From a virus: DNA of 64,000 nt. Of this stretch, positions 1-64,000 are shown piece by piece. Position numbers and translations under genes: made by a program. The stretch lies in IMG/VR virus record IMGVR_UViG_3300034071_003115, positions 15,110 through 79,109 of that record, one strand, 5' to 3'. The notes under the pieces are model-generated. The model was not told the DNA's origin, made no database searches, and saw only the letters and a program-made list of their open reading frames with translations. Position 1 is the stretch's first letter. Each line of letters starts with the position of its first letter.

Positions 1-2
1 TA

Positions 3-3000
3 TTTGCAGTAATCGGAGACGGAATAAGGGCGATATCCGAGCTGATGAGGATAGACTTTGTCAGGGCCGCCGCGGTTGCGGCGCTTGCAATGAGGGGAAT
101 TGCCCTGGCGTTCAACACAAACCCAATTCTTCTTGGTATAACAGCCGTGATCGCTGCATTCGGCGTGCTCTCAAAGGAATATGCTCAAAACAGCGCGTTC
201 AGAGGAGTAGTTGACAACTTTGCGGTTCCAATGCAGGGGCTTGTTCGCGAAGTTCAGTCCAAGCTTGTTCCTGCCCTTCAATCCCTTGCGTCAGGTGCTG
301 GCGGTGCGTTCTTCGCTGAGCTGATCACTGGAATTACGCTTGTAATGCCGCTAATAAGCGTATTTATACGGCTGCTGAACATCTTCCTTGAGCTCCTTAC
401 AAGTATACCATTTGCAGTAGAGGCAATTGGGGCTTCTCTTGCGATTTTGGCAACCGGTAAGCTTTTTGGAAAACTTCTTTTTGGTTCCGCTGCAAAATTT
501 GGTCCCGCAGGAGAGCTTATCAAGGCACCTTCTGGCGGTGCACTTGGAGGCCTCCAGAAGCTCTTTGGCTCACTTGGTGCGTTTAGCGCAGGAACTGTTG
601 CCTCCAGACAGGCATATCAGATGGGCGCTCCGCTTGCCAACAAGGCAAGAACTGCGGCTGGTGAACTTAAGATTCAAAAAGTGGTCATGCAGAAGGTTGT
701 TGACCAGACCGGAAACGCTTTCAGCCCCGTTCAAAGACAAAATATTTCAGCAACAGTTGCAGCAGCGCAGGCGCAAGTTTCCGCAACAGCACAGACGGCG
801 CAGGGCGTAAGGAACCTTTCTGGGGTCGGTGGATCAAGACTTATTGGGGTTGCGGCACGGCAAGAATACATGTCCGGAGTCAGTGCCCTTGCAACAAGGG
901 ATACCCCAATAGCAGCCAGGCTGGCAGGTTTCGGCGCAGACCTTAAGTCTACTGGGGGATTCTTCAGGAATGCAGTAAGCGTCTTCAAGGAAAGTATCTC
1001 CACTTTTGCAAGGTCTATTGGCGGTGCCTTTGCGGGGCTTAGAGGAGCTTCTGCTTCGAGGGCTGCGGCAGTTGGATTGGCGGGCGGACCCCTAAGGCCA
1101 AGCATAGAGCGCGGAATCGGGGCATACCTCAGCACAAAAGGGGCAAAAAATGTTGTTCAGGATAGTGGTGGATTTGCTAACGCACTAAAGACTGGGGCGG
1201 GCGGACTTGCAGCACTAGGAAAGTCCCTGAAAGACGGGCTTGGACTGGTTGGTAAGTCTACCGTTCTTTTGACCGGCTTCTTTGCACTGTTTGACATTTT
1301 TGTCAACAAGGCAGATGTTATTAGGACGGCAATTTCATCTATAACATCCGTTATTGGCGGACTAGCTGGATTCCTGCTCGGGGGTCCAATCGGCGCCATC
1401 ATCGGCTCAATGCTCGGGTCAGCGGCAGGCGGAGTGATATCTGATGCCGTTGGAAGACCGCAATTCCAAGACGGAGAGGTTGCTGGCGAAGGCGTTGAGA
1501 TGGACATGACCCAGGCACAGATGGAGCAAGAAATCTGGAACAACGCATTGACAGACGGCAAGATGACGTTTGCCGAGATGGTTTCAATTGCCGAACAAAT
1601 TCCCCTTAAGGTTGACGACATTGTTACGTCATTCAAGGCCCTAAATCCGGAAATCGAATCAATAAATTTCGGAATTAAAGATGTTCTTGCTGCGCTCAAT
1701 GAGGCTGGCGGTTCGCTTAGCGCAGAAGAGGCGTTCACGAACGCGGCGGCACCTCTTGGCCTAAATACCAAAGAGATGCAGCAGAATATGGTTCTGCTAG
1801 ACAACATTCAATCAATGATTCAGAAGGTTTACGAAAACAAGCTTGCGTTTGAGTTTAAGACGCCAATCAGAAACGAATCGGGCGGAATAGTAAACAATCA
1901 GCTTGCAAATCTTGCCGCAATGAAGGCTCAGGCTGAAATTGTCGCCGCGGTAATGCAGGCTGGCCCGTTCACAAACGTAGACCAACTAAACCAAATGCTA
2001 GATACGCTTGCAAGCCGATTTATGGTAAGCAAAGAGCAGGCAGAGCAGTGGAATCTTCTCATCAATGGTGCTGAAGACTCAACTGAAGGCCTTTCAAGGG
2101 CAATTGAGAAGCTTAACGAAAAGCTTTCCTTCCTTAAGGCTAAGTTCAACATAGCATCCGGAGCCCTGCAAAACAGAATTCAGGCTCTGTTTGACAAGAG
2201 ATTCAAAGAGCAGCTTGAGAAGGCAAAAGAGGCGTTCCTTGCAACCCAGGAAGTCATTGTCGAGGGAACGACCTGGAACCTTAAGGCACTTAAGGACGAA
2301 ATTGAGGAGCAAGAGAAGAAGAATAGACTGCTCGCTGTTGAGAAAAGCCTTCGAGATGCAAATAGAAACATAGAAATGGCACGGCTTGCACTCTACGACG
2401 CATCTATTGATCCGCTTGAAGCTGCGGCAAGAATGCGAGAGGCCGAAGAGGCAAAGACTGATGCCGTAAAGCAGGCTGCGCTTGAGAGAAAGAGAATTGC
2501 CCTTGACGAGGCAATGGCAAGCGAACCGGTAACCAGGGGACTTGAGGAAATTGACGAGAGGTTTGAGGCGATGAGAATGAAGTTCCAGGAAGAGATGCAA
2601 AGAATCATGCTTCTCTTGGAACAAGGAAAAATTACAGGCGCAGAGGCAATTGCGAGAATTAAGGCCCTATACGGTCAATCGTTTGCAAGTATTGGCGACC
2701 TTGATGCGGAGCTTGCCGAAGATGCTGCCAATTTTGGGGAGTCATTCTTGGGGTCCTGGACAAAGACAATTGAAAAATTCATCAAGCTTGCAGATAAGAT
2801 TGCCAAGCTTGTCAAGAAAATCAAGCAGCTGCAAAACTCGCTTAACAACCCCGGAACAGGAGCCAATGACGATGACCCAGGAGGACAGTACACAACTCCG
2901 CCTGGGTCTGCTGGAAACGGTACATCAACGCTTGGCGGAAGGCCGTACGACAACTGGAGAGAGCATGGCGTCGGTGCTCAAATGGAAAAGCAGGTTGAGT

Positions 3001-3608
3001 CAGATGCCGCAGGGATGCAGGTTACCGCAAACAAGATGACTCTCGGTGCCCTAAGGCTGAGATTCATGACACTTTGGAAAGAAGTTCAAGATAGCGCAAA
3101 GAAAATGGCGCCAACAGGAATTTCTCCAACGGTTTGGGGGATTACACATTCAAATGCGCTAAAGATGTTCCTTGTTGGCACTGAGATGAGAAGGCTCTTT
3201 GCAACATCGATGAGCGTCGCACCGTCCTCAGCAGATTCTATACAGAAGCAGTTTGAGGTGCAGGTCACAAAGCTCAAGTCCACACTTAGCCCGCTTGGGA
3301 AGTATAACCCTGTTGCCGGTTTTGCAAGCGGCGGAACTATGATGGGCCCTGGTATATTTAGGGTAGGCGAGGCTGGCACGGAAACAATGCAGGTTACCCC
3401 GTATGGTGTCGCCAGGGTGTTCCCAAGGACATATCGACCAATACACGGCATTAGTGCAGCTGGCGGTAGCACATCCGGAGCGGTAAACGCAAGTGTTATA
3501 ATCAACAACCCAACTGTTAGAAGCGACCAAGACATCAGGAAGCTTGCCGAAGAAGTCTCAAGGGCCCAAAGGTCACTGTTGAGGTCGTCAGGCGTAGGAA
3601 GGATCTAA
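3..3608 (+). CDS. Tail tape measure protein (5'-truncated; frame open from window start)
   Basis: Long Ala/Gly-rich helical protein with hydrophobic stretches and coiled coil; C-terminal GFASGG...VGEAGTE motif typical of tape measures; followed by tail gene. Confidence 0.85.
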   Translation, partial: FAVIGDGIRAISELMRIDFVRAAAVAALAMRGIALAFNTNPILLGITAVIAAFGVLSKEYAQNSAFRGVVDNFAVPMQGLVREVQSKLVPALQSLASGAGGAFFAELITGITLVMPLISVFIRLLNIFLELLTSIPFAVEAIGASLAILATGKLFGKLLFGSAAKFGPAGELIKAPSGGALGGLQKLFGSLGAFSAGTVASRQAYQMGAPLANKARTAAGELKIQKVVMQKVVDQTGNAFSPVQRQNISATVAAAQAQVSATAQTAQGVRNLSGVGGSRLIGVAARQEYMSGVSALATRDTPIAARLAGFGADLKSTGGFFRNAVSVFKESISTFARSIGGAFAGLRGASASRAAAVGLAGGPLRPSIERGIGAYLSTKGAKNVVQDSGGFANALKTGAGGLAALGKSLKDGLGLVGKSTVLLTGFFALFDIFVNKADVIRTAISSITSVIGGLAGFLLGGPIGAIIGSMLGSAAGGVISDAVGRPQFQDGEVAGEGVEMDMTQAQMEQEIWNNALTDGKMTFAEMVSIAEQIPLKVDDIVTSFKALNPEIESINFGIKDVLAALNEAGGSLSAEEAFTNAAAPLGLNTKEMQQNMVLLDNIQSMIQKVYENKLAFEFKTPIRNESGGIVNNQLANLAAMKAQAEIVAAVMQAGPFTNVDQLNQMLDTLASRFMVSKEQAEQWNLLINGAEDSTEGLSRAIEKLNEKLSFLKAKFNIASGALQNRIQALFDKRFKEQLEKAKEAFLATQEVIVEGTTWNLKALKDEIEEQEKKNRLLAVEKSLRDANRNIEMARLALYDASIDPLEAAARMREAEEAKTDAVKQAALERKRIALDEAMASEPVTRGLEEIDERFEAMRMKFQEEMQRIMLLLEQGKITGAEAIARIKALYGQSFASIGDLDAELAEDAANFGESFLGSWTKTIEKFIKLADKIAKLVKKIKQLQNSLNNPGTGANDDDPGGQYTTPPGSAGNGTSTLGGRPYDNWREHGVGAQMEKQVESDAAGMQVTANKMTLGALRLRFMTLWKEVQDSAKKMAPTGISPTVWGITHSNALKMFLVGTEMRRLFATSMSVAPSSADSIQKQFEVQVTKLKSTLSPLGKYNPVAGFASGGTMMGPGIFRVGEAGTETMQVTPYGVARVFPRTYRPIHGISAAGGSTSGAVNASVIINNPTVRSDQDIRKLAEEVSRAQRSLLRSSGVGRI

Positions 3609-6600
3609 ATGGCTTCGGTAAGAGTACTGGTAAAGCTTAAGTACGAAGGAGAGACTGCTGCTTTTTATGACATTAGCGGCCGGGTCGATTATGAAAATCT
3701 TTCCTGGGAATCAAACAGCGAAGGCACCAGCGCTAACGCTCGAGTTCCGGTATGGACAATTCTTCCAAAGTCGTCAACCGAAGTATCCGGATACGCTGGG
3801 GCAACGTTTGCTGAAAAGTTAAACGCGGCGATAGCGGATGAGTCGTTCTTGATAGAGATTCCAAACAGGGCAGAAATCAGGATTGTTGATGTTGAAACAT
3901 CTCCAGACACTGCTTTGTTTGCCGGGATTATCACAAGAATATCTAGCAACCGACAGGGCGGAAGCATCATTCAGGATGTTGAGTGCGCCGACAATACCGC
4001 AATACTTGAAGAGCACGTTGTTGCCGACTACTATGCCCCAAGAGATTCCAGAGATATTGACGTAATATACGGTGGAACAACCACATACACTTCTTCCGCC
4101 TCGCTTCCCTCTGTGGTCGGGCAGATTGACGGGCTCTCGCTCTCGTCTGAGTCTACTGGTGGGAATCTATCCGACGGAACCTACGAGGTTCGAGCTCAGG
4201 CAAGAAACTCCACAATGACCGGCAGAGACTCCGCAACGCCTCAGTATGGACCGGTCACAAAGGCGGTTTCACTTGCGCTGTCTGCGGGAACAGGCACACA
4301 GAGGCTGAAGATAAAATGGAAAAACCCGGGATCTGCAGACAGCGTCAGGATATATGTAAAAAGAACGTCTGCCTCAGGATCTGGCACGCAGAATGTTGAA
4401 TATCTAGGCAAGACGGCAAACACACTTACATCGCAAAAGACGATTACTGCGGCAACAAGAACATCCAATGTTGTTGAGATAACAACATCATCAGCACACG
4501 GGCTTTCAGTTGAAGACCCGATTGTTGTATCTATTCCGCAAACGCCTGGGTTCTCTGTTGCCCAAACGGACTTTGCCCTTGTCAAAGCTGTTCCAAATAG
4601 CACAAAAATCACATACGACAGCGTTGGCGATGACGGCTCTGCGACCATCACTGGCGCGTATCTCACCTCTGGGGGATCAGCGCTTGTCGGATCTCTATCA
4701 ACCGTTGAATCCCCAACTGTTTTGACGAGCTCATCCGCGAGGGGCTGGGCCGATGGTGAGATATACACGGTTGGCGGAAACAACTACAGGCTTGGTGTTG
4801 GGGCAGACAACGTTCGTGGATGGCTGTATCCGATCTCAGTCTTTGGTGGGCTTTTCGATAACTCATGGGTTAGCGAAATCGGACTCGACACCAGCACGTA
4901 CGTTGAGGCCGTGGACACACAGTACAGGTTTAGTCCCTACTTCCAGGAGAGCGACACGCCAAATGCCGAGCAGTATGGCGGACGAACGATTAGAAACATA
5001 CTCGACTATATCTCCGAAAAGACTGGAGCCGAGTACTGGGTTGACAAGGGGTCGTTTGACGGGGGTGGCGCCTATTCTTGCAGGCTTCACTATCGTGCAA
5101 AAACACCAAAAGAGCTTGTCGTTAACGGGCTTTACGACGGGAATATCGACGGCTGGACCACCGCCTCAGGGTTTACAATTGGATCTTCAACGAGCGGCCC
5201 GTACGGGGCTGGGTACACGGTTACAAGCAGCACCTCGGGAACAGCGATATCAACAGCATCTGCAAACAGAATTCCGGTGGTCCATAACGAAGATTATTTT
5301 ATCTCTGTTCGCGCCAAGGCAAGCAATCACGTTAACAGGCTTGATGCCCACTACGCGTTTTATGACGCTTCAGGAACAGAGATATCAAGACACTCGATTG
5401 GAAACCTATATGCAGCTGGTCAGTGGGAGAAGCTTTGGAAAGTTGCACATGTATCAAATTCATCCGCGGCGTATATTGGATTGGTCGGTGAGTGCACAAG
5501 CAGCCAGAGCGGATCGGTAAGCTTCACTGACTGGAGCGTAATCAAGATCACTGGGGCTATGGGCTATGGGGACTTTGAGGATTTAAATACGTACACCATT
5601 CCGATCTATGAAATGGAGGTGCCAAGCAGCCCAGTAGAGTCCGGAAACACTGCTAACAGGCTGCACCTCTATGCCGTGTTTAGGACAAGAGACTCAAGCG
5701 GAAACAAAGTTGCACTAACGGATACGAGCGGCAATCCAGTTCAGTATGTCGACTACGACTTTGTGCCAGGAATCTGGGCGACAAACGGAAAAATTGTAGA
5801 GGCGGCAATTACCGACGAAAGGGTAGAAACGCTTGCCGACGCAGAGCTTTCTGCCGAGGGGTACTGGAAAGAAAACGGGCTGCCTATAGAGTCATACACG
5901 TTTGAGATGAGGCCGAGAAACGCGTCCGACTCAGTGTATCCAGTTCCTGAAGTTGGAGACGTGATTCCATTTATATGGAATACGATGGAAATTGCAAAAC
6001 CAATGATCGTAAAATCTGTTGCCGCAAAAATGCTTGGCATGGATATCGTCTATACAATAACCGTAGGTGGCGATGTAAGGCTGCAGAGAAGCGCTTTTAT
6101 CAGGCTTAGCGAGAGAATCAGGGAAATTGATGATGTAAATCCGGTCCCTCCAACGCCAGATATTCCTTCGGATTTAACTGTTTCCGCAAACGACAAATCT
6201 GTTGCTGTTTCCTGGTCTTTTGATGAGACTAGGGAAGTAAACAAAAAACTCGCCTCATTTGAAATTCAGCGGCAAGACGCGATATTTAGGGCAATCTCTG
6301 AGATTTCAAGAAGCGGGTCGACAGTAACTGTTACAACTGCCGTAAATCATGGCCTTGTAGTCAGTGACGTAATAAGAATTGACCTTGAGCCAACAGCAAC
6401 CAACATCATGGCGCTTGAGGGCCAGTGGTCTGTCGCCTCAACGACAACAACAAGCTTTACGTTTGCATCGCTTACAAGCGGAACAATTTCAACCACAAGC
6501 GTCAGCGGCTACGTCTATTACAATTTTACAGACTTTAGAACTGTTCAAAATACAAAAGCAACATATGTAAACGACGGCGGGCTAACAAACGCCCTTCAGT

Positions 6601-8612
6601 ATCGCTATAAGGTACGCTCACTCTCAAGCGACCTTACTGCAAGCTCGTTTACTGAAGTAAGCAGTCCAACAGAGCCAAACGAGCCGACGGTTACAGTTGC
6701 GGACGGGTCAATTACTGCGGAAAAGCTTGTATCAAGCCTCAAGGCGATAGAGATATTCAGCGGCCCGACGCTTCCGACCCTCCCGAGCGCCTCGTACACC
6801 GAAGGAACAATCGTTTACCACCTTGGCGGAACACCTCCAGGGCTGAGAAAGGTTGGCGTTGGCGGGGCGTGGGAAAACGCAATCGGGTCATCGGATGTCG
6901 TTGCAAACAGCATCACCGCAGGGCTTATTTCGACCGCAGGGCTGGACGCCTCGGTCATAAAGTCCGGCGCCCTGGTTATTGACTCAAGATTTGGAGTCGG
7001 TAATCTTCGGGATGTTTCCCATAAGGCTCAGTCGGGAACGACTGCAACGCTTACAACGACAGCCAATCACGGGTACTCTTCGGGAAATATCGTAAAGATA
7101 ACAGAGGTCGGCGCTCCGTTCAACGGAACATTTACAATCCTTGCAAGCCCAGCGCCCACTGCAACTAAGTTTTCATACACTGTCGGGACAAGCGCAACTG
7201 TTGCGGAGACAGAGGTTCTGCCATACGGGGCCTCTCTGGTCAATAGCGGAACAAATGCAATTACCTCAACGTATTTTACCGTCAGTAACACTGGGCAGAT
7301 TACCGCTACAAGCGCCAACATTAGCGGGGCCATTACTGCAACATCTGGAAGTTTTACCGGTGAAATTACTGCGGGCTCAGGAACAATCGGCGGATTTGAC
7401 ATCAATGCCTCATCGCTGACTGCCGGGTCTGGTTCAAGCGCGGTTGGAATGGCACCAGGGACGTTCCCATTCTTTGCTGGCAACGCAACCGCCGCATCTG
7501 CCCCGTTCAGGGTAAGCGCCGCTGGTGCCGTAACTGCATCGAGTGTCACTATTACAGGTGGCAGCATTACCGGTACATCTCTTAATATCACTGCTGCGGC
7601 AACATTTCAAAACAGGAGTTCCGACGGGACACTTTCGCCAGCTGTCGTGACAAAGGGGGACGGTACCCAGGGCGATGTCGCCGCAGCCAGCGGAGGAATT
7701 TTACACCTCGGGGCGACATCAGCTGCTTCCGCAGGGGCAGGTGGAACATTCACTTCAAGACTTCAGCTTGAAAACGGATTTGCCAACTTTAGAGGTAGTG
7801 TTGTTGAAGCCAAACGATTTGATGTCTACGAGTCGGATGCTGACGTTAGCGACGGCACGCGCCGAGGAACGATTCGCGGAAGCGACACCGTTGCTGGTCG
7901 TATCGTCGTTGAAAACACTGCTGGGTCTGGAAATGTGATCCTTTATGTTGATGGAGACATAGAGACAGTAAATAATGGGAGCATAACTGGAAACTCATTT
8001 CTTCAAACAAACGGCGTTAATACTGGGGATTTAGTCGGAGAGACTTATTCCGTGGGAAGTGGTCTAAATGGAATGTACGTATCGTCTGGCGGCGCTACGG
8101 CCATTAGAAGGACAAGCCTTACTGCCTCAGAACATGTTCTTCAGATAGTCAGGGGCTGGACGGGTTCTGCAACTACCGCTGTGAGGGCTATAGAATTTGC
8201 CAGATTTGCCGGAAACACCGGGGCGTCAGTGGTGGAAACTAGAGGCGGTATAAACATGGTCGGGGCAGGAAGTTCCCCTGTATTCACTACAGCGTCTGAC
8301 TATAGGCTAAAGTCAAACATAAGAAATGCAGAAGAAGAAATTGATTTTACATATATCATTAAGAACATACAGCCAAGACTTTATACCTATATGGACTCTG
8401 ATGAAAATGTACTCGGCTTCGTTGCCCACGAGCTTCAGCCCCACATTCCTATTGCCGTAACTGGATACAAGGATCAGGTTGACGAAAACGGAGATCCTGT
8501 GTATCAAGAGGTAATGGCGGGGAATACGCTTATTTACGTTATTGGGGCCCTTCGTGAAGCGATCAAAAAGATTGACCTGCTGGAATCTCGAGTCGCAGAA
8601 CTAGAGGGTTAA
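3609..8612 (+). CDS. Large minor tail / fiber protein with C-terminal intramolecular chaperone (peptidase S74-like)
   Basis: 1667 aa Ser/Thr/Gly-rich; three TxTT..HG....D repeats, FN3-like segment, C-terminal SDYRLKSNI...GFVAHEL...coiled coil. Confidence 0.8.
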   Translation: MASVRVLVKLKYEGETAAFYDISGRVDYENLSWESNSEGTSANARVPVWTILPKSSTEVSGYAGATFAEKLNAAIADESFLIEIPNRAEIRIVDVETSPDTALFAGIITRISSNRQGGSIIQDVECADNTAILEEHVVADYYAPRDSRDIDVIYGGTTTYTSSASLPSVVGQIDGLSLSSESTGGNLSDGTYEVRAQARNSTMTGRDSATPQYGPVTKAVSLALSAGTGTQRLKIKWKNPGSADSVRIYVKRTSASGSGTQNVEYLGKTANTLTSQKTITAATRTSNVVEITTSSAHGLSVEDPIVVSIPQTPGFSVAQTDFALVKAVPNSTKITYDSVGDDGSATITGAYLTSGGSALVGSLSTVESPTVLTSSSARGWADGEIYTVGGNNYRLGVGADNVRGWLYPISVFGGLFDNSWVSEIGLDTSTYVEAVDTQYRFSPYFQESDTPNAEQYGGRTIRNILDYISEKTGAEYWVDKGSFDGGGAYSCRLHYRAKTPKELVVNGLYDGNIDGWTTASGFTIGSSTSGPYGAGYTVTSSTSGTAISTASANRIPVVHNEDYFISVRAKASNHVNRLDAHYAFYDASGTEISRHSIGNLYAAGQWEKLWKVAHVSNSSAAYIGLVGECTSSQSGSVSFTDWSVIKITGAMGYGDFEDLNTYTIPIYEMEVPSSPVESGNTANRLHLYAVFRTRDSSGNKVALTDTSGNPVQYVDYDFVPGIWATNGKIVEAAITDERVETLADAELSAEGYWKENGLPIESYTFEMRPRNASDSVYPVPEVGDVIPFIWNTMEIAKPMIVKSVAAKMLGMDIVYTITVGGDVRLQRSAFIRLSERIREIDDVNPVPPTPDIPSDLTVSANDKSVAVSWSFDETREVNKKLASFEIQRQDAIFRAISEISRSGSTVTVTTAVNHGLVVSDVIRIDLEPTATNIMALEGQWSVASTTTTSFTFASLTSGTISTTSVSGYVYYNFTDFRTVQNTKATYVNDGGLTNALQYRYKVRSLSSDLTASSFTEVSSPTEPNEPTVTVADGSITAEKLVSSLKAIEIFSGPTLPTLPSASYTEGTIVYHLGGTPPGLRKVGVGGAWENAIGSSDVVANSITAGLISTAGLDASVIKSGALVIDSRFGVGNLRDVSHKAQSGTTATLTTTANHGYSSGNIVKITEVGAPFNGTFTILASPAPTATKFSYTVGTSATVAETEVLPYGASLVNSGTNAITSTYFTVSNTGQITATSANISGAITATSGSFTGEITAGSGTIGGFDINASSLTAGSGSSAVGMAPGTFPFFAGNATAASAPFRVSAAGAVTASSVTITGGSITGTSLNITAAATFQNRSSDGTLSPAVVTKGDGTQGDVAAASGGILHLGATSAASAGAGGTFTSRLQLENGFANFRGSVVEAKRFDVYESDADVSDGTRRGTIRGSDTVAGRIVVENTAGSGNVILYVDGDIETVNNGSITGNSFLQTNGVNTGDLVGETYSVGSGLNGMYVSSGGATAIRRTSLTASEHVLQIVRGWTGSATTAVRAIEFARFAGNTGASVVETRGGINMVGAGSSPVFTTASDYRLKSNIRNAEEEIDFTYIIKNIQPRLYTYMDSDENVLGFVAHELQPHIPIAVTGYKDQVDENGDPVYQEVMAGNTLIYVIGALREAIKKIDLLESRVAELEG

Positions 8613-8712
8613 GACTGGGCCTTGGCGTCGCAGAACTGGAGGGCTAGAAAAACCAGCCTTGCGCTGGTAAAATGACATAGCCTCAAATGGGGTTCTAGTT
8701 AGGGGGTTTCAG

Positions 8713-9336
8713 ATGAAGCTTAAGGTTAAGTCTCAGCTGGACCACGAGGAAAAGGGCGGAATTCTGGACGACTGCGGTCCATCCAGCGTCGCCGCTGCTG
8801 TTTCCTGGGTCTATCAATATGCTCCTGGCAAGGATTTCTCTGCCGCGGACGGAATCAAGGCAAAGGAGTCCGCAACCGGCCACAAGGACAAGCAGGGTGT
8901 ATCCGACAACGGATCGTCCCTTGGCGACCTTATCAAGACCGCCAAGCAGCTTGGTGCAAATGCCCGATGGGCAAAGGATTGGGCCGATGTCGTGAATAGC
9001 TGCAAGAAGGGCGCCGCGCTTGCCGTGTGGGTGCAGCAGCCGATTGGCTACCCGAAGGAAGTCGAAGTAAGCGCCTGGCATGCTGGCTGGGCGAGATACT
9101 GGGCAAAGAAGGACAAGTCGCACATCACCGCTGGCTATGGTCATATGACCTGCGCTGCGTGGGACCCCGTAGAGGGCTGGATGTGGGCGTGCCCAACGCG
9201 TTCAGGCAAGGGCAAGGAGCAGTTTGCGGTCAACGTGACCGAGGCGCAGCTCAAGGCTATTGCGGACTCCAAGAGGGTCTCCGGAGAGCACAACGCCCCG
9301 CCCTTCAAGCATGTCATCATCATTGAGAAGAAGTAG
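8713..9336 (+). CDS. Probable endolysin, C39-like cysteine peptidase
   Basis: SQLD...DCGPSS catalytic Cys motif and later GH; between tail genes and holin. Confidence 0.6.
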   Translation: MKLKVKSQLDHEEKGGILDDCGPSSVAAAVSWVYQYAPGKDFSAADGIKAKESATGHKDKQGVSDNGSSLGDLIKTAKQLGANARWAKDWADVVNSCKKGAALAVWVQQPIGYPKEVEVSAWHAGWARYWAKKDKSHITAGYGHMTCAAWDPVEGWMWACPTRSGKGKEQFAVNVTEAQLKAIADSKRVSGEHNAPPFKHVIIIEKK

Positions 9337-9351
9337 AGAGGATTTTGAATA

Positions 9352-9747
9352 ATGATTAAGAGCGCAATTATTTGGATTAAAGACAACACCGGAATCGACG
9401 AGATGCTCCTGGAGGCCGCCCGTGCCTTTATCGCAACCTCGATTGCCGTTGCTCTTGGTCTTGGCATCCCGCTTCTTGACATCAGCGGCGGCGACTTCCG
9501 AACGGTTGTTTCAGCTGGTCTGGCAGCGTGCCTACAGGTTATCGTCCGCGCCCTCAACCCAGAGGACGGAAAGTTTGGGGTAGGCAAGGCGAAGGCCGTT
9601 GCAGCCGAGAAGGCTTCCACGTCCCACATTCAGGGAACTGCTATCGATACCGACGGAGACGGAATCGCTGACGAGCTTGCAGGGAGCCTCGCCAATGAGG
9701 CTTATGGCTCGCTTGACGACGAGGAAGACACCAAGCCGCGAGTCTGA
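9352..9747 (+). CDS. Probable holin
   Basis: Two hydrophobic segments, RALNPED..FG motif, acidic tail, follows endolysin. Confidence 0.65.
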   Translation: MIKSAIIWIKDNTGIDEMLLEAARAFIATSIAVALGLGIPLLDISGGDFRTVVSAGLAACLQVIVRALNPEDGKFGVGKAKAVAAEKASTSHIQGTAIDTDGDGIADELAGSLANEAYGSLDDEEDTKPRV

Positions 9748-9794
9748 TATACTCGTTCCACGGCCAAATGGCCGAGAAAGGGACGGTAATTGAC

Positions 9795-9920
9795 ATGGCA
9801 GCAACTAAGAAGACAAAGAAGCCAGCAGCAAAAAAGGCTTCTCCATCGAAGAAGGCAGCGCCAAAGGCACCAAAGCCCAAGGCAAAGAAGGGCCTACTAG
9901 CCCGAATCTTCTCTCGATAA
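9795..9920 (+). CDS. Small Lys/Ala/Pro-rich peptide (41 aa; below ORF-track cutoff)
   Basis: MAATKKTKKPAAKKASPSKKAAPKAPKPKAKKGLLARIFSR*, AAAGGGA RBS upstream, terminator directly after. Confidence 0.7.
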   Translation: MAATKKTKKPAAKKASPSKKAAPKAPKPKAKKGLLARIFSR

Positions 9921-9925
9921 TATAG

Positions 9926-9960
9926 AAGACCCCCAGGGGAAACCCTGGGGGTCTTTCTTT
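9926..9960 (+). terminator. Intrinsic terminator
   Basis: AAGACCCCCAGGG-GAAA-CCCTGGGGGTCTT followed by TCTTT. Confidence 0.8.
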
Positions 9961-10049
9961 ATCCACACGTATGTTGAAAACTTTTCGTCTATTTGTTATG
10001 ATCATTTTACTTGGCCTGTATGCCAAGGTAAAGGTTGAAGGAGATGGAA

Positions 10050-10292
10050 ATGTCAGTTAGTGACATGCTAGATGAAATGCGCAAGGACTCCGCAAAGAAG
10101 GGCCCATCGTGCGCAATCGGCTTGACGTACACGCGTCTTGCCGTTCAAGAGCAAACCGCCTTCAAGGAGGCGATGAAAGACGAAACGATTCAGTCGACTG
10201 CGATCGCTCGCTGGCTGGGTCAGAAAGGATATTCCGTGAAGCCGCATACGATGTCTCGGCATCGTCGCGGTCAGTGCGGGTGTGAACGATGA
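10050..10292 (+). CDS. Small HTH-like phage protein ending HRRGxCxC
   Basis: AAGGAG RBS; overlaps the start of the phosphoesterase gene. Confidence 0.6.
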   Translation: MSVSDMLDEMRKDSAKKGPSCAIGLTYTRLAVQEQTAFKEAMKDETIQSTAIARWLGQKGYSVKPHTMSRHRRGQCGCER

Positions 10293-11494
10293 GCGAAGAA
10301 TTTGAAAAAATACTCGCGGTTCAGCGAGATATGGAAAACGCAAAAAAGCCAAGGCGACAACACCCAGAAGGGTGGGAGCCAGGCGTGCAGTGGAACGGCA
10401 ACGAGGGGACTGTTACGACCACTGGAATGCCAGCAGAAAATGCACCAGACTGGGCAACGGTTCTTAGAGTTTGGGGTCTTGACCCTGAACACTTTGAGGT
10501 TGTTGAGCCAGTGCTATTCAATGTCTGGGGAGACACGCTTGGCGTATTGAATCGACAATGGAAGGGCAAGGTTGTCCGAAAGGTCGCCTCGATGGGCTCA
10601 GATGTCCAGGAGATGGTTGAGGAGATTAAGAAGCACAAGTTCTCCAGGCCAGAGGTTTCATCAGACGGTAGCGCAATGATTGTCGCGATATCAGACCTGC
10701 AGCTCGGCAAGGGCGAAAACGGCGGAAGCGTCAAGATTGTTGAACGATTCCTTGCTGGGATTAATGAGGTTGAAAATCGCTGGAAGGAACTAAGGAAGTT
10801 TGGCAGGCCGCTATCACGTTTAGTTGTTGTTGGCCTCGGTGACATCATCGAGAACTGCGACGGGCACTACGACATGCAGGCGTTCCAGGCAGACCTTGAT
10901 CGTCGAGAGCAAATTACGGTTGCCCGAAGGCTGGTTACGAAGGCCATTATGCAGTGGTCTAAGTTTGCCCCAGAGGTGATCGTTGCTTGCGTGCCTGGGA
11001 ACCATGGTGAAAACAGGCGAGGCGGTAAGGCGTTTACAACCTTTGGAGACAATGACGACGTTGCCGTGTTTGAGCAGGTGGCAGAGATTCTTTCCGCCAA
11101 TCCAGACGCATTTGGACACGTCAAGTTTGTGATTCCAAAGAATGACTTGACCCTGACGCTTGACGTCTACGGGACGGTGGTTGGGCTTGCCCACGGGCAT
11201 CAGGCTCGACGAGGCGGCAGCAATGCAGTAGGAAAAGTGGAGAATTGGTGGGCAAAGCAGGCTCTTGGCATGCAGCCTGTATCCGATGCCACGCTTCTCT
11301 TGACGGGCCACTACCATCACCTTGCGATGTCAACGCATGGTGCAAGAACGCATATCCAGGCCCCAAGCCTTGATGGTGGCTCTCAGTGGTATAAGGAAGT
11401 TGCTGGAGTTGACGCCCCGACTGGGATTCTTACCTTGGTGGTAGATTCAAACGGTTGGGACGATATGAAGGTTTTGCGCTGTAAACTGAATTAA
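10289..11494 (+). CDS. Calcineurin-like metallophosphoesterase / nuclease
   Basis: Motifs SDLQLG, GDIIE, VPGNHGE, HGH, GHYHH. Confidence 0.8.
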   Translation: MSEEFEKILAVQRDMENAKKPRRQHPEGWEPGVQWNGNEGTVTTTGMPAENAPDWATVLRVWGLDPEHFEVVEPVLFNVWGDTLGVLNRQWKGKVVRKVASMGSDVQEMVEEIKKHKFSRPEVSSDGSAMIVAISDLQLGKGENGGSVKIVERFLAGINEVENRWKELRKFGRPLSRLVVVGLGDIIENCDGHYDMQAFQADLDRREQITVARRLVTKAIMQWSKFAPEVIVACVPGNHGENRRGGKAFTTFGDNDDVAVFEQVAEILSANPDAFGHVKFVIPKNDLTLTLDVYGTVVGLAHGHQARRGGSNAVGKVENWWAKQALGMQPVSDATLLLTGHYHHLAMSTHGARTHIQAPSLDGGSQWYKEVAGVDAPTGILTLVVDSNGWDDMKVLRCKLN

Positions 11495-11826
11495 CGCTCG
11501 ACCCTCTCTGCGCGAACAAGAAGATGGTGGCGGACTGCCTCAAAGTCAATCGCGATGACGCGAAACTCGTAGGAGTCCGCCACCATTCTGTCATTTAGCT
11601 TCGGTCGTTCCCTGCCCTCCAGGTATGGAGTCCAGAATCGATATACCTGCCTTGCCGCTGGGCCAGTTGGATTGGCGTACTCTCGGCTTCCATCCTCTCG
11701 GAGCGACTGGTAGTGGCACTTCTTTACCCAGATGATTTCATCTGTGGTTACTGGTGTGCCTGTCGCGTCTTGTGTCGTCATGCCCTTGCGCTTGAGGGTG
11801 ACGGTTGTCATCGCCCCTGGGATCAT
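11491..11826 (-). CDS. Head closure / head-tail adaptor protein
   Basis: 111 aa, last gene of head operon, beta-rich adaptor-like pattern. Confidence 0.55.
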   Translation of the reverse strand: MIPGAMTTVTLKRKGMTTQDATGTPVTTDEIIWVKKCHYQSLREDGSREYANPTGPAARQVYRFWTPYLEGRERPKLNDRMVADSYEFRVIAIDFEAVRHHLLVRAERVER

Positions 11827-12743
11827 CGAATAGACACCGCAATATACTGATCAAGGATTGCTGCAGCCGTTGGTGGTATTGCCAGTGCAGACTGCTTCCC
11901 TGGGGCAACCTGCGGAAGCCTTTCCATTGTTGTGTCGCCAACCGTAAGCCTTGTCAATTGGCCCATTCCGGTCTGATAGAGCGCGTCCCTTGAGGCGAGG
12001 TCTATGGCGATCAGCGCAGTCGCGTCTTTGATCTCCTGAGGCGTCACGGTGTATCCGTGGGTATAGTTGATCTTGGCTACCGGATCGATAAGCCCAAGAG
12101 CAACAATTGCCGGGAATAGGGAGTAGGTTACGTTCGCCAGGCTTGTCACTTCAACATAGTTTTGACTTGTGTTTATGAACAGGTCTGAAAGGTTGAAAGT
12201 GGCCTTTTGCTGATTGCTAACAAATACCTCAAATGAATTGACGGCAATGATTGGCCTGGAGTACGGAAACACCCTTCTTGTCTCCTGGTTCCACTTGTGC
12301 TGCTCAACTGTGGTCTTGTATCTGAATGAGAACCCGCAGTATCCGTCAACCATCCTGGAGGCGACGCCAACCAGCTTTTCAAGCCTGTTGTCGCTCGAGT
12401 CGCTTCCATCTGGCAGGGAGAGTGCCCCAAGCTCGTATTCTCGGAGCTCAGCAACCGTCACATAGCCAGTGTCAACGCCCTGATACGGACTTGACCAGGC
12501 GCCGTTGTTCGAGCTCCCAGTCAGTCGCCATACGTACCAGTAGCCATAAGGTGAATCGCTGTCCGAATATGAGTACGTACCGATCTTGGCGTCAAGCGTT
12601 ATTACGGTGCCAAGATTGGAAAACGCTCCGGTCTGGGTGCTTGCGTCGGCCTGGGACGCGGCCTTACCGATTTGAATCCCTGTATATGTTGCGGCTGCGG
12701 TAGCTGGATTCGGGACAGATACGTTCACTCTTATCATTTTCAC
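11823..12743 (-). CDS. Head-tail connector with N-terminal extension
   Basis: YVTVAELREY...ASRMVDGYCG...YTHGY..TPQEIKDAT pattern of gp6-like connectors. Confidence 0.65.
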   Translation of the reverse strand: MKMIRVNVSVPNPATAAATYTGIQIGKAASQADASTQTGAFSNLGTVITLDAKIGTYSYSDSDSPYGYWYVWRLTGSSNNGAWSSPYQGVDTGYVTVAELREYELGALSLPDGSDSSDNRLEKLVGVASRMVDGYCGFSFRYKTTVEQHKWNQETRRVFPYSRPIIAVNSFEVFVSNQQKATFNLSDLFINTSQNYVEVTSLANVTYSLFPAIVALGLIDPVAKINYTHGYTVTPQEIKDATALIAIDLASRDALYQTGMGQLTRLTVGDTTMERLPQVAPGKQSALAIPPTAAAILDQYIAVSIR

Positions 12744-12810
12744 ATCCTAAAACAATGGGGCCCGCATTGCACTAAAAAAGTGTCTGCGAGCCCCATTGAA
12801 GCTAGATTGA

Positions 12811-13131
12811 TTACTCGGACTTGCCGAAAACCTTTTCAAGCTCGGCCTTTTGGGCGGCCGAAAGCTCCTGCTTCGGAGCTGCCGGTGCATCAGTCTCGAC
12901 CGTGCAGCCCTGGGCAACAGCCTGGACTAGGTACTTAGCCTTAATGCGCGCAACACCCTCGTGGAAACGGGCAACGGTGCCGTCTCCAAAAACAAGCGAA
13001 GAAAGACCGCTGTGGTTTCGTACGCGAACTACCTCGTCGTCTGAAACCGCAGCCTTAGCTGCGGTTACGGCCTTCTGGGCAACTGCATTTACATCAACCG
13101 TTGGTGTTTCCTTCTTAACGTCGTCAAACAT
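12811..13131 (-). CDS. Hypothetical head-operon protein
   Basis: AAGGAG RBS, lies between capsid and connector. Confidence 0.6.
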   Translation of the reverse strand: MFDDVKKETPTVDVNAVAQKAVTAAKAAVSDDEVVRVRNHSGLSSLVFGDGTVARFHEGVARIKAKYLVQAVAQGCTVETDAPAAPKQELSAAQKAELEKVFGKSE

Positions 13132-13197
13132 TTATTGCTCCTTCGCTTCCGGGGCCCCAGGAATTAATCCTGGGGCCCCAGTTGCAATACTTACGGA

Positions 13198-14433
13198 TTA
13201 GACCGTAACGCGAACCTTCGCCTGGAACTGTGGAGCCTTGTTTGCAAACCCGAACATCACATACATGATGTAGAGGCGCGTAAGGGCACCGTTCACGCCG
13301 ATCGGAATCTCGAGCGTCGTGATTGAGTCGGAGCCAAGGTATGGCATCGACCAGCCAGCCTCGTCCACCACGTACATATCGCGGTAGTCGGTGCCGGAAA
13401 TTGCGTATGAACCAATGGCATCGCCAGGAACGGCAAGGATTGGCAGTGAGCCAGCAGCCGTCACGACGGAACCGAAGGTTGCACCAGCAGCCTGCTCCGT
13501 CTGCGAAGGCGCATTGTAACGAACGAGGTTTGTAAGCTCATTCACAAGGCCTGCGTAGTCGGTTGGGGTGCAGATGACGGCCGACGGAGCGCCACCGTTG
13601 TCCAGGACGCCAGCGACAGCGGTATTGATGGTTGAAAGGTACGAAGCCGTGCCCTTCCCAACAATCTCGTTGCCAGCTGAAGCAGCCGTACCAAGAAGCT
13701 TGCGGAGGCCATCGAACGAGTTGGCGTCATAAGCACCAAGCTCGGTTGCTGCGCCCGCGCTCGCGGTAACGGTTGCGTTGCCCTGGAACAGGGTCTTCTG
13801 AAGCTTGTGCGCAATGGCGGTTACGCCGCTGCCAAGCTCCTGCGAAAGGCCATTGAACGGCGAGCCGCCCTGACCAAGCGCGAACTGATTCTTAAGCGTG
13901 ATACCACGGCGGGTCGCAAGAACGGCCACATTGGTCGTCTGGCGAGCATACGTCGAGTTATCGTCGGTTACAGTGCCGGTCTCCGTCTGGAAGACTGCAT
14001 CACCGTAAGCGGTCTGCTGATTGAACGCGTGCACGAGGCCGTTTGCAGGCTCCTTGCGGATGCGGTCAAAGAATGGGAACTTCTTAACGAACAGGCTGTA
14101 AAGGATTGGCTCGAGGTCCTGGCGGATAAGCGCCGAACCACCGCTGCTGTCAAGTGCCTTTGCAATCTGTGGGTTCGACAACGCAAGCTGGTTAAGGACA
14201 CCGGCATCAGCCTGCTTCCCAACTTCTCGCGAGGCCTGAACATCAAGCATCTCGTTGAGTTCCGATGCGCTCATCTTCGAGAACTTCTTGCGAAGTTCGC
14301 GCTGAACGGCATAGGCCTCAGCAGGATCAAAATCGGACTTCTTCTCGACATCGAGATCTCGGCCGATCGGAGCGCCGTTGAGGGACTCTAGGCCCTTCGC
14401 GACGTCATCCAACTTCTCTCGTACTTCAGACAT
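13198..14433 (-). CDS. Major capsid protein (HK97 fold)
   Basis: 411 aa directly after protease; LIRQDLE, LFQGNA, FDGLRKL motifs; hairpin just downstream (~13151-13179). Confidence 0.8.
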   Translation of the reverse strand: MSEVREKLDDVAKGLESLNGAPIGRDLDVEKKSDFDPAEAYAVQRELRKKFSKMSASELNEMLDVQASREVGKQADAGVLNQLALSNPQIAKALDSSGGSALIRQDLEPILYSLFVKKFPFFDRIRKEPANGLVHAFNQQTAYGDAVFQTETGTVTDDNSTYARQTTNVAVLATRRGITLKNQFALGQGGSPFNGLSQELGSGVTAIAHKLQKTLFQGNATVTASAGAATELGAYDANSFDGLRKLLGTAASAGNEIVGKGTASYLSTINTAVAGVLDNGGAPSAVICTPTDYAGLVNELTNLVRYNAPSQTEQAAGATFGSVVTAAGSLPILAVPGDAIGSYAISGTDYRDMYVVDEAGWSMPYLGSDSITTLEIPIGVNGALTRLYIMYVMFGFANKAPQFQAKVRVTV

Positions 14434-14435
14434 TT

Positions 14436-16037
14436 TTACTCCTCGTCTTGCGCCTCAAGGACGCGCTGAACATATGGGCTCAACCAAGGCGCGCGCTCTG
14501 CGGCCTTGACGTTGACCTTCTGTGAATTCCTGTCGACGAACTTTCGACCGATCCCAAGATCGCTAATGCGATCAATAAGATCGAGCGCTTTCGCAAGATC
14601 TTCTTCGACCTTGGCCTTCGACTCAAGGAGCTCGGTCACTTTTGCCGCGAGGGCGGTAACCTCCTCCTGAGCAGCATTGGCTGCATCGAGAGCTGACTTC
14701 GCGATCGACTCCACTTCCTCAAAGGAAGAGGCCTCGGTCTCGACACTAATAACAACCGCCTCGGCCACTTCGGGCTGTACGGATGATTCATCGGCAATGG
14801 ACTTTTCGGCGTCGCCGGTAACGAGCTCAGCGCCGAGCTCTTGCAGGGCCTCGACATTGGCGTCGACAGGCTCCTCCTCAACGACTTCCTTCTCGTCCTC
14901 TACCTTCTCAGTAACTTCGCCATCGGCCACATCTTCGGCAGAAGCCTTGATTTCATCAAGCTTCTCCTCTGAGTCCGCGGCTGCCGCATCCGGAGCGGAG
15001 GGAGCAACAGATGCGGCAGCTGGCTGCTTCTCTTCAGAATCCGTGCTGACCGTAACGGTCACGCGGGTCTTCTTCTCTAGATCATTGGTCTCGTCCCCGG
15101 CGGCGGTCTCAACGACCTCCCCAGCGAAGAGATCCTTCTCGGTCTCTGACATTTCTGTCTCCTCGTCTTCTTCCGCCATAGGGAGCGGATTAATTTTGGT
15201 GAGAGCGCTGACCTTTTGGCCAACGAGCATCTCGGTTGCTTCCCAGTTTCCCTCTTCGCCCTCATAAATGCGAACAAGAGCTGCTGGATCTTCTGGTGTG
15301 GCTTCAATTGAATACTCTGAACCTTCAGCACCAAGGGTGCCTTCGGTCATAACGTACTCAACAGCGCCGCACATTGTCTCGCCGTCCTCATTTGACCAGA
15401 GAACCCAGTCCCCAGCAATGACGGAGCCAGCCTCTGCCTTAGAGGTTACTTCTGTCTCTGACTTCTCTTCTTCGATCACGCCCTCAAGCTCGTCAATATC
15501 GACGCTACCAGAGCGGAGGCTCTTTACTGCGTTCTGCAGGTAGGATCTCTGGTTGGCAGGAATGCCAACAACGCTCGCCTCAAGTAGGCGAACCTTCTCA
15601 ATAAGGATTGACTCGGGCCTGTCTCCTTCGGCAGCCTTGCGACGCGCCTTTTCAACGCGGGCTCCAATGGAGAGACCAAGCTTAACCCCGCGCTTGATTG
15701 CGCGATAAGCGCGAAGCGCCTCTGGGTTTTCGTCTTCGTTTACCACCCGAATATTGAGATCGAGGTCATAAACCTCTTCGTTTGTTTCGCTGTCATATCG
15801 TCTAACAATCTGGGCATCCGTGGCGGAGCCAAAAAGGTCCTCTGGGACATTGTAATTATGATTGAGGAACACCGTCATATTCTGTCTGGCTGTTTCAGCC
15901 ATTGTCTTCAGGGCATCCAGCGACATCTCATCGCCATGCAGGTCCCGAATTGTTGAAGAAGTTGTTCCGGTTACATATCGCTCGCCATTTTCAGACTCAT
16001 AGGCCTTCAGGGCGTTGGTGTAAATTTTAAAGTCCAA
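14436..16037 (-). CDS. HK97-type prohead protease with acidic/coiled-coil scaffold extension
   Basis: DLHGD, FLNHN, GLSIG, LLEASVVGIPAN motifs; long acidic C-terminus. Confidence 0.85.
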   Translation of the reverse strand: MDFKIYTNALKAYESENGERYVTGTTSSTIRDLHGDEMSLDALKTMAETARQNMTVFLNHNYNVPEDLFGSATDAQIVRRYDSETNEEVYDLDLNIRVVNEDENPEALRAYRAIKRGVKLGLSIGARVEKARRKAAEGDRPESILIEKVRLLEASVVGIPANQRSYLQNAVKSLRSGSVDIDELEGVIEEEKSETEVTSKAEAGSVIAGDWVLWSNEDGETMCGAVEYVMTEGTLGAEGSEYSIEATPEDPAALVRIYEGEEGNWEATEMLVGQKVSALTKINPLPMAEEDEETEMSETEKDLFAGEVVETAAGDETNDLEKKTRVTVTVSTDSEEKQPAAASVAPSAPDAAAADSEEKLDEIKASAEDVADGEVTEKVEDEKEVVEEEPVDANVEALQELGAELVTGDAEKSIADESSVQPEVAEAVVISVETEASSFEEVESIAKSALDAANAAQEEVTALAAKVTELLESKAKVEEDLAKALDLIDRISDLGIGRKFVDRNSQKVNVKAAERAPWLSPYVQRVLEAQDEE

Positions 16038-16131
16038 GATCAGACCCCCAATTCTTATGGCCGTCGACAGGCCGATCGGAACCCCTGTTAGACATCGGTG
16101 TCAGCAGATAGTCCCGTATAAGCACCATCGA

Positions 16132-16160
16132 ATCATCCCCTCTTATATTCATTATTGCAA
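16132..16160 (-). promoter_or_regulatory. Putative promoter of head operon
   Basis: Minus strand TTGCAA-N17-GATGAT about 95 bp upstream of protease start. Confidence 0.5.
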
Positions 16161-16218
16161 GACCTTTGCTTCCTACATGAATCTACCATAGCGTGTCAAT
16201 GACTAGTATTTACGGTCT

Positions 16219-16740
16219 ATGTATAATTGCCGCATGTGTGAAGATACGGCAGTCAAGTGCCGGTTGTGCTTAGAGCTAAACGACGCTGAGGGCGGTATTC
16301 TCGATATCGTGCTGGCTATACGGCGCATCCAGAAGACCCTGGCGCCAGTCATGAGAAGATACGAGGAGATACATCGGGCGCATCCGAGGTGCGCCCTATG
16401 CACAATAATGGTCGGTGAGGACCATATGGAGCAAGACCTTATTCCAGAGCCAATGGTCCCCAGAGCAAAGGGTCAAAAAAGATACTCCGTTTGTAAGCAG
16501 TGCCACAAGGTGCTTTCAAGGGTTAAACGAAGCGTTCCCCAGCAGATCAAATACCAGCGCCATGTCGAAGAAGAACTCACAAGGCTGGAACATGTTAACG
16601 ACAAGGAGTACGATGGCTTCTGGGAAACTTTCCGAAAGGAAAACCCATTTGATATGGAAGATTATGCAGGGCTCGAGATGGCCATGGTTGCGATTGGCTC
16701 AAACACTGAGTCCGAAGGCGACGAGGAAGGCGAAAAGTAG
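16219..16740 (+). CDS. Cys-rich hypothetical protein (four CxxC pairs)
   Basis: ORF coupled to next genes. Confidence 0.6.
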   Translation: MYNCRMCEDTAVKCRLCLELNDAEGGILDIVLAIRRIQKTLAPVMRRYEEIHRAHPRCALCTIMVGEDHMEQDLIPEPMVPRAKGQKRYSVCKQCHKVLSRVKRSVPQQIKYQRHVEEELTRLEHVNDKEYDGFWETFRKENPFDMEDYAGLEMAMVAIGSNTESEGDEEGEK

Positions 16741-16979
16741 TGCTTGACATTAGCGAGAGCATCGAGCTGCAGTTTGAAGACGGCAAGTTCGTTGTGCCAA
16801 AATGGTGGGGAAGGCTTCCTTCATTTAAAGGAGTTGGTATAGTTGACGGAGTGCGACTTATACCTTTTAATTACACAGAAGCTAGACAGATTGTCAACAA
16901 GGACCTTGATGGCATGGCTGTTTCTAATGCGATAAGGTCCTGGAGAACAAGAAAGCCGAAGGAGCAAGACTCGTGGTAA
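16740..16979 (+). CDS. Hypothetical protein
   Basis: Overlaps neighbours in operon. Confidence 0.55.
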   Translation: MLDISESIELQFEDGKFVVPKWWGRLPSFKGVGIVDGVRLIPFNYTEARQIVNKDLDGMAVSNAIRSWRTRKPKEQDSW

Positions 16980-19126
16980 TGATGCCGTGGGAGCGCGTAA
17001 AGCGCCAAGTTGAAAGCACGCAAGCAGAAGCTGATGTTCAAGCAATAAAGGATGCAATCCTTATTCCAAATTACGACTCGCAGCCTTACGCGCGAGGCGC
17101 TGGCAAGGGTACTGTGCAGAAGCGTTCAGTTAATCAGCTTCGCAAGTGGTCCCGAACAAACCCATGGATTAGATCTGCAATTAATCTTCGCAGGCAGCAG
17201 ATCAGCCGCGCAAAGTGGGACATTGTCAGCATTGATGGCAACGGTGAAGTCAACGAAGCAAACGTAAAGACGATTAAGGATCTTTTGCGAGATCCAAATA
17301 CGCGTCTTGATTCGTGGAGGTCATTCATCGAGCCAATCGTTGAGGATATTCTTGTCCTGGATCAGGGCTGCATTGAGAAAGAACATACTGTCGGGGCGCG
17401 GGCGGGAAGAAGCGGAAGGCCGGTTAAGAACCTTTGGCCAAAAGATGGTGCAAGAATCGCTTTCGACCCGGACTGGGACGGAACAAACCTAAAGAAGCCG
17501 CGATACTTTGAATACGACGAGACCGGAAAGATCATTGCCGAGTACCTGAACGAAGAGATGATTGTCATTGTGGGAAACCGAGTGACGTATTCCCCGCTCG
17601 GCCTCTCACCGCTAGAGGTTCTTGCTGAGACCATTGAGGCGGACCTTCGGGCGGCTAAGTACAACAACAACATTGTTGAGCAGGCGACCCCACCGGGAAT
17701 TATTGATCTTGGCGAAGGCGTTCGCCCTGATCAGGTTGATGCCTTCAAGAACTATTGGGAAGGCGAAATCGCAGGCAAGAGCCAGACCGCGATCACCGGT
17801 GGCGGTAAGGGGGTCAAGTGGATTCCTATGGCGCAGTCAAACCGAGACATGCAGTTCATGGAGTGGCAGATCTATCTTGCACGCAAGATCTGCGCAGTCT
17901 TCGGCGTTCAGGCGCAAGACATCGGGCTAAACTTTGACGTGAACAAGAGTTCGTCAGAGTACGGCGCGGCGTTCACTGCCGACAACGGCATTGCTCCGCT
18001 TTGCGAACTTATTGCGGACTACATCACTAGAGAAGTTGTTTGGCTTTATGACAAGGGCTTGCGATTTGTCTACACTGATGTTGGTCGCGAGTCTGCGCAG
18101 ACAGTTGCTGACTACTACAAGGCAGCACTTGCCGGACTTCCATGGCTTCGACTCAATGACGCGCTCAAGGAGCGCGGACAGGAAGGCGTTGGGCTGATGG
18201 GCGATGAAGTATGGATGCCAAGCCCGCTTGGGTATATGCCAATGAGATATTACGAGCTCTACCTTAAGGGTAAGGTTGGCGATCCCGACGCGCCAGAACA
18301 GGAGCCAACACCTGGTGGAGACGTCCCGGATGGCGGGGCCGGAAACAACGGGGCAGGGAGCCAAGAGCCAGATCAGGGCAAAGACCAACTTGAGTCTAAG
18401 CCGAATCCTGAAATGAATCCAAATCAGCAACCGTCTAAGAAGAGCGTTGTTCTCGTTGACGCAGAGGCGTTGCTCAGTGACGAGTGCCCTTCACACATCA
18501 TTGACGCAATAGATGGATTTGTTGAGGGCGGTTCTTCGGTGGTTGCAATCACCTCGACAAAGGGACAAGTTGATTTTGTTAGAAGTCAGCTTGCCGAAGC
18601 GGGATTTGACGCCGAGGTTTATGAAAGCAGCTTCCCGACAAGTGCAATTGATTACTTCAAGAGACAGAAGGTCAGCGAGATTATTCGGGCTGGCGCAGCA
18701 ATCGTTTCCTATTACGACCCATCAGCCGACTCCTCCTACAAGGCTGCTGGCGCAGCAATTCCAAACCTTGGAGATATTGAAGTTGAAAAGGCCGACACAA
18801 TCAACCTTAATGTTCCTGCAGGAGTAAGGGCAGAAGCGAGACGTGGGCTTGATTGGCGAAAAGAGTTTGGCAGGGGCGGAATTGGACCTGGTCAAGTAAC
18901 CGCAAGAATGCTCACGGGAAACAAGATGACAATTGCAAGAGTGAAAAAGATGCGCGCATACCTTGCGCGTCACGAAGTAGACAAGAAGGGCGAAGGTTGG
19001 GCCCCTGGCCAAAAGGGATTCCCATCTGCCGGGAGAATTGCCTGGGCTCTTTGGGGCGGTGATCCGGGAAAGGCCTGGTCGAATAAGGTGATGAGGTCAG
19101 TTGAGGCCAAAGAGCGAAAGCGATAG
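16973..19126 (+). CDS. Portal protein (HK97-like) with long C-terminal extensions
   Basis: GLSPLE, PPGII, DMQFME...ICAVFGV portal motifs; then P/G/Q linker, alpha/beta domain and a GRIAWALWGGD domain. Confidence 0.85.
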   Translation: MVMMPWERVKRQVESTQAEADVQAIKDAILIPNYDSQPYARGAGKGTVQKRSVNQLRKWSRTNPWIRSAINLRRQQISRAKWDIVSIDGNGEVNEANVKTIKDLLRDPNTRLDSWRSFIEPIVEDILVLDQGCIEKEHTVGARAGRSGRPVKNLWPKDGARIAFDPDWDGTNLKKPRYFEYDETGKIIAEYLNEEMIVIVGNRVTYSPLGLSPLEVLAETIEADLRAAKYNNNIVEQATPPGIIDLGEGVRPDQVDAFKNYWEGEIAGKSQTAITGGGKGVKWIPMAQSNRDMQFMEWQIYLARKICAVFGVQAQDIGLNFDVNKSSSEYGAAFTADNGIAPLCELIADYITREVVWLYDKGLRFVYTDVGRESAQTVADYYKAALAGLPWLRLNDALKERGQEGVGLMGDEVWMPSPLGYMPMRYYELYLKGKVGDPDAPEQEPTPGGDVPDGGAGNNGAGSQEPDQGKDQLESKPNPEMNPNQQPSKKSVVLVDAEALLSDECPSHIIDAIDGFVEGGSSVVAITSTKGQVDFVRSQLAEAGFDAEVYESSFPTSAIDYFKRQKVSEIIRAGAAIVSYYDPSADSSYKAAGAAIPNLGDIEVEKADTINLNVPAGVRAEARRGLDWRKEFGRGGIGPGQVTARMLTGNKMTIARVKKMRAYLARHEVDKKGEGWAPGQKGFPSAGRIAWALWGGDPGKAWSNKVMRSVEAKERKR

Positions 19127-19132
19127 GCTTCT

Positions 19133-19273
19133 ATGGCAGATAAGTTTTACCACCAGCAGCCATGCTTCTGTATCCCCTGTCGAGTCATGAAAGCGGACGG
19201 GGTAAAGCCGCGACCGGTTGCGCAAGAGCAGGATCGTCCAAAGAAGAAAGCCAAGCGATCTAAGAAGGTCTAA
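19133..19273 (+). CDS. Small basic protein (46 aa)
   Basis: MADKFYHQQPCFCIPC...KKKAKRSKKV*, stop overlaps HNH start. Confidence 0.5.
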   Translation: MADKFYHQQPCFCIPCRVMKADGVKPRPVAQEQDRPKKKAKRSKKV

Positions 19274-19587
19274 TGGGGCATAAAGATCCAGTCACGCCAA
19301 AGATGAGGAAAGATGTCCTGCAGAGGGACAGGGGTTGCATTGGTCCTCGAGTCGGAATGCACGATGAGTGCGGCAGCCAGTTCGGGTCCGGCGGGCAGAT
19401 CGTCCTTGAGCTTGACCACGTCTTTAACTCTGGCTTTGGCAAGCGTGGCCCCTCGGAGATGTGGAATCTGGTGACGCTGTGCGGGTGGCATCATAAAATG
19501 AAAACAGAATCCTCTCGCAAGTGGCGAGAGGCACTGTATGAATACTTAGAGGGATTTGAATATGATCGAAGTGGAGAGCTTTCCTAG
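19273..19587 (+). CDS. HNH endonuclease (possibly packaging-associated)
   Basis: RDRGC...ELDHV...NLVTLCGWHH..KT. Confidence 0.8.
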   Translation: MGHKDPVTPKMRKDVLQRDRGCIGPRVGMHDECGSQFGSGGQIVLELDHVFNSGFGKRGPSEMWNLVTLCGWHHKMKTESSRKWREALYEYLEGFEYDRSGELS

Positions 19588-19708
19588 ACCAAGATGCGAC
19601 AATCGCCAGTGCATGGCGAAGTCGGCGGGGATCATCGGCAGGGGCCTGGGTCCTATTGTGAAAAGAGGCAATCGCAAATATCACATTGGGTGCCTACCCA
19701 ACGTAGGC

Positions 19709-19744
19709 TTGACCAAGGGTGATATCATCAAGTAAGATGATATC
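19709..19744 (+). promoter_or_regulatory. Promoter of replication operon with overlapping inverted repeat (putative operator)
   Basis: TTGACC-N18-TAAGAT; GATATCATC-N6-GATGATATC spans the -10. Confidence 0.6.
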
Positions 19745-19760
19745 CTGAAAGGAGGGGCAT

Positions 19761-20039
19761 ATGTCCAATAAGGGTGCCCTCGGATTGTCTTGCTACGCAT
19801 GTGGCGGGACGCTCTTTCAGCTACGGCTGAAGGTGTATTTTTGTGCGAACGCGCACTGTAATCCTGGCGGCAGGGTGATGGGTTTAGCGGAGGCCATTGA
19901 GGCCCCCGGCTCAAACACCTCAAAGTGTGTCCTAGATAGGTGCACTGTGCACGGCAGGGGAAGGGAAGAAAATGCAGGAAATGGAACTGATGCTGCTCGG
20001 TCGGAGCAAGTTCAGGGAGTATCTCCAGCAATCTCTTGA
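19761..20039 (+). CDS. Zn-finger-like hypothetical protein
   Basis: AGGAGG RBS; CxxC and CxxxxC motifs. Confidence 0.55.
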   Translation: MSNKGALGLSCYACGGTLFQLRLKVYFCANAHCNPGGRVMGLAEAIEAPGSNTSKCVLDRCTVHGRGREENAGNGTDAARSEQVQGVSPAIS

Positions 20040-20214
20040 CGAGAGCGCTCATATTAAGCCGAAGGAGATGATTGCGTTTGAGGCGGCCAACGCCGCATCC
20101 AACGACCTTGATACGCTAGTTGCATACGATGACATTTTGGCGTATCGTAGGGGCATCTCGATAGCGATGGAGGACTGGGTTGCAAATCCAGTGCTAGAAA
20201 GCAAGGAAGGGTAA
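19972..20214 (+). CDS. Hypothetical protein
   Basis: Coupled to next gene. Confidence 0.55.
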   Translation: MQEMELMLLGRSKFREYLQQSLDESAHIKPKEMIAFEAANAASNDLDTLVAYDDILAYRRGISIAMEDWVANPVLESKEG

Positions 20215-20495
20215 TGAAGCAAACTGGTCCGAATTTTGCGGAGCAGCGCATTATTCAGAGGAAGAAAACTGCTCGGGTGTGGAAACTCCTAGAAGAAACT
20301 GGGATCAAGAGGCGATACATCGCCAAGCATCTTGGTGTATCGTACGGCTACCTAAATCAGGTGCAGTATGGTCAGGCGCCTATCAGTGGCCCGATGCGCA
20401 AGAAGATCTCTGAATTTCTTGGGATTGAAGAAGGAAGACTCTTCGAGGACCTCGATGAGTATTTGAATAAGGAGGAAGCAAATGGCATTCGATAA
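20214..20495 (+). CDS. XRE-family HTH regulator
   Basis: IAKHLGVSYGYLNQVQYG HTH. Confidence 0.75.
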   Translation: MKQTGPNFAEQRIIQRKKTARVWKLLEETGIKRRYIAKHLGVSYGYLNQVQYGQAPISGPMRKKISEFLGIEEGRLFEDLDEYLNKEEANGIR

Positions 20496-21081
20496 GAGCG
20501 CACTTAAGGATTACGTGGATGTCGCAGAGCGAATCCGCGCATGGTACGAGGCGTACCCCAACGCACGCATTGAAACCAGAATTGTTGAGCACAACGAAAA
20601 GCGTGTAGTCGTAGAGGCGCGAGCATATCGCGGCGTTAAGGGCGACAACGGACCTGACGATGCACTTGGCTTCATAGATGATCGCCCAGCGGGAATTGGC
20701 CACAGCGCAATGCAGATTCCTGGCGCAACGCCGTACACCCGCGGCTCAGAGATTGAGAATTGCGAGACATCGGCAGTTGGTCGCGCGTTGGTAATGGCTG
20801 GCCTTCCGTCAAAGAGAATCGCGTCTGACGACGAGATCAAGTCAAAGGGCGGAAAGTCAGCAGCAAAGGCCGCCGCTGAGGTTTTTGACGAAGACGTCGC
20901 ACTCCCGCCACACATCCAGAAGTTTGTCGATGCATTCGCCAAGGCGAAGACGATTGATGAACTTACTGAGATTGGAAAGTCGATCAACGAGTCGAACGCC
21001 GACGGTGTTGATATTGACGAACTTTCCCGTGAGTTCTTGATCAAGAGATTCCGCGCTCGCCGAGCTGAGCTCGTCGGATGA
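20482..21081 (+). CDS. Single-strand annealing recombinase (Rad52/Sak-like)
   Basis: YVDVAERI and ENCETSAVGRAL motifs; next to exonuclease. Confidence 0.65.
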   Translation: MAFDKSALKDYVDVAERIRAWYEAYPNARIETRIVEHNEKRVVVEARAYRGVKGDNGPDDALGFIDDRPAGIGHSAMQIPGATPYTRGSEIENCETSAVGRALVMAGLPSKRIASDDEIKSKGGKSAAKAAAEVFDEDVALPPHIQKFVDAFAKAKTIDELTEIGKSINESNADGVDIDELSREFLIKRFRARRAELVG

Positions 21082-21950
21082 TTGAGGAGAGAAACCCGCA
21101 GCACATCAGTGTAAGTGAGTTGCGCGAATTCCTTTCGTGCCCACTCCGCTGGTGGTACAAGTATCGGCTCGGTATGTGGACCAACAGGACGACGGCGTAC
21201 TTCGCCCTGGGCACCTCGGTCCACGCCGGACTTCAGCGATGGTACGAGCCCATTACGGGCGGCAAGCGAAATGGCGACCTTACGCCGGTGTTCGATCACT
21301 ATCGAAAAGTTTGGTCAATAGAGTCGGCGCAGGTGGACTGGGGCGCAGAAAAAGAGCGCGATATCCTGAGCGAGGGCTTTAATGGCGAAGAGATGCTTCG
21401 GGCTGCTGTTCTTGAGGGCGACGACTGGACTGCAAAGTATGTTGAGCACTCAATGATGTCGGAGATTTCCCACTCGAAACTTGGGAAGCTTCCGATGAAG
21501 TTGAAGACAAATCTCGACATGCTCACCACAGATCTCCGCGTGGTCGAGCACAAGACCGCACAGAGAAGGTGGGAGAAGGATCGAGAGCGCGGAGACATTC
21601 AGGCAACCGCCTATGTGAATGCTGTTCGCCAAAACTATGACCACGACCCATCGGTGACATTCAATATCATTAGCAACTCGGCTAAGGGCGTGAATGTTGA
21701 TCGAAGAACTACTACCCGCACGCAGGAAGATATTGACAAGATGTACATCGGGGCTCGCGCGTTCCTTGACGCAATCGAGAAGGGCGCGATCTATCCGAAC
21801 CCAACGGCGTTTGCGCATGCAAACTGCGAATTCAAGGAACTGTGCGATAAGTGGGAGAGCCACCCGCAGCAGATTCCCGAAAAGAGAAAAGAGCTGTACA
21901 ATCTGGTCCCAGCACTGAAGAAAGACCTTTGGCCTGACTGGGAAAAATAA
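21078..21950 (+). CDS. PD-(D/E)XK exonuclease (RecB/Cas4-like)
   Basis: SVSEL..F..CP, GTSVH, D...EHKT, Q..AY, terminal Cys cluster. Confidence 0.8.
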   Translation: MIEERNPQHISVSELREFLSCPLRWWYKYRLGMWTNRTTAYFALGTSVHAGLQRWYEPITGGKRNGDLTPVFDHYRKVWSIESAQVDWGAEKERDILSEGFNGEEMLRAAVLEGDDWTAKYVEHSMMSEISHSKLGKLPMKLKTNLDMLTTDLRVVEHKTAQRRWEKDRERGDIQATAYVNAVRQNYDHDPSVTFNIISNSAKGVNVDRRTTTRTQEDIDKMYIGARAFLDAIEKGAIYPNPTAFAHANCEFKELCDKWESHPQQIPEKRKELYNLVPALKKDLWPDWEK

Positions 21951-22053
21951 TGATCTGCACGTGCAAGAACTGTGGTGCGGAATTCATTGGTGAGTTCGGA
22001 GAAGAAAACAACTACTGCATGGATTGCGATCCAGAAGGAGATTAGCGGTGGGC

Positions 22054-22740
22054 ATGACACCGATTATTCCTCTTGAAGAGATGGGGGACGCCCGCGTCTA
22101 CTGGAGATGCTATAGCGATCTCCCGCGACACAAGAAACTTTGGCGGCTGCCAGATAACAACGCGCGATGGGCATGGATTGTTCTGTTGTGCGCGGCATCA
22201 GAAACCGACGGAGTGTTTGAGTCCGATCAGCACATTGAAGCAATGGTCGGATCGCAAAACACAAAGTTCCTTCCGCACTTCCGACGCGTTGGGCTTCTCG
22301 ACGGACTCGTGGTTCACGATTGGGACGAGTGGCAGGTTCCATCTGATGGAATGCGCGAGGCAAGGGAGGCGCTTGCAGCGGCCGCTCGCGACCGACTAAA
22401 CCGTCTCGGCCTTCGCGACGAACACGATGCGCAGGTAAAGGTTCGGAGCATGAAAGAGTGGATGGAATACATTGTGGCAGGGCCGAACCGACAGGGAAGA
22501 CTTGTTGAATTCATGGGACAGATGAATGGCATCGTCCCACAGAGAGCCGACTACGCTCGCATTGCAAAGCTGATGCGCGAATATCCAGGTGGAATTCCCG
22601 CGCTAATGTCTGCCATCTGCGACGCGGCACTGCGCGACCTCAAGGGCGACCCAATTGCATATTTGACAGCGATCGGAAAAGGCAGTAAGAAGAGGGTGCA
22701 CACAACATCATCTGTTCGTGATGCACAGTTGGAGGAGTAG
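22054..22740 (+). CDS. Putative replication initiator
   Basis: VHDWDEWQ motif; directly upstream of DnaC-like loader; start uncertain. Confidence 0.5.
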   Translation: MTPIIPLEEMGDARVYWRCYSDLPRHKKLWRLPDNNARWAWIVLLCAASETDGVFESDQHIEAMVGSQNTKFLPHFRRVGLLDGLVVHDWDEWQVPSDGMREAREALAAAARDRLNRLGLRDEHDAQVKVRSMKEWMEYIVAGPNRQGRLVEFMGQMNGIVPQRADYARIAKLMREYPGGIPALMSAICDAALRDLKGDPIAYLTAIGKGSKKRVHTTSSVRDAQLEE

Positions 22741-22813
22741 ATGTTGCAGCCAGCACTGTTTATGTTGCTCGTCGCGGTGATCCTCTTGGTCGCCGCTGCG
22801 GGGGAGCGAGATA

Positions 22814-23470
22814 ATGACAACAAGTAGCACCGAAGTTGTATACCTGGAGGACATCATGTGGGGCGAGAGCAAGCCGCCGCAGGACCTCGAAAAAGCGCTT
22901 CTAGGCGTTGGAATCCCAAAAAGGTACTTAGACAGCACCTTCGCCAATTTCGAGGCGCAGGGTGGCTCTAAGACGGCCCTTGAGGCCTCAATGGAGTGGG
23001 CAAAGGCACCGATTGGGGAGCGGGGCCTTCTTTTTGTTGGGCCGCCAGGTACGGGAAAGACCCACCTTGCCGTGGCGTCAGTCCGAGAGAAAGTTGCCGC
23101 TGGTCTTGGTGGAGTTCGCTTTATCAATGTGCCGATCTTTTTAGATCGGATTCGCCAGTCAATGAAGTACAATGATCCAGAAGTCATGAACTTGTTTGAC
23201 TTTTGTTTGACACGCGCAAGCGTCGTGGTCCTTGATGATCTTGGGAAGGAGAAGGCAACCGACTGGGCGGCAGAGCGACTCTACGTCCTTGTTGAGAGCC
23301 GATATAGTGCCTGTCTCGCGACGATCGCCACGACGAACCGCGGCCTTGACGAACTCGATGCCCTTGGATATGGGGCTCTCATCTCCCGACTACAGCAGAC
23401 CTGTCGCGCCATCAAGGTGGGCGGGGATGACCAGCGTATCAGGCTTGGAAGGCTGGACGGAAGGGCTTGA
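22814..23470 (+). CDS. DnaC/IstB-like AAA+ helicase loader
   Basis: GPPGTGKTHLA Walker A, VLDDLG Walker B, TTN, SRL. Confidence 0.85.
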   Translation: MTTSSTEVVYLEDIMWGESKPPQDLEKALLGVGIPKRYLDSTFANFEAQGGSKTALEASMEWAKAPIGERGLLFVGPPGTGKTHLAVASVREKVAAGLGGVRFINVPIFLDRIRQSMKYNDPEVMNLFDFCLTRASVVVLDDLGKEKATDWAAERLYVLVESRYSACLATIATTNRGLDELDALGYGALISRLQQTCRAIKVGGDDQRIRLGRLDGRA

Positions 23471-23822
23471 GATTGTCCTTGTAGGAAGACCGCCATCATG
23501 GAACCGCGCGTATCGCGTTGCGGGCAAAATCATCTACATGACACGAGAAGCAAAAGCATGGAAGGAGATCGTGACATATGCGACACAGAAAGCGTTAGTC
23601 ACAAGGCCGGACTTCCTGCCGGTAGACGGGAAGAGGATTGTCATCGACATCTGGGCGCATTTGAAAAGACCGATGGATGCTGATAATCTATTGAAGCTAA
23701 CGCTAGATGCGGTAGCGGCTGGATTGGTCGTCAATGACCGATGGTTTATCCCACGAGTTTGGGAAATGGAATTTGGAGCAGCGGAAGAATATGTCCGACT
23801 GGTCCTAAGTCAGGAGAAGTGA
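23427..23822 (+). CDS. rusA: RusA-like Holliday junction resolvase
   Basis: PPSWN...DADNLLKLTLDA...NDR. Confidence 0.8.
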   Translation: MTSVSGLEGWTEGLEIVLVGRPPSWNRAYRVAGKIIYMTREAKAWKEIVTYATQKALVTRPDFLPVDGKRIVIDIWAHLKRPMDADNLLKLTLDAVAAGLVVNDRWFIPRVWEMEFGAAEEYVRLVLSQEK

Positions 23823-23823
23823 A

Positions 23824-24201
23824 ATGGCAAAGGAAAGGATTGAAGTAACTGGCAGGCTTGGAAGCAAGCCAGAACTTCGCAGCACCAAGACAGGAAAGAA
23901 CGTTTCATCGTTTAGCGTTGCAGTGAAGAACAAGCGCGGCGGCGAAGAGACCACCAATTGGTACGACGTATCCATTTGGGAGAAGCAGGCAGAACTTGCT
24001 GTACAGCTGCTCGACAAGGGTGATCTTGTGTGCGTTGAAGGCGTTCCGTCCGTGAAGACTTTTCAGACCCGCAGCGGCGAGTCCAAGTCTTCCATTCAGA
24101 TCACGGCGCGCACATTTGATCTTCTTGCCAAGGGCAAGGGTGCCGCTGGCGCAGTCAAGCAGGCCGCGCCTGAAGAAGACTTTTCCGAGGTTCCGTTCTG
24201 A
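23824..24201 (+). CDS. ssb: Single-stranded DNA-binding protein
   Basis: GRLGSKPELR OB fold, acidic tail DFSEVPF. Confidence 0.9.
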   Translation: MAKERIEVTGRLGSKPELRSTKTGKNVSSFSVAVKNKRGGEETTNWYDVSIWEKQAELAVQLLDKGDLVCVEGVPSVKTFQTRSGESKSSIQITARTFDLLAKGKGAAGAVKQAAPEEDFSEVPF

Positions 24202-24686
24202 TGGATCTCGGAACGTTCTTTAGTTACGTGGCGGCAGTCGTTGTCGGCTCCACGCTCACGTTGGCCCTCTGGACCCTTTGGTTCAGAATCGTCAATAGAT
24301 AATTGTGTTGCTTCTCCTTCGGAGACTCGTACCCAAGGGTTACACCATTGGCTCTTGGGTACGAGAACTAGTTATCCTCGCGCGCGGCTCAAGATGAAGC
24401 AGGGTCGAATGGTTATCGCCAATGTAGACGGATCGATCATTGTGACCCCCTATAACCAACTTCGTTACGATGGCTTCTCGAAATTTTTTTTGGGAAAAAC
24501 TGAGGTAGCGGCTAGTCTCGCTACTACCATCATTCGCCTGCTTCCCGACCGCCGCTACAGGCAACTGATTGCCACACGGGTAGTCCCCGCTGTTCGCCCA
24601 CGGTTTTGGGCGGCCTGGATGCTAGACGCATGGCACGTAAGCGAACCGATACATGAAAACTCACTAGAAAGAATCAAGAATTACAC

Positions 24687-25184
24687 ATGAACAGCAGAGC
24701 GATCTGCACCGCCACAGTAAACGGCGTGCACGTCAAACTTTATCGAGATACACTAGACGACGGAACAGCACGAGTGATCGGGTTCACCGAGCATGGACAA
24801 GAGTATGGACTATGGAGGATTGAGGGCATGGAAGAGCAAACAACGATTACGCGACCAGCAATTGAACAGCGTGAAGACGTCCTGTACGCCGATGGGTGGG
24901 AAGATTGCCTCGTAGGACACGGGACAATCTTTCACGGGTCTGACGGACAGATGATTGTTGCTATCTACGACCGCAACAAGATCCTACAGCGCTTGTTTGA
25001 CGACTTTGTGTCGACCTGCGAGGCGAACAACCCAGGGGACACTCATGAGGGCTGCTTCCACATTGAGGAGGCGGACGAATACATTTCCTTCAATATCGAG
25101 GGTGGATTTATCAAGCCCGGCATGCCTGTGTTCGCCTCGTTCGAGGCACAGCCAATTGTCATCAACGAGTCGGTGCAATTTTGA
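24687..25184 (+). CDS. Hypothetical phage protein
   Basis: ADGWEDCLVG...EEADEYISFNIEG, coupled in operon. Confidence 0.6.
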   Translation: MNSRAICTATVNGVHVKLYRDTLDDGTARVIGFTEHGQEYGLWRIEGMEEQTTITRPAIEQREDVLYADGWEDCLVGHGTIFHGSDGQMIVAIYDRNKILQRLFDDFVSTCEANNPGDTHEGCFHIEEADEYISFNIEGGFIKPGMPVFASFEAQPIVINESVQF

Positions 25185-25396
25185 AGCATTGCTCACGCTG
25201 CCAGCAGGTTTGGCCGCCAGAATGTGAGTTTTACCGCCGCGGCAAGATGCAGTGCCGCTCATGCGAGCACGGGGTAAAAAACTTTTCGCCCTCACGCATG
25301 GCTGAAGAACAAATAGCGGAATTAGAGAGATCTAGGAAACGACTAGCAGCAAGAGAGGCAGGGAAAGATGTGTGCCGGTGTGGCGATGCGTTCTGA
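25181..25396 (+). CDS. Small Zn-finger protein (CxxC..WP...EFY..CxxC)
   Basis: Resembles 26653-26832. Confidence 0.55.
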   Translation: MKHCSRCQQVWPPECEFYRRGKMQCRSCEHGVKNFSPSRMAEEQIAELERSRKRLAAREAGKDVCRCGDAF

Positions 25397-25444
25397 ATTT
25401 TTATGGGAATCAACATGCAGGCCTGCTCTCGCAGGGGGTGAGTA

Positions 25445-26017
25445 ATGAACAGAGTGTTGACGTTTTTAAACAAGATATCAGGGGAACTTGCAGTGGTGCT
25501 GCTGATTGGCCTTGTGTCGACAACCACCGCCTGGACGGCAATCCAAGCGTCATTCCATAACAACGCATCGTCTGCCGCCTATGGCGACTACCAGTTGATT
25601 ATGGCTGAAGCGAATAACCTGTGGATTACGGCAGAGGTGAAGTACCGAGCCGACCTGCTGACTTGGGACACCGACCTTGGCGGCTCCTATGAGTTCAGCG
25701 TCTATGCGGTGCCATGCCAGCAGGAAAACCCAGAAGGCCAACTGCCAGACTGTGCCGCATATATGGACGCCGTGTATGGACCATACAACCAGACATTCGA
25801 TAGCGGAGAGGAGCCCCTTGCGCTATCTGAGCGCGAAGGCAACTACAGCAACCGCCTGCAGGTGCTCACGGGCATCTTTGCTGTTGCCCTGTTTGCCCTT
25901 GGCGTAACCTCACCCATGAAGAGCAGGAAGAACGCCTCCTACCTCGTGGCGTTTGCCGCAACCCTCTGGGTGACTGGAGTTGCGCTTATGTTAACAATCC
26001 CCGTAATTTTGCTTTAG
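25445..26017 (+). CDS. Membrane protein (3 predicted TM segments)
   Basis: Hydrophobic N-terminal helix and two C-terminal helices. Confidence 0.65.
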   Translation: MNRVLTFLNKISGELAVVLLIGLVSTTTAWTAIQASFHNNASSAAYGDYQLIMAEANNLWITAEVKYRADLLTWDTDLGGSYEFSVYAVPCQQENPEGQLPDCAAYMDAVYGPYNQTFDSGEEPLALSEREGNYSNRLQVLTGIFAVALFALGVTSPMKSRKNASYLVAFAATLWVTGVALMLTIPVILL

Positions 26018-26025
26018 GAGGAAAT

Positions 26026-26535
26026 ATGATTCCCGAAACCGCGTGTACTTGCGACAGTGTTGATGCGCGAATAGAACGTGAGCTTATGGAGATGAGGAAT
26101 ATGATTACCGAAACCGCGTGTACTTGCGGCTGTACTGGGTGCAGCGAAGGCAACTGCTGCGACCACAAGGCGTGGGCCAGCGGATTTGACGATTACCAGC
26201 GAGGCGCTGCCATGACCGCTCGTGGCGACATCTACCTCGACCCAGAACAGGGGCGCGTTGCGATTGCAGCGATGGGCCTTGCTGGGGAGTCTGGTGAGCT
26301 GATCGATCACCTCAAGAAGTGGATTGGACACGGACACGCTGTCGATCGCGACTACATCACCAAGGAGCTTGGTGATATCCTTTGGTATGTGGCTGAGATT
26401 GCCTCAGTTGCTCGGATCGACCTTTCGGAGGTTGCGGTTCAGAACGAGAAGAAGCTCCGCCTCAGATACCCGAAAGGATTTTCCGTAGATCGCAGCGTCA
26501 ACAGGAGTGAGCATGAAAAAGATTCGCAAGGTTGA
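26026..26535 (+). CDS. MazG-like nucleotide pyrophosphohydrolase
   Basis: GLAGESGE..D..KK...KELGDILWY...N..KL..RYP. Confidence 0.85.
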   Translation: MIPETACTCDSVDARIERELMEMRNMITETACTCGCTGCSEGNCCDHKAWASGFDDYQRGAAMTARGDIYLDPEQGRVAIAAMGLAGESGELIDHLKKWIGHGHAVDRDYITKELGDILWYVAEIASVARIDLSEVAVQNEKKLRLRYPKGFSVDRSVNRSEHEKDSQG

Positions 26536-26652
26536 TGATCAGCGCTACAAGTATGAACACAAAGAAATCTATGTGACGACGCCCGTAGAATCATTTTTCT
26601 ACGCGTTTGTTGCATTCGCAATCATCTGGGTCGTTGCGGAGATTATTAGCTA

Positions 26653-26832
26653 ATGATACGCAAGTGCAAAAGATGTCTAGAGTGGTGGCCGAACGACGGA
26701 GAATTCTACCACTCAAGGAAGCATCCAATGTGCATTGCATGCAATGTGGAAGTTGAAGATTTTGAAAGGCGGAGAGAATACATGCGCCAGGCTGCCAAGA
26801 AGTATCGAGATAAAATCAAGGCGAGCGCATAA
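26653..26832 (+). CDS. Small Zn-finger protein (59 aa)
   Basis: MIRKCKRCLEWWPNDGEFY...CIAC; stop overlaps next ATG. Confidence 0.6.
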   Translation: MIRKCKRCLEWWPNDGEFYHSRKHPMCIACNVEVEDFERRREYMRQAAKKYRDKIKASA

Positions 26833-27485
26833 TGCCGCACGTCATTGCAAACATTCCAACCGTTTCGTGCTACGTCCGCAGGGAATACCTGCGAGACCTT
26901 CAGGATGGCCACGGAGAGTTCACCCCAGCCTACTGGGTGACCGTCAAGGCGCCACGGCACCGCGCGCTGTATATCGAGGCATTCCTGCCGGAATACGGGG
27001 CGTTGTATGACAAACTTCCCATTAGCGCGTACGTCCAGAACCCAGAAACGCCAACACCCGATCTTCCGCTGGGTCTCTTGCAGATGTGGGATGTCAACTC
27101 CTCAGGAATTGCCGTCATCGAGAAGACCCTGCTCAAGGGGATGCCATGCAAGTACCTTGATAAGGCAGGCGCATGGCACAAGGGCTCATACTTATTTACG
27201 GTGGACATGGTGCAGCCCGAGCCGAACGAAGTGGACACCGACTGGGCTGCCATTCCGGCAGAGCACAAGTCCTACAACTTCATTAGACTAGACAACGGGC
27301 AGTTTGCCGCTCAGCCGAACAACCGTGTCATCTGGATGGATGAGGCGACGGTGTTTAAGAATCCGAAGATGCCGGACTTCAAGGTCAGCACGCAACTGTT
27401 CTCTGCAGAGGGCGAACGGTGGGCCGCTCTCGGCGATGAAGATTCGTGGAACTACTCAAAGAAGGAGAAGGTTGTCAATGGGTAA
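26832..27485 (+). CDS. Hypothetical phage protein
   Basis: EHKSYNFI.LDNGQFAAQPNNR motif, coupled ORF. Confidence 0.65.
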   Translation: MPHVIANIPTVSCYVRREYLRDLQDGHGEFTPAYWVTVKAPRHRALYIEAFLPEYGALYDKLPISAYVQNPETPTPDLPLGLLQMWDVNSSGIAVIEKTLLKGMPCKYLDKAGAWHKGSYLFTVDMVQPEPNEVDTDWAAIPAEHKSYNFIRLDNGQFAAQPNNRVIWMDEATVFKNPKMPDFKVSTQLFSAEGERWAALGDEDSWNYSKKEKVVNG

Positions 27486-28275
27486 GAAGGCAAAACAAAT
27501 GCGCAATCAGGCAAAACAGAACTTGCCGTCGATTTATTCCGGCGGACCGATCGCCCACGAGATGCACCCAGGAAACACAATGGGGTTGCTGGAGCTTCAG
27601 CGGGATTGCATGCACAACGGCATTCAGTTCAAGTGGAAGATGGTGCACGGATCATCGATCCTCACCGATGCAAGGAATGTCTTGTTGCACTCATTCCTTG
27701 AGAGCGGCTACTCGCACCTTTTCATGGTTGACTCGGATATCGAGTTTTCGGGAAAGGATGTCCTTCGGGCGGTTGCATCTGGCGAGTCGATCGTGGCCCT
27801 TCCGTGCGCTAAGAGGATTGCGAATTTCGAACTAGCGGTTGAGGTGCTGCGCAAGTATCCTGAAATTCCAGCAAAAAATTTGCCAGCATACATCGGCGGA
27901 ATGAACTTCCTTCCTATTGACGAAGAGCGCCCTGACGGAAGAATGCTTCTCAAGTCGCAGCGAGCAGGAACCGGCGCGATGATTATTCGTCGAGAGGCAC
28001 TGCTGGACTTCCAGGAAAAGTATCCAGACCGCTGGTATCAGAACACCCTAACAAATCAGCGTCTCACCGAATTCTTCCGCTTTATGGTGCATCCAGAAAC
28101 CAAGGAGCACTGGGGCGAAGACTTTGGATTCTGCATGGACATGCGCGCAATTGGGTACGACATCAACGTGCTTGTGGACGCACGAACGGTTCACCACGGT
28201 GGGTTTGGGTACGAAACAGATTTCGCAAAGCTTGCGTCAAACTATATGAAGGAGACAGACAATGAGCAGGATTGA
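27478..28275 (+). CDS. Glycosyltransferase-like protein (GT-A fold)
   Basis: FMVDSDI (DxD), GTGAMII.R, GEDFGFC. Confidence 0.7.
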   Translation: MGKKAKQMRNQAKQNLPSIYSGGPIAHEMHPGNTMGLLELQRDCMHNGIQFKWKMVHGSSILTDARNVLLHSFLESGYSHLFMVDSDIEFSGKDVLRAVASGESIVALPCAKRIANFELAVEVLRKYPEIPAKNLPAYIGGMNFLPIDEERPDGRMLLKSQRAGTGAMIIRREALLDFQEKYPDRWYQNTLTNQRLTEFFRFMVHPETKEHWGEDFGFCMDMRAIGYDINVLVDARTVHHGGFGYETDFAKLASNYMKETDNEQD

Positions 28276-28519
28276 ACGACTCGCGGCGCAGCTCCCAGAA
28301 GGAGAGGTGCTTTCGATCATGGAGTATTTGCACGAGACAAAGGAATGGGCCGTATGCACTAGTGCGTGGGACCCAAAGGCAGAGAATGTCAATACAGCAC
28401 TTGACTACCTTCGCGGCACCGAGTCGCCGAAGGGAAACTGGATCGTTAAGCGTCGCGCTGTCGGCGAGACCCCAGAGATTGCAGTCCAGAAACTTGTATC
28501 CGGAGAAGAGAATGTCTAA
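28262..28519 (+). CDS. Hypothetical protein
   Basis: AAGGAG RBS, overlapped in operon. Confidence 0.55.
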   Translation: MSRIERLAAQLPEGEVLSIMEYLHETKEWAVCTSAWDPKAENVNTALDYLRGTESPKGNWIVKRRAVGETPEIAVQKLVSGEENV

Positions 28520-28760
28520 GTGGGTTGACTTTGCAATGCTCTCCTTTGAGGAGGCAGACGCAGCCGTTTCTGGATTCGGATTCACCATTCACGGCGTTCA
28601 CCGCGCAATGGTCGACAACGACTGGATGGCAGTCGCGCACAGCCGAAAAGGGGCGGTCGTATCGGCACGAGGAAGAAATCCTCACGAGGCGGTCTGTAGG
28701 CTCGCGTGGGAGCTCACGATACGCCAGGCGAATCAACAAGGCTCTACGGGCCGCAAATAG
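28512..28760 (+). CDS. Hypothetical protein (last gene of replication operon)
   Basis: GGAG RBS, MSKWVDF start. Confidence 0.5.
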   Translation: MSKWVDFAMLSFEEADAAVSGFGFTIHGVHRAMVDNDWMAVAHSRKGAVVSARGRNPHEAVCRLAWELTIRQANQQGSTGRK

Positions 28761-29003
28761 GCATTTCCGGGGCTTCTGGAAGGCCCTCCGCAAGCGATTA
28801 TAGAACCGCCAACCCCTCGTCTGTAAAAAAATCCGCCGCGTCCCTAGTCGCACGGTGGGGGAGGGGGGTCGAGGACGCATTCTGGGGGTTGGGAGCATCC
28901 TCCGGATGCTACACGCCCCCAAAGAAAGCACGATCAAGACCATAGGCGATGATGGGGTCAGCGGTGGCGTTGCCGCCGCGGTGGTAGTTAGGAGGTACGC
29001 ACA

Positions 29004-29387
29004 ATGTACGCAATGCTCTTGCTTCTTTCGCCGATGGCGGCGGCGGCTCTTTCTTTCGTTCTCCGCGGTGATGCGGTGCTCTCGGTTCTCTTCGGTTTCG
29101 CGGCTCTCGGCGTTGTATCGTTCGCGGGTTTCGTTTACGAGTTCGGTGATCTCGCAATGGAGCACCGCTACGCGAAGAACCCACGCGAGGCAGACGGCGA
29201 GGTGGTCGCGTTCGGTCTGGTGTGCGCGGTGTCTGGAATCGCTGGCACGGCGATCTCGTGGCTCCTGGGTGCGGGCGATGCGATGTCGCTCCTTCTGGGT
29301 GTGGCGAGCGTGGGCGCGGCGTGGCTCGCAATCTTCGCGGTGGTCGTTGCCGATGAGAAGATGCGCCGCCGCTACGGCAAGCGATAG
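29004..29387 (+). CDS. Membrane protein (array A cargo)
   Basis: AGGAGG RBS, four hydrophobic segments, terminator hairpin after. Confidence 0.7.
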   Translation: MYAMLLLLSPMAAAALSFVLRGDAVLSVLFGFAALGVVSFAGFVYEFGDLAMEHRYAKNPREADGEVVAFGLVCAVSGIAGTAISWLLGAGDAMSLLLGVASVGAAWLAIFAVVVADEKMRRRYGKR

Positions 29388-29651
29388 CACACACACGAAA
29401 CGCAACCGCCCCCGTCCTCCGCGAGCGCGCGGAGGGCGGGGGCTTCTTTGTACCTATGTGACTTCGGTGGCGGTCGCGCCCCCTGGGGCTGCTGTTCTAT
29501 ATGTAACTCACAGTATGAATATAAATAACAAATAACATAATAAGTTCGATGGACTCGCCTCCGGCGAGTACAGACCGAGTATGAAAACGCTATTGTATGA
29601 GTGCGCGATGATGAGGGCGAGCCACCGAAGGCTCGGAAGGGAGACAATGGT

Positions 29652-29936
29652 ATGACTTGGCATCGACCTGATGAAGGCTGCGACGTCACCGTACGCGGTG
29701 ATGCTGATGACGTCATCACGATCACTTGCGTGAATACGGAAGGCGTGATGAGTCCGAAGCCGCACCGCTATCACGTCACGCTAAGCGCGAATGCGAACGC
29801 GCTGATGGTGATGGAAGCGGATGGCTACGGCGGCATCCACTACTTCAGTGACGCTGAAGCGAAGCGGGTGCTGATGGAAGACGAAGTCTGGTACGAACTA
29901 CCAGCATTCTTCCGCAATAGAATCGTCTGGCAATAG
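29652..29936 (+). CDS. Hypothetical protein (array A)
   Basis: AAGGGAG RBS, MTWHRP start. Confidence 0.65.
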   Translation: MTWHRPDEGCDVTVRGDADDVITITCVNTEGVMSPKPHRYHVTLSANANALMVMEADGYGGIHYFSDAEAKRVLMEDEVWYELPAFFRNRIVWQ

Positions 29937-29997
29937 CGTGATGGTGATGCGCGGCGAATGCGACGCCGCGCATCACTTCACTGAAGGGAGAATCACA

Positions 29998-30318
29998 ATG
30001 GTGAAGCACGTGAACCCGATCGAATGGAAGTTCGTGTATGAGCATCGCTCGACGCTGACGGAGCGCGAGAATCGCACTAGGATGGAAGCAGAATCCGATC
30101 GTGTATCGGATAGGATCGTGAAGGCTATCGAAGCGATTCGGAAGGATCGTCCATCGTCGTGGATCGACGAACTCGATACCCGCGCATTCTTCATTCTGAA
30201 GGACGCGCTCGATCCGATCGGATACGAAGTGTTGCGTCAGGATGAGGACGGCGCGTGGATCGTACGCGAACGATGGAATACTGGAACGGACTGGAACGCA
30301 CGACTGGTCATCGTCTGA
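29998..30318 (+). CDS. Hypothetical protein (array A)
   Basis: AAGGGAG RBS, MVKHVN start, GC hairpin after stop. Confidence 0.65.
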   Translation: MVKHVNPIEWKFVYEHRSTLTERENRTRMEAESDRVSDRIVKAIEAIRKDRPSSWIDELDTRAFFILKDALDPIGYEVLRQDEDGAWIVRERWNTGTDWNARLVIV

Positions 30319-30574
30319 TCGGCCTCCCCCCGTTCACCGCAGGCGCGGTGGGCGGGGGGAAGTTCTTTCGCAACCCCCCGGGTGCTGCTGTTCTATCTCT
30401 AACTGGCTGACTATAAGTAAATAACATAACAACATAAGTTCGACAGGCTCGCCTCCGGCGAGTACGACGCCGCTAAAAGAACGCGAATCAACATCTAGGA
30501 GATGATGGAGCAGCCGCGGACGCGCGGTGTGATGAATGCGACATCACAATGGTCTAGCAGAAAGGTGGCTTGGA

Positions 30575-30886
30575 ATGATCAAGACAATCGGCGAAGCGAT
30601 CGAAGCGCTTCGCAAGGTGGTAGCAGAAGCGCAAGACATCTTCGCGGAAACGGAGAATCTTGTCGCGAAAGCAGAAGCGATTCTTTCGCTCGCAACGATC
30701 ACGGGAAGCGCTGGTGATGCGATCAAGGCAAGCGAGAATGTTGGCGCTAGTAGAATGGCGTACCTTCGCGCTCGTCTCGAATTGGAGAAGCAGCGATTCT
30801 ACCTTTCGCAATTGGAGAAGGTAGCAGCCGAGAAGGGTAACGACTGGGAAGGCAACAAGGGAATCCAAATCCAGTCGATTCAGTAA
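30575..30886 (+). CDS. Coiled-coil hypothetical protein (array A)
   Basis: AAAGGTGG RBS, hairpin after stop. Confidence 0.65.
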   Translation: MIKTIGEAIEALRKVVAEAQDIFAETENLVAKAEAILSLATITGSAGDAIKASENVGASRMAYLRARLELEKQRFYLSQLEKVAAEKGNDWEGNKGIQIQSIQ

Positions 30887-31121
30887 GGACTTCCCCCTCA
30901 CCGCGGACGCGCGGTGAGGGGGATGGTTCTGTCGCGGCCCCCCGTGCTGCTGTTAGATGTGTAACCCACAAGAGATATATAAGTAACAATATATAAGTAA
31001 TAAGTTCGATAGACACGCCTCCGGCGCGTACTAGCTGAGAAGAAATACCGCGCCGTATCAATAGGGGATGATGTGCCTAGCCCCGATAGCAAGGGCGCTG
31101 CAGCAATAGGGGGATACGCAA

Positions 31122-31352
31122 ATGGGCAAGCGGATCAACCGCAAGCAAGCGATAGACCGCATCAAGGAGCGTCTACCGTTTGTTTCGCACACGGGAAATT
31201 TCCGCGGCGAATTGATCGGTACGCAATACATGGTGTATTCGTACCGCGTATGCATCGCGGATTTTACCAATGGCGCGTGGAGCATTGACCCCACGCGATG
31301 GAGCGCGACAACATCGCGCCATCAAGGCATCGTGCGCCGCGCGATCGCCTAA
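31122..31352 (+). CDS. Hypothetical protein (array A)
   Basis: AGGGGG RBS, SATTSRHQ motif. Confidence 0.65.
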   Translation: MGKRINRKQAIDRIKERLPFVSHTGNFRGELIGTQYMVYSYRVCIADFTNGAWSIDPTRWSATTSRHQGIVRRAIA

Positions 31353-31625
31353 CGGATCGGCCCGCGTATAAAGGCGGGCGAGGCAAGGGAGCAGGGGGAC
31401 GAGAGAGCCCCCTGCTCGCTCCTTTATTTTTTTCTCTTTTTTTATCCAGAGCCAAGGTGGCGGTCACACTCTCTTGTGGAATATAAGTAACTAAATATAA
31501 GTAATAAGTTCCACGGCCTCGCCTCCGGCGAGTACGACACCAGAAAAAGAATCTCTCCGTATGACTCGGCGATGATGGTGTCAGCGGCGCTGCTGTGGCG
31601 TCGCATCAGTACGGGAGGGAACGGT

Positions 31626-31967
31626 ATGGAATCGCTATTGGCACTGATCGCCACGCTAGGCGGCGTGACGGTACGCGCGCGCGGAATGCGCGCAGTGAAT
31701 CCTGCACGCGGGTACGCAGTAGGGTCGACTGATCGCACTGCGATCCTGCTGCCGCTCGACACCACGGAACGCGCACTACGCACTGCACTATTGGAATGCG
31801 CAGTGCAGTACGGTACGCGTCACGCAGGCGCGTGGGTCGAGGATGGGATGATTCACGTTGACCCCACCACGATCATCAGCAGCAGGCGCGCTGCGCTAGG
31901 CACTGCGAAGGCGAATCGTCAGCGTGCGATCTACGGATTCAAGGAACGCGAAACGATCTACGTCTAG
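31626..31967 (+). CDS. Hypothetical protein (array A)
   Basis: GGAGG RBS; GAW..DG..HVD...N.Q.AIY pattern. Confidence 0.65.
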   Translation: MESLLALIATLGGVTVRARGMRAVNPARGYAVGSTDRTAILLPLDTTERALRTALLECAVQYGTRHAGAWVEDGMIHVDPTTIISSRRAALGTAKANRQRAIYGFKERETIYV

Positions 31968-32224
31968 CAGGCATCCCCCCAGCCGCAAGGTCCCGCGGCT
32001 GGGGGGATTGCTCTATCGCGGCCCCCTCCATCCTGCTGTTAGATGTGTAATCTCCATGTGCAATATAAGTAACATAATTCATATCACGTTCGATGGGCCC
32101 GCCTCCGGCGGACACAGGTCGAGAAAAAGAATCTCGATGTACATCCGTGCGATGCTGGTGGTACCGCCGACGGGTGGGGCGAGCAATGCGAGCTCGCAAT
32201 TGGTTAGTGAACAGGAGGTTCAAC

Positions 32225-32497
32225 ATGCCAAAGGAGTTGAGGTCATTCATGATCCTCGTCTCAAAGGTCGTTGAGGGCGAGATCGCCGTCATCGCAGAGA
32301 CCGAGGAGAAGGCACGCGAGATCGCAATGGATCTTGCGTCGAATCACCCAGACACTTACCTCGACAACGATACGGATGTCGTTGTCGACTCAGTCCGCAG
32401 CGCCAGCGATCACGATCTCGAGTATCTGATCTTCAACGGCGCCAACGGATCTGAGTGGGACGCAAAGAGGCTGATCAAGATGTCCTTCGAGAAGTAG
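32225..32497 (+). CDS. Small acidic protein, DpnD/PcfM-like pattern (array A)
   Basis: AGGAGG RBS; V.AETEEKAREIA motif. Confidence 0.6.
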   Translation: MPKELRSFMILVSKVVEGEIAVIAETEEKAREIAMDLASNHPDTYLDNDTDVVVDSVRSASDHDLEYLIFNGANGSEWDAKRLIKMSFEK

Positions 32498-32774
32498 TAC
32501 CGAGAACCCCAGTCGGCAGCGGACGCGCTGCTGGCTGGGGTTTCTTTTTGCCCTGCACAAAGCTCTACCTCGGCCCCCTGGGGCCTGTAGTTCTATATCT
32601 AACACACAATATGAATATAAATAAGAGCAATAAGTTCCATGGCCACGCCTCCGGCGTGTACGACCTCGGCCTAAAAATCTCAATCAACAGAAACGCGATG
32701 ATGGGGTCAGCGGACGCGGTGCGGCATGAGCCGTTGCGACACCGAAGTGCGCGGTAGCAAAAAGGAGGACAGAG

Positions 32775-33176
32775 ATGTCCGAGAAGGAACGCTCGCAACA
32801 GCGCGCAAACCTCTTCGCTGAAGTCGTCAGTGAAGTCGTGAATCCAGTCGTGGCTCAAGAGGAGCGCACGCACGAATGGGAGTTCATCGCCAGAGACGCT
32901 GACGATGACTACGATGATGTTGCGTGGTCGTTGCACAATGGTTCACGAGAAATCATTGAGCAGTACGCAGCAACAAAGAGCACTGGCGCGGATGCGATGT
33001 ACGTCCTTGAGAAGCCTCACAAGTTTCTTGATGGCGTTGCGGAGTTCATTGAGAACATGGACGTCGCAACTTCAGAGAAGGAGTACATGACTCGCAAGTT
33101 TGGTTATTGGCATTGTATGGAGTGCGACGCTGAAGCGTACTCTATTGAGAGCGGCGACGAGGAACCCTGCGAGTAG
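32775..33176 (+). CDS. Acidic protein with C-terminal W.CxxCDA motif (array A)
   Basis: AAGGAGG RBS; resembles 33825-34184. Confidence 0.7.
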   Translation: MSEKERSQQRANLFAEVVSEVVNPVVAQEERTHEWEFIARDADDDYDDVAWSLHNGSREIIEQYAATKSTGADAMYVLEKPHKFLDGVAEFIENMDVATSEKEYMTRKFGYWHCMECDAEAYSIESGDEEPCE

Positions 33177-33254
33177 GAATCTCGTCGCAGTTCAATCAAA
33201 CGAGGTGCGAGCGAATGCGACGCTCGCACCTCACCATCAGTGAAGGAGAGAATC

Positions 33255-33563
33255 ATGTTCAAGTCAGACGGAAAGAAGATCAAACTCAACGCGTTCGGAA
33301 CGGATTACACGGCGGAGATTCTTGTTGATCAGTATCACAACGGCAACACTGCCGTTGTGTTGTACACAGAGCACGAGCCACTGTGCTCTCTCTCTGTGAA
33401 CACTGAGAAGATTCTTCCAACGGGTCACTTCTACTTGAAGGAGTGGTCAGAGAATCTTGAGATCGCTCACAATCAGAGCGTTCAGGAGATCATCAAGGAG
33501 TGTGGTCAGCATGAGGACTACGCTTCTGGATACGTCGTGGCACGCTGCTTCACGATCTCCTAA
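33255..33563 (+). CDS. DUF4313-like protein (array A)
   Basis: Y.NGN.A..L....EP...LSVN...KEWSEN pattern; AAGGAG RBS. Confidence 0.55.
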   Translation: MFKSDGKKIKLNAFGTDYTAEILVDQYHNGNTAVVLYTEHEPLCSLSVNTEKILPTGHFYLKEWSENLEIAHNQSVQEIIKECGQHEDYASGYVVARCFTIS

Positions 33564-33824
33564 AGTCTAGCCCCCCTTCCACCCAGCGCGGTGGGAGGGG
33601 GGTTAGTTATACCGCGGCACCCTGTGCTGCTGTTAGATCTCTAACCCCCTCACAATGTAAATAAATAAATAAGAGGAATAAGTTCCACGGGCGCGCCTCC
33701 GGCGCGTACGGCCCGAGAAAAAAAATCTCACGGAGTAGAAGCCTGATGATGGGTGCAGCGGCGGCACTACGGCGAAGGAGCCGATGTGATGGTGAAGCGT
33801 CGCAGGTAGCATTGGAGGTTCACG

Positions 33825-34184
33825 ATGAGTGCAATGAAGCGCATTGCAATCGCATTGGAGCGTGGTGCTCAACTCACCACGCACGATTGGAAGTTTGTTG
33901 AGAATCGCAGCAACTCGCTGCAAGCGCGTGTCGCATACGCGCAACTTCTCAACGAGTATGTTGTCGAGTTTGCGCGAACGCTCGACACCGCCGACCACGC
34001 GGTCGACGCAATCGAATCGCCGCACGATTACGCGGGAGAGATTGCCGCGTGGTTGTCGGAGAATCGCGACGAGCACGACGAGGAGATTGCTGCTCTCGGT
34101 CGATGGGAGTGCGCGGATTGCGACGCGGTTGCAACGCGTATGGACATCTACATCGACGAAGCAGAAACCTGCATCGTTGAGTGA
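33825..34184 (+). CDS. Acidic protein with W.CxxCDA motif (array A)
   Basis: TGGAGG RBS; resembles 32775-33176. Confidence 0.7.
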   Translation: MSAMKRIAIALERGAQLTTHDWKFVENRSNSLQARVAYAQLLNEYVVEFARTLDTADHAVDAIESPHDYAGEIAAWLSENRDEHDEEIAALGRWECADCDAVATRMDIYIDEAETCIVE

Positions 34185-34244
34185 AGCAAAGGAGTGTGGA
34201 AGCGCGCGGCGCTTCCACACTCCACAAGTTTGGAGGACAGCACA

Positions 34245-34565
34245 ATGAGCAAGAAAGCAAAGCAAACAAAGCGCACAGCAACGGAGTCGATCGGCGTGAT
34301 CAACAAGTTGCTTGCACGCAGCATTGAGCAGCGCGCGCTTGCTGCCGATGTTGTCGAGTTTGAGCGCGCAACACTCGTGGAACTTGCGATCGAGTCGAAG
34401 CCAAACAAGAAGTTGGTTGCGAAGTCGGAAGCGGCACTCGCAACGGCAACGGCAACGCTCGCATACTTCGAGGAGAACACGCGCACGCTGCAAGCGAAAC
34501 TTGCAAGCGCGATGAAGTCGGTTGCGAAAGCAACAGCGAAGCAGCGCGACGCTGCTAACGCGTAA
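34245..34565 (+). CDS. Ala/Lys-rich coiled-coil protein (array A)
   Basis: GGAGG RBS, MSKKAK start. Confidence 0.65.
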   Translation: MSKKAKQTKRTATESIGVINKLLARSIEQRALAADVVEFERATLVELAIESKPNKKLVAKSEAALATATATLAYFEENTRTLQAKLASAMKSVAKATAKQRDAANA

Positions 34566-34623
34566 TCACAGCGGGGTGCGGGCGCGCGGCGCTCGCACCT
34601 CGCAACAGCATTGGAGGTTCACG

Positions 34624-34845
34624 ATGTTTGACGATGACGGAAATCTTTCTTGTGAGTGGTGCCACGCAACAGAATCGGAAACAGAGATCAAAAAGGAGTG
34701 GGACGATCACGAGGGAAACAGCGTCACGATTTATGGAAGCAATCGAAACGCGCTTGCTCTTTGTCGTCAATGCTTCTACGAGTCGCAACTCGACGAAGCA
34801 ATCAGCGATCTCAAAGAGGTTTATCGCAAACTCGCGGAAGGTTGA
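34624..34845 (+). CDS. Small Zn-finger protein (array A)
   Basis: GGAGG RBS; two CxxC. Confidence 0.65.
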   Translation: MFDDDGNLSCEWCHATESETEIKKEWDDHEGNSVTIYGSNRNALALCRQCFYESQLDEAISDLKEVYRKLAEG

Positions 34846-34909
34846 TCAAACAAATGCGGGGTGCGGGCGCGCGGCGCTCGCACCTCGCGCAAGCATTTGG
34901 AGGTTCACG

Positions 34910-35290
34910 ATGTTTGAGTGTGAAGCACACGGACAATGCGCGATGACGGACAAAGGAGAGTGCCAAGAGTGCTGCATCGACGAGCAGCGATGTGAGGAGT
35001 GCGGAATCGAGGAAGGCACTCCGCACGCAGCGAAAGTTTCTTTCCGCGACACGATCGAGCAAATGCTTTGCGACGATTGCGTCGAGTGTGAGGATTGCGG
35101 AACAAGCGCTTTGTCGAGCGTTGAGCCGAACAGCGACTTCGACGCGATTCTTTGCGAGGAGTGCGTCGAGGAGCGCGAAGCAGAGTGGCAGCGCGACGAG
35201 GAGGAGCGCAAGGAGCGCAACCTCGATTACGCGTCGAAGCGCGAGGACGAAACCGATCCGTTGACGCAGCACGAGGACGGCTGGCGCTAA
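34910..35290 (+). CDS. Very acidic multi-CxxC protein (array A)
   Basis: GGAGG RBS; five CxxC pairs; Glu/Asp-rich. Confidence 0.65.
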   Translation: MFECEAHGQCAMTDKGECQECCIDEQRCEECGIEEGTPHAAKVSFRDTIEQMLCDDCVECEDCGTSALSSVEPNSDFDAILCEECVEEREAEWQRDEEERKERNLDYASKREDETDPLTQHEDGWR

Positions 35291-35511
35291 CGGAGTCCTC
35301 CCCCCGTTCACCGCAAGCGCGGTGGGCGGGGGGAGGCTCTAACGCAGCCCCCTGGGTGCTGCTGTTAGATGTCTAACACACAAGCGATAAGTAAATAACA
35401 TAAATAATATAAACGGGGAATAATATAAGTTCCAACATTACGGGCCGCGGCCCGTAATGCCCCCACAAATGTTATGCCCCCGCAAGTCCCAGACCTGCGG
35501 GGGCTAGTTAG

Positions 35512-35721
35512 TTAGCGGCGGTCCCAGAGGTACTGCGAGCCGTCCCAATCATCCTCGTACATCATCGCGTCCTTGTCGCCAAGCAGCGCAGCAGCCTCGG
35601 CGCGAAGTTCATCGCGGAACTCCTTACCGCAATAGTCGTGGTACCAGACTCCGCTGAACTCGTCCGTCCACTTGCCATCCTCGCTCGTGATTGTTTCGCT
35701 GCACCAATCGCACCTGAACAT
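35512..35721 (-). CDS. Small acidic Zn-binding protein (array B)
   Basis: AAGGAGG RBS; CxxC..HxxC. Confidence 0.7.
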   Translation of the reverse strand: MFRCDWCSETITSEDGKWTDEFSGVWYHDYCGKEFRDELRAEAAALLGDKDAMMYEDDWDGSQYLWDRR

Positions 35722-35900
35722 TTCTGCCTCCTTATTGCTACCACCCCAAGCGGGGTACCCCCATCATAGAGTCGCCATTTCCAATCCGTCAAGCCCCTAG
35801 TTTCGGGAGAGTCTCGTGCGCCGCGGCGCACGAGAGCCGAACAAAAGAAAACGCCAGCGGGGGTAGCATCCCGCTGGCGTGTTGCTAACGATTGTGCGCG

Positions 35901-36185
35901 CTATCCGCGATAGTAGTCCATCTTGTCAATGAACTCATCATCAACATTGACCGAGTTGTATGAAACCGAGAATCCCTTCTTCTCCATCGCCGCGATGAAG
36001 AGAGGCGCATCGCAATCTTCTTCTAGGTAGACGCTACCATTGCGCTCATACGAGCAGTTGCTCACCTTGTCCGCGATACCAAGCGTGCGAAGCATTGCCT
36101 TCTCCGCTACGAGGTATCCGTGCCCTGGCGTGGATACGAACCGCGTCACATAGGTTGCTTGGATACCGAAGTCCCCTCCAAACAT
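35901..36185 (-). CDS. Hypothetical protein with TPGHG...YLEEDCD motif (array B)
   Basis: AAGGAGG RBS before MFGGDF. Confidence 0.7.
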   Translation of the reverse strand: MFGGDFGIQATYVTRFVSTPGHGYLVAEKAMLRTLGIADKVSNCSYERNGSVYLEEDCDAPLFIAAMEKKGFSVSYNSVNVDDEFIDKMDYYRG

Positions 36186-36319
36186 TATTGCCTCCTTATT
36201 GCTACCCTCACGGCAACTGCCGCAAGGCAATACTACGCGAACTCCCGCTTGCTTGTCAAGCGTTCTATTCCACCCTGCCGCGGCAGGGTGGAGCCGACCC
36301 TAATACCTGCCGCTTTCGT

Positions 36320-36649
36320 TTACGCTTCCGCGTTCGCCGTCTGCTCCTGCTCGTTGCGAATCGCTTCGTCCGTGTGATGGCTCGCGATTTCCGTCCAGTT
36401 CACCGACGAGAGGCAACCGCCCACGAAGTCCGCAACTAGTCCCGCGGGCTGCTCGCCGATGAACTCCTCAACCTGCTCGCGAATCCATCGCCCCATCTCA
36501 TAGGCGGAGAAGTTTGGGTCGCTGTCGTTCGTTTCTGCAAAGTAGCGCGCCTGCTCACCAACCTCAAAGAGGTCAAGCAGCCCCTCCTCAATCCAAAGAT
36601 TGGTGACCCAAGTTTCCCAGTTCGTCCAGCCATTGTAGCCTTCGCTCAT
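36320..36649 (-). CDS. Acidic phage protein with YNGWTNWETW motif (array B)
   Basis: AAGGAGG RBS before MSEGYNG. Confidence 0.75.
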   Translation of the reverse strand: MSEGYNGWTNWETWVTNLWIEEGLLDLFEVGEQARYFAETNDSDPNFSAYEMGRWIREQVEEFIGEQPAGLVADFVGGCLSSVNWTEIASHHTDEAIRNEQEQTANAEA

Positions 36650-36816
36650 TTTTGCCTCCTTGCTACCTAGCGGGAAGTCCCCGCCACTGAATACTAAGCG
36701 AACTCCTAGCCGCTCGTCAAGTGTTCTATTCCAACCTGCCGCGGCAGGTTGGAGCTCCACAAAGAAACAACGGCGGGGATTTCTCCCCGCCGTTGTCGTT
36801 CCCGATTTTGTGCGCG

Positions 36817-37224
36817 CTACTTGATTGGGTAGTTGCCCAGTTCTAGCAGCGTCTTGATTTCCGCAGCCTGTTCATCGGTGAGGGCGAGAGTCTTGCCGTC
36901 CTCGTCCTCTGCGGTGAGTACGCAGTTGCCATAGATGTTGTCCGCGTACCCTCCCAGGATTTCGTTGCGGAGTGATGTCGCCGCATGATTGCGGAGGACT
37001 GGCTCGTTGTAGAGACCTTCCTCGTCGCACCAGAGCACGACGCTAGTTGCGCCATACTTGCCAGAAACCGCAACCTCCGTCATGTCCCACTCGCCTACTC
37101 GGTAGAGTTCGGTGAGCGTGTTGCCGTCATCGTTGAAGTCCACGACCTCAACCCAGTTGAACAGCGCGGGCGTTGAAGCACCAACTTCAAGCGCACCGAC
37201 TCCGAACTTGATTGCCTTACCCAT
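36817..37224 (-). CDS. DUF3846-like protein (array B)
   Basis: WCDEEG...N..AT...IYGNCVL pattern. Confidence 0.65.
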   Translation of the reverse strand: MGKAIKFGVGALEVGASTPALFNWVEVVDFNDDGNTLTELYRVGEWDMTEVAVSGKYGATSVVLWCDEEGLYNEPVLRNHAATSLRNEILGGYADNIYGNCVLTAEDEDGKTLALTDEQAAEIKTLLELGNYPIK

Positions 37225-37336
37225 TTTCCGCCTCCTTGCTACTCATCGGGAAGCCCCGACACCAGAATCTTACGCGATAAGTTCCAGACCTGTCAAGGGT
37301 TCAAATCCAAGTCGCCGCGGCGACTTGGAGCCGAAC

Positions 37337-37578
37337 AAAATGATGAGGGTCTGACTGGCACCACACCAACCAGACCCTCATCGGCATTTCGCTGCCTTTG
37401 ACGCTTATCCTCTTGCGAGGAGAGGCTTCACCTCTCGGCTACCTCTTGCGAACGGCATAGGTGTCGGTTAGGCACCCCCACCGCTCGTCCTTATCGTCTC
37501 GGGTAGTTCGTCTACAACTACCAACCAGCCGCAGCCCCATAAGCCCGCCACCTTCACAGCGGCACCAGAGCGGCTCGT
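37337..37578 (-). ncRNA. Putative structured ncRNA 1 (~240 nt)
   Basis: Own TTGACG-N17-TAGAAT promoter and terminator, no SD-led ORF, several hairpins including one with a GCAA tetraloop. Confidence 0.6.
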
Positions 37579-37698
37579 GAGGTGATTCTAAACGAACATC
37601 TTCCAGCCGTCAAGAGTTCTAATCACACGGGCCGCGGCCCGTGTGAGGTGAACAAAAAAGGCGAGGTTTCCCTCGCCTTTCTTGACCAGACCCCCCGA

Positions 37699-37980
37699 TT
37701 ACTTGACTTCGTAGACCTCGCCGCCAAAGCGAACCGCCGTGATTGCGTCAAGCGCAACCGAACGATACGCCTTCTTGGTGATGTCGTAGACGAAGATGAG
37801 GTCTTTCGCCGCCGCGTCATACGCAGCCTCACCGCCTTTGAGATGCTTCTTGACTCCGAGTCGCGCCGTCATCTTGCGAACCTCGCCCGTCGTGCGCTTC
37901 ACGAAGTCCACGCCGAAGATTGCGCCGTTGCTGTTGCGAATCATTTCGGCTGCCTCTGCCAACTTGATTGCCTTGCTCAT
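37699..37980 (-). CDS. SH3-fold / WYL-like (DUF2693-like) protein (array B)
   Basis: V.FVKRTTGEVRKM...VYD....YRSV.LD.I. Confidence 0.65.
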   Translation of the reverse strand: MSKAIKLAEAAEMIRNSNGAIFGVDFVKRTTGEVRKMTARLGVKKHLKGGEAAYDAAAKDLIFVYDITKKAYRSVALDAITAVRFGGEVYEVK

Positions 37981-38128
37981 TTCTGCCTCCTTGCTACTCT
38001 GCCCCAATCGGGGTACTCCGATTCTAAGCGAACACCTAGCCAGCCGTCAAGGGTTCTATTCCAAGTGGCCGCCGCCACTTGGAGCCGAACAAAAATGCCG
38101 CCCGAAGGCGGCATCTTTGCTTTCTGGA

Positions 38129-38467
38129 CTACTCGGCTTGGTGGAGCGCGATGATCTGAGCCATCTCGCGCTCGGCTGCCCACTCCTCTGAGAAGGCAAC
38201 GAAGTCAATGAATCCATCGTTGCGCCAATGGACGACGATGTTGCCGAACCTGTCGTAAGTCCCATCAAGTTCAGTTGAGATCATCTCATCTGGCTGAGCG
38301 AAACCTTCCAACATATCGCCGTAGATTTCAGCGAACTTTAGATCGTATCCGTCAAGACGAGGAGCGACCTTTGGATCAACGAACCAATCGCCCCTGCAAC
38401 TGCCCTGTGAGCATTGAAACTTTGTGAAGTCGCCCTTTGTGAGTGAGACTGCCAGAGCCTTGAACAT
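38129..38467 (-). CDS. Hypothetical protein (array B)
   Basis: GAGGAGG RBS before MFKALA. Confidence 0.7.
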   Translation of the reverse strand: MFKALAVSLTKGDFTKFQCSQGSCRGDWFVDPKVAPRLDGYDLKFAEIYGDMLEGFAQPDEMISTELDGTYDRFGNIVVHWRNDGFIDFVAFSEEWAAEREMAQIIALHQAE

Positions 38468-38577
38468 TTGAGCCTCCTCTGCTACCGCCCCAAGTGGGGT
38501 GAACCCATTGTAATCAAACTTCTCGCAAGGTGTCAAGAGGTTCTAGTGGAACAGGCCGCCGCCTGTTCCACCTGAAC

Positions 38578-38805
38578 AAAATACAAGACCCTCGGAGCCG
38601 TCGCCCCGAGGGTCTTGCTTCGGATTTGTTGTCTAGGGACTAATCACTTTCCCTAGACTCCTTTTCCTTCCGCTCCGCCGATCCATTGGCACCTAGCGGT
38701 CATCGTCCTTTGCGTCTCTATACCCGCATTTTTTGGCTGCGGCATCTGCTCGCTCGTCCAGAGTCTCACCTAGTCGGTGTCGCTTCATCTAGAATCGCTT
38801 CCGAC
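38578..38805 (-). ncRNA. Putative structured ncRNA 2 (~230 nt)
   Basis: Own TTGACA-N18-GAGAAT promoter and terminator; only a 31-codon ORF without clear SD; shares a motif with ncRNA 1. Confidence 0.5.
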
Positions 38806-38898
38806 AAGTGGATTCTCCCACACCCGAAACAGACCTGTCAAGCCCCTATTTCAGTTCCATTCCAATCACCCGCCGGTGATTGGAGCCGAACTATTTAT

Positions 38899-39240
38899 TT
38901 AGTTTGCTGGTGCTTCTGAGGAAGCGATTGCGTCGCTCAACGAGTAGAAGACAGGGTGTTCGTATCCGTTGCCTAGTTCTGATTTGTGAATCAACTCAAA
39001 CCACGAGTTATTTATCCACTCAAATCGCTCAATGTCTTTCTCCGCCTCTGCGAGTTTCTCGTCGGAGTCTATGCCGACATCTTCCAAGTCCCTCGTCGTG
39101 CGAAGATGGACAAACTGCCCATCATCTCGCTTGTACCTAATGTTCATCTCGCCACACCTGAACACCAGATAGTCGCCGAGGTCTTTGATCGCCTCGTCGT
39201 CTTCGTGATAGGTGTAGAAGGCTGCGTCTTCCCTGCTCAT
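38899..39240 (-). CDS. Acidic hypothetical protein (array B)
   Basis: Start overlaps upstream stop. Confidence 0.65.
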   Translation of the reverse strand: MSREDAAFYTYHEDDEAIKDLGDYLVFRCGEMNIRYKRDDGQFVHLRTTRDLEDVGIDSDEKLAEAEKDIERFEWINNSWFELIHKSELGNGYEHPVFYSLSDAIASSEAPAN

Positions 39241-39461
39241 ACACAACCCAGAACGGAGAATCCGTCTGCCGCGATTCCTTCCAGAATCGGTTCGGCATAG
39301 CGTGGCTCAACGACAAGAGCCTGACCCCAATAGGTCGCCTCCGAGTCCACCCTATCGCGCAGCCACGAGCGAGCCTCTGCTGTGAGTGGGGTGATGAGGG
39401 TAATCGTTCCCTCGCTTACGAACGAGAAGTCCGCGAAGTCGGACTTATCTCCCTTTCCCAT
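39237..39461 (-). CDS. Hypothetical protein (array B)
   Basis: GAGGAGG RBS. Confidence 0.7.
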   Translation of the reverse strand: MGKGDKSDFADFSFVSEGTITLITPLTAEARSWLRDRVDSEATYWGQALVVEPRYAEPILEGIAADGFSVLGCV

Positions 39462-39653
39462 TTCTTGCCTCCTCTTTCTGCGGCACTACTTCGCCGCAAG
39501 ACAAGGGTACAACAGCGACCACTAGGTCGTCAAGAGGTTCTAGTCAAACGGGCCGCGGCCCGTTTGAGGCGAACAAAAAAGAGGGATCAAGTTGGCTGCG
39601 ATCAACTTGATCCCTCTGTTGGGGCGTAGGGGAGGCTCTATCCTACGCCGTAG

Positions 39654-39920
39654 TCATAGTGCCGCGGCTTGTGGCTTGCGGCAGTCGTATCCTAGCAGGC
39701 AACTGAACGGCTCGTGATCAACGGGATCAATCGCCCACTCAAGGCAAGTCCCACAAGATTCACCGCACCAGTTTACTTCGTCCCAGTCAAAGACAGGGTG
39801 AAGATTATTGCCCTCGTTATCCTTCGTGTCTTCGCTGTCAAGCGTATCGCCGAAGCGTGCCTTCGCGCAGGCTAGGCAATGAACGGAAGCGTCAAACTGC
39901 CAAGCGATCGGTGTTGACAT
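39654..39920 (-). CDS. Cys-rich acidic protein (array B)
   Basis: AAGGAGG RBS; two CxxC. Confidence 0.7.
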   Translation of the reverse strand: MSTPIAWQFDASVHCLACAKARFGDTLDSEDTKDNEGNNLHPVFDWDEVNWCGESCGTCLEWAIDPVDHEPFSCLLGYDCRKPQAAAL

Positions 39921-40041
39921 ACATTCCTCCTTATTCGCAGCGTCGGTACTTCCGACAATCGGATTGTCCCATACCTCGGGCTGTCCGTCAAATGTTCCAG
40001 CCCAAGCACCCGCGGGTGCTTGGGGGCGAACTATTTATTGC

Positions 40042-40275
40042 TCAATACACGCCAGTCCCGCCGCAGCCGCACGCTCCGTCTTGGCACATCACGCCCTCGT
40101 CAAGCAACATTGCGCAGCCGTACTTATCTGATCGGTGCTCCTCGCACTTCACGCAGTATCGGGAGGGCAGCCCAGAGGAGTTGTTGTCCGCCCAATACGC
40201 AAACGGCTCCTCACAGAAATCACAGGATACTACTCCCTGCGGTTCGCCGACTGGAATCTCAAAGTGGTCGCTCAT
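40042..40275 (-). CDS. Cys-rich small protein (array B)
   Basis: Coupled to upstream gene. Confidence 0.6.
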   Translation of the reverse strand: MSDHFEIPVGEPQGVVSCDFCEEPFAYWADNNSSGLPSRYCVKCEEHRSDKYGCAMLLDEGVMCQDGACGCGGTGVY

Positions 40276-40517
40276 TACAGCGCACCATAGCAGTCATCGC
40301 AGAGATTACGAACTTCATCATAGGCGTATTCTGCGCCGTTCCAGCCATAGGAGAACTTTCGCCCCTTGCCCTCAAATGGGCAACGCTTATCAAGTCGCAG
40401 CACTTCCTCGCCCTCGCACTCCTGAACGAGCGGGTGGTCGTGCGTTTCACACTCGCATTGGTCGTAGTAGCAATCTCCGTTGCCACACATCGTCATTGAG
40501 CCTTGTAGGTACGCCAT
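40275..40517 (-). CDS. Cys-rich acidic small protein (array B)
   Basis: AAGGAGG RBS. Confidence 0.65.
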   Translation of the reverse strand: MAYLQGSMTMCGNGDCYYDQCECETHDHPLVQECEGEEVLRLDKRCPFEGKGRKFSYGWNGAEYAYDEVRNLCDDCYGAL

Positions 40518-40636
40518 TGTTGCCTCCTTGCTCGCAGCACCCCAAGCGGGGTAGCCCTATTGTAAATCCACTTGCTTCTATCCGTCAAGAGGTTCTATCC
40601 CAGATGGCCGCGGCCATCTGGGGGAGAACTATTTAT

Positions 40637-40837
40637 TTACTTCCAGTCGCTTGGGATTTCACGCCAAGTCAATCCCCCGTTATCGCAGTCTGCCGAGTAG
40701 ATGTCGCACTCTTGACACCACACCACATAGCAGTCCTCTAAATGCTTGTCGCAGTCAGACCAAAGCCAATGCTCTTCCCGCCTATCCATCGGGCAGTCGC
40801 AGGGCTTTCGTTTAGATGTGGGGAATAGGCGGCTCAC
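40637..40837 (-). CDS. Cys-rich small protein (array B)
   Basis: GTG start overlapping upstream stop. Confidence 0.55.
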   Translation of the reverse strand: MSRLFPTSKRKPCDCPMDRREEHWLWSDCDKHLEDCYVVWCQECDIYSADCDNGGLTWREIPSDWK

Positions 40838-41283
40838 AATACCTCACACCCTTTCAGGTCAGCGCACTTCTCCAAGAACGCCTGCCACTCTCGGATAAGA
40901 CCAACCCACGAAGTCGCCTCCTCGCTTGGGAACGCCTTCGTGTGGTCGTCCATAAACGGATTGTTTGCGATTATGGCAATCATTTCGTTTTTGATTTGCT
41001 CATCGCTCATAGACGCGATTTTCTCGGAGAGTGCGCGGCACTCATAGTCCTTGATGACCTCGCCGCTATTATCAAGTAGATTCTCGTTCACCTCGTCAAA
41101 GCCAATCGCATCGTGGAACTCACGCAACATCGGCATACCCCAGATGTTCAGACGGAAGTAGAGCGTATCGGGAGCCTTCTCGTCATACGAGCCGTCCTCG
41201 TTTACCCACATTGAGCGGTGCTTCTTTGCGTGTTCAGCCGCAGCCTTTCGGTCTGGTAGCAGCGAGTAGATGTCGTATCCCAT
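40834..41283 (-). CDS. Hypothetical protein (array B)
   Basis: AAGGAGG RBS; MGYD...YFRLNIWG.P motif. Confidence 0.7.
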   Translation of the reverse strand: MGYDIYSLLPDRKAAAEHAKKHRSMWVNEDGSYDEKAPDTLYFRLNIWGMPMLREFHDAIGFDEVNENLLDNSGEVIKDYECRALSEKIASMSDEQIKNEMIAIIANNPFMDDHTKAFPSEEATSWVGLIREWQAFLEKCADLKGCEVL

Positions 41284-41434
41284 TTCCAGCCTCCTTTATT
41301 ACAAACCCCAAGCGGGGCAACACCATTGTAAGCAGATTTGCCGTCAGCCGTCAAGGGGTTCTAACCCAAATGGCCGCGGCCATTTGGGGCTGAACAAAAA
41401 ACAAGCCCCCCGAAGGGGGCTTGTTTTTCTTGGG

Positions 41435-41512
41435 CTACTTTCTTACTTCGCTAACGATTGCGTATGTAAACGAAGCGAGCAGAAGAAGAAAGCCCCAAAA
41501 CAACTCAATCAT
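41435..41512 (-). CDS. 25-aa hydrophobic peptide
   Basis: MIELFWGFLLLLASFTYAIVSEVRK*, ATGA-coupled to DUF932 stop, terminator follows. Confidence 0.45.
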   Translation of the reverse strand: MIELFWGFLLLLASFTYAIVSEVRK

Positions 41513-42474
41513 CGGGAAAGCGCGAGGACTGCCTCGCGCTTTGTCTTCGCTGCGAAACCTGTGTCTAGCATTACGCTAGAAGCACGAGCGTCCGAAGCAG
41601 AAGAGCGTACCCCGCCGCGATACGAAACGCCATAGTCCAGATACTCGGCGATGGCGTTGTATACGCCCCACTTCGTATCGCGCAAACCTTCTAGATTCTC
41701 CGCGTTATTGAGAATCGCGATTGTTGCCTTCGCTCGCTCCGACATTACTTCCTTCCCACGCTTCTCCGACTCCGACAGCGGGAAGATTCTCGTGATGACG
41801 CGGAATGCCTCATCGCGATCCATCTTCTCCGCGATCATACGCGAGCCGATGACCGAAAACTCCTCAACCGCGCTTGCGGCAAGTCCGAGTGCGCGCTTCG
41901 CCTCTGCGACTTTCTCCTCAATCTTCGCGGTGTGGCGAAGTGTGAACGACATCTTCGCGCTGCCCAACGCTGCGTTGAGCGTGTTCATACAAACAACGCG
42001 GATTGGCGTAATCATCGCTTTGAGTGGGAACAAGCCGTTGTGCCCATTGGCAATCACAAGGTAGGTGTTGGTATCACCATTGTCGCCCTTGATCTTGATC
42101 CTCTCTGGAATCTCCAACGCGGAGAAGACGATCTGCCCACCTTTGAGTGAACCCGCCGACTCGTAGCGTGCGCCCTCGTCAAGCAACGCGTCCGCGAACG
42201 ACATCATCTCGTCGTTCTGGATTGGCGTGTAGCGATCACCGACAACGCCCAAGACCGAGCCATCGGTGCTGCGAACATTTGCGCGCTTGCCGTTGATCGC
42301 GATTTGCTTGCCGTCAAGCGTCGTGAAGATCGGCTGCTGCTTTACTGCCCAATCAAGACCAGCCGCAACGATCATCTCCGCGCTCGTTGTGAGTCCATTA
42401 TTGGCAACGCCGAGTTTGTGCCACGGCGCGCCCCTTTCCGCGTTGTATGCCATCGTTTCTACTTCGTGTGCCAT
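41509..42474 (-). CDS. DUF932 family protein
   Basis: MAHEVE...PWH.LG...AGLDW.V, LGVVG.RY.PIQN, TPIRVVCMNTL, T.WG.YNA. Confidence 0.85.
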   Translation of the reverse strand: MAHEVETMAYNAERGAPWHKLGVANNGLTTSAEMIVAAGLDWAVKQQPIFTTLDGKQIAINGKRANVRSTDGSVLGVVGDRYTPIQNDEMMSFADALLDEGARYESAGSLKGGQIVFSALEIPERIKIKGDNGDTNTYLVIANGHNGLFPLKAMITPIRVVCMNTLNAALGSAKMSFTLRHTAKIEEKVAEAKRALGLAASAVEEFSVIGSRMIAEKMDRDEAFRVITRIFPLSESEKRGKEVMSERAKATIAILNNAENLEGLRDTKWGVYNAIAEYLDYGVSYRGGVRSSASDARASSVMLDTGFAAKTKREAVLALSR

Positions 42475-42592
42475 TTGCGTCCTCCTTTTTTCTCAACGGC
42501 AACTGCCGCTAGATGGATTGTCGCATACTTCCCGAGATTGCGTCAAGTTCTAGTCCAAAGGGCCGCGGCCCTTTGGAGCCGAACTATTATCT

Positions 42593-42877
42593 TTATGCGT
42601 GTCGGTGCGCTTCTACAAAGTCGCAGTTCGGGATAAAGCACCAGCCTTCATCTCGCGCTTCCGCGTCCGACATAAATGGCGGGTGAAACTCACACTCGCA
42701 GGGAGCGCAGTCCAAGCAGTAAACCAGATAACCCTCTGGCACACCGCTCTCATACTGATCAAAGTCAAGAACATCAAAGCGCGTGTTTGGCTCGCCGTTC
42801 CACGCACCGATGACTTTCTCATCGGGGTAAACAAGCGGAGCCGAGCAGCGAGTACACGCGTGAAGTTCACCGCTCAT
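42593..42877 (-). CDS. Cys-rich protein (array B)
   Basis: GGAGGAG RBS before MSGELHAC. Confidence 0.6.
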   Translation of the reverse strand: MSGELHACTRCSAPLVYPDEKVIGAWNGEPNTRFDVLDFDQYESGVPEGYLVYCLDCAPCECEFHPPFMSDAEARDEGWCFIPNCDFVEAHRHA

Positions 42878-43043
42878 CGGTAATCTCCTCCGCGCTCCAA
42901 ACAATAATCTCTGGCGTAGTGTCCCAAGGTGCTGGCTCCTCTGCCAACTCAAACGCCTTGCCCTCTGCCTCGCCCTGATCCAAGGCTTCCACCTCAAACT
43001 CGCGATAGCCAGTGTGTTGTAGAACAACGATCCACTTACTCAT
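42867..43043 (-). CDS. Small acidic DpnD/PcfM-like protein (array B)
   Basis: EVEALDQGEAEGKA motif; GGAGG RBS. Confidence 0.55.
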   Translation of the reverse strand: MSKWIVVLQHTGYREFEVEALDQGEAEGKAFELAEEPAPWDTTPEIIVWSAEEITDER

Positions 43044-43353
43044 TGTCGCCCTCCCACTCTGCGCCCTGCTCAATCAAGGAGAAGAATCCATCGTTCGGAT
43101 TCTTGTCTGGGTGTACGCTCGCAACCGCCTGAACGAATCGCAGCGAGCAAGAGTTCTCGTACCACTCCATAATCGTACTCAACATTTCGTTAGGGTTGGA
43201 ATCTTTTGCCTCAATGAGCGTCGTGTAGCCATACTCCTTCATCTGCTCCACCTGCGCGTCGTCAAGCAGAACATAGATTTTGTGGCAATCGTCAAAGCCG
43301 ATACCCTTTGCGATTTCCACCATCTCCTCAACCTTGTCCCAACTTACTGCCAT
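43036..43353 (-). CDS. Acidic hypothetical protein (array B)
   Basis: GAGGAGG RBS; FDDCHKIY...SCSLRF. Confidence 0.7.
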   Translation of the reverse strand: MAVSWDKVEEMVEIAKGIGFDDCHKIYVLLDDAQVEQMKEYGYTTLIEAKDSNPNEMLSTIMEWYENSCSLRFVQAVASVHPDKNPNDGFFSLIEQGAEWEGDNE

Positions 43354-43515
43354 TTCAGCCTCCTCACTACAACGGCAAGTGCCGTCTAGTGGATTGTCGC
43401 ATACCCAAAGCCCAGCCGTCAAGCGTTCTACCCCAAGGAGCCGCCGCTCCTTGGGCAAGAACAAAAACAAACGAGCCGCCCGAAGGCGGCCCGCTTGATT
43501 ACTTGATCTCGAAGA

Positions 43516-44061
43516 TCAGACTGGCTGATTCTCTGGCAGCGCAGCCTCTTCCTTCGTAATCTTTCCCGCTCGGATTGCGTCGCGCAGTTCGATGCTCTCT
43601 TTGTGTGTGATCGCATCGAGATCAGGGTTGTGCTTCTCTGCGTATTTCAGTTCTTTCAGACCCTCATGCTCCATGCGCTCCATAACGCGCTTGCGCCAAG
43701 CACCAGCGGTTTCGTATGAGGCGTTGGTTTCCAGTCCGATGTGCTGCTCCAAGTCTGCTCTGGTAATCATGCGCGGTTCCCACTTGATGTTTCCGTCGTC
43801 TTCATACCCAGAAAACACAACACTCTTGTCGATCCATGCGACCGAGTAAGCGAGCGCCATGCGCTTCTCCCACTCGTCAAGATTCTCTGGCGTGATCTCG
43901 TTGAGCCCAATGCTCATCGTGTGCCAGATAATCGAGTTGGTGATCGGATGAAGGTACTCCTCACCGCGAGTCGTGCCGTCATGGGCGCTGCTCCTTGTTG
44001 CCGTTCGGTAGCAAACATCGTCCGCGTTCTTTACATTTTTTACTGACCAGTTGAGCGGCAT
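43516..44061 (-). CDS. Hypothetical protein (array B)
   Basis: AAGGAGG RBS. Confidence 0.7.
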   Translation of the reverse strand: MPLNWSVKNVKNADDVCYRTATRSSAHDGTTRGEEYLHPITNSIIWHTMSIGLNEITPENLDEWEKRMALAYSVAWIDKSVVFSGYEDDGNIKWEPRMITRADLEQHIGLETNASYETAGAWRKRVMERMEHEGLKELKYAEKHNPDLDAITHKESIELRDAIRAGKITKEEAALPENQPV

Positions 44062-44070
44062 ACAGCCTCC

Positions 44071-44298
44071 TTACTTCTTCTTGGTGGCGCGCTTTGCGCC
44101 AGACTCACGAATCGCACGCTCCAATCGCTCGGTGCGCTTATCAGCGTGATGGCTGCTGATGACGAAGAACGCCCAGATCGTTGCTGGCAGCCAGCCGATC
44201 AGCGTGAGTTGGAGAACAAGCGCGATGATTGCCTGAACCCATTTGCCAGCAGCCAGAAACCCAAACGCTGGAAAGAGCAACGCCAATAGGTACTTCAT
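44071..44298 (-). CDS. YqaE/Pmp3-like small membrane protein
   Basis: Y.LA..FP.......GK..QA.I.L.LQ.T.IGW.PA..WA. Confidence 0.75.
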   Translation of the reverse strand: MKYLLALLFPAFGFLAAGKWVQAIIALVLQLTLIGWLPATIWAFFVISSHHADKRTERLERAIRESGAKRATKKK

Positions 44299-44492
44299 TT
44301 TCTACCTCCTTACTTTCTATCGGGAATCCCCGACCACTTGATTTTCTCACGGGTCATAGCGACCTGTCAAATGGTCTACCCCAGACACCGGCGGGTGTCT
44401 GGGCGCGAACAATAATAAATAAGCCCCGCCATTTCTGGCGAGGCTTATTCACACTCGGGCTAACGCTGTGATTTCATCAGCCCTGTATCTAA

Positions 44493-45305
44493 TCAGCCCC
44501 CGACAACGCCGCCGAAGTGTTTATCACAGAACTTCTCAAACTCGTTCATTGGTACGGCATCATAATCACGCTCGCCGTACTCAATCTCGTCGTCCTCGCC
44601 CTTGTGCCACGCTTCGTCTGGCAAATCATCTGCGTTGTAATCACTTACGCTTACAACCTCTCCGTTCTCGTACACAATCTCACCTGCGAAACCCATACCG
44701 CCTTCGCAGTATCGGTGAGCGATTGCGAGCGTTGGAAACTGCTTGGCGAGCGCGGCAATCACAGGCTCCGCAGGAGCCCAAGCCGTATCAAAGTTGTACG
44801 AAACGATTCCGTCAATCTTGCTATCGTCATCGCCGCGGTCGCTCCATACTTCACCGCAGTTCCACTTGGAGCCCCAGTTAGAAACATTCCAGTTGTACCA
44901 CCAGTCTGGGTGCGATGAGTTCTGCTTGACCTTGTGAATCGGACAGATTGGCGTACCGCCAAACATCAGGGCGGTATCATCTTGGATTGTGCCGTTGCTT
45001 GATTCTTCCTTCACAACTGGAATACCATCAACGCACCACTCGCCCTGCTTTCGCATTACATCTTTGCCGTCGTTATCGGTGTACGAAACGATTTCTGGTA
45101 GGTCATCTCGCTCAACCCACACCTGCTTACAGCCGCATTGGAAATCGTTCTGACCCTCGTTGATTGCGTAGAACTTGCTATCGGGTGGCGGCACAATCTT
45201 CGCAAAGTCGAAGTCGCCCTCGCTGCCCTTCACAAACTCAACCAACCTTGCGACCTCTGCTTCGTCGCCGCTAATGTCTACTTGGTTCACACACCAGTTA
45301 GGCAT
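44493..45305 (-). CDS. DUF1281 / YubB ferredoxin-like protein
   Basis: MPNWC.N, WY.W...NWGSKWN, FDTAWAP, Y.EGG..FAG. Confidence 0.75.
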   Translation of the reverse strand: MPNWCVNQVDISGDEAEVARLVEFVKGSEGDFDFAKIVPPPDSKFYAINEGQNDFQCGCKQVWVERDDLPEIVSYTDNDGKDVMRKQGEWCVDGIPVVKEESSNGTIQDDTALMFGGTPICPIHKVKQNSSHPDWWYNWNVSNWGSKWNCGEVWSDRGDDDSKIDGIVSYNFDTAWAPAEPVIAALAKQFPTLAIAHRYCEGGMGFAGEIVYENGEVVSVSDYNADDLPDEAWHKGEDDEIEYGERDYDAVPMNEFEKFCDKHFGGVVGG

Positions 45306-45447
45306 CTTTCTTTCCTCCTTGTATCACAGACAGGGAAGCCCCTGCCCCTAGATTGTAAGGCAACTTCTAGCCATCGGTCAAGTTGCCAGCCAGAGTTCTA
45401 TCTCAACTGGCGGCGGCCAGTTGAGGGCGAACTAAAATTTTGCGTTT

Positions 45448-45780
45448 TTAGCGATCGAAGGACATTGCGCTAACTCCATCAGGGGTCATAACAACATGTC
45501 CACCCTCTACGAAGATTCGACCACCGTCGTTCGCTTCATCATCAGATGAAATAACAAGGGAATAACGCTTGCCGCCCTGCTCTACGAATAACACTGGCAT
45601 GTAAGGGTCAGCACCGCCATCGCCTAACACCGTGCCCCCAATAATCGTTGCGCCAATAAGCGGCTCAACCATTTCTGTCCGAAGGTAGTGCCGCTCAATC
45701 TGGTCGCGGCTCAAGCCGAGTCGCTCCTTGACCAACTGGTCTCTGCTGCTCAATAACTGAGCAATCGTTTCCACTGCCAT
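45448..45780 (-). CDS. Hypothetical protein (first gene of array B)
   Basis: AAGGAGG RBS; promoter TTGACA-N18-TACAAT at 45820-45849. Confidence 0.7.
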   Translation of the reverse strand: MAVETIAQLLSSRDQLVKERLGLSRDQIERHYLRTEMVEPLIGATIIGGTVLGDGGADPYMPVLFVEQGGKRYSLVISSDDEANDGGRIFVEGGHVVMTPDGVSAMSFDR

Positions 45781-45963
45781 AACTTCCTCCTTATGCCTAC
45801 GGCTAACTGCCGTAGGGGGATTGTAAGCGATCGCTATAACTTGTGTCAAGCCCTCGGGTTCGACCCTCGCTTCTGCGGAAGCTCGGCTACCCCAAAAAAA
45901 ACATCTTGTCAAGTCCTCCCCCAAAACGACCCCCGAATAATAACTGAACTTCGGTAGGCCAAC

Positions 45964-45993
45964 TTGACCGCCCTATAACTTCTGTGCCATACT
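45964..45993 (+). promoter_or_regulatory. Divergent promoter of 46-48 kb operon
   Basis: TTGACC-N18-CATACT. Confidence 0.6.
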
Positions 45994-46041
45994 CCGCTCA
46001 CGCCGCACAAATGACGGCGCGCAATAACAAGGAGGTACGCA

Positions 46042-46113
46042 ATGGCACGAAGGCGCATGGGACGAAGGTCAAAGCGAGCGGGTTGGTTCCTGCTTTGGTT
46101 TATCGGGCTGTAA
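46042..46113 (+). CDS. 23-aa basic/hydrophobic peptide
   Basis: AAGGAGGT RBS; MARRRMGRRSKRAGWFLLWFIGL*. Confidence 0.5.
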   Translation: MARRRMGRRSKRAGWFLLWFIGL

Positions 46114-46125
46114 GGAGGTATGACC

Positions 46126-46368
46126 ATGAAGCGATACCGCGTATTCATCCAGAAGGTCGATGACTTCTTGGCAGAGTTGTCTTATGAGGACGGCGACTTG
46201 CTCGGCTTGGAAGGTGAGCAGTTGCTTACCGCGATTGCGGCAGATGCCGCGGATCAAGGCCTTGGCGAGTGGACGTTCTTGGAAGGTAACTCGATTGCCA
46301 CGTCGATCGTCGAGGTCAATGAAGACGGCACCGAAGGCGAGCCGTTCCTGATCAACGAGGAGTTGTAG
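46126..46368 (+). CDS. Very acidic small protein
   Basis: AAGGAGG RBS. Confidence 0.65.
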   Translation: MKRYRVFIQKVDDFLAELSYEDGDLLGLEGEQLLTAIAADAADQGLGEWTFLEGNSIATSIVEVNEDGTEGEPFLINEEL

Positions 46369-46369
46369 C

Positions 46370-46765
46370 ATGTGGGAGTTGATTCATGACGAAAGCATCA
46401 CCGCAAATGAGAACCTGTCGATCTGGTACCGCGAAACGGAAAACCTCGATAAGTTCATCCTGTTTGAGATGAACAAGCAGGGGCTCACCGTGGCGTACTA
46501 CCACAATGCGTTTGACGCGCTTGATGGTCGATTCGCCGCGGCAGAGATCTGCTATGGGTGGGATGTTCTCCAAGTCGAGAACCGCGAGAAGGACGCGTTC
46601 CTTACGCGGGTCAGCATGGACGACAACATCAAGTCCACGATCTCATGTGATCATGACTTCTCCTGCGAGGAGATCTTCCACGCAGCGCAGGTGGTCTTGG
46701 GTAATGAGGAGTGCGAGGGCTGTGAGTCCTGCGCTCGCTACGGCACGGAAGGAGTTGGAGCATGA
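46370..46765 (+). CDS. Acidic hypothetical protein
   Basis: GAGGAG RBS. Confidence 0.65.
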   Translation: MWELIHDESITANENLSIWYRETENLDKFILFEMNKQGLTVAYYHNAFDALDGRFAAAEICYGWDVLQVENREKDAFLTRVSMDDNIKSTISCDHDFSCEEIFHAAQVVLGNEECEGCESCARYGTEGVGA

Positions 46766-46953
46766 AGTACACCGTGAAGGTACTCTTCCCTCACTATCTC
46801 GATGTCGGGGTAGAGGAGGAGAACATCGAGAAGGCGCGAGAGGCGGCGATCAAAGCAGCCTCCTACACGCCGATCGACGAGTGGCGCGGCGATCTTCTCG
46901 AGGTGTATGAAACTGAGTGGATTGACGAAGACGGCATCCACACCATCATTTAG
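46762..46953 (+). CDS. Small acidic DpnD/PcfM-like protein
   Basis: MKYTVKV...VEEENIEKAREAA. Confidence 0.6.
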   Translation: MKYTVKVLFPHYLDVGVEEENIEKAREAAIKAASYTPIDEWRGDLLEVYETEWIDEDGIHTII

Positions 46954-46962
46954 GAGGTAAGT

Positions 46963-47259
46963 ATGTTGGTTCATAAATCATGTGATCTTGGACACGTCGA
47001 TGGAGATCGAAAGGGGATCTACTTCCTCGGCAACATCTCCGTATCGTTTGAGCCGTTCGGCACCCCATCTGGGTTGGGCGGCGTGCAGGTGGGCATCGCC
47101 AATGATTACTCAATGGGAGAGGGCGGCGGCTACATCTCATCGATCGAGTGCTACGACTGTGGTAAGTCGATCAGCGAGTTTGTCGGCGATATTGAAACCC
47201 ATAAGTTAGAGCGGTTTTTGGATGACCGCGCAGAAGACTACGACTTGGTTGAAGTATGA
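46963..47259 (+). CDS. Hypothetical protein
   Basis: AGGAGG RBS. Confidence 0.65.
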   Translation: MLVHKSCDLGHVDGDRKGIYFLGNISVSFEPFGTPSGLGGVQVGIANDYSMGEGGGYISSIECYDCGKSISEFVGDIETHKLERFLDDRAEDYDLVEV

Positions 47260-47474
47260 GCGAACACAAGGGTCATCACATTGAGGTCGGGGTGTACGGC
47301 CCCGACCTCGAGAAGAACGATCAGTTACTATTCGACCACAGCGGCATACACAACCTTGCGTTGGAATGCCTTGACTGTAGCGAAGTAATCGTGGACTATG
47401 ACATCACGCCACTGATGACTGTGGCAGAGGCACGGAACCTGATTTCCGAAGCAATCAAGGAGATCCTCGTATGA
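47256..47474 (+). CDS. Hypothetical protein (H.GH.I...ALECxxC)
   Basis: ATGA coupling. Confidence 0.6.
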   Translation: MSEHKGHHIEVGVYGPDLEKNDQLLFDHSGIHNLALECLDCSEVIVDYDITPLMTVAEARNLISEAIKEILV

Positions 47475-47629
47475 TGCAGGAAATAATCTCGTTGGCCACT
47501 GGACTAGGTGTTGGAGCAGTATTTGGATTTGTTGGAGCCGCAGTACCAGCACCACCCAACGTTGCCGGGATTCTAGGCATTGTGGGAATAACCCTTGGCT
47601 ACGTCGCGATGACGGCGATCCGAAGATGA
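47471..47629 (+). CDS. XapX/DUF1427-like small membrane protein (52 aa)
   Basis: SLATGLGVGAVF.....VPAPP...GILGIVGITLGY; coupled at both ends. Confidence 0.7.
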   Translation: MMQEIISLATGLGVGAVFGFVGAAVPAPPNVAGILGIVGITLGYVAMTAIRR

Positions 47630-48024
47630 ATCAATCAACAAAAGAGTTCCGCCAAATCGTTGAGTCGTGGGCCGATGCTCGGAACATGACCAAGAAAGAG
47701 TTATACCGCTTCATGTCGACCCACTACGGTCGATCTGGATATTGGATGGACGTTCGCGACCGAGGCGTGATCACTCCGACAGAAGAAGATCTCGAATGGC
47801 TGCGAGAGAAGATCGACGCAGACCAGGGGAAGGATCGCATCCAAGATATTGAACAGTATCAATGCTATGACTGCGAGGACAGATACCCAGGCCTGCCGTT
47901 TTATACCATGATCCCGTCGACCGTGCAGGAATATGGAGCATTCTTGTGCCAGTTCTGTTTCAAGGGACTGGAGAAGAAGGGATTCGTTCCCGACCAGGCT
48001 GACGACCCTCGCCAGATTTTCTAG
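47626..48024 (+). CDS. Hypothetical protein with C-terminal CxxC pairs
   Basis: ATGA coupling. Confidence 0.6.
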   Translation: MNQSTKEFRQIVESWADARNMTKKELYRFMSTHYGRSGYWMDVRDRGVITPTEEDLEWLREKIDADQGKDRIQDIEQYQCYDCEDRYPGLPFYTMIPSTVQEYGAFLCQFCFKGLEKKGFVPDQADDPRQIF

Positions 48025-48220
48025 CCAGGGGGCGGCGGCGGAACTTCGCATAATAGGCCCCTGAATAACTCAAGGGGTATCTAACTACCACCCCCGACAT
48101 AAACGCGTCTCTCCGTGGCGCAAATCGGCACCTACGTCGACGTCTGAGCGTGCCCTGCGGACCCCCTCCTAATAGCAAGCGAAATAACTCCCGCTATATG
48201 CGATGTGAATAACTGGTGTG

Positions 48221-48296
48221 TGGTAGGGACGCCTGGACTCGAACCAGGAACCGCTGAGATATAAGCTCAGTGCTCTAACCGTTGAGCTACGTCCCC
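48221..48296 (-). tRNA. tRNA-Ile, anticodon UAU
   Basis: GGGGACG acceptor, D arm, CTGAG-CTTATAT-CTCAG anticodon arm, GGTTCGAGTCC T arm, encoded CCA. Confidence 0.9.
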
Positions 48297-48780
48297 GTAT
48301 ATGCATCGTGAATAACTTCTATGCATTATAGGCTGCCGAATAACTGAACCCCTAATAGGAGGCGAAATAACTCAGTCTTCTGGCTCCCGGTAAAAGCCGT
48401 ATGGGTCCCGTGCCGCAGTGATGTCCTTAATGCATCGCATGCACACGACGAATAACGTTTTTGATTCATCTTCTTGCTCGTAGACCAGGGCAACCTCGTT
48501 GCAGAAGTTGCAAATCCCTAGTGGTCTGGGAGTAGGCTCGCTGCCTTGTGCTGTTTTTATAATAACTCCCTATTAGGCGCTGTAATAACTCACGTTTGCG
48601 AGGGAAAACGCAACGAATGCGCTAGGGGCGTTGAGGGAGGGATTCGGGCGGGGGGTGTCGCAGTGTTTTCGACCCGCCACGCCCTCTACCAAAACTATCA
48701 TCTCTTTTATATTCATCAACCCCATCATTATGCACATTCACGCTCAGATATCCACAACGCTGTGCATAAACAGCAATCGC

Positions 48781-49044
48781 TTACCCCTGAGAAATAATCC
48801 CCTCATGCACCGTTTCTCCATCGGCTTTCATACCGTATGCGAGGGATTGGCGCATCTCCCAGTGGTTGCTCTGCCCACACATCAACTGCACACGATTTCC
48901 ACAATCGCATTCACACACCTGCGCTGCATGGCGTGCAAGGGAGAGCCTGAGCTTCCCTTCCTTCCACAGTCCGTAGACTGATTGCAGATCCATCTTGGCG
49001 ATCTCTGCTCGTTCTCGTTCGTTCTCTAGCATTCCTAAGGCCAT
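48781..49044 (-). CDS. Hypothetical protein
   Basis: AGGAGG RBS. Confidence 0.6.
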   Translation of the reverse strand: MALGMLENERERAEIAKMDLQSVYGLWKEGKLRLSLARHAAQVCECDCGNRVQLMCGQSNHWEMRQSLAYGMKADGETVHEGIISQG

Positions 49045-49338
49045 ACGTACCTCCTGGGGTTTGAGTATAAGTCCTATCGGCTTCTATTGTCAAATGCTCC
49101 TTTGGGCGTGCCCCTCGCTGCGCTCGGGTCGGGCTCTCGCCTCACGGTCGAGCCTCGCTGCGGCGAGTCTCGCCCCTACGGGCTTCGATCCCTCACGTGC
49201 GGTCAGTGTCGTCTTCGCTTCGACGGCGCTTCTCGCGCTCGCGGAGTTCGTTCTGTTGTCTCACGGTACCCTTCCCGTTCATCCGCATCCCCTTGCTGCG
49301 CTTCTCTACCTTGCGCTGTCGCTGCTCCCAGTTCTTGC

Positions 49339-49794
49339 TCACTTGGTCTTACCCCACGCCCAGCGTGTCTTTTCGTCAAGGGAATCTCGGGAAGCAAGAA
49401 ACTGCACAAGACCATGGGCGGACTTGTATCTCTTTTCCGCCTTGTACATTTCCCCCAGGTATTCTTGCTCAGTAAGATATTTCTTGCACAGGTAGGCAAA
49501 GCAAACAATCCAATCGTACGTGTGACCCTGATTGGTTTCTATGTGCGCAAGTTCATGCAGGACAACAGCACGGGATGTCGAAAAAAGATAAATCTTTTTT
49601 TCGTGAACCGAGGCAAAAGCGCATTCCTCGTCGGACTCCCCGGTCTCTATCTCCACGATGTCGATGCTCTCCAGTTCGGCAACCTTTTGCGCGAAGGTGA
49701 TAACATCGTTCCAGATTTCGCTAACGGGTGCGCTGTAGACAATCCTAATCGGTATCATCTTCATCAAACTCAAACAGGTGCGCCATGCGCTCAC
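49339..49794 (-). CDS. HExxH zinc metallopeptidase-like protein (start uncertain)
   Basis: VVLHELAHI....GH...W. Confidence 0.6.
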   Translation of the reverse strand: MSAWRTCLSLMKMIPIRIVYSAPVSEIWNDVITFAQKVAELESIDIVEIETGESDEECAFASVHEKKIYLFSTSRAVVLHELAHIETNQGHTYDWIVCFAYLCKKYLTEQEYLGEMYKAEKRYKSAHGLVQFLASRDSLDEKTRWAWGKTK

Positions 49795-50197
49795 ACGGCT
49801 TGTAGAGTTTTCTTGCCCTCTTTAACTTCAACTGAAAATCCTCTGGTGGAAGATACTTCTCTAGCAAGTTTAGATAACATCTTGCCCACTTGTCGGTGTG
49901 GGGGTTTCTTGCCCAGACGTGCGCAACCTCGTGCAACGCCGTGTCGAAATCTTGGGAGCAGAGCGTGATCTCGTGATGTGAATAGATGCTCGTCCCGTAC
50001 GGATGCTTTGCGCCCCACACCTTGCGCGTCTTCTTGTGGTAGTGAAGCTTTACCCTCTTAAGGGGTATGTGATATCTGTCTATCACATCCTGAATCAAGT
50101 TAAGCGTCGGGTCCCACGAGGTGCGGATCAACGTCGGCATCTCTGATGGGACCACGAGCGTAAACGAGAACTCCCTGGAGGGCTTTGATTTTGACAT
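49745..50197 (-). CDS. HExxH zinc metallopeptidase-like protein
   Basis: TALHEVAHV....PH...W. Confidence 0.6.
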   Translation of the reverse strand: MSKSKPSREFSFTLVVPSEMPTLIRTSWDPTLNLIQDVIDRYHIPLKRVKLHYHKKTRKVWGAKHPYGTSIYSHHEITLCSQDFDTALHEVAHVWARNPHTDKWARCYLNLLEKYLPPEDFQLKLKRARKLYKPCERMAHLFEFDEDDTD

Positions 50198-50276
50198 TTT
50201 CAGAGCATACCAGAGATGAAATCAGACTTCCGGTGTGCGATAATCTACTCTCATAAATTATAGAGCGGAGGAGACC

Positions 50277-50579
50277 ATGATCGTAGACCTTACCCAGCCA
50301 ACCCTCAAGGGCCTTATCGGGCCCGAGGTGACCATCGTAGACTTCTGGGCGCCCTGGTGCCAGCCATGCAAGGCCATCGACGCAGAACTGAAGCGGCTAA
50401 GCGAAATGCGTCCAAACGTGAAAATCATCAAAGTCAATGTCGACAGCAACCCGGCACTGGTAGCCGAATACCACATCAAGAGCATTCCAATGGTTTTGAT
50501 TTTTAAGGAAGCCACTGCCCCAGCGGCAATCACGGGAATGACCCGAGCGGAAGAGATGATCAGAAAGTTTGCCCTTTGA
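50277..50579 (+). CDS. trxA: Thioredoxin
   Basis: VDFWAPWCQPC, KVNVD, SIP. Confidence 0.9.
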   Translation: MIVDLTQPTLKGLIGPEVTIVDFWAPWCQPCKAIDAELKRLSEMRPNVKIIKVNVDSNPALVAEYHIKSIPMVLIFKEATAPAAITGMTRAEEMIRKFAL

Positions 50580-50806
50580 GCAGCATTGCCACGATCACCC
50601 GGGTCGAGGGGCATGTCGAGGTTTGGAGCGTTGAATTAAACGGTCAAACCCACGTCGCACTCACCCCGGGTGAGGCACTAGATGCGGTGATGTTCATATC
50701 AGAGAAAAGCTCAATTTCTATTTGCTGGAAAAACGTTCCTCAAGACTTTGACCCCCCTGGGTGGGCAGACCGTCTCCCCCGCCTACCGCCAAGCGCAACC
50801 GCGTAA
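50576..50806 (+). CDS. Hypothetical protein
   Basis: Coupled to thioredoxin. Confidence 0.45.
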   Translation: MSSIATITRVEGHVEVWSVELNGQTHVALTPGEALDAVMFISEKSSISICWKNVPQDFDPPGWADRLPRLPPSATA

Positions 50807-51258
50807 AACTTGTGCCCGCACATTGGGCACTCTGTCTTTTTTTCGTCTAGGTCCATGGGCCCAGGCTCCATTGCCTGACGCACCAGCCTGTCCATGTCTT
50901 CAAGGTCGTAGCCAGTAGAATCAAGGAGACCGTCGACAGCAGTTTCGTAAACCAGCCTTGCCAGAACCTCGTCGTCGTATCCGCCAAGGTCAGAGGCGCG
51001 GTTGTCCGCAAGGAGTATCGCCTTTGCCCTGTTATCGTCAACATCTGCCCACTGAACGGGAATTTTTTCCAAACCCAAGATAAGCGCGGCTTTTACTCGG
51101 TGGTTTCCAACCAATATTCTTCTTGTGCTTTGTTGGCAGACCACAACGCCGTGCCAACCGTTTTTCTTGATGGATTCAACAATCGCGCCAACATCTCCGG
51201 CCCGAGGGTTGTCTGGATGCGGATTTAGCGTTACCGGACTTTCTTCCGTGATTCGCAT
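50740..51258 (-). CDS. ParB N-terminal (ParB/Srx) domain protein
   Basis: P.NPR, I..SI...G, VGNHR..AA..LG, LADNR. Confidence 0.8.
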   Translation of the reverse strand: MRITEESPVTLNPHPDNPRAGDVGAIVESIKKNGWHGVVVCQQSTRRILVGNHRVKAALILGLEKIPVQWADVDDNRAKAILLADNRASDLGGYDDEVLARLVYETAVDGLLDSTGYDLEDMDRLVRQAMEPGPMDLDEKKTECPMCGHKFYAVALGGRRGRRSAHPGGSKS

Positions 51259-51950
51259 TAGCGATCCTTAGGAAAGGCCTTTGATTTCCTGTCTTCAAAG
51301 ATCAGTCTGTCAGCCGCGTACTTTGTTGGCTCTTCGTTTCTTCGGAGAAGCGGGTCGAGAGACTGGTCCTTGCCAATCCAGTCGTGTTTGACAACTCGGT
51401 CAGAAACATAAACCAGTTTTCCAAGCGCTTTCCCAACCTCTGTGTACTCGTTGTCAGCAAAGACTGAGTCATATCCCGGGTAGTAGAGATACCCAAATCG
51501 CTCGTAGTACTTTCGGCCAGCAGCAACGATTGTGCAGTTTTCGTCATAGCCCATGTACTGGTCGTTTAGCCAGACTGCGCCATCGGTGTCGGGGAACAGT
51601 TCAAAGAGCCGCGTGAGCATGACGTCGTCGTACCCCTCCGCGGTGGGGATCATGTCGTCCTGTCCGTTAAACACCATGTCCCAATCATCGCTGGCCTTGT
51701 CCATGTCTGCGTTAATCGCCTCAATTTTGGTTTTTGAGTTTCCGTAAAAATACTTAATGTCAACGCCGCCGTCTATAAGTCCGTTTAGCCGATCTCTTAC
51801 CTGTTCATTGTTCATGCTGACATCATCCTCGTCCATTGAAATGACATATTCGATCTGGTGAAGACCAGAGGACATCGAAATATATTTTGAAAGAGTTTCA
51901 AAGAAAAGAGCTGGCCTTTGCCTGGTTGGGAACTTTATAAGAAGTTTCAC
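51258..51950 (-). CDS. Glycosyltransferase family 2-like
   Basis: KFPTR.RP, DEDD, DDMIP, Y.SVFADNE. Confidence 0.75.
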   Translation of the reverse strand: MKLLIKFPTRQRPALFFETLSKYISMSSGLHQIEYVISMDEDDVSMNNEQVRDRLNGLIDGGVDIKYFYGNSKTKIEAINADMDKASDDWDMVFNGQDDMIPTAEGYDDVMLTRLFELFPDTDGAVWLNDQYMGYDENCTIVAAGRKYYERFGYLYYPGYDSVFADNEYTEVGKALGKLVYVSDRVVKHDWIGKDQSLDPLLRRNEEPTKYAADRLIFEDRKSKAFPKDR

Positions 51951-52501
51951 TTTTCCCTAGATCCGCCGGGGTAGTAGTGATAAATCACTCCCTCGATCTT
52001 TGATTCTTTCTTCAGATACTGCTGAATTCTGTCGGAGTAGGCTCGGTCTTCTCCGTGGTTAATTTCCGGGAACCCGGCTTTCAGAGCATACTTTTTCTTG
52101 ACGGCGTTTAGGTGATTTGGGTATCGATAGTCAATACCATCCTTCGTGTACCAACCCTCGTAGTCGATGGAGTGAACAAAGGTTCTCGGGGAAGAATTCC
52201 CCTGGTAAATAAGGCCAGTAAGGGACGCGCAGTCTGGGTCCTCCTCAAGCGCCTTCATGACCTTATCAATGTAGTCTGGGCTAATCATGTCGTCGTCATC
52301 AATAAATGCAACATAGTCGCCCTGGGCCGCCTCAAGAAGTGCGTTTCTTTTTTCTCCGATTGTTCGTTGTCCAGCGTCCGGGAGAAGCATAAACTCGACT
52401 TCGGTGGTCAACTGCCTTGTCAGCTCGTCGGTCAACTCCTGGCAAAGCTTGCTTCTTTTTTGAAGCGTCGGGATAAGTATTGAAAGCCTCTTCTCTCCCA
52501 T
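51947..52501 (-). CDS. Glycosyltransferase family 2
   Basis: LSILIPT, IGEKRN, A.GDYVAFIDDDD, GED. Confidence 0.85.
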   Translation of the reverse strand: MGEKRLSILIPTLQKRSKLCQELTDELTRQLTTEVEFMLLPDAGQRTIGEKRNALLEAAQGDYVAFIDDDDMISPDYIDKVMKALEEDPDCASLTGLIYQGNSSPRTFVHSIDYEGWYTKDGIDYRYPNHLNAVKKKYALKAGFPEINHGEDRAYSDRIQQYLKKESKIEGVIYHYYPGGSREK

Positions 52502-53502
52502 TATGAGCCACACTCCTTTTCTTTCGCGCTGGCAATCGATTCAGCAACCTGGTCATAAACCCACGCGTATGTCTTTTTCAGCCCGTCACGCAAAGATATT
52601 GATGGTTGCCAGCCAAGCAGTTCTTGAATTTTCGTGTTATCGCTGTTTCTTCCGCGCACTCCCTTTGGCGCGTCAAGGTTGTAACTTCTTTTCAGTTTTA
52701 CACCAGCGATGTCTTCTACGATAGAAACTAACTGGTTTATGGAAACAAGCTCTGATGAGCCAAGATTCAGTGGCTCTACAATGTCGGACTGGGCAATTTT
52801 AATCGTCCCGTCAACGCAATCATCAATGTACATAAACGAACGCGTCTGCTCTCCATCGCCCCAAATTTCAATTTCGTTTTTTCCGGTGATTACAGCGGTG
52901 GCAACCTTTCGGCAGATTGCTGCTGGCGCTTTTTCTCGGCCTCCAGTCCACGTTCCCTTTGGACCGTAAACATTGTGGTATCTCGCAACCCTTGTCTCGA
53001 GACCATAGTCTTCGCGGAAGTGTCGCGCCATTCTTTCCGAGAAAAGCTTTTCCCAGCCGTATCCGTCTTCAGCCATTGCAGGATACGCGTCTTCCTCTTT
53101 AAGCGCGGTGACCTCTGTGTCGGTCTGCTTGTCTGCGGCGTACACACACGCGCTTGAGGAATAGAAGAATCTCTTGACGTTGTTCTCCTTGGCGGCAACA
53201 AGCATGTTCGTGCTTACAAGAACTGAGAGCATGCAGTCTGCCTTGTGGTGCTCGATAAAGCCCATCCCGCCCATGTCTGCCGCAAGGTTATAAACCTCGT
53301 CGGCATCTCGGGTAATCAGTTTGCATACATTTGGGTTAGAAAGATCGGCAGCCGGAACAACTTCAGAGGTGCTTTCCTGCTCCCATTCCTTTAGCGGCTT
53401 CTTGTCCACGGCTACAACGTGGTTCATTGGGTTTGCCGCAAGGCGCGCAGTAAGCCAGCCGCCGATAAATCCGCCAGCCCCGGTCACAACAATTCTCTTC
53501 AT
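52501..53502 (-). CDS. NAD-dependent sugar epimerase (GDP-mannose 3,5-epimerase-like)
   Basis: GAGGFIG, LAADMGGMGF, SSACVY, YGWEK, GGREKAPAA.CRK. Confidence 0.85.
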   Translation of the reverse strand: MKRIVVTGAGGFIGGWLTARLAANPMNHVVAVDKKPLKEWEQESTSEVVPAADLSNPNVCKLITRDADEVYNLAADMGGMGFIEHHKADCMLSVLVSTNMLVAAKENNVKRFFYSSSACVYAADKQTDTEVTALKEEDAYPAMAEDGYGWEKLFSERMARHFREDYGLETRVARYHNVYGPKGTWTGGREKAPAAICRKVATAVITGKNEIEIWGDGEQTRSFMYIDDCVDGTIKIAQSDIVEPLNLGSSELVSINQLVSIVEDIAGVKLKRSYNLDAPKGVRGRNSDNTKIQELLGWQPSISLRDGLKKTYAWVYDQVAESIASAKEKECGS

Positions 53503-53553
53503 GGGCGGCATTATACACAAGTGTGTATAAGTTATTTGACGGTCTAGCTTTAG

Positions 53554-54051
53554 TTAATCTAAAATCTCTATTGAGACCTTCATTACCCCTCGCCCAAGAT
53601 CCACGCCAAGGCGCTCCCAGACCTCTGGTGCCAGGTCAATAAGTCGCGTGTCGTCTGGGTCTTTCTTTCTCCCTTGGCAACCGCAATAGTCAGCCACCCA
53701 AACCTTTGCGCTCTCGCCGCTTACAAGAGAGGTGATTCTGATTGCGTACGGCTTGCCCATGTACTTGTGTCCCATGATTTTTCTTAATTTTGGGCCAGCA
53801 GCACCATAAAGCTTTATGGCATCGCCCCACTTGTTTGGAAGTGTGTACCACGCGTTATTTTTTGTTGCGTCGTACCACGTTGCAAGACCAAGAATTGCTT
53901 TGCCGTCGTGTGACTCCGACGGCTCCTCGTCGTACCAACTGTCTCGCTGGTCAGGGGATAATGCATAAGTGACAGATGTCGGAAGCGCTGGAGCGGAGAA
54001 AATTATCGCCGCTGAAAAAAGCACCGTCCTGACAGCCATCACTAGTGACAT
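53554..54051 (-). CDS. Exported RlpA/expansin-like double-psi beta-barrel protein
   Basis: Signal-like N-terminus; ATWY...D.CG....RLIDL.P..W..LG...G...V. Confidence 0.6.
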   Translation of the reverse strand: MSLVMAVRTVLFSAAIIFSAPALPTSVTYALSPDQRDSWYDEEPSESHDGKAILGLATWYDATKNNAWYTLPNKWGDAIKLYGAAGPKLRKIMGHKYMGKPYAIRITSLVSGESAKVWVADYCGCQGRKKDPDDTRLIDLAPEVWERLGVDLGRGVMKVSIEILD

Positions 54052-54254
54052 CGAATCTTCATCTCCCTACGATCCATCTCCTTGTCGATCTCAGAGATTC
54101 CACGCATTGCATTGCGAAGATACTCCTCAACCGTCCTGTCGCTCTCTCCGTCAAGAAAAGCAACCCAACTAAAAGTAAGGCTTCTTGTCTTGTGCAGATT
54201 GCTAAGTTCTGCATTTCCCATCTGGCTAACTGGCTTCCTTTTTCGATGCTTCAT
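54042..54254 (-). CDS. Hypothetical protein
   Basis: AAGGAG RBS, overlapped in operon. Confidence 0.5.
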   Translation of the reverse strand: MKHRKRKPVSQMGNAELSNLHKTRSLTFSWVAFLDGESDRTVEEYLRNAMRGISEIDKEMDRREMKIRCH

Positions 54255-54567
54255 TTTGCGTCTCCTTCATTTCGTATATCTTCTCCCAAATTTTTAATGC
54301 CATGTGTCTCGCCTCAGAGTATGCGCCAACTTCTGGGTTTGTTTTTATCTCAAGAACCTTGCACAGACCGCGAAGGAACTCGAGATGCCAGACTCCATGC
54401 ACCGCGCCACCTTCTGCTTGATGGCTCCTGTGAAACTCGTTAACCCAATCGCTTGGCCAGCCAGAGTTAACGTAGAAATTCGGGTCAACAATTTCCCGCC
54501 AGTTGTCACCAACGGTCAGTTGAGCCTTCTTGCCCTGCAAAATAGCCAGGGCCGTTGACCTGTTCAT
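54226..54567 (-). CDS. Hypothetical protein
   Basis: Follows tRNA; possibly leaderless (TATAAT just upstream). Confidence 0.55.
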   Translation of the reverse strand: MNRSTALAILQGKKAQLTVGDNWREIVDPNFYVNSGWPSDWVNEFHRSHQAEGGAVHGVWHLEFLRGLCKVLEIKTNPEVGAYSEARHMALKIWEKIYEMKETQNEASKKEAS

Positions 54568-54588
54568 ATTCGCATTATACCAGAAAAA

Positions 54589-54664
54589 TGGCGCCGTCGA
54601 CAGGAATCGAACCTGCGACCAAAGGCTTAGAAGTCCCTTGCTCTATCCACTGAGCTACGACGGC
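54589..54664 (-). tRNA. tRNA-Arg, anticodon UCU
   Basis: GCCGTCG acceptor, CTTCTAA anticodon loop, GGTTCGATTCC T arm, encoded CCA. Confidence 0.9.
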
Positions 54665-54679
54665 GCGCAATGTTTTTCC

Positions 54680-55033
54680 TTACTTCTTTCCGCGAGCAAC
54701 AAGCTCGTATGCTGCGCTGCCAACAAGGAAGTGACTCACCCCCAGCTCCTTGGCAATTCTGCCGATTGGCTTTCGCGTCTCAGCCGCTGCCCGAACAGCG
54801 TCAAGAAGCGTTACGTCCAACTTCTTGGACTTGAAAGTTTGGCGGTTTCTATTTGCGCCATACTTCTCAACCTCAGATCGGTTGTACATGATCCTTGGGC
54901 GACCACCCTTTGGGCCACGACCTGCGCTAACTTTTGCCCATCCGTAGCGCCTAGATGCCTGCACCGCTGCAGAGTAGCTGACTCCGAGAATCTCTGCCGC
55001 TTCGGCGATAGAGACCGTTTTTTCCTTTTCCAT
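54680..55033 (-). CDS. HTH DNA-binding protein
   Basis: SIAEAAEILGVS and IAKELGVS HTH-like motifs; AAGGAG RBS. Confidence 0.65.
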   Translation of the reverse strand: MEKEKTVSIAEAAEILGVSYSAAVQASRRYGWAKVSAGRGPKGGRPRIMYNRSEVEKYGANRNRQTFKSKKLDVTLLDAVRAAAETRKPIGRIAKELGVSHFLVGSAAYELVARGKK

Positions 55034-55142
55034 GACGTACTCCTTTTCTGCTTGGGGTCTTCCATGCCCATTGCCAAGTTAGTCGATATGTTAGCCCCTG
55101 TCAAATCCTCCTCATTGTGAAAAGCACTTAAAATCGGTCAAC

Positions 55143-55310
55143 GGGGGAAAAAGGGTAGGGATAAAGGGGGTAAAAGGGTTATGACTTGTTCTTAAGAACC
55201 TGAGGTATGAAATACCGAAGGTTCTTAAGAACAAGGAATAACCGGGTACAGTATCCATATGGGTCCTGAGGTACGTAGTACCGAAGGAACCATATGGATA
55301 GCTGTACCCG
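55143..55310. other. Non-coding structured region: G-tract cluster plus two long hairpins
   Basis: Five G>=3 tracts 55143-55178; inverted repeats 55185-55235 and 55243-55310. Confidence 0.7.
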
Positions 55311-55627
55311 AAAGGTCAAGGTTATTCTAAGAAATACTGTTACCAGGTATACTGGTATCCATAAGAACCATCTAGTACCTGAGATACTGGTTTTATTGTA
55401 TACAGGAAACCTTCCATGTCAAGACCAAATCACAACTCTGAGCAAGAAAAAACACAAGAGGCAGATCCGGAAGATATTATACGAACATGCCCAAATTGCG
55501 GCGAAAGACTGATTGATAACAAGTGTAAGTTGGTTTGCAGGTGCGGTTATTACGCTTCCTGCTCCGACTACCTGTGATTCGTGTATACTTCCGCCCTGGC
55601 CGTTGATTTCGGCCCGAAAGGAGCAGC

Positions 55628-56008
55628 ATGAAGTTCATTAGGGAAAACACAAAAGTTGACGCGTGGATGGTGCAAAAGGTTTTGCTTTCCAAGGCGCCAA
55701 GAGAAATTTCCGACATCACCAACGCATGCAAGGTGCTTGCGAAAGAATACGGCGTTACGCCAGAAACTCTTAGGTGCTATGCGTCGCTCGGCGTTCCGGC
55801 AAGATCAAAAATCAGAAAAATGATTATCAGAGATTTTTATGACATTGATTCACGGGACTCGCGCATCGCAAAAGAAATCAGAGACGCAGAAAGCAATCTA
55901 TTGCAGTCGATAGAAAACATGGCAAAGACGTTTGAGATCGCGGCAGAGTCAATGCGCGCACTTCGCCTTGCCGTCCAAAGAAGAGAGGAAGTAAGCAATG
56001 ATCATTGA
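55628..56008 (+). CDS. Hypothetical protein (possible HTH)
   Basis: AAGGAG RBS. Confidence 0.6.
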   Translation: MKFIRENTKVDAWMVQKVLLSKAPREISDITNACKVLAKEYGVTPETLRCYASLGVPARSKIRKMIIRDFYDIDSRDSRIAKEIRDAESNLLQSIENMAKTFEIAAESMRALRLAVQRREEVSNDH

Positions 56009-56666
56009 CGACCTTATTCCACTGGCCGCAAAAATCGAAGAACTTAAGCCGTGGGGAAAAAATCCAAGAAAGGGCAACGTTGACGCCGTAATGCGATCGC
56101 TTGCAAAGTTCGGCCAGCGAAAGCCGATTGTTGCAAACAGGTCAACGCGAGAGGTCATCGCCGGAAACCACACGTTTGAAGCCGCTAAGCGACTTGGCTG
56201 GAAGCAAATTGCCGTTGTCTGGGTGGATGACGATGAAAAAACCGCAACCGCGTTTGCGTTGGCGGACAACCGCACGCAAGACCTTGGCTACTACGACGAA
56301 GAAGCTTTGGAAGAGTTGATTGCGAGCCTTGACGAACAGGACCTCCTTATCGCAAGCGGCTATGCAGACGACATGGATATTCCAGAAAACGAAATGTTGC
56401 GCCCGTCAACCATTGCAATCCCTTCAGACCCAAATGCAATCACAACGCAGTACACGGACTCGGTTGACGGCACCATCGCCCAGAGGGTCGCGCCGCAGCT
56501 GGACCCAAATATGTCGATGATTGTAAAGATTGGTGGCATTGAGTTGAGGCTTGAGCGACAAGAGGCGGAGCCGTTGGTGAATGCCTACAGGAGGTATGTC
56601 GAAAAGAAAGGAACCGCTACCGGATTCTTCCTCTGGTTGATTGAGGGGAAAGACGTTCCGGAGTGA
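55998..56666 (+). CDS. ParB N-terminal domain protein (second copy)
   Basis: KNPRKG, SL..FGQRKPIV, IAGNH...AA..LG, LADNRT. Confidence 0.8.
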   Translation: MIIDDLIPLAAKIEELKPWGKNPRKGNVDAVMRSLAKFGQRKPIVANRSTREVIAGNHTFEAAKRLGWKQIAVVWVDDDEKTATAFALADNRTQDLGYYDEEALEELIASLDEQDLLIASGYADDMDIPENEMLRPSTIAIPSDPNAITTQYTDSVDGTIAQRVAPQLDPNMSMIVKIGGIELRLERQEAEPLVNAYRRYVEKKGTATGFFLWLIEGKDVPE

Positions 56667-56820
56667 AAGGGGCCGCCCTGGTGGAAAAGGAGGAAACCAC
56701 CAGAGCGGCCAAGGGGCACAAGCCCCAGCGGCGGGGCATGGAAGCCGCCGCACAAAAGACTCTACACCATCAGAATTTCTGAACAAGCTTTTTTGTTTTT
56801 GCATGTGATAACCTATTGAG

Positions 56821-57015
56821 ATGGCAGCAAAAACAGCAGTAAAGAAGCAATCGGGACCGCCCCCAAGAGTTTTGCTTACGAGCAAGACTTGCTACGAGTG
56901 CGGTCGATCCCTTATGTCCAACGATATCTGGGCGTACCGAGAGATTACCTTTCACGGGTTTGCAAAAACCGATGTGAGGCGCTATACTTGCAAGCAACAT
57001 GCTAAGAGGGCATAG
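56821..57015 (+). CDS. Small Zn-finger protein
   Basis: CxxC...CxxH. Confidence 0.45.
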   Translation: MAAKTAVKKQSGPPPRVLLTSKTCYECGRSLMSNDIWAYREITFHGFAKTDVRRYTCKQHAKRA

Positions 57016-57170
57016 GGTGGATAAAGAGCGTCTTCGTCTTTGCGATATTTGCAAGATGAGGAAGCTTGAGATTATTAGCCTTGGTATGGACAGGGGTAAT
57101 GGGTTCCAAAACAGAAGCGTCTGCAAGGAATGCCTCCCAATGGTAATGAAACAAAAAAAGGAGATTTAAA

Positions 57171-57368
57171 ATGGCGATCGTAGACTTCGCGCTACCAATC
57201 ATTGTAGCGTTAGGATTTTCAACGCTTTGGCACACAAGCCTGATCATGTCAATTGTCAACAGAGAGTCAGATACAAATAGAAACGTTGCGCTTTTTGTGG
57301 CAATAACCATATTTGTTGCCAATGTGGCGGCAATTATGTGGATTGCCGCAGCATCAGGTATTGCCTAA
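57171..57368 (+). CDS. Small membrane protein
   Basis: AAGGAG RBS; two hydrophobic helices. Confidence 0.6.
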   Translation: MAIVDFALPIIVALGFSTLWHTSLIMSIVNRESDTNRNVALFVAITIFVANVAAIMWIAAASGIA

Positions 57369-57868
57369 TGGGGGACAGGAAAACCTTCCAGGAGGTCTTT
57401 GCGGAGATATTTAATGAGTCCTGGAACGTTATGATTGACAGACAGGCCAAGTATGGAAATGCAAACATTCAACAGTTAGGCTTATATGGCGTTCTGAGCA
57501 GGGTCGCCAACGACAAGATGTCTCGAGTCATGAAAAGTTTGAATGGCACCATTGTCGACGGCAAGGTCCGCTTAGACGCAATTGACGATAAACATCGAGA
57601 CGAGGCGTTTGAGGACGCTCTTTTTGATATTGCAAACTATGCCCTAATCGCAATTGCGGTAAAGCGGGGCTGCTGGGGCGGCCCACTTGAGGAGAAGACA
57701 AAATGGCAGATGCAAATGACCCAAAGTCAAGACATGAAATTATCCACCTTGGCAAGCACGGCCAAGAGTGGATTGCCGTCATTTGGGACAAGCGAGAAAA
57801 AAGGATTGCAGGCAGCGCAAACGGAAAAGACCTTGACAGGGTCATCGAAACTTGCCGCGAAGTCATAA
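57368..57868 (+). CDS. DUF1599-like nucleotide-modification-associated protein
   Basis: KYG..N....G..G...R..DK..R...ED.L.DIANYALI. Confidence 0.65.
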   Translation: MGDRKTFQEVFAEIFNESWNVMIDRQAKYGNANIQQLGLYGVLSRVANDKMSRVMKSLNGTIVDGKVRLDAIDDKHRDEAFEDALFDIANYALIAIAVKRGCWGGPLEEKTKWQMQMTQSQDMKLSTLASTAKSGLPSFGTSEKKGLQAAQTEKTLTGSSKLAAKS

Positions 57869-57903
57869 GCAGCCTTCAATAATCTAGAAAATTCCCATAT
57901 CGG

Positions 57904-58305
57904 ATGTATGATCCAGATATGGAGCACGAAGAGATCCCTCTTGTTTGGGCAGAGACAAGCAGTCAGGAATCCAAGAGTTTTTATGAGGCCGCGTTTTTTG
58001 CAACGGTCCGCAGCGTAAAAAAGAAAAACGCTGAAGATCAAACCGACTTTGCAGTTCAACAAATCTATCAGTCGGTTGCCAATATCATTGGAATTTACGG
58101 CGTAGAAGAGGACAAAGAAAAAGTGACAATAAAGTACTTTTCCCCGTCTGATGGGTATGGTGTGTGGACGTTTGATATTAGGTTTTCAGTCAGGGGTGAA
58201 AGCAATCAGGTCCTTGCGGCGGCGATGACCCTTCCAGACGCAACGGACCGAGTGAACAAGGAGCTCAAGGCCTTTGTGAGGGGTATGGAAATTGAGCGCA
58301 GCTAG
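57904..58305 (+). CDS. Hypothetical protein
   Basis: ORF in operon; start uncertain. Confidence 0.55.
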   Translation: MYDPDMEHEEIPLVWAETSSQESKSFYEAAFFATVRSVKKKNAEDQTDFAVQQIYQSVANIIGIYGVEEDKEKVTIKYFSPSDGYGVWTFDIRFSVRGESNQVLAAAMTLPDATDRVNKELKAFVRGMEIERS

Positions 58306-58513
58306 AAAATCCGTAAGAAGAATCACTAGGCTGATTGTTGCAGCCCTGACCGAAGAGTCTAAAGAGATCCCTGGAAAAGTTGACTCGGTAAGCAGGCTGG
58401 CATATCTGCTAGGCCTTGACAGGTCAATAAAAATCATTATGGAGGAAATAAAAAAGGAGGAGCATGAAACCGTCGGTAAAATTGATCTCAATGACGAAGC
58501 CCTGGAGCAGTGA
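58292..58513 (+). CDS. Hypothetical protein
   Basis: Overlapped in operon. Confidence 0.45.
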   Translation: MSAARKSVRRITRLIVAALTEESKEIPGKVDSVSRLAYLLGLDRSIKIIMEEIKKEEHETVGKIDLNDEALEQ

Positions 58514-59126
58514 CCAGGATCTTGCTTTTGAGTCCCCCCTTGACCTGATTGAGTACGCCGGAAGAGTTGACTACGGCAGAAAATCCCTTGAAAAGATGGG
58601 CGACAGGGATATCATTAGGCGCTGGATAGAGTCCGGGCATCAGTCAATGATTGAAATGGTTGACGCAACCTTCGCAATTGAGTGCTCTAGGGTGGTTAGC
58701 CACGAGCTTGTCCGCCATCGACTTGCTTCATTCCAGCAAGAAAGTCAAAGGTACGTAAAGTACGATGAAGAGACCCCAGAAGCCCTCTTTTTCATGCCCC
58801 CCGAGGTTGAAGCTAATGAAGAACTTGCAGGGGTCTTTCGGGAGTCAACTGAGGCCTCCCTGGCCGCGTACAGGACCCTTCGGGCTGCGGGGGTGAAAAG
58901 TCAGTTTGCCCGGTATGTGCTTCCAAACGCAACCAGAACAAGGCTTATTATGAAATCAAATTTAAGGGAGTGGAGGCACATTCTCATGCTCAGGATGCAC
59001 TCATCCGCTCAGCCAGAAGCCCAAGAAATAGGCAAAATGATTTGGACCCAATTGATGCCGCATTTCCCAGAGATTTTCGGTGATATTCCAGGCATATTGG
59101 AAGCAGGATCAAGGGCAAATCGTTGA
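58464..59126 (+). CDS. thyX: Flavin-dependent thymidylate synthase
   Basis: H.S..E, HELVRHRLASFQQESQRY, ARYVLP, N.REWRH...LR....AQ.E. Confidence 0.92.
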   Translation: MKPSVKLISMTKPWSSDQDLAFESPLDLIEYAGRVDYGRKSLEKMGDRDIIRRWIESGHQSMIEMVDATFAIECSRVVSHELVRHRLASFQQESQRYVKYDEETPEALFFMPPEVEANEELAGVFRESTEASLAAYRTLRAAGVKSQFARYVLPNATRTRLIMKSNLREWRHILMLRMHSSAQPEAQEIGKMIWTQLMPHFPEIFGDIPGILEAGSRANR

Positions 59127-59211
59127 GTTTCTCCGGCATTGACAAAACCTATGCGTTGCTTGTATCATCCTTGCGCCTACACTGGCGTATCATACAGGGA
59201 GGTATTGAAGC

Positions 59212-59586
59212 ATGAATAAGAACAAAATGACTAGAAAAGACGCGGTGCTTGAGCTGCTTATGAAAAACATTAACGTATGGATTGACGGCCCAAGGATTGC
59301 CAGCCCTGAGGTTGGGGGGAGTGAGGGTCTTAAGCGCCTTCGAGAGCTCCGCGAAGAGGGCCACAAGATTGAGAACAGAAGGCACCCCAACAAGGATCGT
59401 GACGTCTGGCAGTACAGGCTTGTTGGGAACGAATTTAGGCTTCCCGGCATGTGGTCTTGCTCCAGGTGTGGAGAAAGAACAAATGAGATCCCAAAAGAGC
59501 AGTCAAGGTCAAGCCTTTCTGAGAAAATGGTTTTTTTTGGATGCCTTAAGTGCCGCAAGGAAACTATTTGGAGATACACTGAGTAA
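59212..59586 (+). CDS. wHTH plus Zn-finger protein
   Basis: RLRELREEG..IE; two CxxC. Confidence 0.6.
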   Translation: MNKNKMTRKDAVLELLMKNINVWIDGPRIASPEVGGSEGLKRLRELREEGHKIENRRHPNKDRDVWQYRLVGNEFRLPGMWSCSRCGERTNEIPKEQSRSSLSEKMVFFGCLKCRKETIWRYTE

Positions 59587-59587
59587 C

Positions 59588-60220
59588 ATGTATTCGCAGA
59601 ACAATGAAGAAGAGATCATTATTGCCAAGTTTAGTGGCAGGACGGGGTCGTTTTTAGACGTTGGGGCTTACGACGGATTGAACCTCAGCAACACCAGAAG
59701 GCTGGCTGAGCTTGGATGGTCAGGTATCTTAGTTGACGGATCTTCCTTCTCTTTTTCAAGGCTTTTCGACCTCTATAGGGGCGACCCAAATATGACCCTT
59801 GTTAATGCGATGATTACTAGCGACAAAAACGCCACCGAAAGAGTACGCTTGATGTGGGAATCTCCAAATTCCGGAGTTTCAACAATGGAAACGGAAAACT
59901 ACGAAAAGTGGAAAGACTATGTAAAAAGCATACCAAATGTAAGGGCTGAATTTTCTGAAATATATGTTCCTGTTATTACAATGAGGGAAGCCCTTGATCT
60001 CGCAAAATCAAAAAGGCCTGTTATCGAGTTTATCTCGATAGACGTTGAAGGCACATCCTCCGACCTTTCAGTGCAGGTAAACCCAGATGAGTTTATGACT
60101 GAAATGATGTGCATTGAGCATGACGGTAGAGTTCCTGAAATTGTTGCCCACTACGAGCCTTACGGATTTTCTGTTGCTTTACTGAATCAAGAAAATATCA
60201 TTCTTGATCGTAATATTTAG
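59588..60220 (+). CDS. FkbM-family methyltransferase
   Basis: MYSQN.EE, FLDVGAYDG...SNT..L...GW.G, SIDVEG, CIEH. Confidence 0.8.
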   Translation: MYSQNNEEEIIIAKFSGRTGSFLDVGAYDGLNLSNTRRLAELGWSGILVDGSSFSFSRLFDLYRGDPNMTLVNAMITSDKNATERVRLMWESPNSGVSTMETENYEKWKDYVKSIPNVRAEFSEIYVPVITMREALDLAKSKRPVIEFISIDVEGTSSDLSVQVNPDEFMTEMMCIEHDGRVPEIVAHYEPYGFSVALLNQENIILDRNI

Positions 60221-61686
60221 CCTCTTTTTGCAGAGGTAAAGTAGAAGCCAGAGTTTCCAACGTCAGCAGCGTACACAAGGGCGTCAACAAGGTCATCGTG
60301 CTCGCTGTTTGGGAACGACATCATTTCGGACTCAAGCTGCCTGATCCCGGGGCCGCCCTTTAGGTGAAACACCTTTCCGGCCTCGTATCGTGCCGCAAGA
60401 GATCTCGATCTAAATACCTTGTCTCGTTCTGGGCGAACACCCCTGGCCGGAAGCCTGGTCTCAGTGACCATTTCTCTGACAAACGTTGACTGGTACTGAA
60501 CTGCCTCAATGTTGATTTCGGTGATCCTTCTCGGCTCTTCGCCCCACACGTCTTTCTGCCCCTTAAGCCCAACATATCTGGCTGGCCAAAGAAGACGCGG
60601 ACTGCTTGGGTCGTCGATAAGTGTCCCGTCCTTCTCGATGCCAGTTAGCCATTTTTGATGACCTTGCTGGATTCTGGTTCTATATGCGCCAAGAACGTAA
60701 AGATTGTGCTCCTCGTCCTCAAGAACCTCAACGGCGGCAGTGTAGTCAGATCGTTCCCGTTCCGATGCTGCGAGGTCGACCCCAACCCTTCTTGCCCCAG
60801 GAGGGATTTGATCAACATACTTGAAGTACTCATACCTAAAGATGTTTCCACCCATCGAAGTGACGTCGTTTTGATATTGCAAGTTAAAAATTGGGGTTCC
60901 TAGCTCTTCTCTTTTTTGCTCAAGGTCAGCAACGGTGTACATCTCTGGCCATAGCGGCCCTGATTCTTCAAGCGAACGTCGTAGATAGGTTGGAATCCCC
61001 TTGCTTTCAAGCTCGGCGTAAAAGTCGTCCTCATGCCACCTTGTTCCGATGTACCACCTTGTTGCACCCGGCACGAGCATTGGATCAATTACCTGCCAGT
61101 AGGTCTCACTTGCTTTAGTGCGTTGAGTTGGAGTCGCGTTTTCCCGGAGGCCCACGATGTCGTCCGCAATGAGCAGGTCGAGTCGCGGTCCGGGCTTGAT
61201 AGATGTCAGGCCGTCAGCAAAACAGGTTGCATCTTTTCCGAGATTTACACCCTTGATATTCCAAACTTCGTCTGTCCACTTTCCGCCAGCAACTCCGCTT
61301 CTTGCCCAGGGAAAAATCTCCGCAAAAGCAGAAGACTCAATAATTGTTTTAATTGCCCTTGATCGAGCAAGGGCGTCAGAGAGCACTGAAGTGACTACGC
61401 CAATTCGAATCTTTCCCTCGGTTAGCCCAATCATTCTTGCGGTTCTGTGAATAAGCATTGTAGTCTTTGCGTGGCCTCGCGGCATCAAAACCAAAGCTCG
61501 CTCACGGGCGTTAAGGAACTGTTCCATTTCCCTTAGGTGGCGAGGGAAAATAAGGCCGCTTACATATTCCGCAAATGCCGCATCGGATTTAGTCGCTTGA
61601 CCGCGAAGCCATTCCCGATACTGCTCATTACTCGGCGGGTTGGCTGCTTTCGACTTGCTTTGCTTGCGCTTCTTCGTTTCCGACAT
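60217..61686 (-). CDS. terL: Terminase large subunit
   Basis: PRGHAKT Walker A, LIADD, GTRWHEDD, GVDLA, SDYTA, IEA, FP...HDDLVDA. Confidence 0.92.
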   Translation of the reverse strand: MSETKKRKQSKSKAANPPSNEQYREWLRGQATKSDAAFAEYVSGLIFPRHLREMEQFLNARERALVLMPRGHAKTTMLIHRTARMIGLTEGKIRIGVVTSVLSDALARSRAIKTIIESSAFAEIFPWARSGVAGGKWTDEVWNIKGVNLGKDATCFADGLTSIKPGPRLDLLIADDIVGLRENATPTQRTKASETYWQVIDPMLVPGATRWYIGTRWHEDDFYAELESKGIPTYLRRSLEESGPLWPEMYTVADLEQKREELGTPIFNLQYQNDVTSMGGNIFRYEYFKYVDQIPPGARRVGVDLAASERERSDYTAAVEVLEDEEHNLYVLGAYRTRIQQGHQKWLTGIEKDGTLIDDPSSPRLLWPARYVGLKGQKDVWGEEPRRITEINIEAVQYQSTFVREMVTETRLPARGVRPERDKVFRSRSLAARYEAGKVFHLKGGPGIRQLESEMMSFPNSEHDDLVDALVYAADVGNSGFYFTSAKRG

Positions 61687-62161
61687 TGTTCTCCAAATCC
61701 TCTGCCCAAACCTTCAGTCTTGCCGAAAGTTCATTTGCTGTAAGGCTATCAATTTCATGAGGAGACCTTGAGATCTCAATAGCAGAGCCATCGGCTCCTG
61801 TGACCTCTTGTCTTACTGGAGCATAAGCTCCTGTCAGTTTAGCAACCTTGTCTAGTATTTCAATTTGTATCTTAAGGTATTGAACTTCCATGGCTGAGCC
61901 CCTTGCCTTTGAGGCCCCGATTGCTGCCTGCTGGCCGATCATTCTTGCCCTCTGGACGAGTTCCGCCCTGGTAAGTATCTGATCGGGCTGATCCTCGGCC
62001 CACTTCTTTCGGATGTTGCGAATGTGCTCGCGAACAGTGTGTACCGAAAGGTCGGTAGCGGTGGCTATTTGGGCAGTCGGGACGCCATTAAGAAGCAACT
62101 GCGTGATCTTCTCCCGCAGAGCGTCAATTTGGGCCTGTGGCTTTCTTCCTGGTTTTCCCAT
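61628..62161 (-). CDS. terS: Terminase small subunit
   Basis: N-terminal HTH, EVTGADG.AI motif, immediately upstream of terL. Confidence 0.7.
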   Translation of the reverse strand: MGKPGRKPQAQIDALREKITQLLLNGVPTAQIATATDLSVHTVREHIRNIRKKWAEDQPDQILTRAELVQRARMIGQQAAIGASKARGSAMEVQYLKIQIEILDKVAKLTGAYAPVRQEVTGADGSAIEISRSPHEIDSLTANELSARLKVWAEDLENNVGNEEAQAKQVESSQPAE

Positions 62162-62236
62162 GGCGACATCATACAGTAAAGGCACAGCAAAACCAACGTA
62201 TGTTGACTTTCTTACTATTTCTGCCACAATCCAAGC

Positions 62237-62584
62237 ATGCCAGCCAACATCTATGACATTATTTTTGAGCAGGGAACCACATTTGTCCGGGTTGTGACAT
62301 ACACGGACGCAAACAACACGCCTATAAACATTAGCTCTTATACTGGGAGAATGAAGGTTCGAAAGTCAAAAAGCTCACCCGATGAGTATCTTTCCTTGAC
62401 GACAGGCGGCGGCGGGCTTGTTTTGCAGGCAAACGGAGAAATAGAAATAACAATCCCTGCCGCAACGTCGGCAAGAATTCCATCTGGAAACTACAAATAC
62501 GACCTTGAAATTGTTTCCACTTCAGGGGTGGCAATAAGGGTCATCGAGGGGGATTTTAAGGTTTCCGGGGAGGTGACTAGGTGA
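62237..62584 (+). CDS. Virion structural protein
   Basis: I.QG.TF...Y.YDLEI......R..EG...V..EVT motif seen in tail-associated proteins. Confidence 0.6.
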   Translation: MPANIYDIIFEQGTTFVRVVTYTDANNTPINISSYTGRMKVRKSKSSPDEYLSLTTGGGGLVLQANGEIEITIPAATSARIPSGNYKYDLEIVSTSGVAIRVIEGDFKVSGEVTR

Positions 62585-62880
62585 GCGAAGACTTTAATGT
62601 AATCATTACCGACACTAACGGCTCTGCCACTGTTTCGGAGTCGCAGACAACAGTTACGGCAACAACTGGAACATCCGTTGTTCAGCCATCAACATATGTT
62701 CACATTCAATCTTCCGCCTCTTCCACATGGACGATATCTCACAGCCTCGGCAGAAAGCCATCTGTAACAATTGTGGACAGTGGTGGGAACGTCCAGATAG
62801 GGGAAGTCTTGTATGACTCCGACAATCAGATTACCCTAGCCTTTGCCGCGGCTTTTAGCGGCTATGCCTACCTAAACTGA
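62581..62880 (+). CDS. Virion structural protein
   Basis: Q..ASSTWTI.H.LG..PSVT.VD...FSG.AYLN. Confidence 0.65.
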   Translation: MSEDFNVIITDTNGSATVSESQTTVTATTGTSVVQPSTYVHIQSSASSTWTISHSLGRKPSVTIVDSGGNVQIGEVLYDSDNQITLAFAAAFSGYAYLN

Positions 62881-62890
62881 GGAGACGCCC

Positions 62891-64000
62891 GTGAAAGTCC
62901 TGACGAGTCTAACGCTTAGCAGCTTCCTAGACCTACAGAAGAATGAGCTTCGCAATGCAACCATTCAGGTTCTTGCCACCCCGCCGTCTTCGCCTGTCAC
63001 GGGCCAGATCTACTACAACTCAGACTCCAATGACGGCCCAGTTGGCCTCATGGTCTACAACGGCACCGCGTGGGAGTCTGTTGGGTCTATTGACAGTCTT
63101 TCTGGAACCGCCCCAATCCAGGTATCCCTTGCAAATGGTGTTGCAACAATCAGCATCTTGGCGGCAGATGGCGCCGCTGCGGGCTCAATGTCGGCAGCGC
63201 ACTACACGCTCGTCAACAATGCTACCGACGCCAACACTGCAAGCACGATTGTTAAGCGCGATGCATCAGGAAATTTCACTGCCGGGACTGTTAGCGCAAC
63301 AAGCGTAAGCATTTCTGGTTCAGTTACCAACGCAACCGACGCAGCCACTAAGGCATATGTTGACAGCGTTGCCACAGGTCTTGATGTCAAGGCATCTGTT
63401 CGTGTTGCCACCACTGCAAACGTTGATCTTTCAACCGCGCTGGAAAACGGCGATGTAATTGACGGAGTAACGCTTGCCACTGGCAATCGAGTACTCGTTA
63501 AGAATCAGTCAACTGGCAGCCAGAACGGTATCTACGTTGTTCAGGCTTCAGGTGCAGCCGTCCGGTCGACCGACGCCGATGCTGACGCAGAAGTAACCCC
63601 AGGGCTCTTCACCTTCGTTGAGGAAGGAACAGCAAACGGAAACACGGGTTGGGTTCTTACAACTGACAGCCCAATTACGGTCGGCTCAACCGCACTGGCA
63701 TTCTCGCAGTTCTCCGACTCCGCCGCGCTGACGGCTGGCTCAGGACTTACCCTTACAGGAAGTGACCTTTCGGTCAACGTTGATGACTCAACGATTGAAA
63801 TTTCCTCCGACATCCTTCGTGTTAAGGATGCTGGGATCACCTCTGCGAAGCTCGCAACCAGCGCTGTTGATGTTTCAACTTCAACAGTAACTGGAACCCT
63901 TCCAGTAGCCAAGGGTGGTACTGGCGCCACAACTGCAGCAGACAACGCAGTATTCGCTGGTCCTGCAACTGGTGGGCCTTCTGCCCCTTCATTCCGATCA
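62891..64000 (+). CDS. Tail fiber / structural protein (3'-truncated; absent from ORF track)
   Basis: GAGGAG RBS, GTG start; DAATKAYVD..ATGLDVKASVRVATT...DGVTL..G.RVLVKNQ....QNGIY; open to window end. Confidence 0.75.
   Translation, partial: MKVLTSLTLSSFLDLQKNELRNATIQVLATPPSSPVTGQIYYNSDSNDGPVGLMVYNGTAWESVGSIDSLSGTAPIQVSLANGVATISILAADGAAAGSMSAAHYTLVNNATDANTASTIVKRDASGNFTAGTVSATSVSISGSVTNATDAATKAYVDSVATGLDVKASVRVATTANVDLSTALENGDVIDGVTLATGNRVLVKNQSTGSQNGIYVVQASGAAVRSTDADADAEVTPGLFTFVEEGTANGNTGWVLTTDSPITVGSTALAFSQFSDSAALTAGSGLTLTGSDLSVNVDDSTIEISSDILRVKDAGITSAKLATSAVDVSTSTVTGTLPVAKGGTGATTAADNAVFAGPATGGPSAPSFRS

Follow-up and report, generated by a model that had tools for sequence, protein, structure and literature searches.

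The pRNA of phage phi29 is a phage-encoded structured RNA whose function needs pairing between two loops with covarying letters. It is rare for an RNA to have a complex fold with an invariant junction and dozens of covarying pairs, and RNAs of this sort have earlier proved to be ribozymes, riboswitches, or ribonucleoprotein cores. For the ROOL, GOLLD, and OLE RNAs, a cryo-EM study reports an intermolecular kissing loop that covariation had previously suggested to be a tertiary contact (10.1101/2024.12.08.627333). In T4-type phages, small non-essential genes in plastic genome regions are framed by promoter-early stem-loops (PeSLs), consisting of strong sigma70-like promoters and stem-loop terminators, which mediate modular gene shuffling (PMC2839356). 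In addition, a published catalog lists 10,006 anonymous candidates for structured RNAs of viral and phage origin, of which 8,495 derive from IMG/VR (PMC10690425). Here, we describe a cassette in a phage genome whose cargo is almost certainly a real structured RNA gene, representing a new family.

The DNA analyzed (hereafter the window) is a stretch of 64,000 nucleotides, positions 15,110 to 79,109 of the IMG/VR virus record IMGVR_UViG_3300034071_003115, which is 79,109 bp long and judged 94% complete. The record encodes a portal, a capsid protein, and a conventional large terminase whose identity to the terminases of cultured phages stays below 28%. Read from its genes, the source is an unclassified tailed phage, because structural genes are present, the terminase falls below this identity, and only a sub-threshold TMP_3 match is found in a 2794-aa ORF. 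The C-terminal part of this ORF (G000:C1:10333-18717) occupies positions 3-3608 of the window on the plus strand; its sole Pfam match is the TMP_3 tape-measure family at 40.3 bits, below the curated cut-off of 41, and the ORF would be unusually long if it is a tape measure. The counterpart in the relative G001 comprises 3534 aa. An N4-like assignment of the phage was rejected, as the 2794-aa ORF has no polymerase match in Pfam, just the sub-threshold TMP_3 one. The window also carries genes for tRNA-Ile (TAT; 48221-48296, minus strand) and tRNA-Arg (TCT; 54589-54664, minus strand), both of which read A-ending codons (AUA and AGA).

Between 34 and 42 kb of the window, 14 promoter-like sites were observed vs 3.7 expected, indicating that an array of cassettes is real, and terminator-like sites numbered 16 vs 7.9 expected. 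The frame characteristic of PeSLs, a strong sigma70-like promoter and a stem-loop terminator around small accessory genes, is present in the window. The cassette studied here lies on the minus strand. Upstream of it, a gene encoding a 93-aa WYL_2-like protein (weak Pfam match, 17.5 bits; stop codon at 37699, minus strand) is followed by its own terminator and then by a perfect palindrome of 24 bp ("class B element"; 37623-37646, read directly), which ends 9 bp upstream of the -35 hexamer. This palindrome is a component of the cassette frame and lies outside the RNA. Perfect 24-bp palindromes likewise precede the -35 hexamer of most minus-strand cassettes by about 9 bp, and these elements before cassette promoters may serve as the site of an upstream regulator or as a recombination frame. 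The sigma70-type promoter, TTGACG-N17-TAGAAT (37585-37613, minus strand), matches 10 of 12 positions of the sigma70 consensus and places the predicted start near 37578. From there, the predicted transcript, an ncRNA gene of about 240 nt supported by promoter, terminator, fold, homologs, and covariation, extends over 37337-37578 on the minus strand. It closes with a terminator-like hairpin of 19 bp, termed P7 (37382-37342, minus strand), and a U-rich tail whose U-run reaches 37334; the next palindrome, promoter, and Shine-Dalgarno-led gene follow downstream on the same strand. The arrangement proposed in an earlier note on this DNA, a promoter, about 240 nt, and a strong terminator, is thereby borne out, and the description of the RNA as "early" in that note is drawn from the promoter type only.

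An open reading frame of 33 codons (37439-37540, minus strand; ATG at 37540) lies within the transcript and lacks conservation as a gene. In relatives sharing more than 90% identity, it spans 33, more than 70, 22, or 16 codons, with a premature stop in one relative and a 1-nt indel in three. Variable sites at codon positions 1, 2, and 3 number 6, 3, and 6, so that third-position bias is absent, and substitutions in the RNA occur as compensatory pairs. The start of the ORF sits in a 5' extension missing from most homologs, and no frame of either strand stays open in more than 6 of the 43 sequences. An ATG that follows a purine-rich stretch by 6 nt speaks for a small protein gene, whether in the ORF at 37540-37439 or in another frame; set against the varying length, the disrupted copies, the members lacking the ATG region, and the lack of a family-wide open frame, this reading has a negligible probability, and for the family it is already refuted. 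The earlier note had called the ORF SD-less, which is inexact, as GGTGG ends 6 nt before the ATG; this stretch is immaterial because the ORF is not conserved. The codon-level conservation that the same note had set against an ncRNA was absent when close relatives were compared, and the cassette cargo is predicted to encode no protein.

Folded as a single sequence, the transcript gives a z-score of -5.05 with the terminator and -1.94 without it. As the fold beats chance solely with the terminator, the case for an RNA rests on comparative evidence, for which relatives were collected. The first homologs were obtained via the downstream DUF3846 gene from five related viral contigs, all of which contain a similar stretch, in two of them at a different position, and their alignment displayed invariant blocks separated by stems with compensatory changes. 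A scan with a two-block pattern retrieved 27 viral and 80 metagenome loci. With a covariance model built from 19 sequences, 62 loci scored 137-185 bits and the remainder fell below 20 bits, bar one truncated copy at 54 bits. These approximately 62 homologs, from viral and metagenome contigs, represent 43 distinct sequences, and the RNA occurs once per genome. At least 120 further loci from a loose-pattern scan of genome contigs were discarded as chance matches, because their model scores did not exceed 18 bits.

In the model alignment of the 43 distinct sequences, standard pairs fill 95.3% of the cells of the 41 proposed pairs, and both-sided changes occur in 28 of the 41. When the 3' partners were slid by 1-3 columns, pairing dropped to 25-44% and the covariation score to at most 0.10, compared with 0.516 observed, and none of 500 shuffles attained the observed values for pairing or covariation. 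In addition, RNAalifold independently predicted most of the helices. The search for covariation among homologs, suggested in the earlier note as a check, thus upholds its view that the cargo is a structured ncRNA, together with the non-conserved ORF and the sigma70-type promoter. An Rfam search had been suggested there as well, and no family of Rfam 15 (4227 models) matched: for the whole window at gathering thresholds, the only hits were the two tRNAs; for the RNA region at E<=10, only terminator-like chance matches of at most 22 bits appeared; and for seven homolog loci at E<=10, none coincided with the RNA on its own strand, the sole overlapping row being a match of 22.5 bits on the opposite strand of one locus. 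BLASTN queries with the window copy and a typical member returned no match among 50,697 GenBank phage records. The RNA thus appears to form a previously uncatalogued family common to many uncultured tailed phages, which the anonymous catalog of PMC10690425 may or may not include.

The conserved core of about 205 nt, read on the minus strand, comprises the helices P1 and P2, a four-way junction with P3, P4, and P5, then P6 and the long 3' hairpin P7. P1 (37574-37570 with 37532-37528), identified from the fold and the alignments, is a plain 5-bp hairpin in most homologs, and in the window clade it encloses a clade-specific insertion with two small hairpins; its pairs covary (helix 1), the 5' strand of the window clade falling outside the model. 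The P2 hairpin (37522-37502; helix 3) is paired in 100% of cells, with both-sided changes in four of five pairs. The four-way junction is closed by PJ, a helix of 4 bp formed by GACG (37498-37495) and CGUC (37403-37400), next to which two identical AUAAG strands (37494-37490 and 37408-37404) face each other. The letters of PJ and the AUAAG strands are invariant in all 43 distinct sequences, which is partly so by construction, because the collection scans required those letters; they are also invariant in six sequences found through the neighboring protein. The facing GAUAAG letters recall the UAA/GAN internal-loop motif. P3 (37489-37448; helix 5), a long hairpin with an internal loop and an apical loop (L3, 37471-37465), supported by per-sequence folds, shows both-sided changes in all seven pairs. 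P4 (37446-37421; helices 6 and 7) contains a GNRA-capped inner hairpin, P5 (37420-37409; helix 8) carries a GCAA tetraloop, and P6 (37395-37384; helix 9) is a small hairpin with a GNRA-like loop, paired in 82% of cells and with both-sided changes in all three pairs. Four hairpins that the earlier note had picked out by eye, GGTAGTT/AACTACC, AGAGG/CCTCT, TCCTC-GCAA-GAGGA, and GGCA/TGCC, correspond to P2, P4, P5, and P6, respectively, each with covariation across homologs. Its long-range GCCGCTC/GAGCGGT pair is unsupported, as the 3' half belongs to P3, whose pairs covary, the 5' half belongs to P1, and the 5' extension is missing from most homologs.

Loop contacts may add a further layer to this fold. 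The joining strand J1/2 (37523-37527, minus strand), five letters reading UGGUU here and UAGUU in most homologs, is complementary to L3, with 84% of cells paired and both-sided changes in one pair only (helix 2), and a pseudoknot between the two is possible. At the place of P7, a hairpin occurs in every homolog, followed by a U-run in about half. Its apical loop is complementary to L3 as well, and both loops vary together between clades, with C-G replaced by U-A at two positions and A-U by G-C at a third. Compared with composition-preserving shuffles, this complementarity is significant for 3 of 11 loop types (P 0.003-0.03); taken over the duplex-energy and shuffle tests, significance is partial only, and the statistics are weak for the commonest loop types. 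L3 and the P7 loop probably kiss, either within one molecule or between molecules. A divergent RNA subtype of 123 nt was also encountered at two loci (L254:7694-7816 and L248:8628-8750; 45-51 bits), which lacks P1, P2, and the conserved P3 loop and retains the four-way junction, in which the first PJ pair reads C-G instead of G-C.

The genomic surroundings of the RNA differ from phage to phage. In 18 of 48 distinct contexts the RNA has its own sigma70-type promoter, whose end is separated from the model start by 4 nt (34 nt in the window clade), and in 23 of the 48 it begins 2-9 nt past the stop codon of the gene before it. A few clades have a Shine-Dalgarno site and a gene after P7, in place of the U-run. 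Flanking genes vary by locus and are drawn from a pool encoding RadC-like (labeled by sequence), DUF3846 and DUF7249 (labeled by Pfam), WYL_2-like, and unnamed small proteins; this variation is evidence against the control of one particular gene. A constant place upstream of a coherent set of genes, as would mark a cis-regulatory leader, was not seen. Two complete phage genomes, 46 and 43 kb in size, also contain the RNA and share only about 5-8 ORFs with the 79-kb phage, compared with about 60 ORFs shared by a 78-kb relative. The RNA is a mobile module, exchanged as a unit among otherwise unrelated phages.

A second cassette lacking a conserved ORF lies nearby in the window (38578-38841, minus strand, promoter to terminator). 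Its transcript of about 225 nt (38806-38578, minus strand) has a fold z-score of -5.8. At least 13 lineages with the first RNA also have this cassette in conserved form, often directly adjoining that RNA. Conservation does not extend to the ATG of its 31-codon ORF, and its terminator hairpin has an invariant apical loop. The cassette represents a different RNA family, since the model of the first RNA does not match it.

As a whole, these features are best explained, although at just short of an even chance, by an ncRNA family that would be host-transcribed, mobile, stable, trans-acting, and most likely protein-binding. Host RNA polymerase would transcribe the RNA from the near-consensus promoter, within an array of small accessory-gene cassettes, and P7 would double as an intrinsic terminator in the window phage. 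The RNA would then accumulate as a stable, compact fold protected by P7, act in trans, and most likely bind a protein through its invariant junction, serving as a decoy or sponge or else as the RNA component of a ribonucleoprotein. Action in trans rather than cis regulation is likely, because the genetic neighborhood is not conserved. An invariant junction beside freely varying stems indicates a specific binding surface, and a protein would be its likeliest target because of the accessory-gene context. That the RNA binds specifically a protein remains a tentative proposal, standing somewhat below even. The role of protein sponge or anti-defense decoy put forward in the earlier note would fit this context.

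The same invariant junction letters, set among freely varying stems, are typical of ligand-binding RNAs and would also suit a cis element, such as a riboswitch-like leader or a processive antiterminator tuning how far transcription runs past P7 into the next cassette. In about half of the contexts P7 serves as a terminator, and some phages have a ribosome-binding site and a gene directly after it, so that a cis role is conceivable there. For the family, a cis element is nevertheless improbable, as the downstream gene varies by locus and has its own promoter in the window, nearly half of the contexts (23 of 48) place the RNA at the 3' end of an upstream gene, and P7 is very stable and is kept even without the U-run; a non-systematic look for alternative pairing revealed none. 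The loops invite another reading, namely a self-assembling RNA in which the P3 and P7 loops would pair between molecules to build a dimer, ring, or cage, much like the loops of the phi29 pRNA or the kissing loops in ROOL and GOLLD cages. Their complementarity is maintained across clades by different letter pairs, J1/2 offers a second possible partner for the P3 loop, and the kissing loop in the study of ROOL, GOLLD, and OLE is reported to be intermolecular (bioRxiv 10.1101/2024.12.08.627333). Self-assembly is still unlikely for the present RNA, which is far smaller than ROOL or GOLLD and has no Rfam match to the phi29 RNA or any other family; the loop-pairing statistics are weak for the commonest types, and sequence cannot separate an intramolecular from an intermolecular contact.

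Catalysis or small-molecule capture would likewise be compatible with a complex fold that contains three GNRA-type loops and an invariant junction core. The RNA could be a ribozyme or a small-molecule sponge, for example an aptamer for a nucleotide second messenger of host immunity, and its RadC-like, DUF3846, and DUF7249 neighbors are of kinds often linked with anti-defense. We consider this quite improbable, given that no likeness to the ribozyme or riboswitch models of Rfam 15 was found, and we know of no RNA sponge for nucleotide immune signals. A protein-free phage weapon spread as a cassette, whether a ring or cage built through P3/P7 kissing loops or an aptamer for a host immune nucleotide, would be a correspondingly doubtful prospect. 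The reading of a mobile, trans-acting RNA that most likely binds a protein remains preferred.

No phage protein tracks the RNA perfectly, each of three candidates being missing from some RNA-bearing genomes. The WYL_2-like 93-aa protein encoded just upstream was rejected as a partner, since three RNA-bearing genomes with a completeness of at least 90% do not encode it. A 76-aa protein with a QIHTNGA motif is encoded directly upstream of the RNA in 26 of 58 loci, ending a few nucleotides before it (seen 239 to 9 nt upstream in L211, L198, L170, and others), and was likewise rejected, being absent from the window genome and three other genomes. The best lead for an RNA partner is a 149-aa protein of unassigned family, named MGYDI after its N-terminus (window 40834-41283, minus strand). 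All four near-complete genomes that contain the RNA encode it, and it was not detected in three partial ones. Its gene adjoins the RNA in both unrelated small phages and is one of only about five that the window phage shares with them, and in 18 of 22 loci encoding a full-length homolog the RNA lies at most 6 kb away. The AlphaFold model of the MGYDI protein is confident (pLDDT 93.8); a comparison with the PDB gave no clear match (best, YfbM, E 0.1), and the protein atlas returned unnamed clusters only. The identity of the partner would tell whether phages use folded RNAs, besides proteins, as exchangeable accessory functions. The RNA sits in a genome region where phages keep host-takeover and anti-defense genes, and its core of about 205 nt is small enough for chemical probing, crystallography, and cryo-EM. 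In addition, "empty" cassettes in the early regions of phages merit screening for RNA genes.

Collectively, this RNA shares traits with several described systems and coincides with none of them. Like ROOL and GOLLD, for which neither a protein partner nor a function has been established (10.1101/2024.12.08.627333), it is phage-borne, with an ornate fold defined by covariation and with putative loop contacts of the pseudoknot or kissing type. Unlike these RNAs, which exceed 500 nt and lie beside tRNA islands, it measures about 205-240 nt, has no covariance-model match, and resides in an array of accessory-gene cassettes. The phi29 pRNA is similar in size, is also phage-encoded, and depends on the pairing of two loops; in the present RNA, two loops are complementary and may pair within or between molecules. 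The present RNA differs in having no Rfam match and in belonging to a phage with a conventional large terminase and portal. According to the working model, a stable trans-acting RNA would titrate a protein, as do 6S RNA, CsrB/RsmY, pseudo-ToxI, and RNA anti-CRISPRs, and its cassette neighbors are of the host-takeover or anti-defense kind. In contrast to 6S RNA, CsrB/RsmY, and the decoys, it shows no sequence or structure match to them and lacks repeated GGA loops, a 6S-like bubble, and repeats of the CRISPR or ToxI type. The cassette itself resembles PeSLs, with which it shares a strong promoter, a stem-loop frame, and mobility. The phage, however, is not T4-like, a 24-bp palindrome precedes the promoter, and, whereas PeSLs are frames rather than cargo, the cargo here is itself an RNA.
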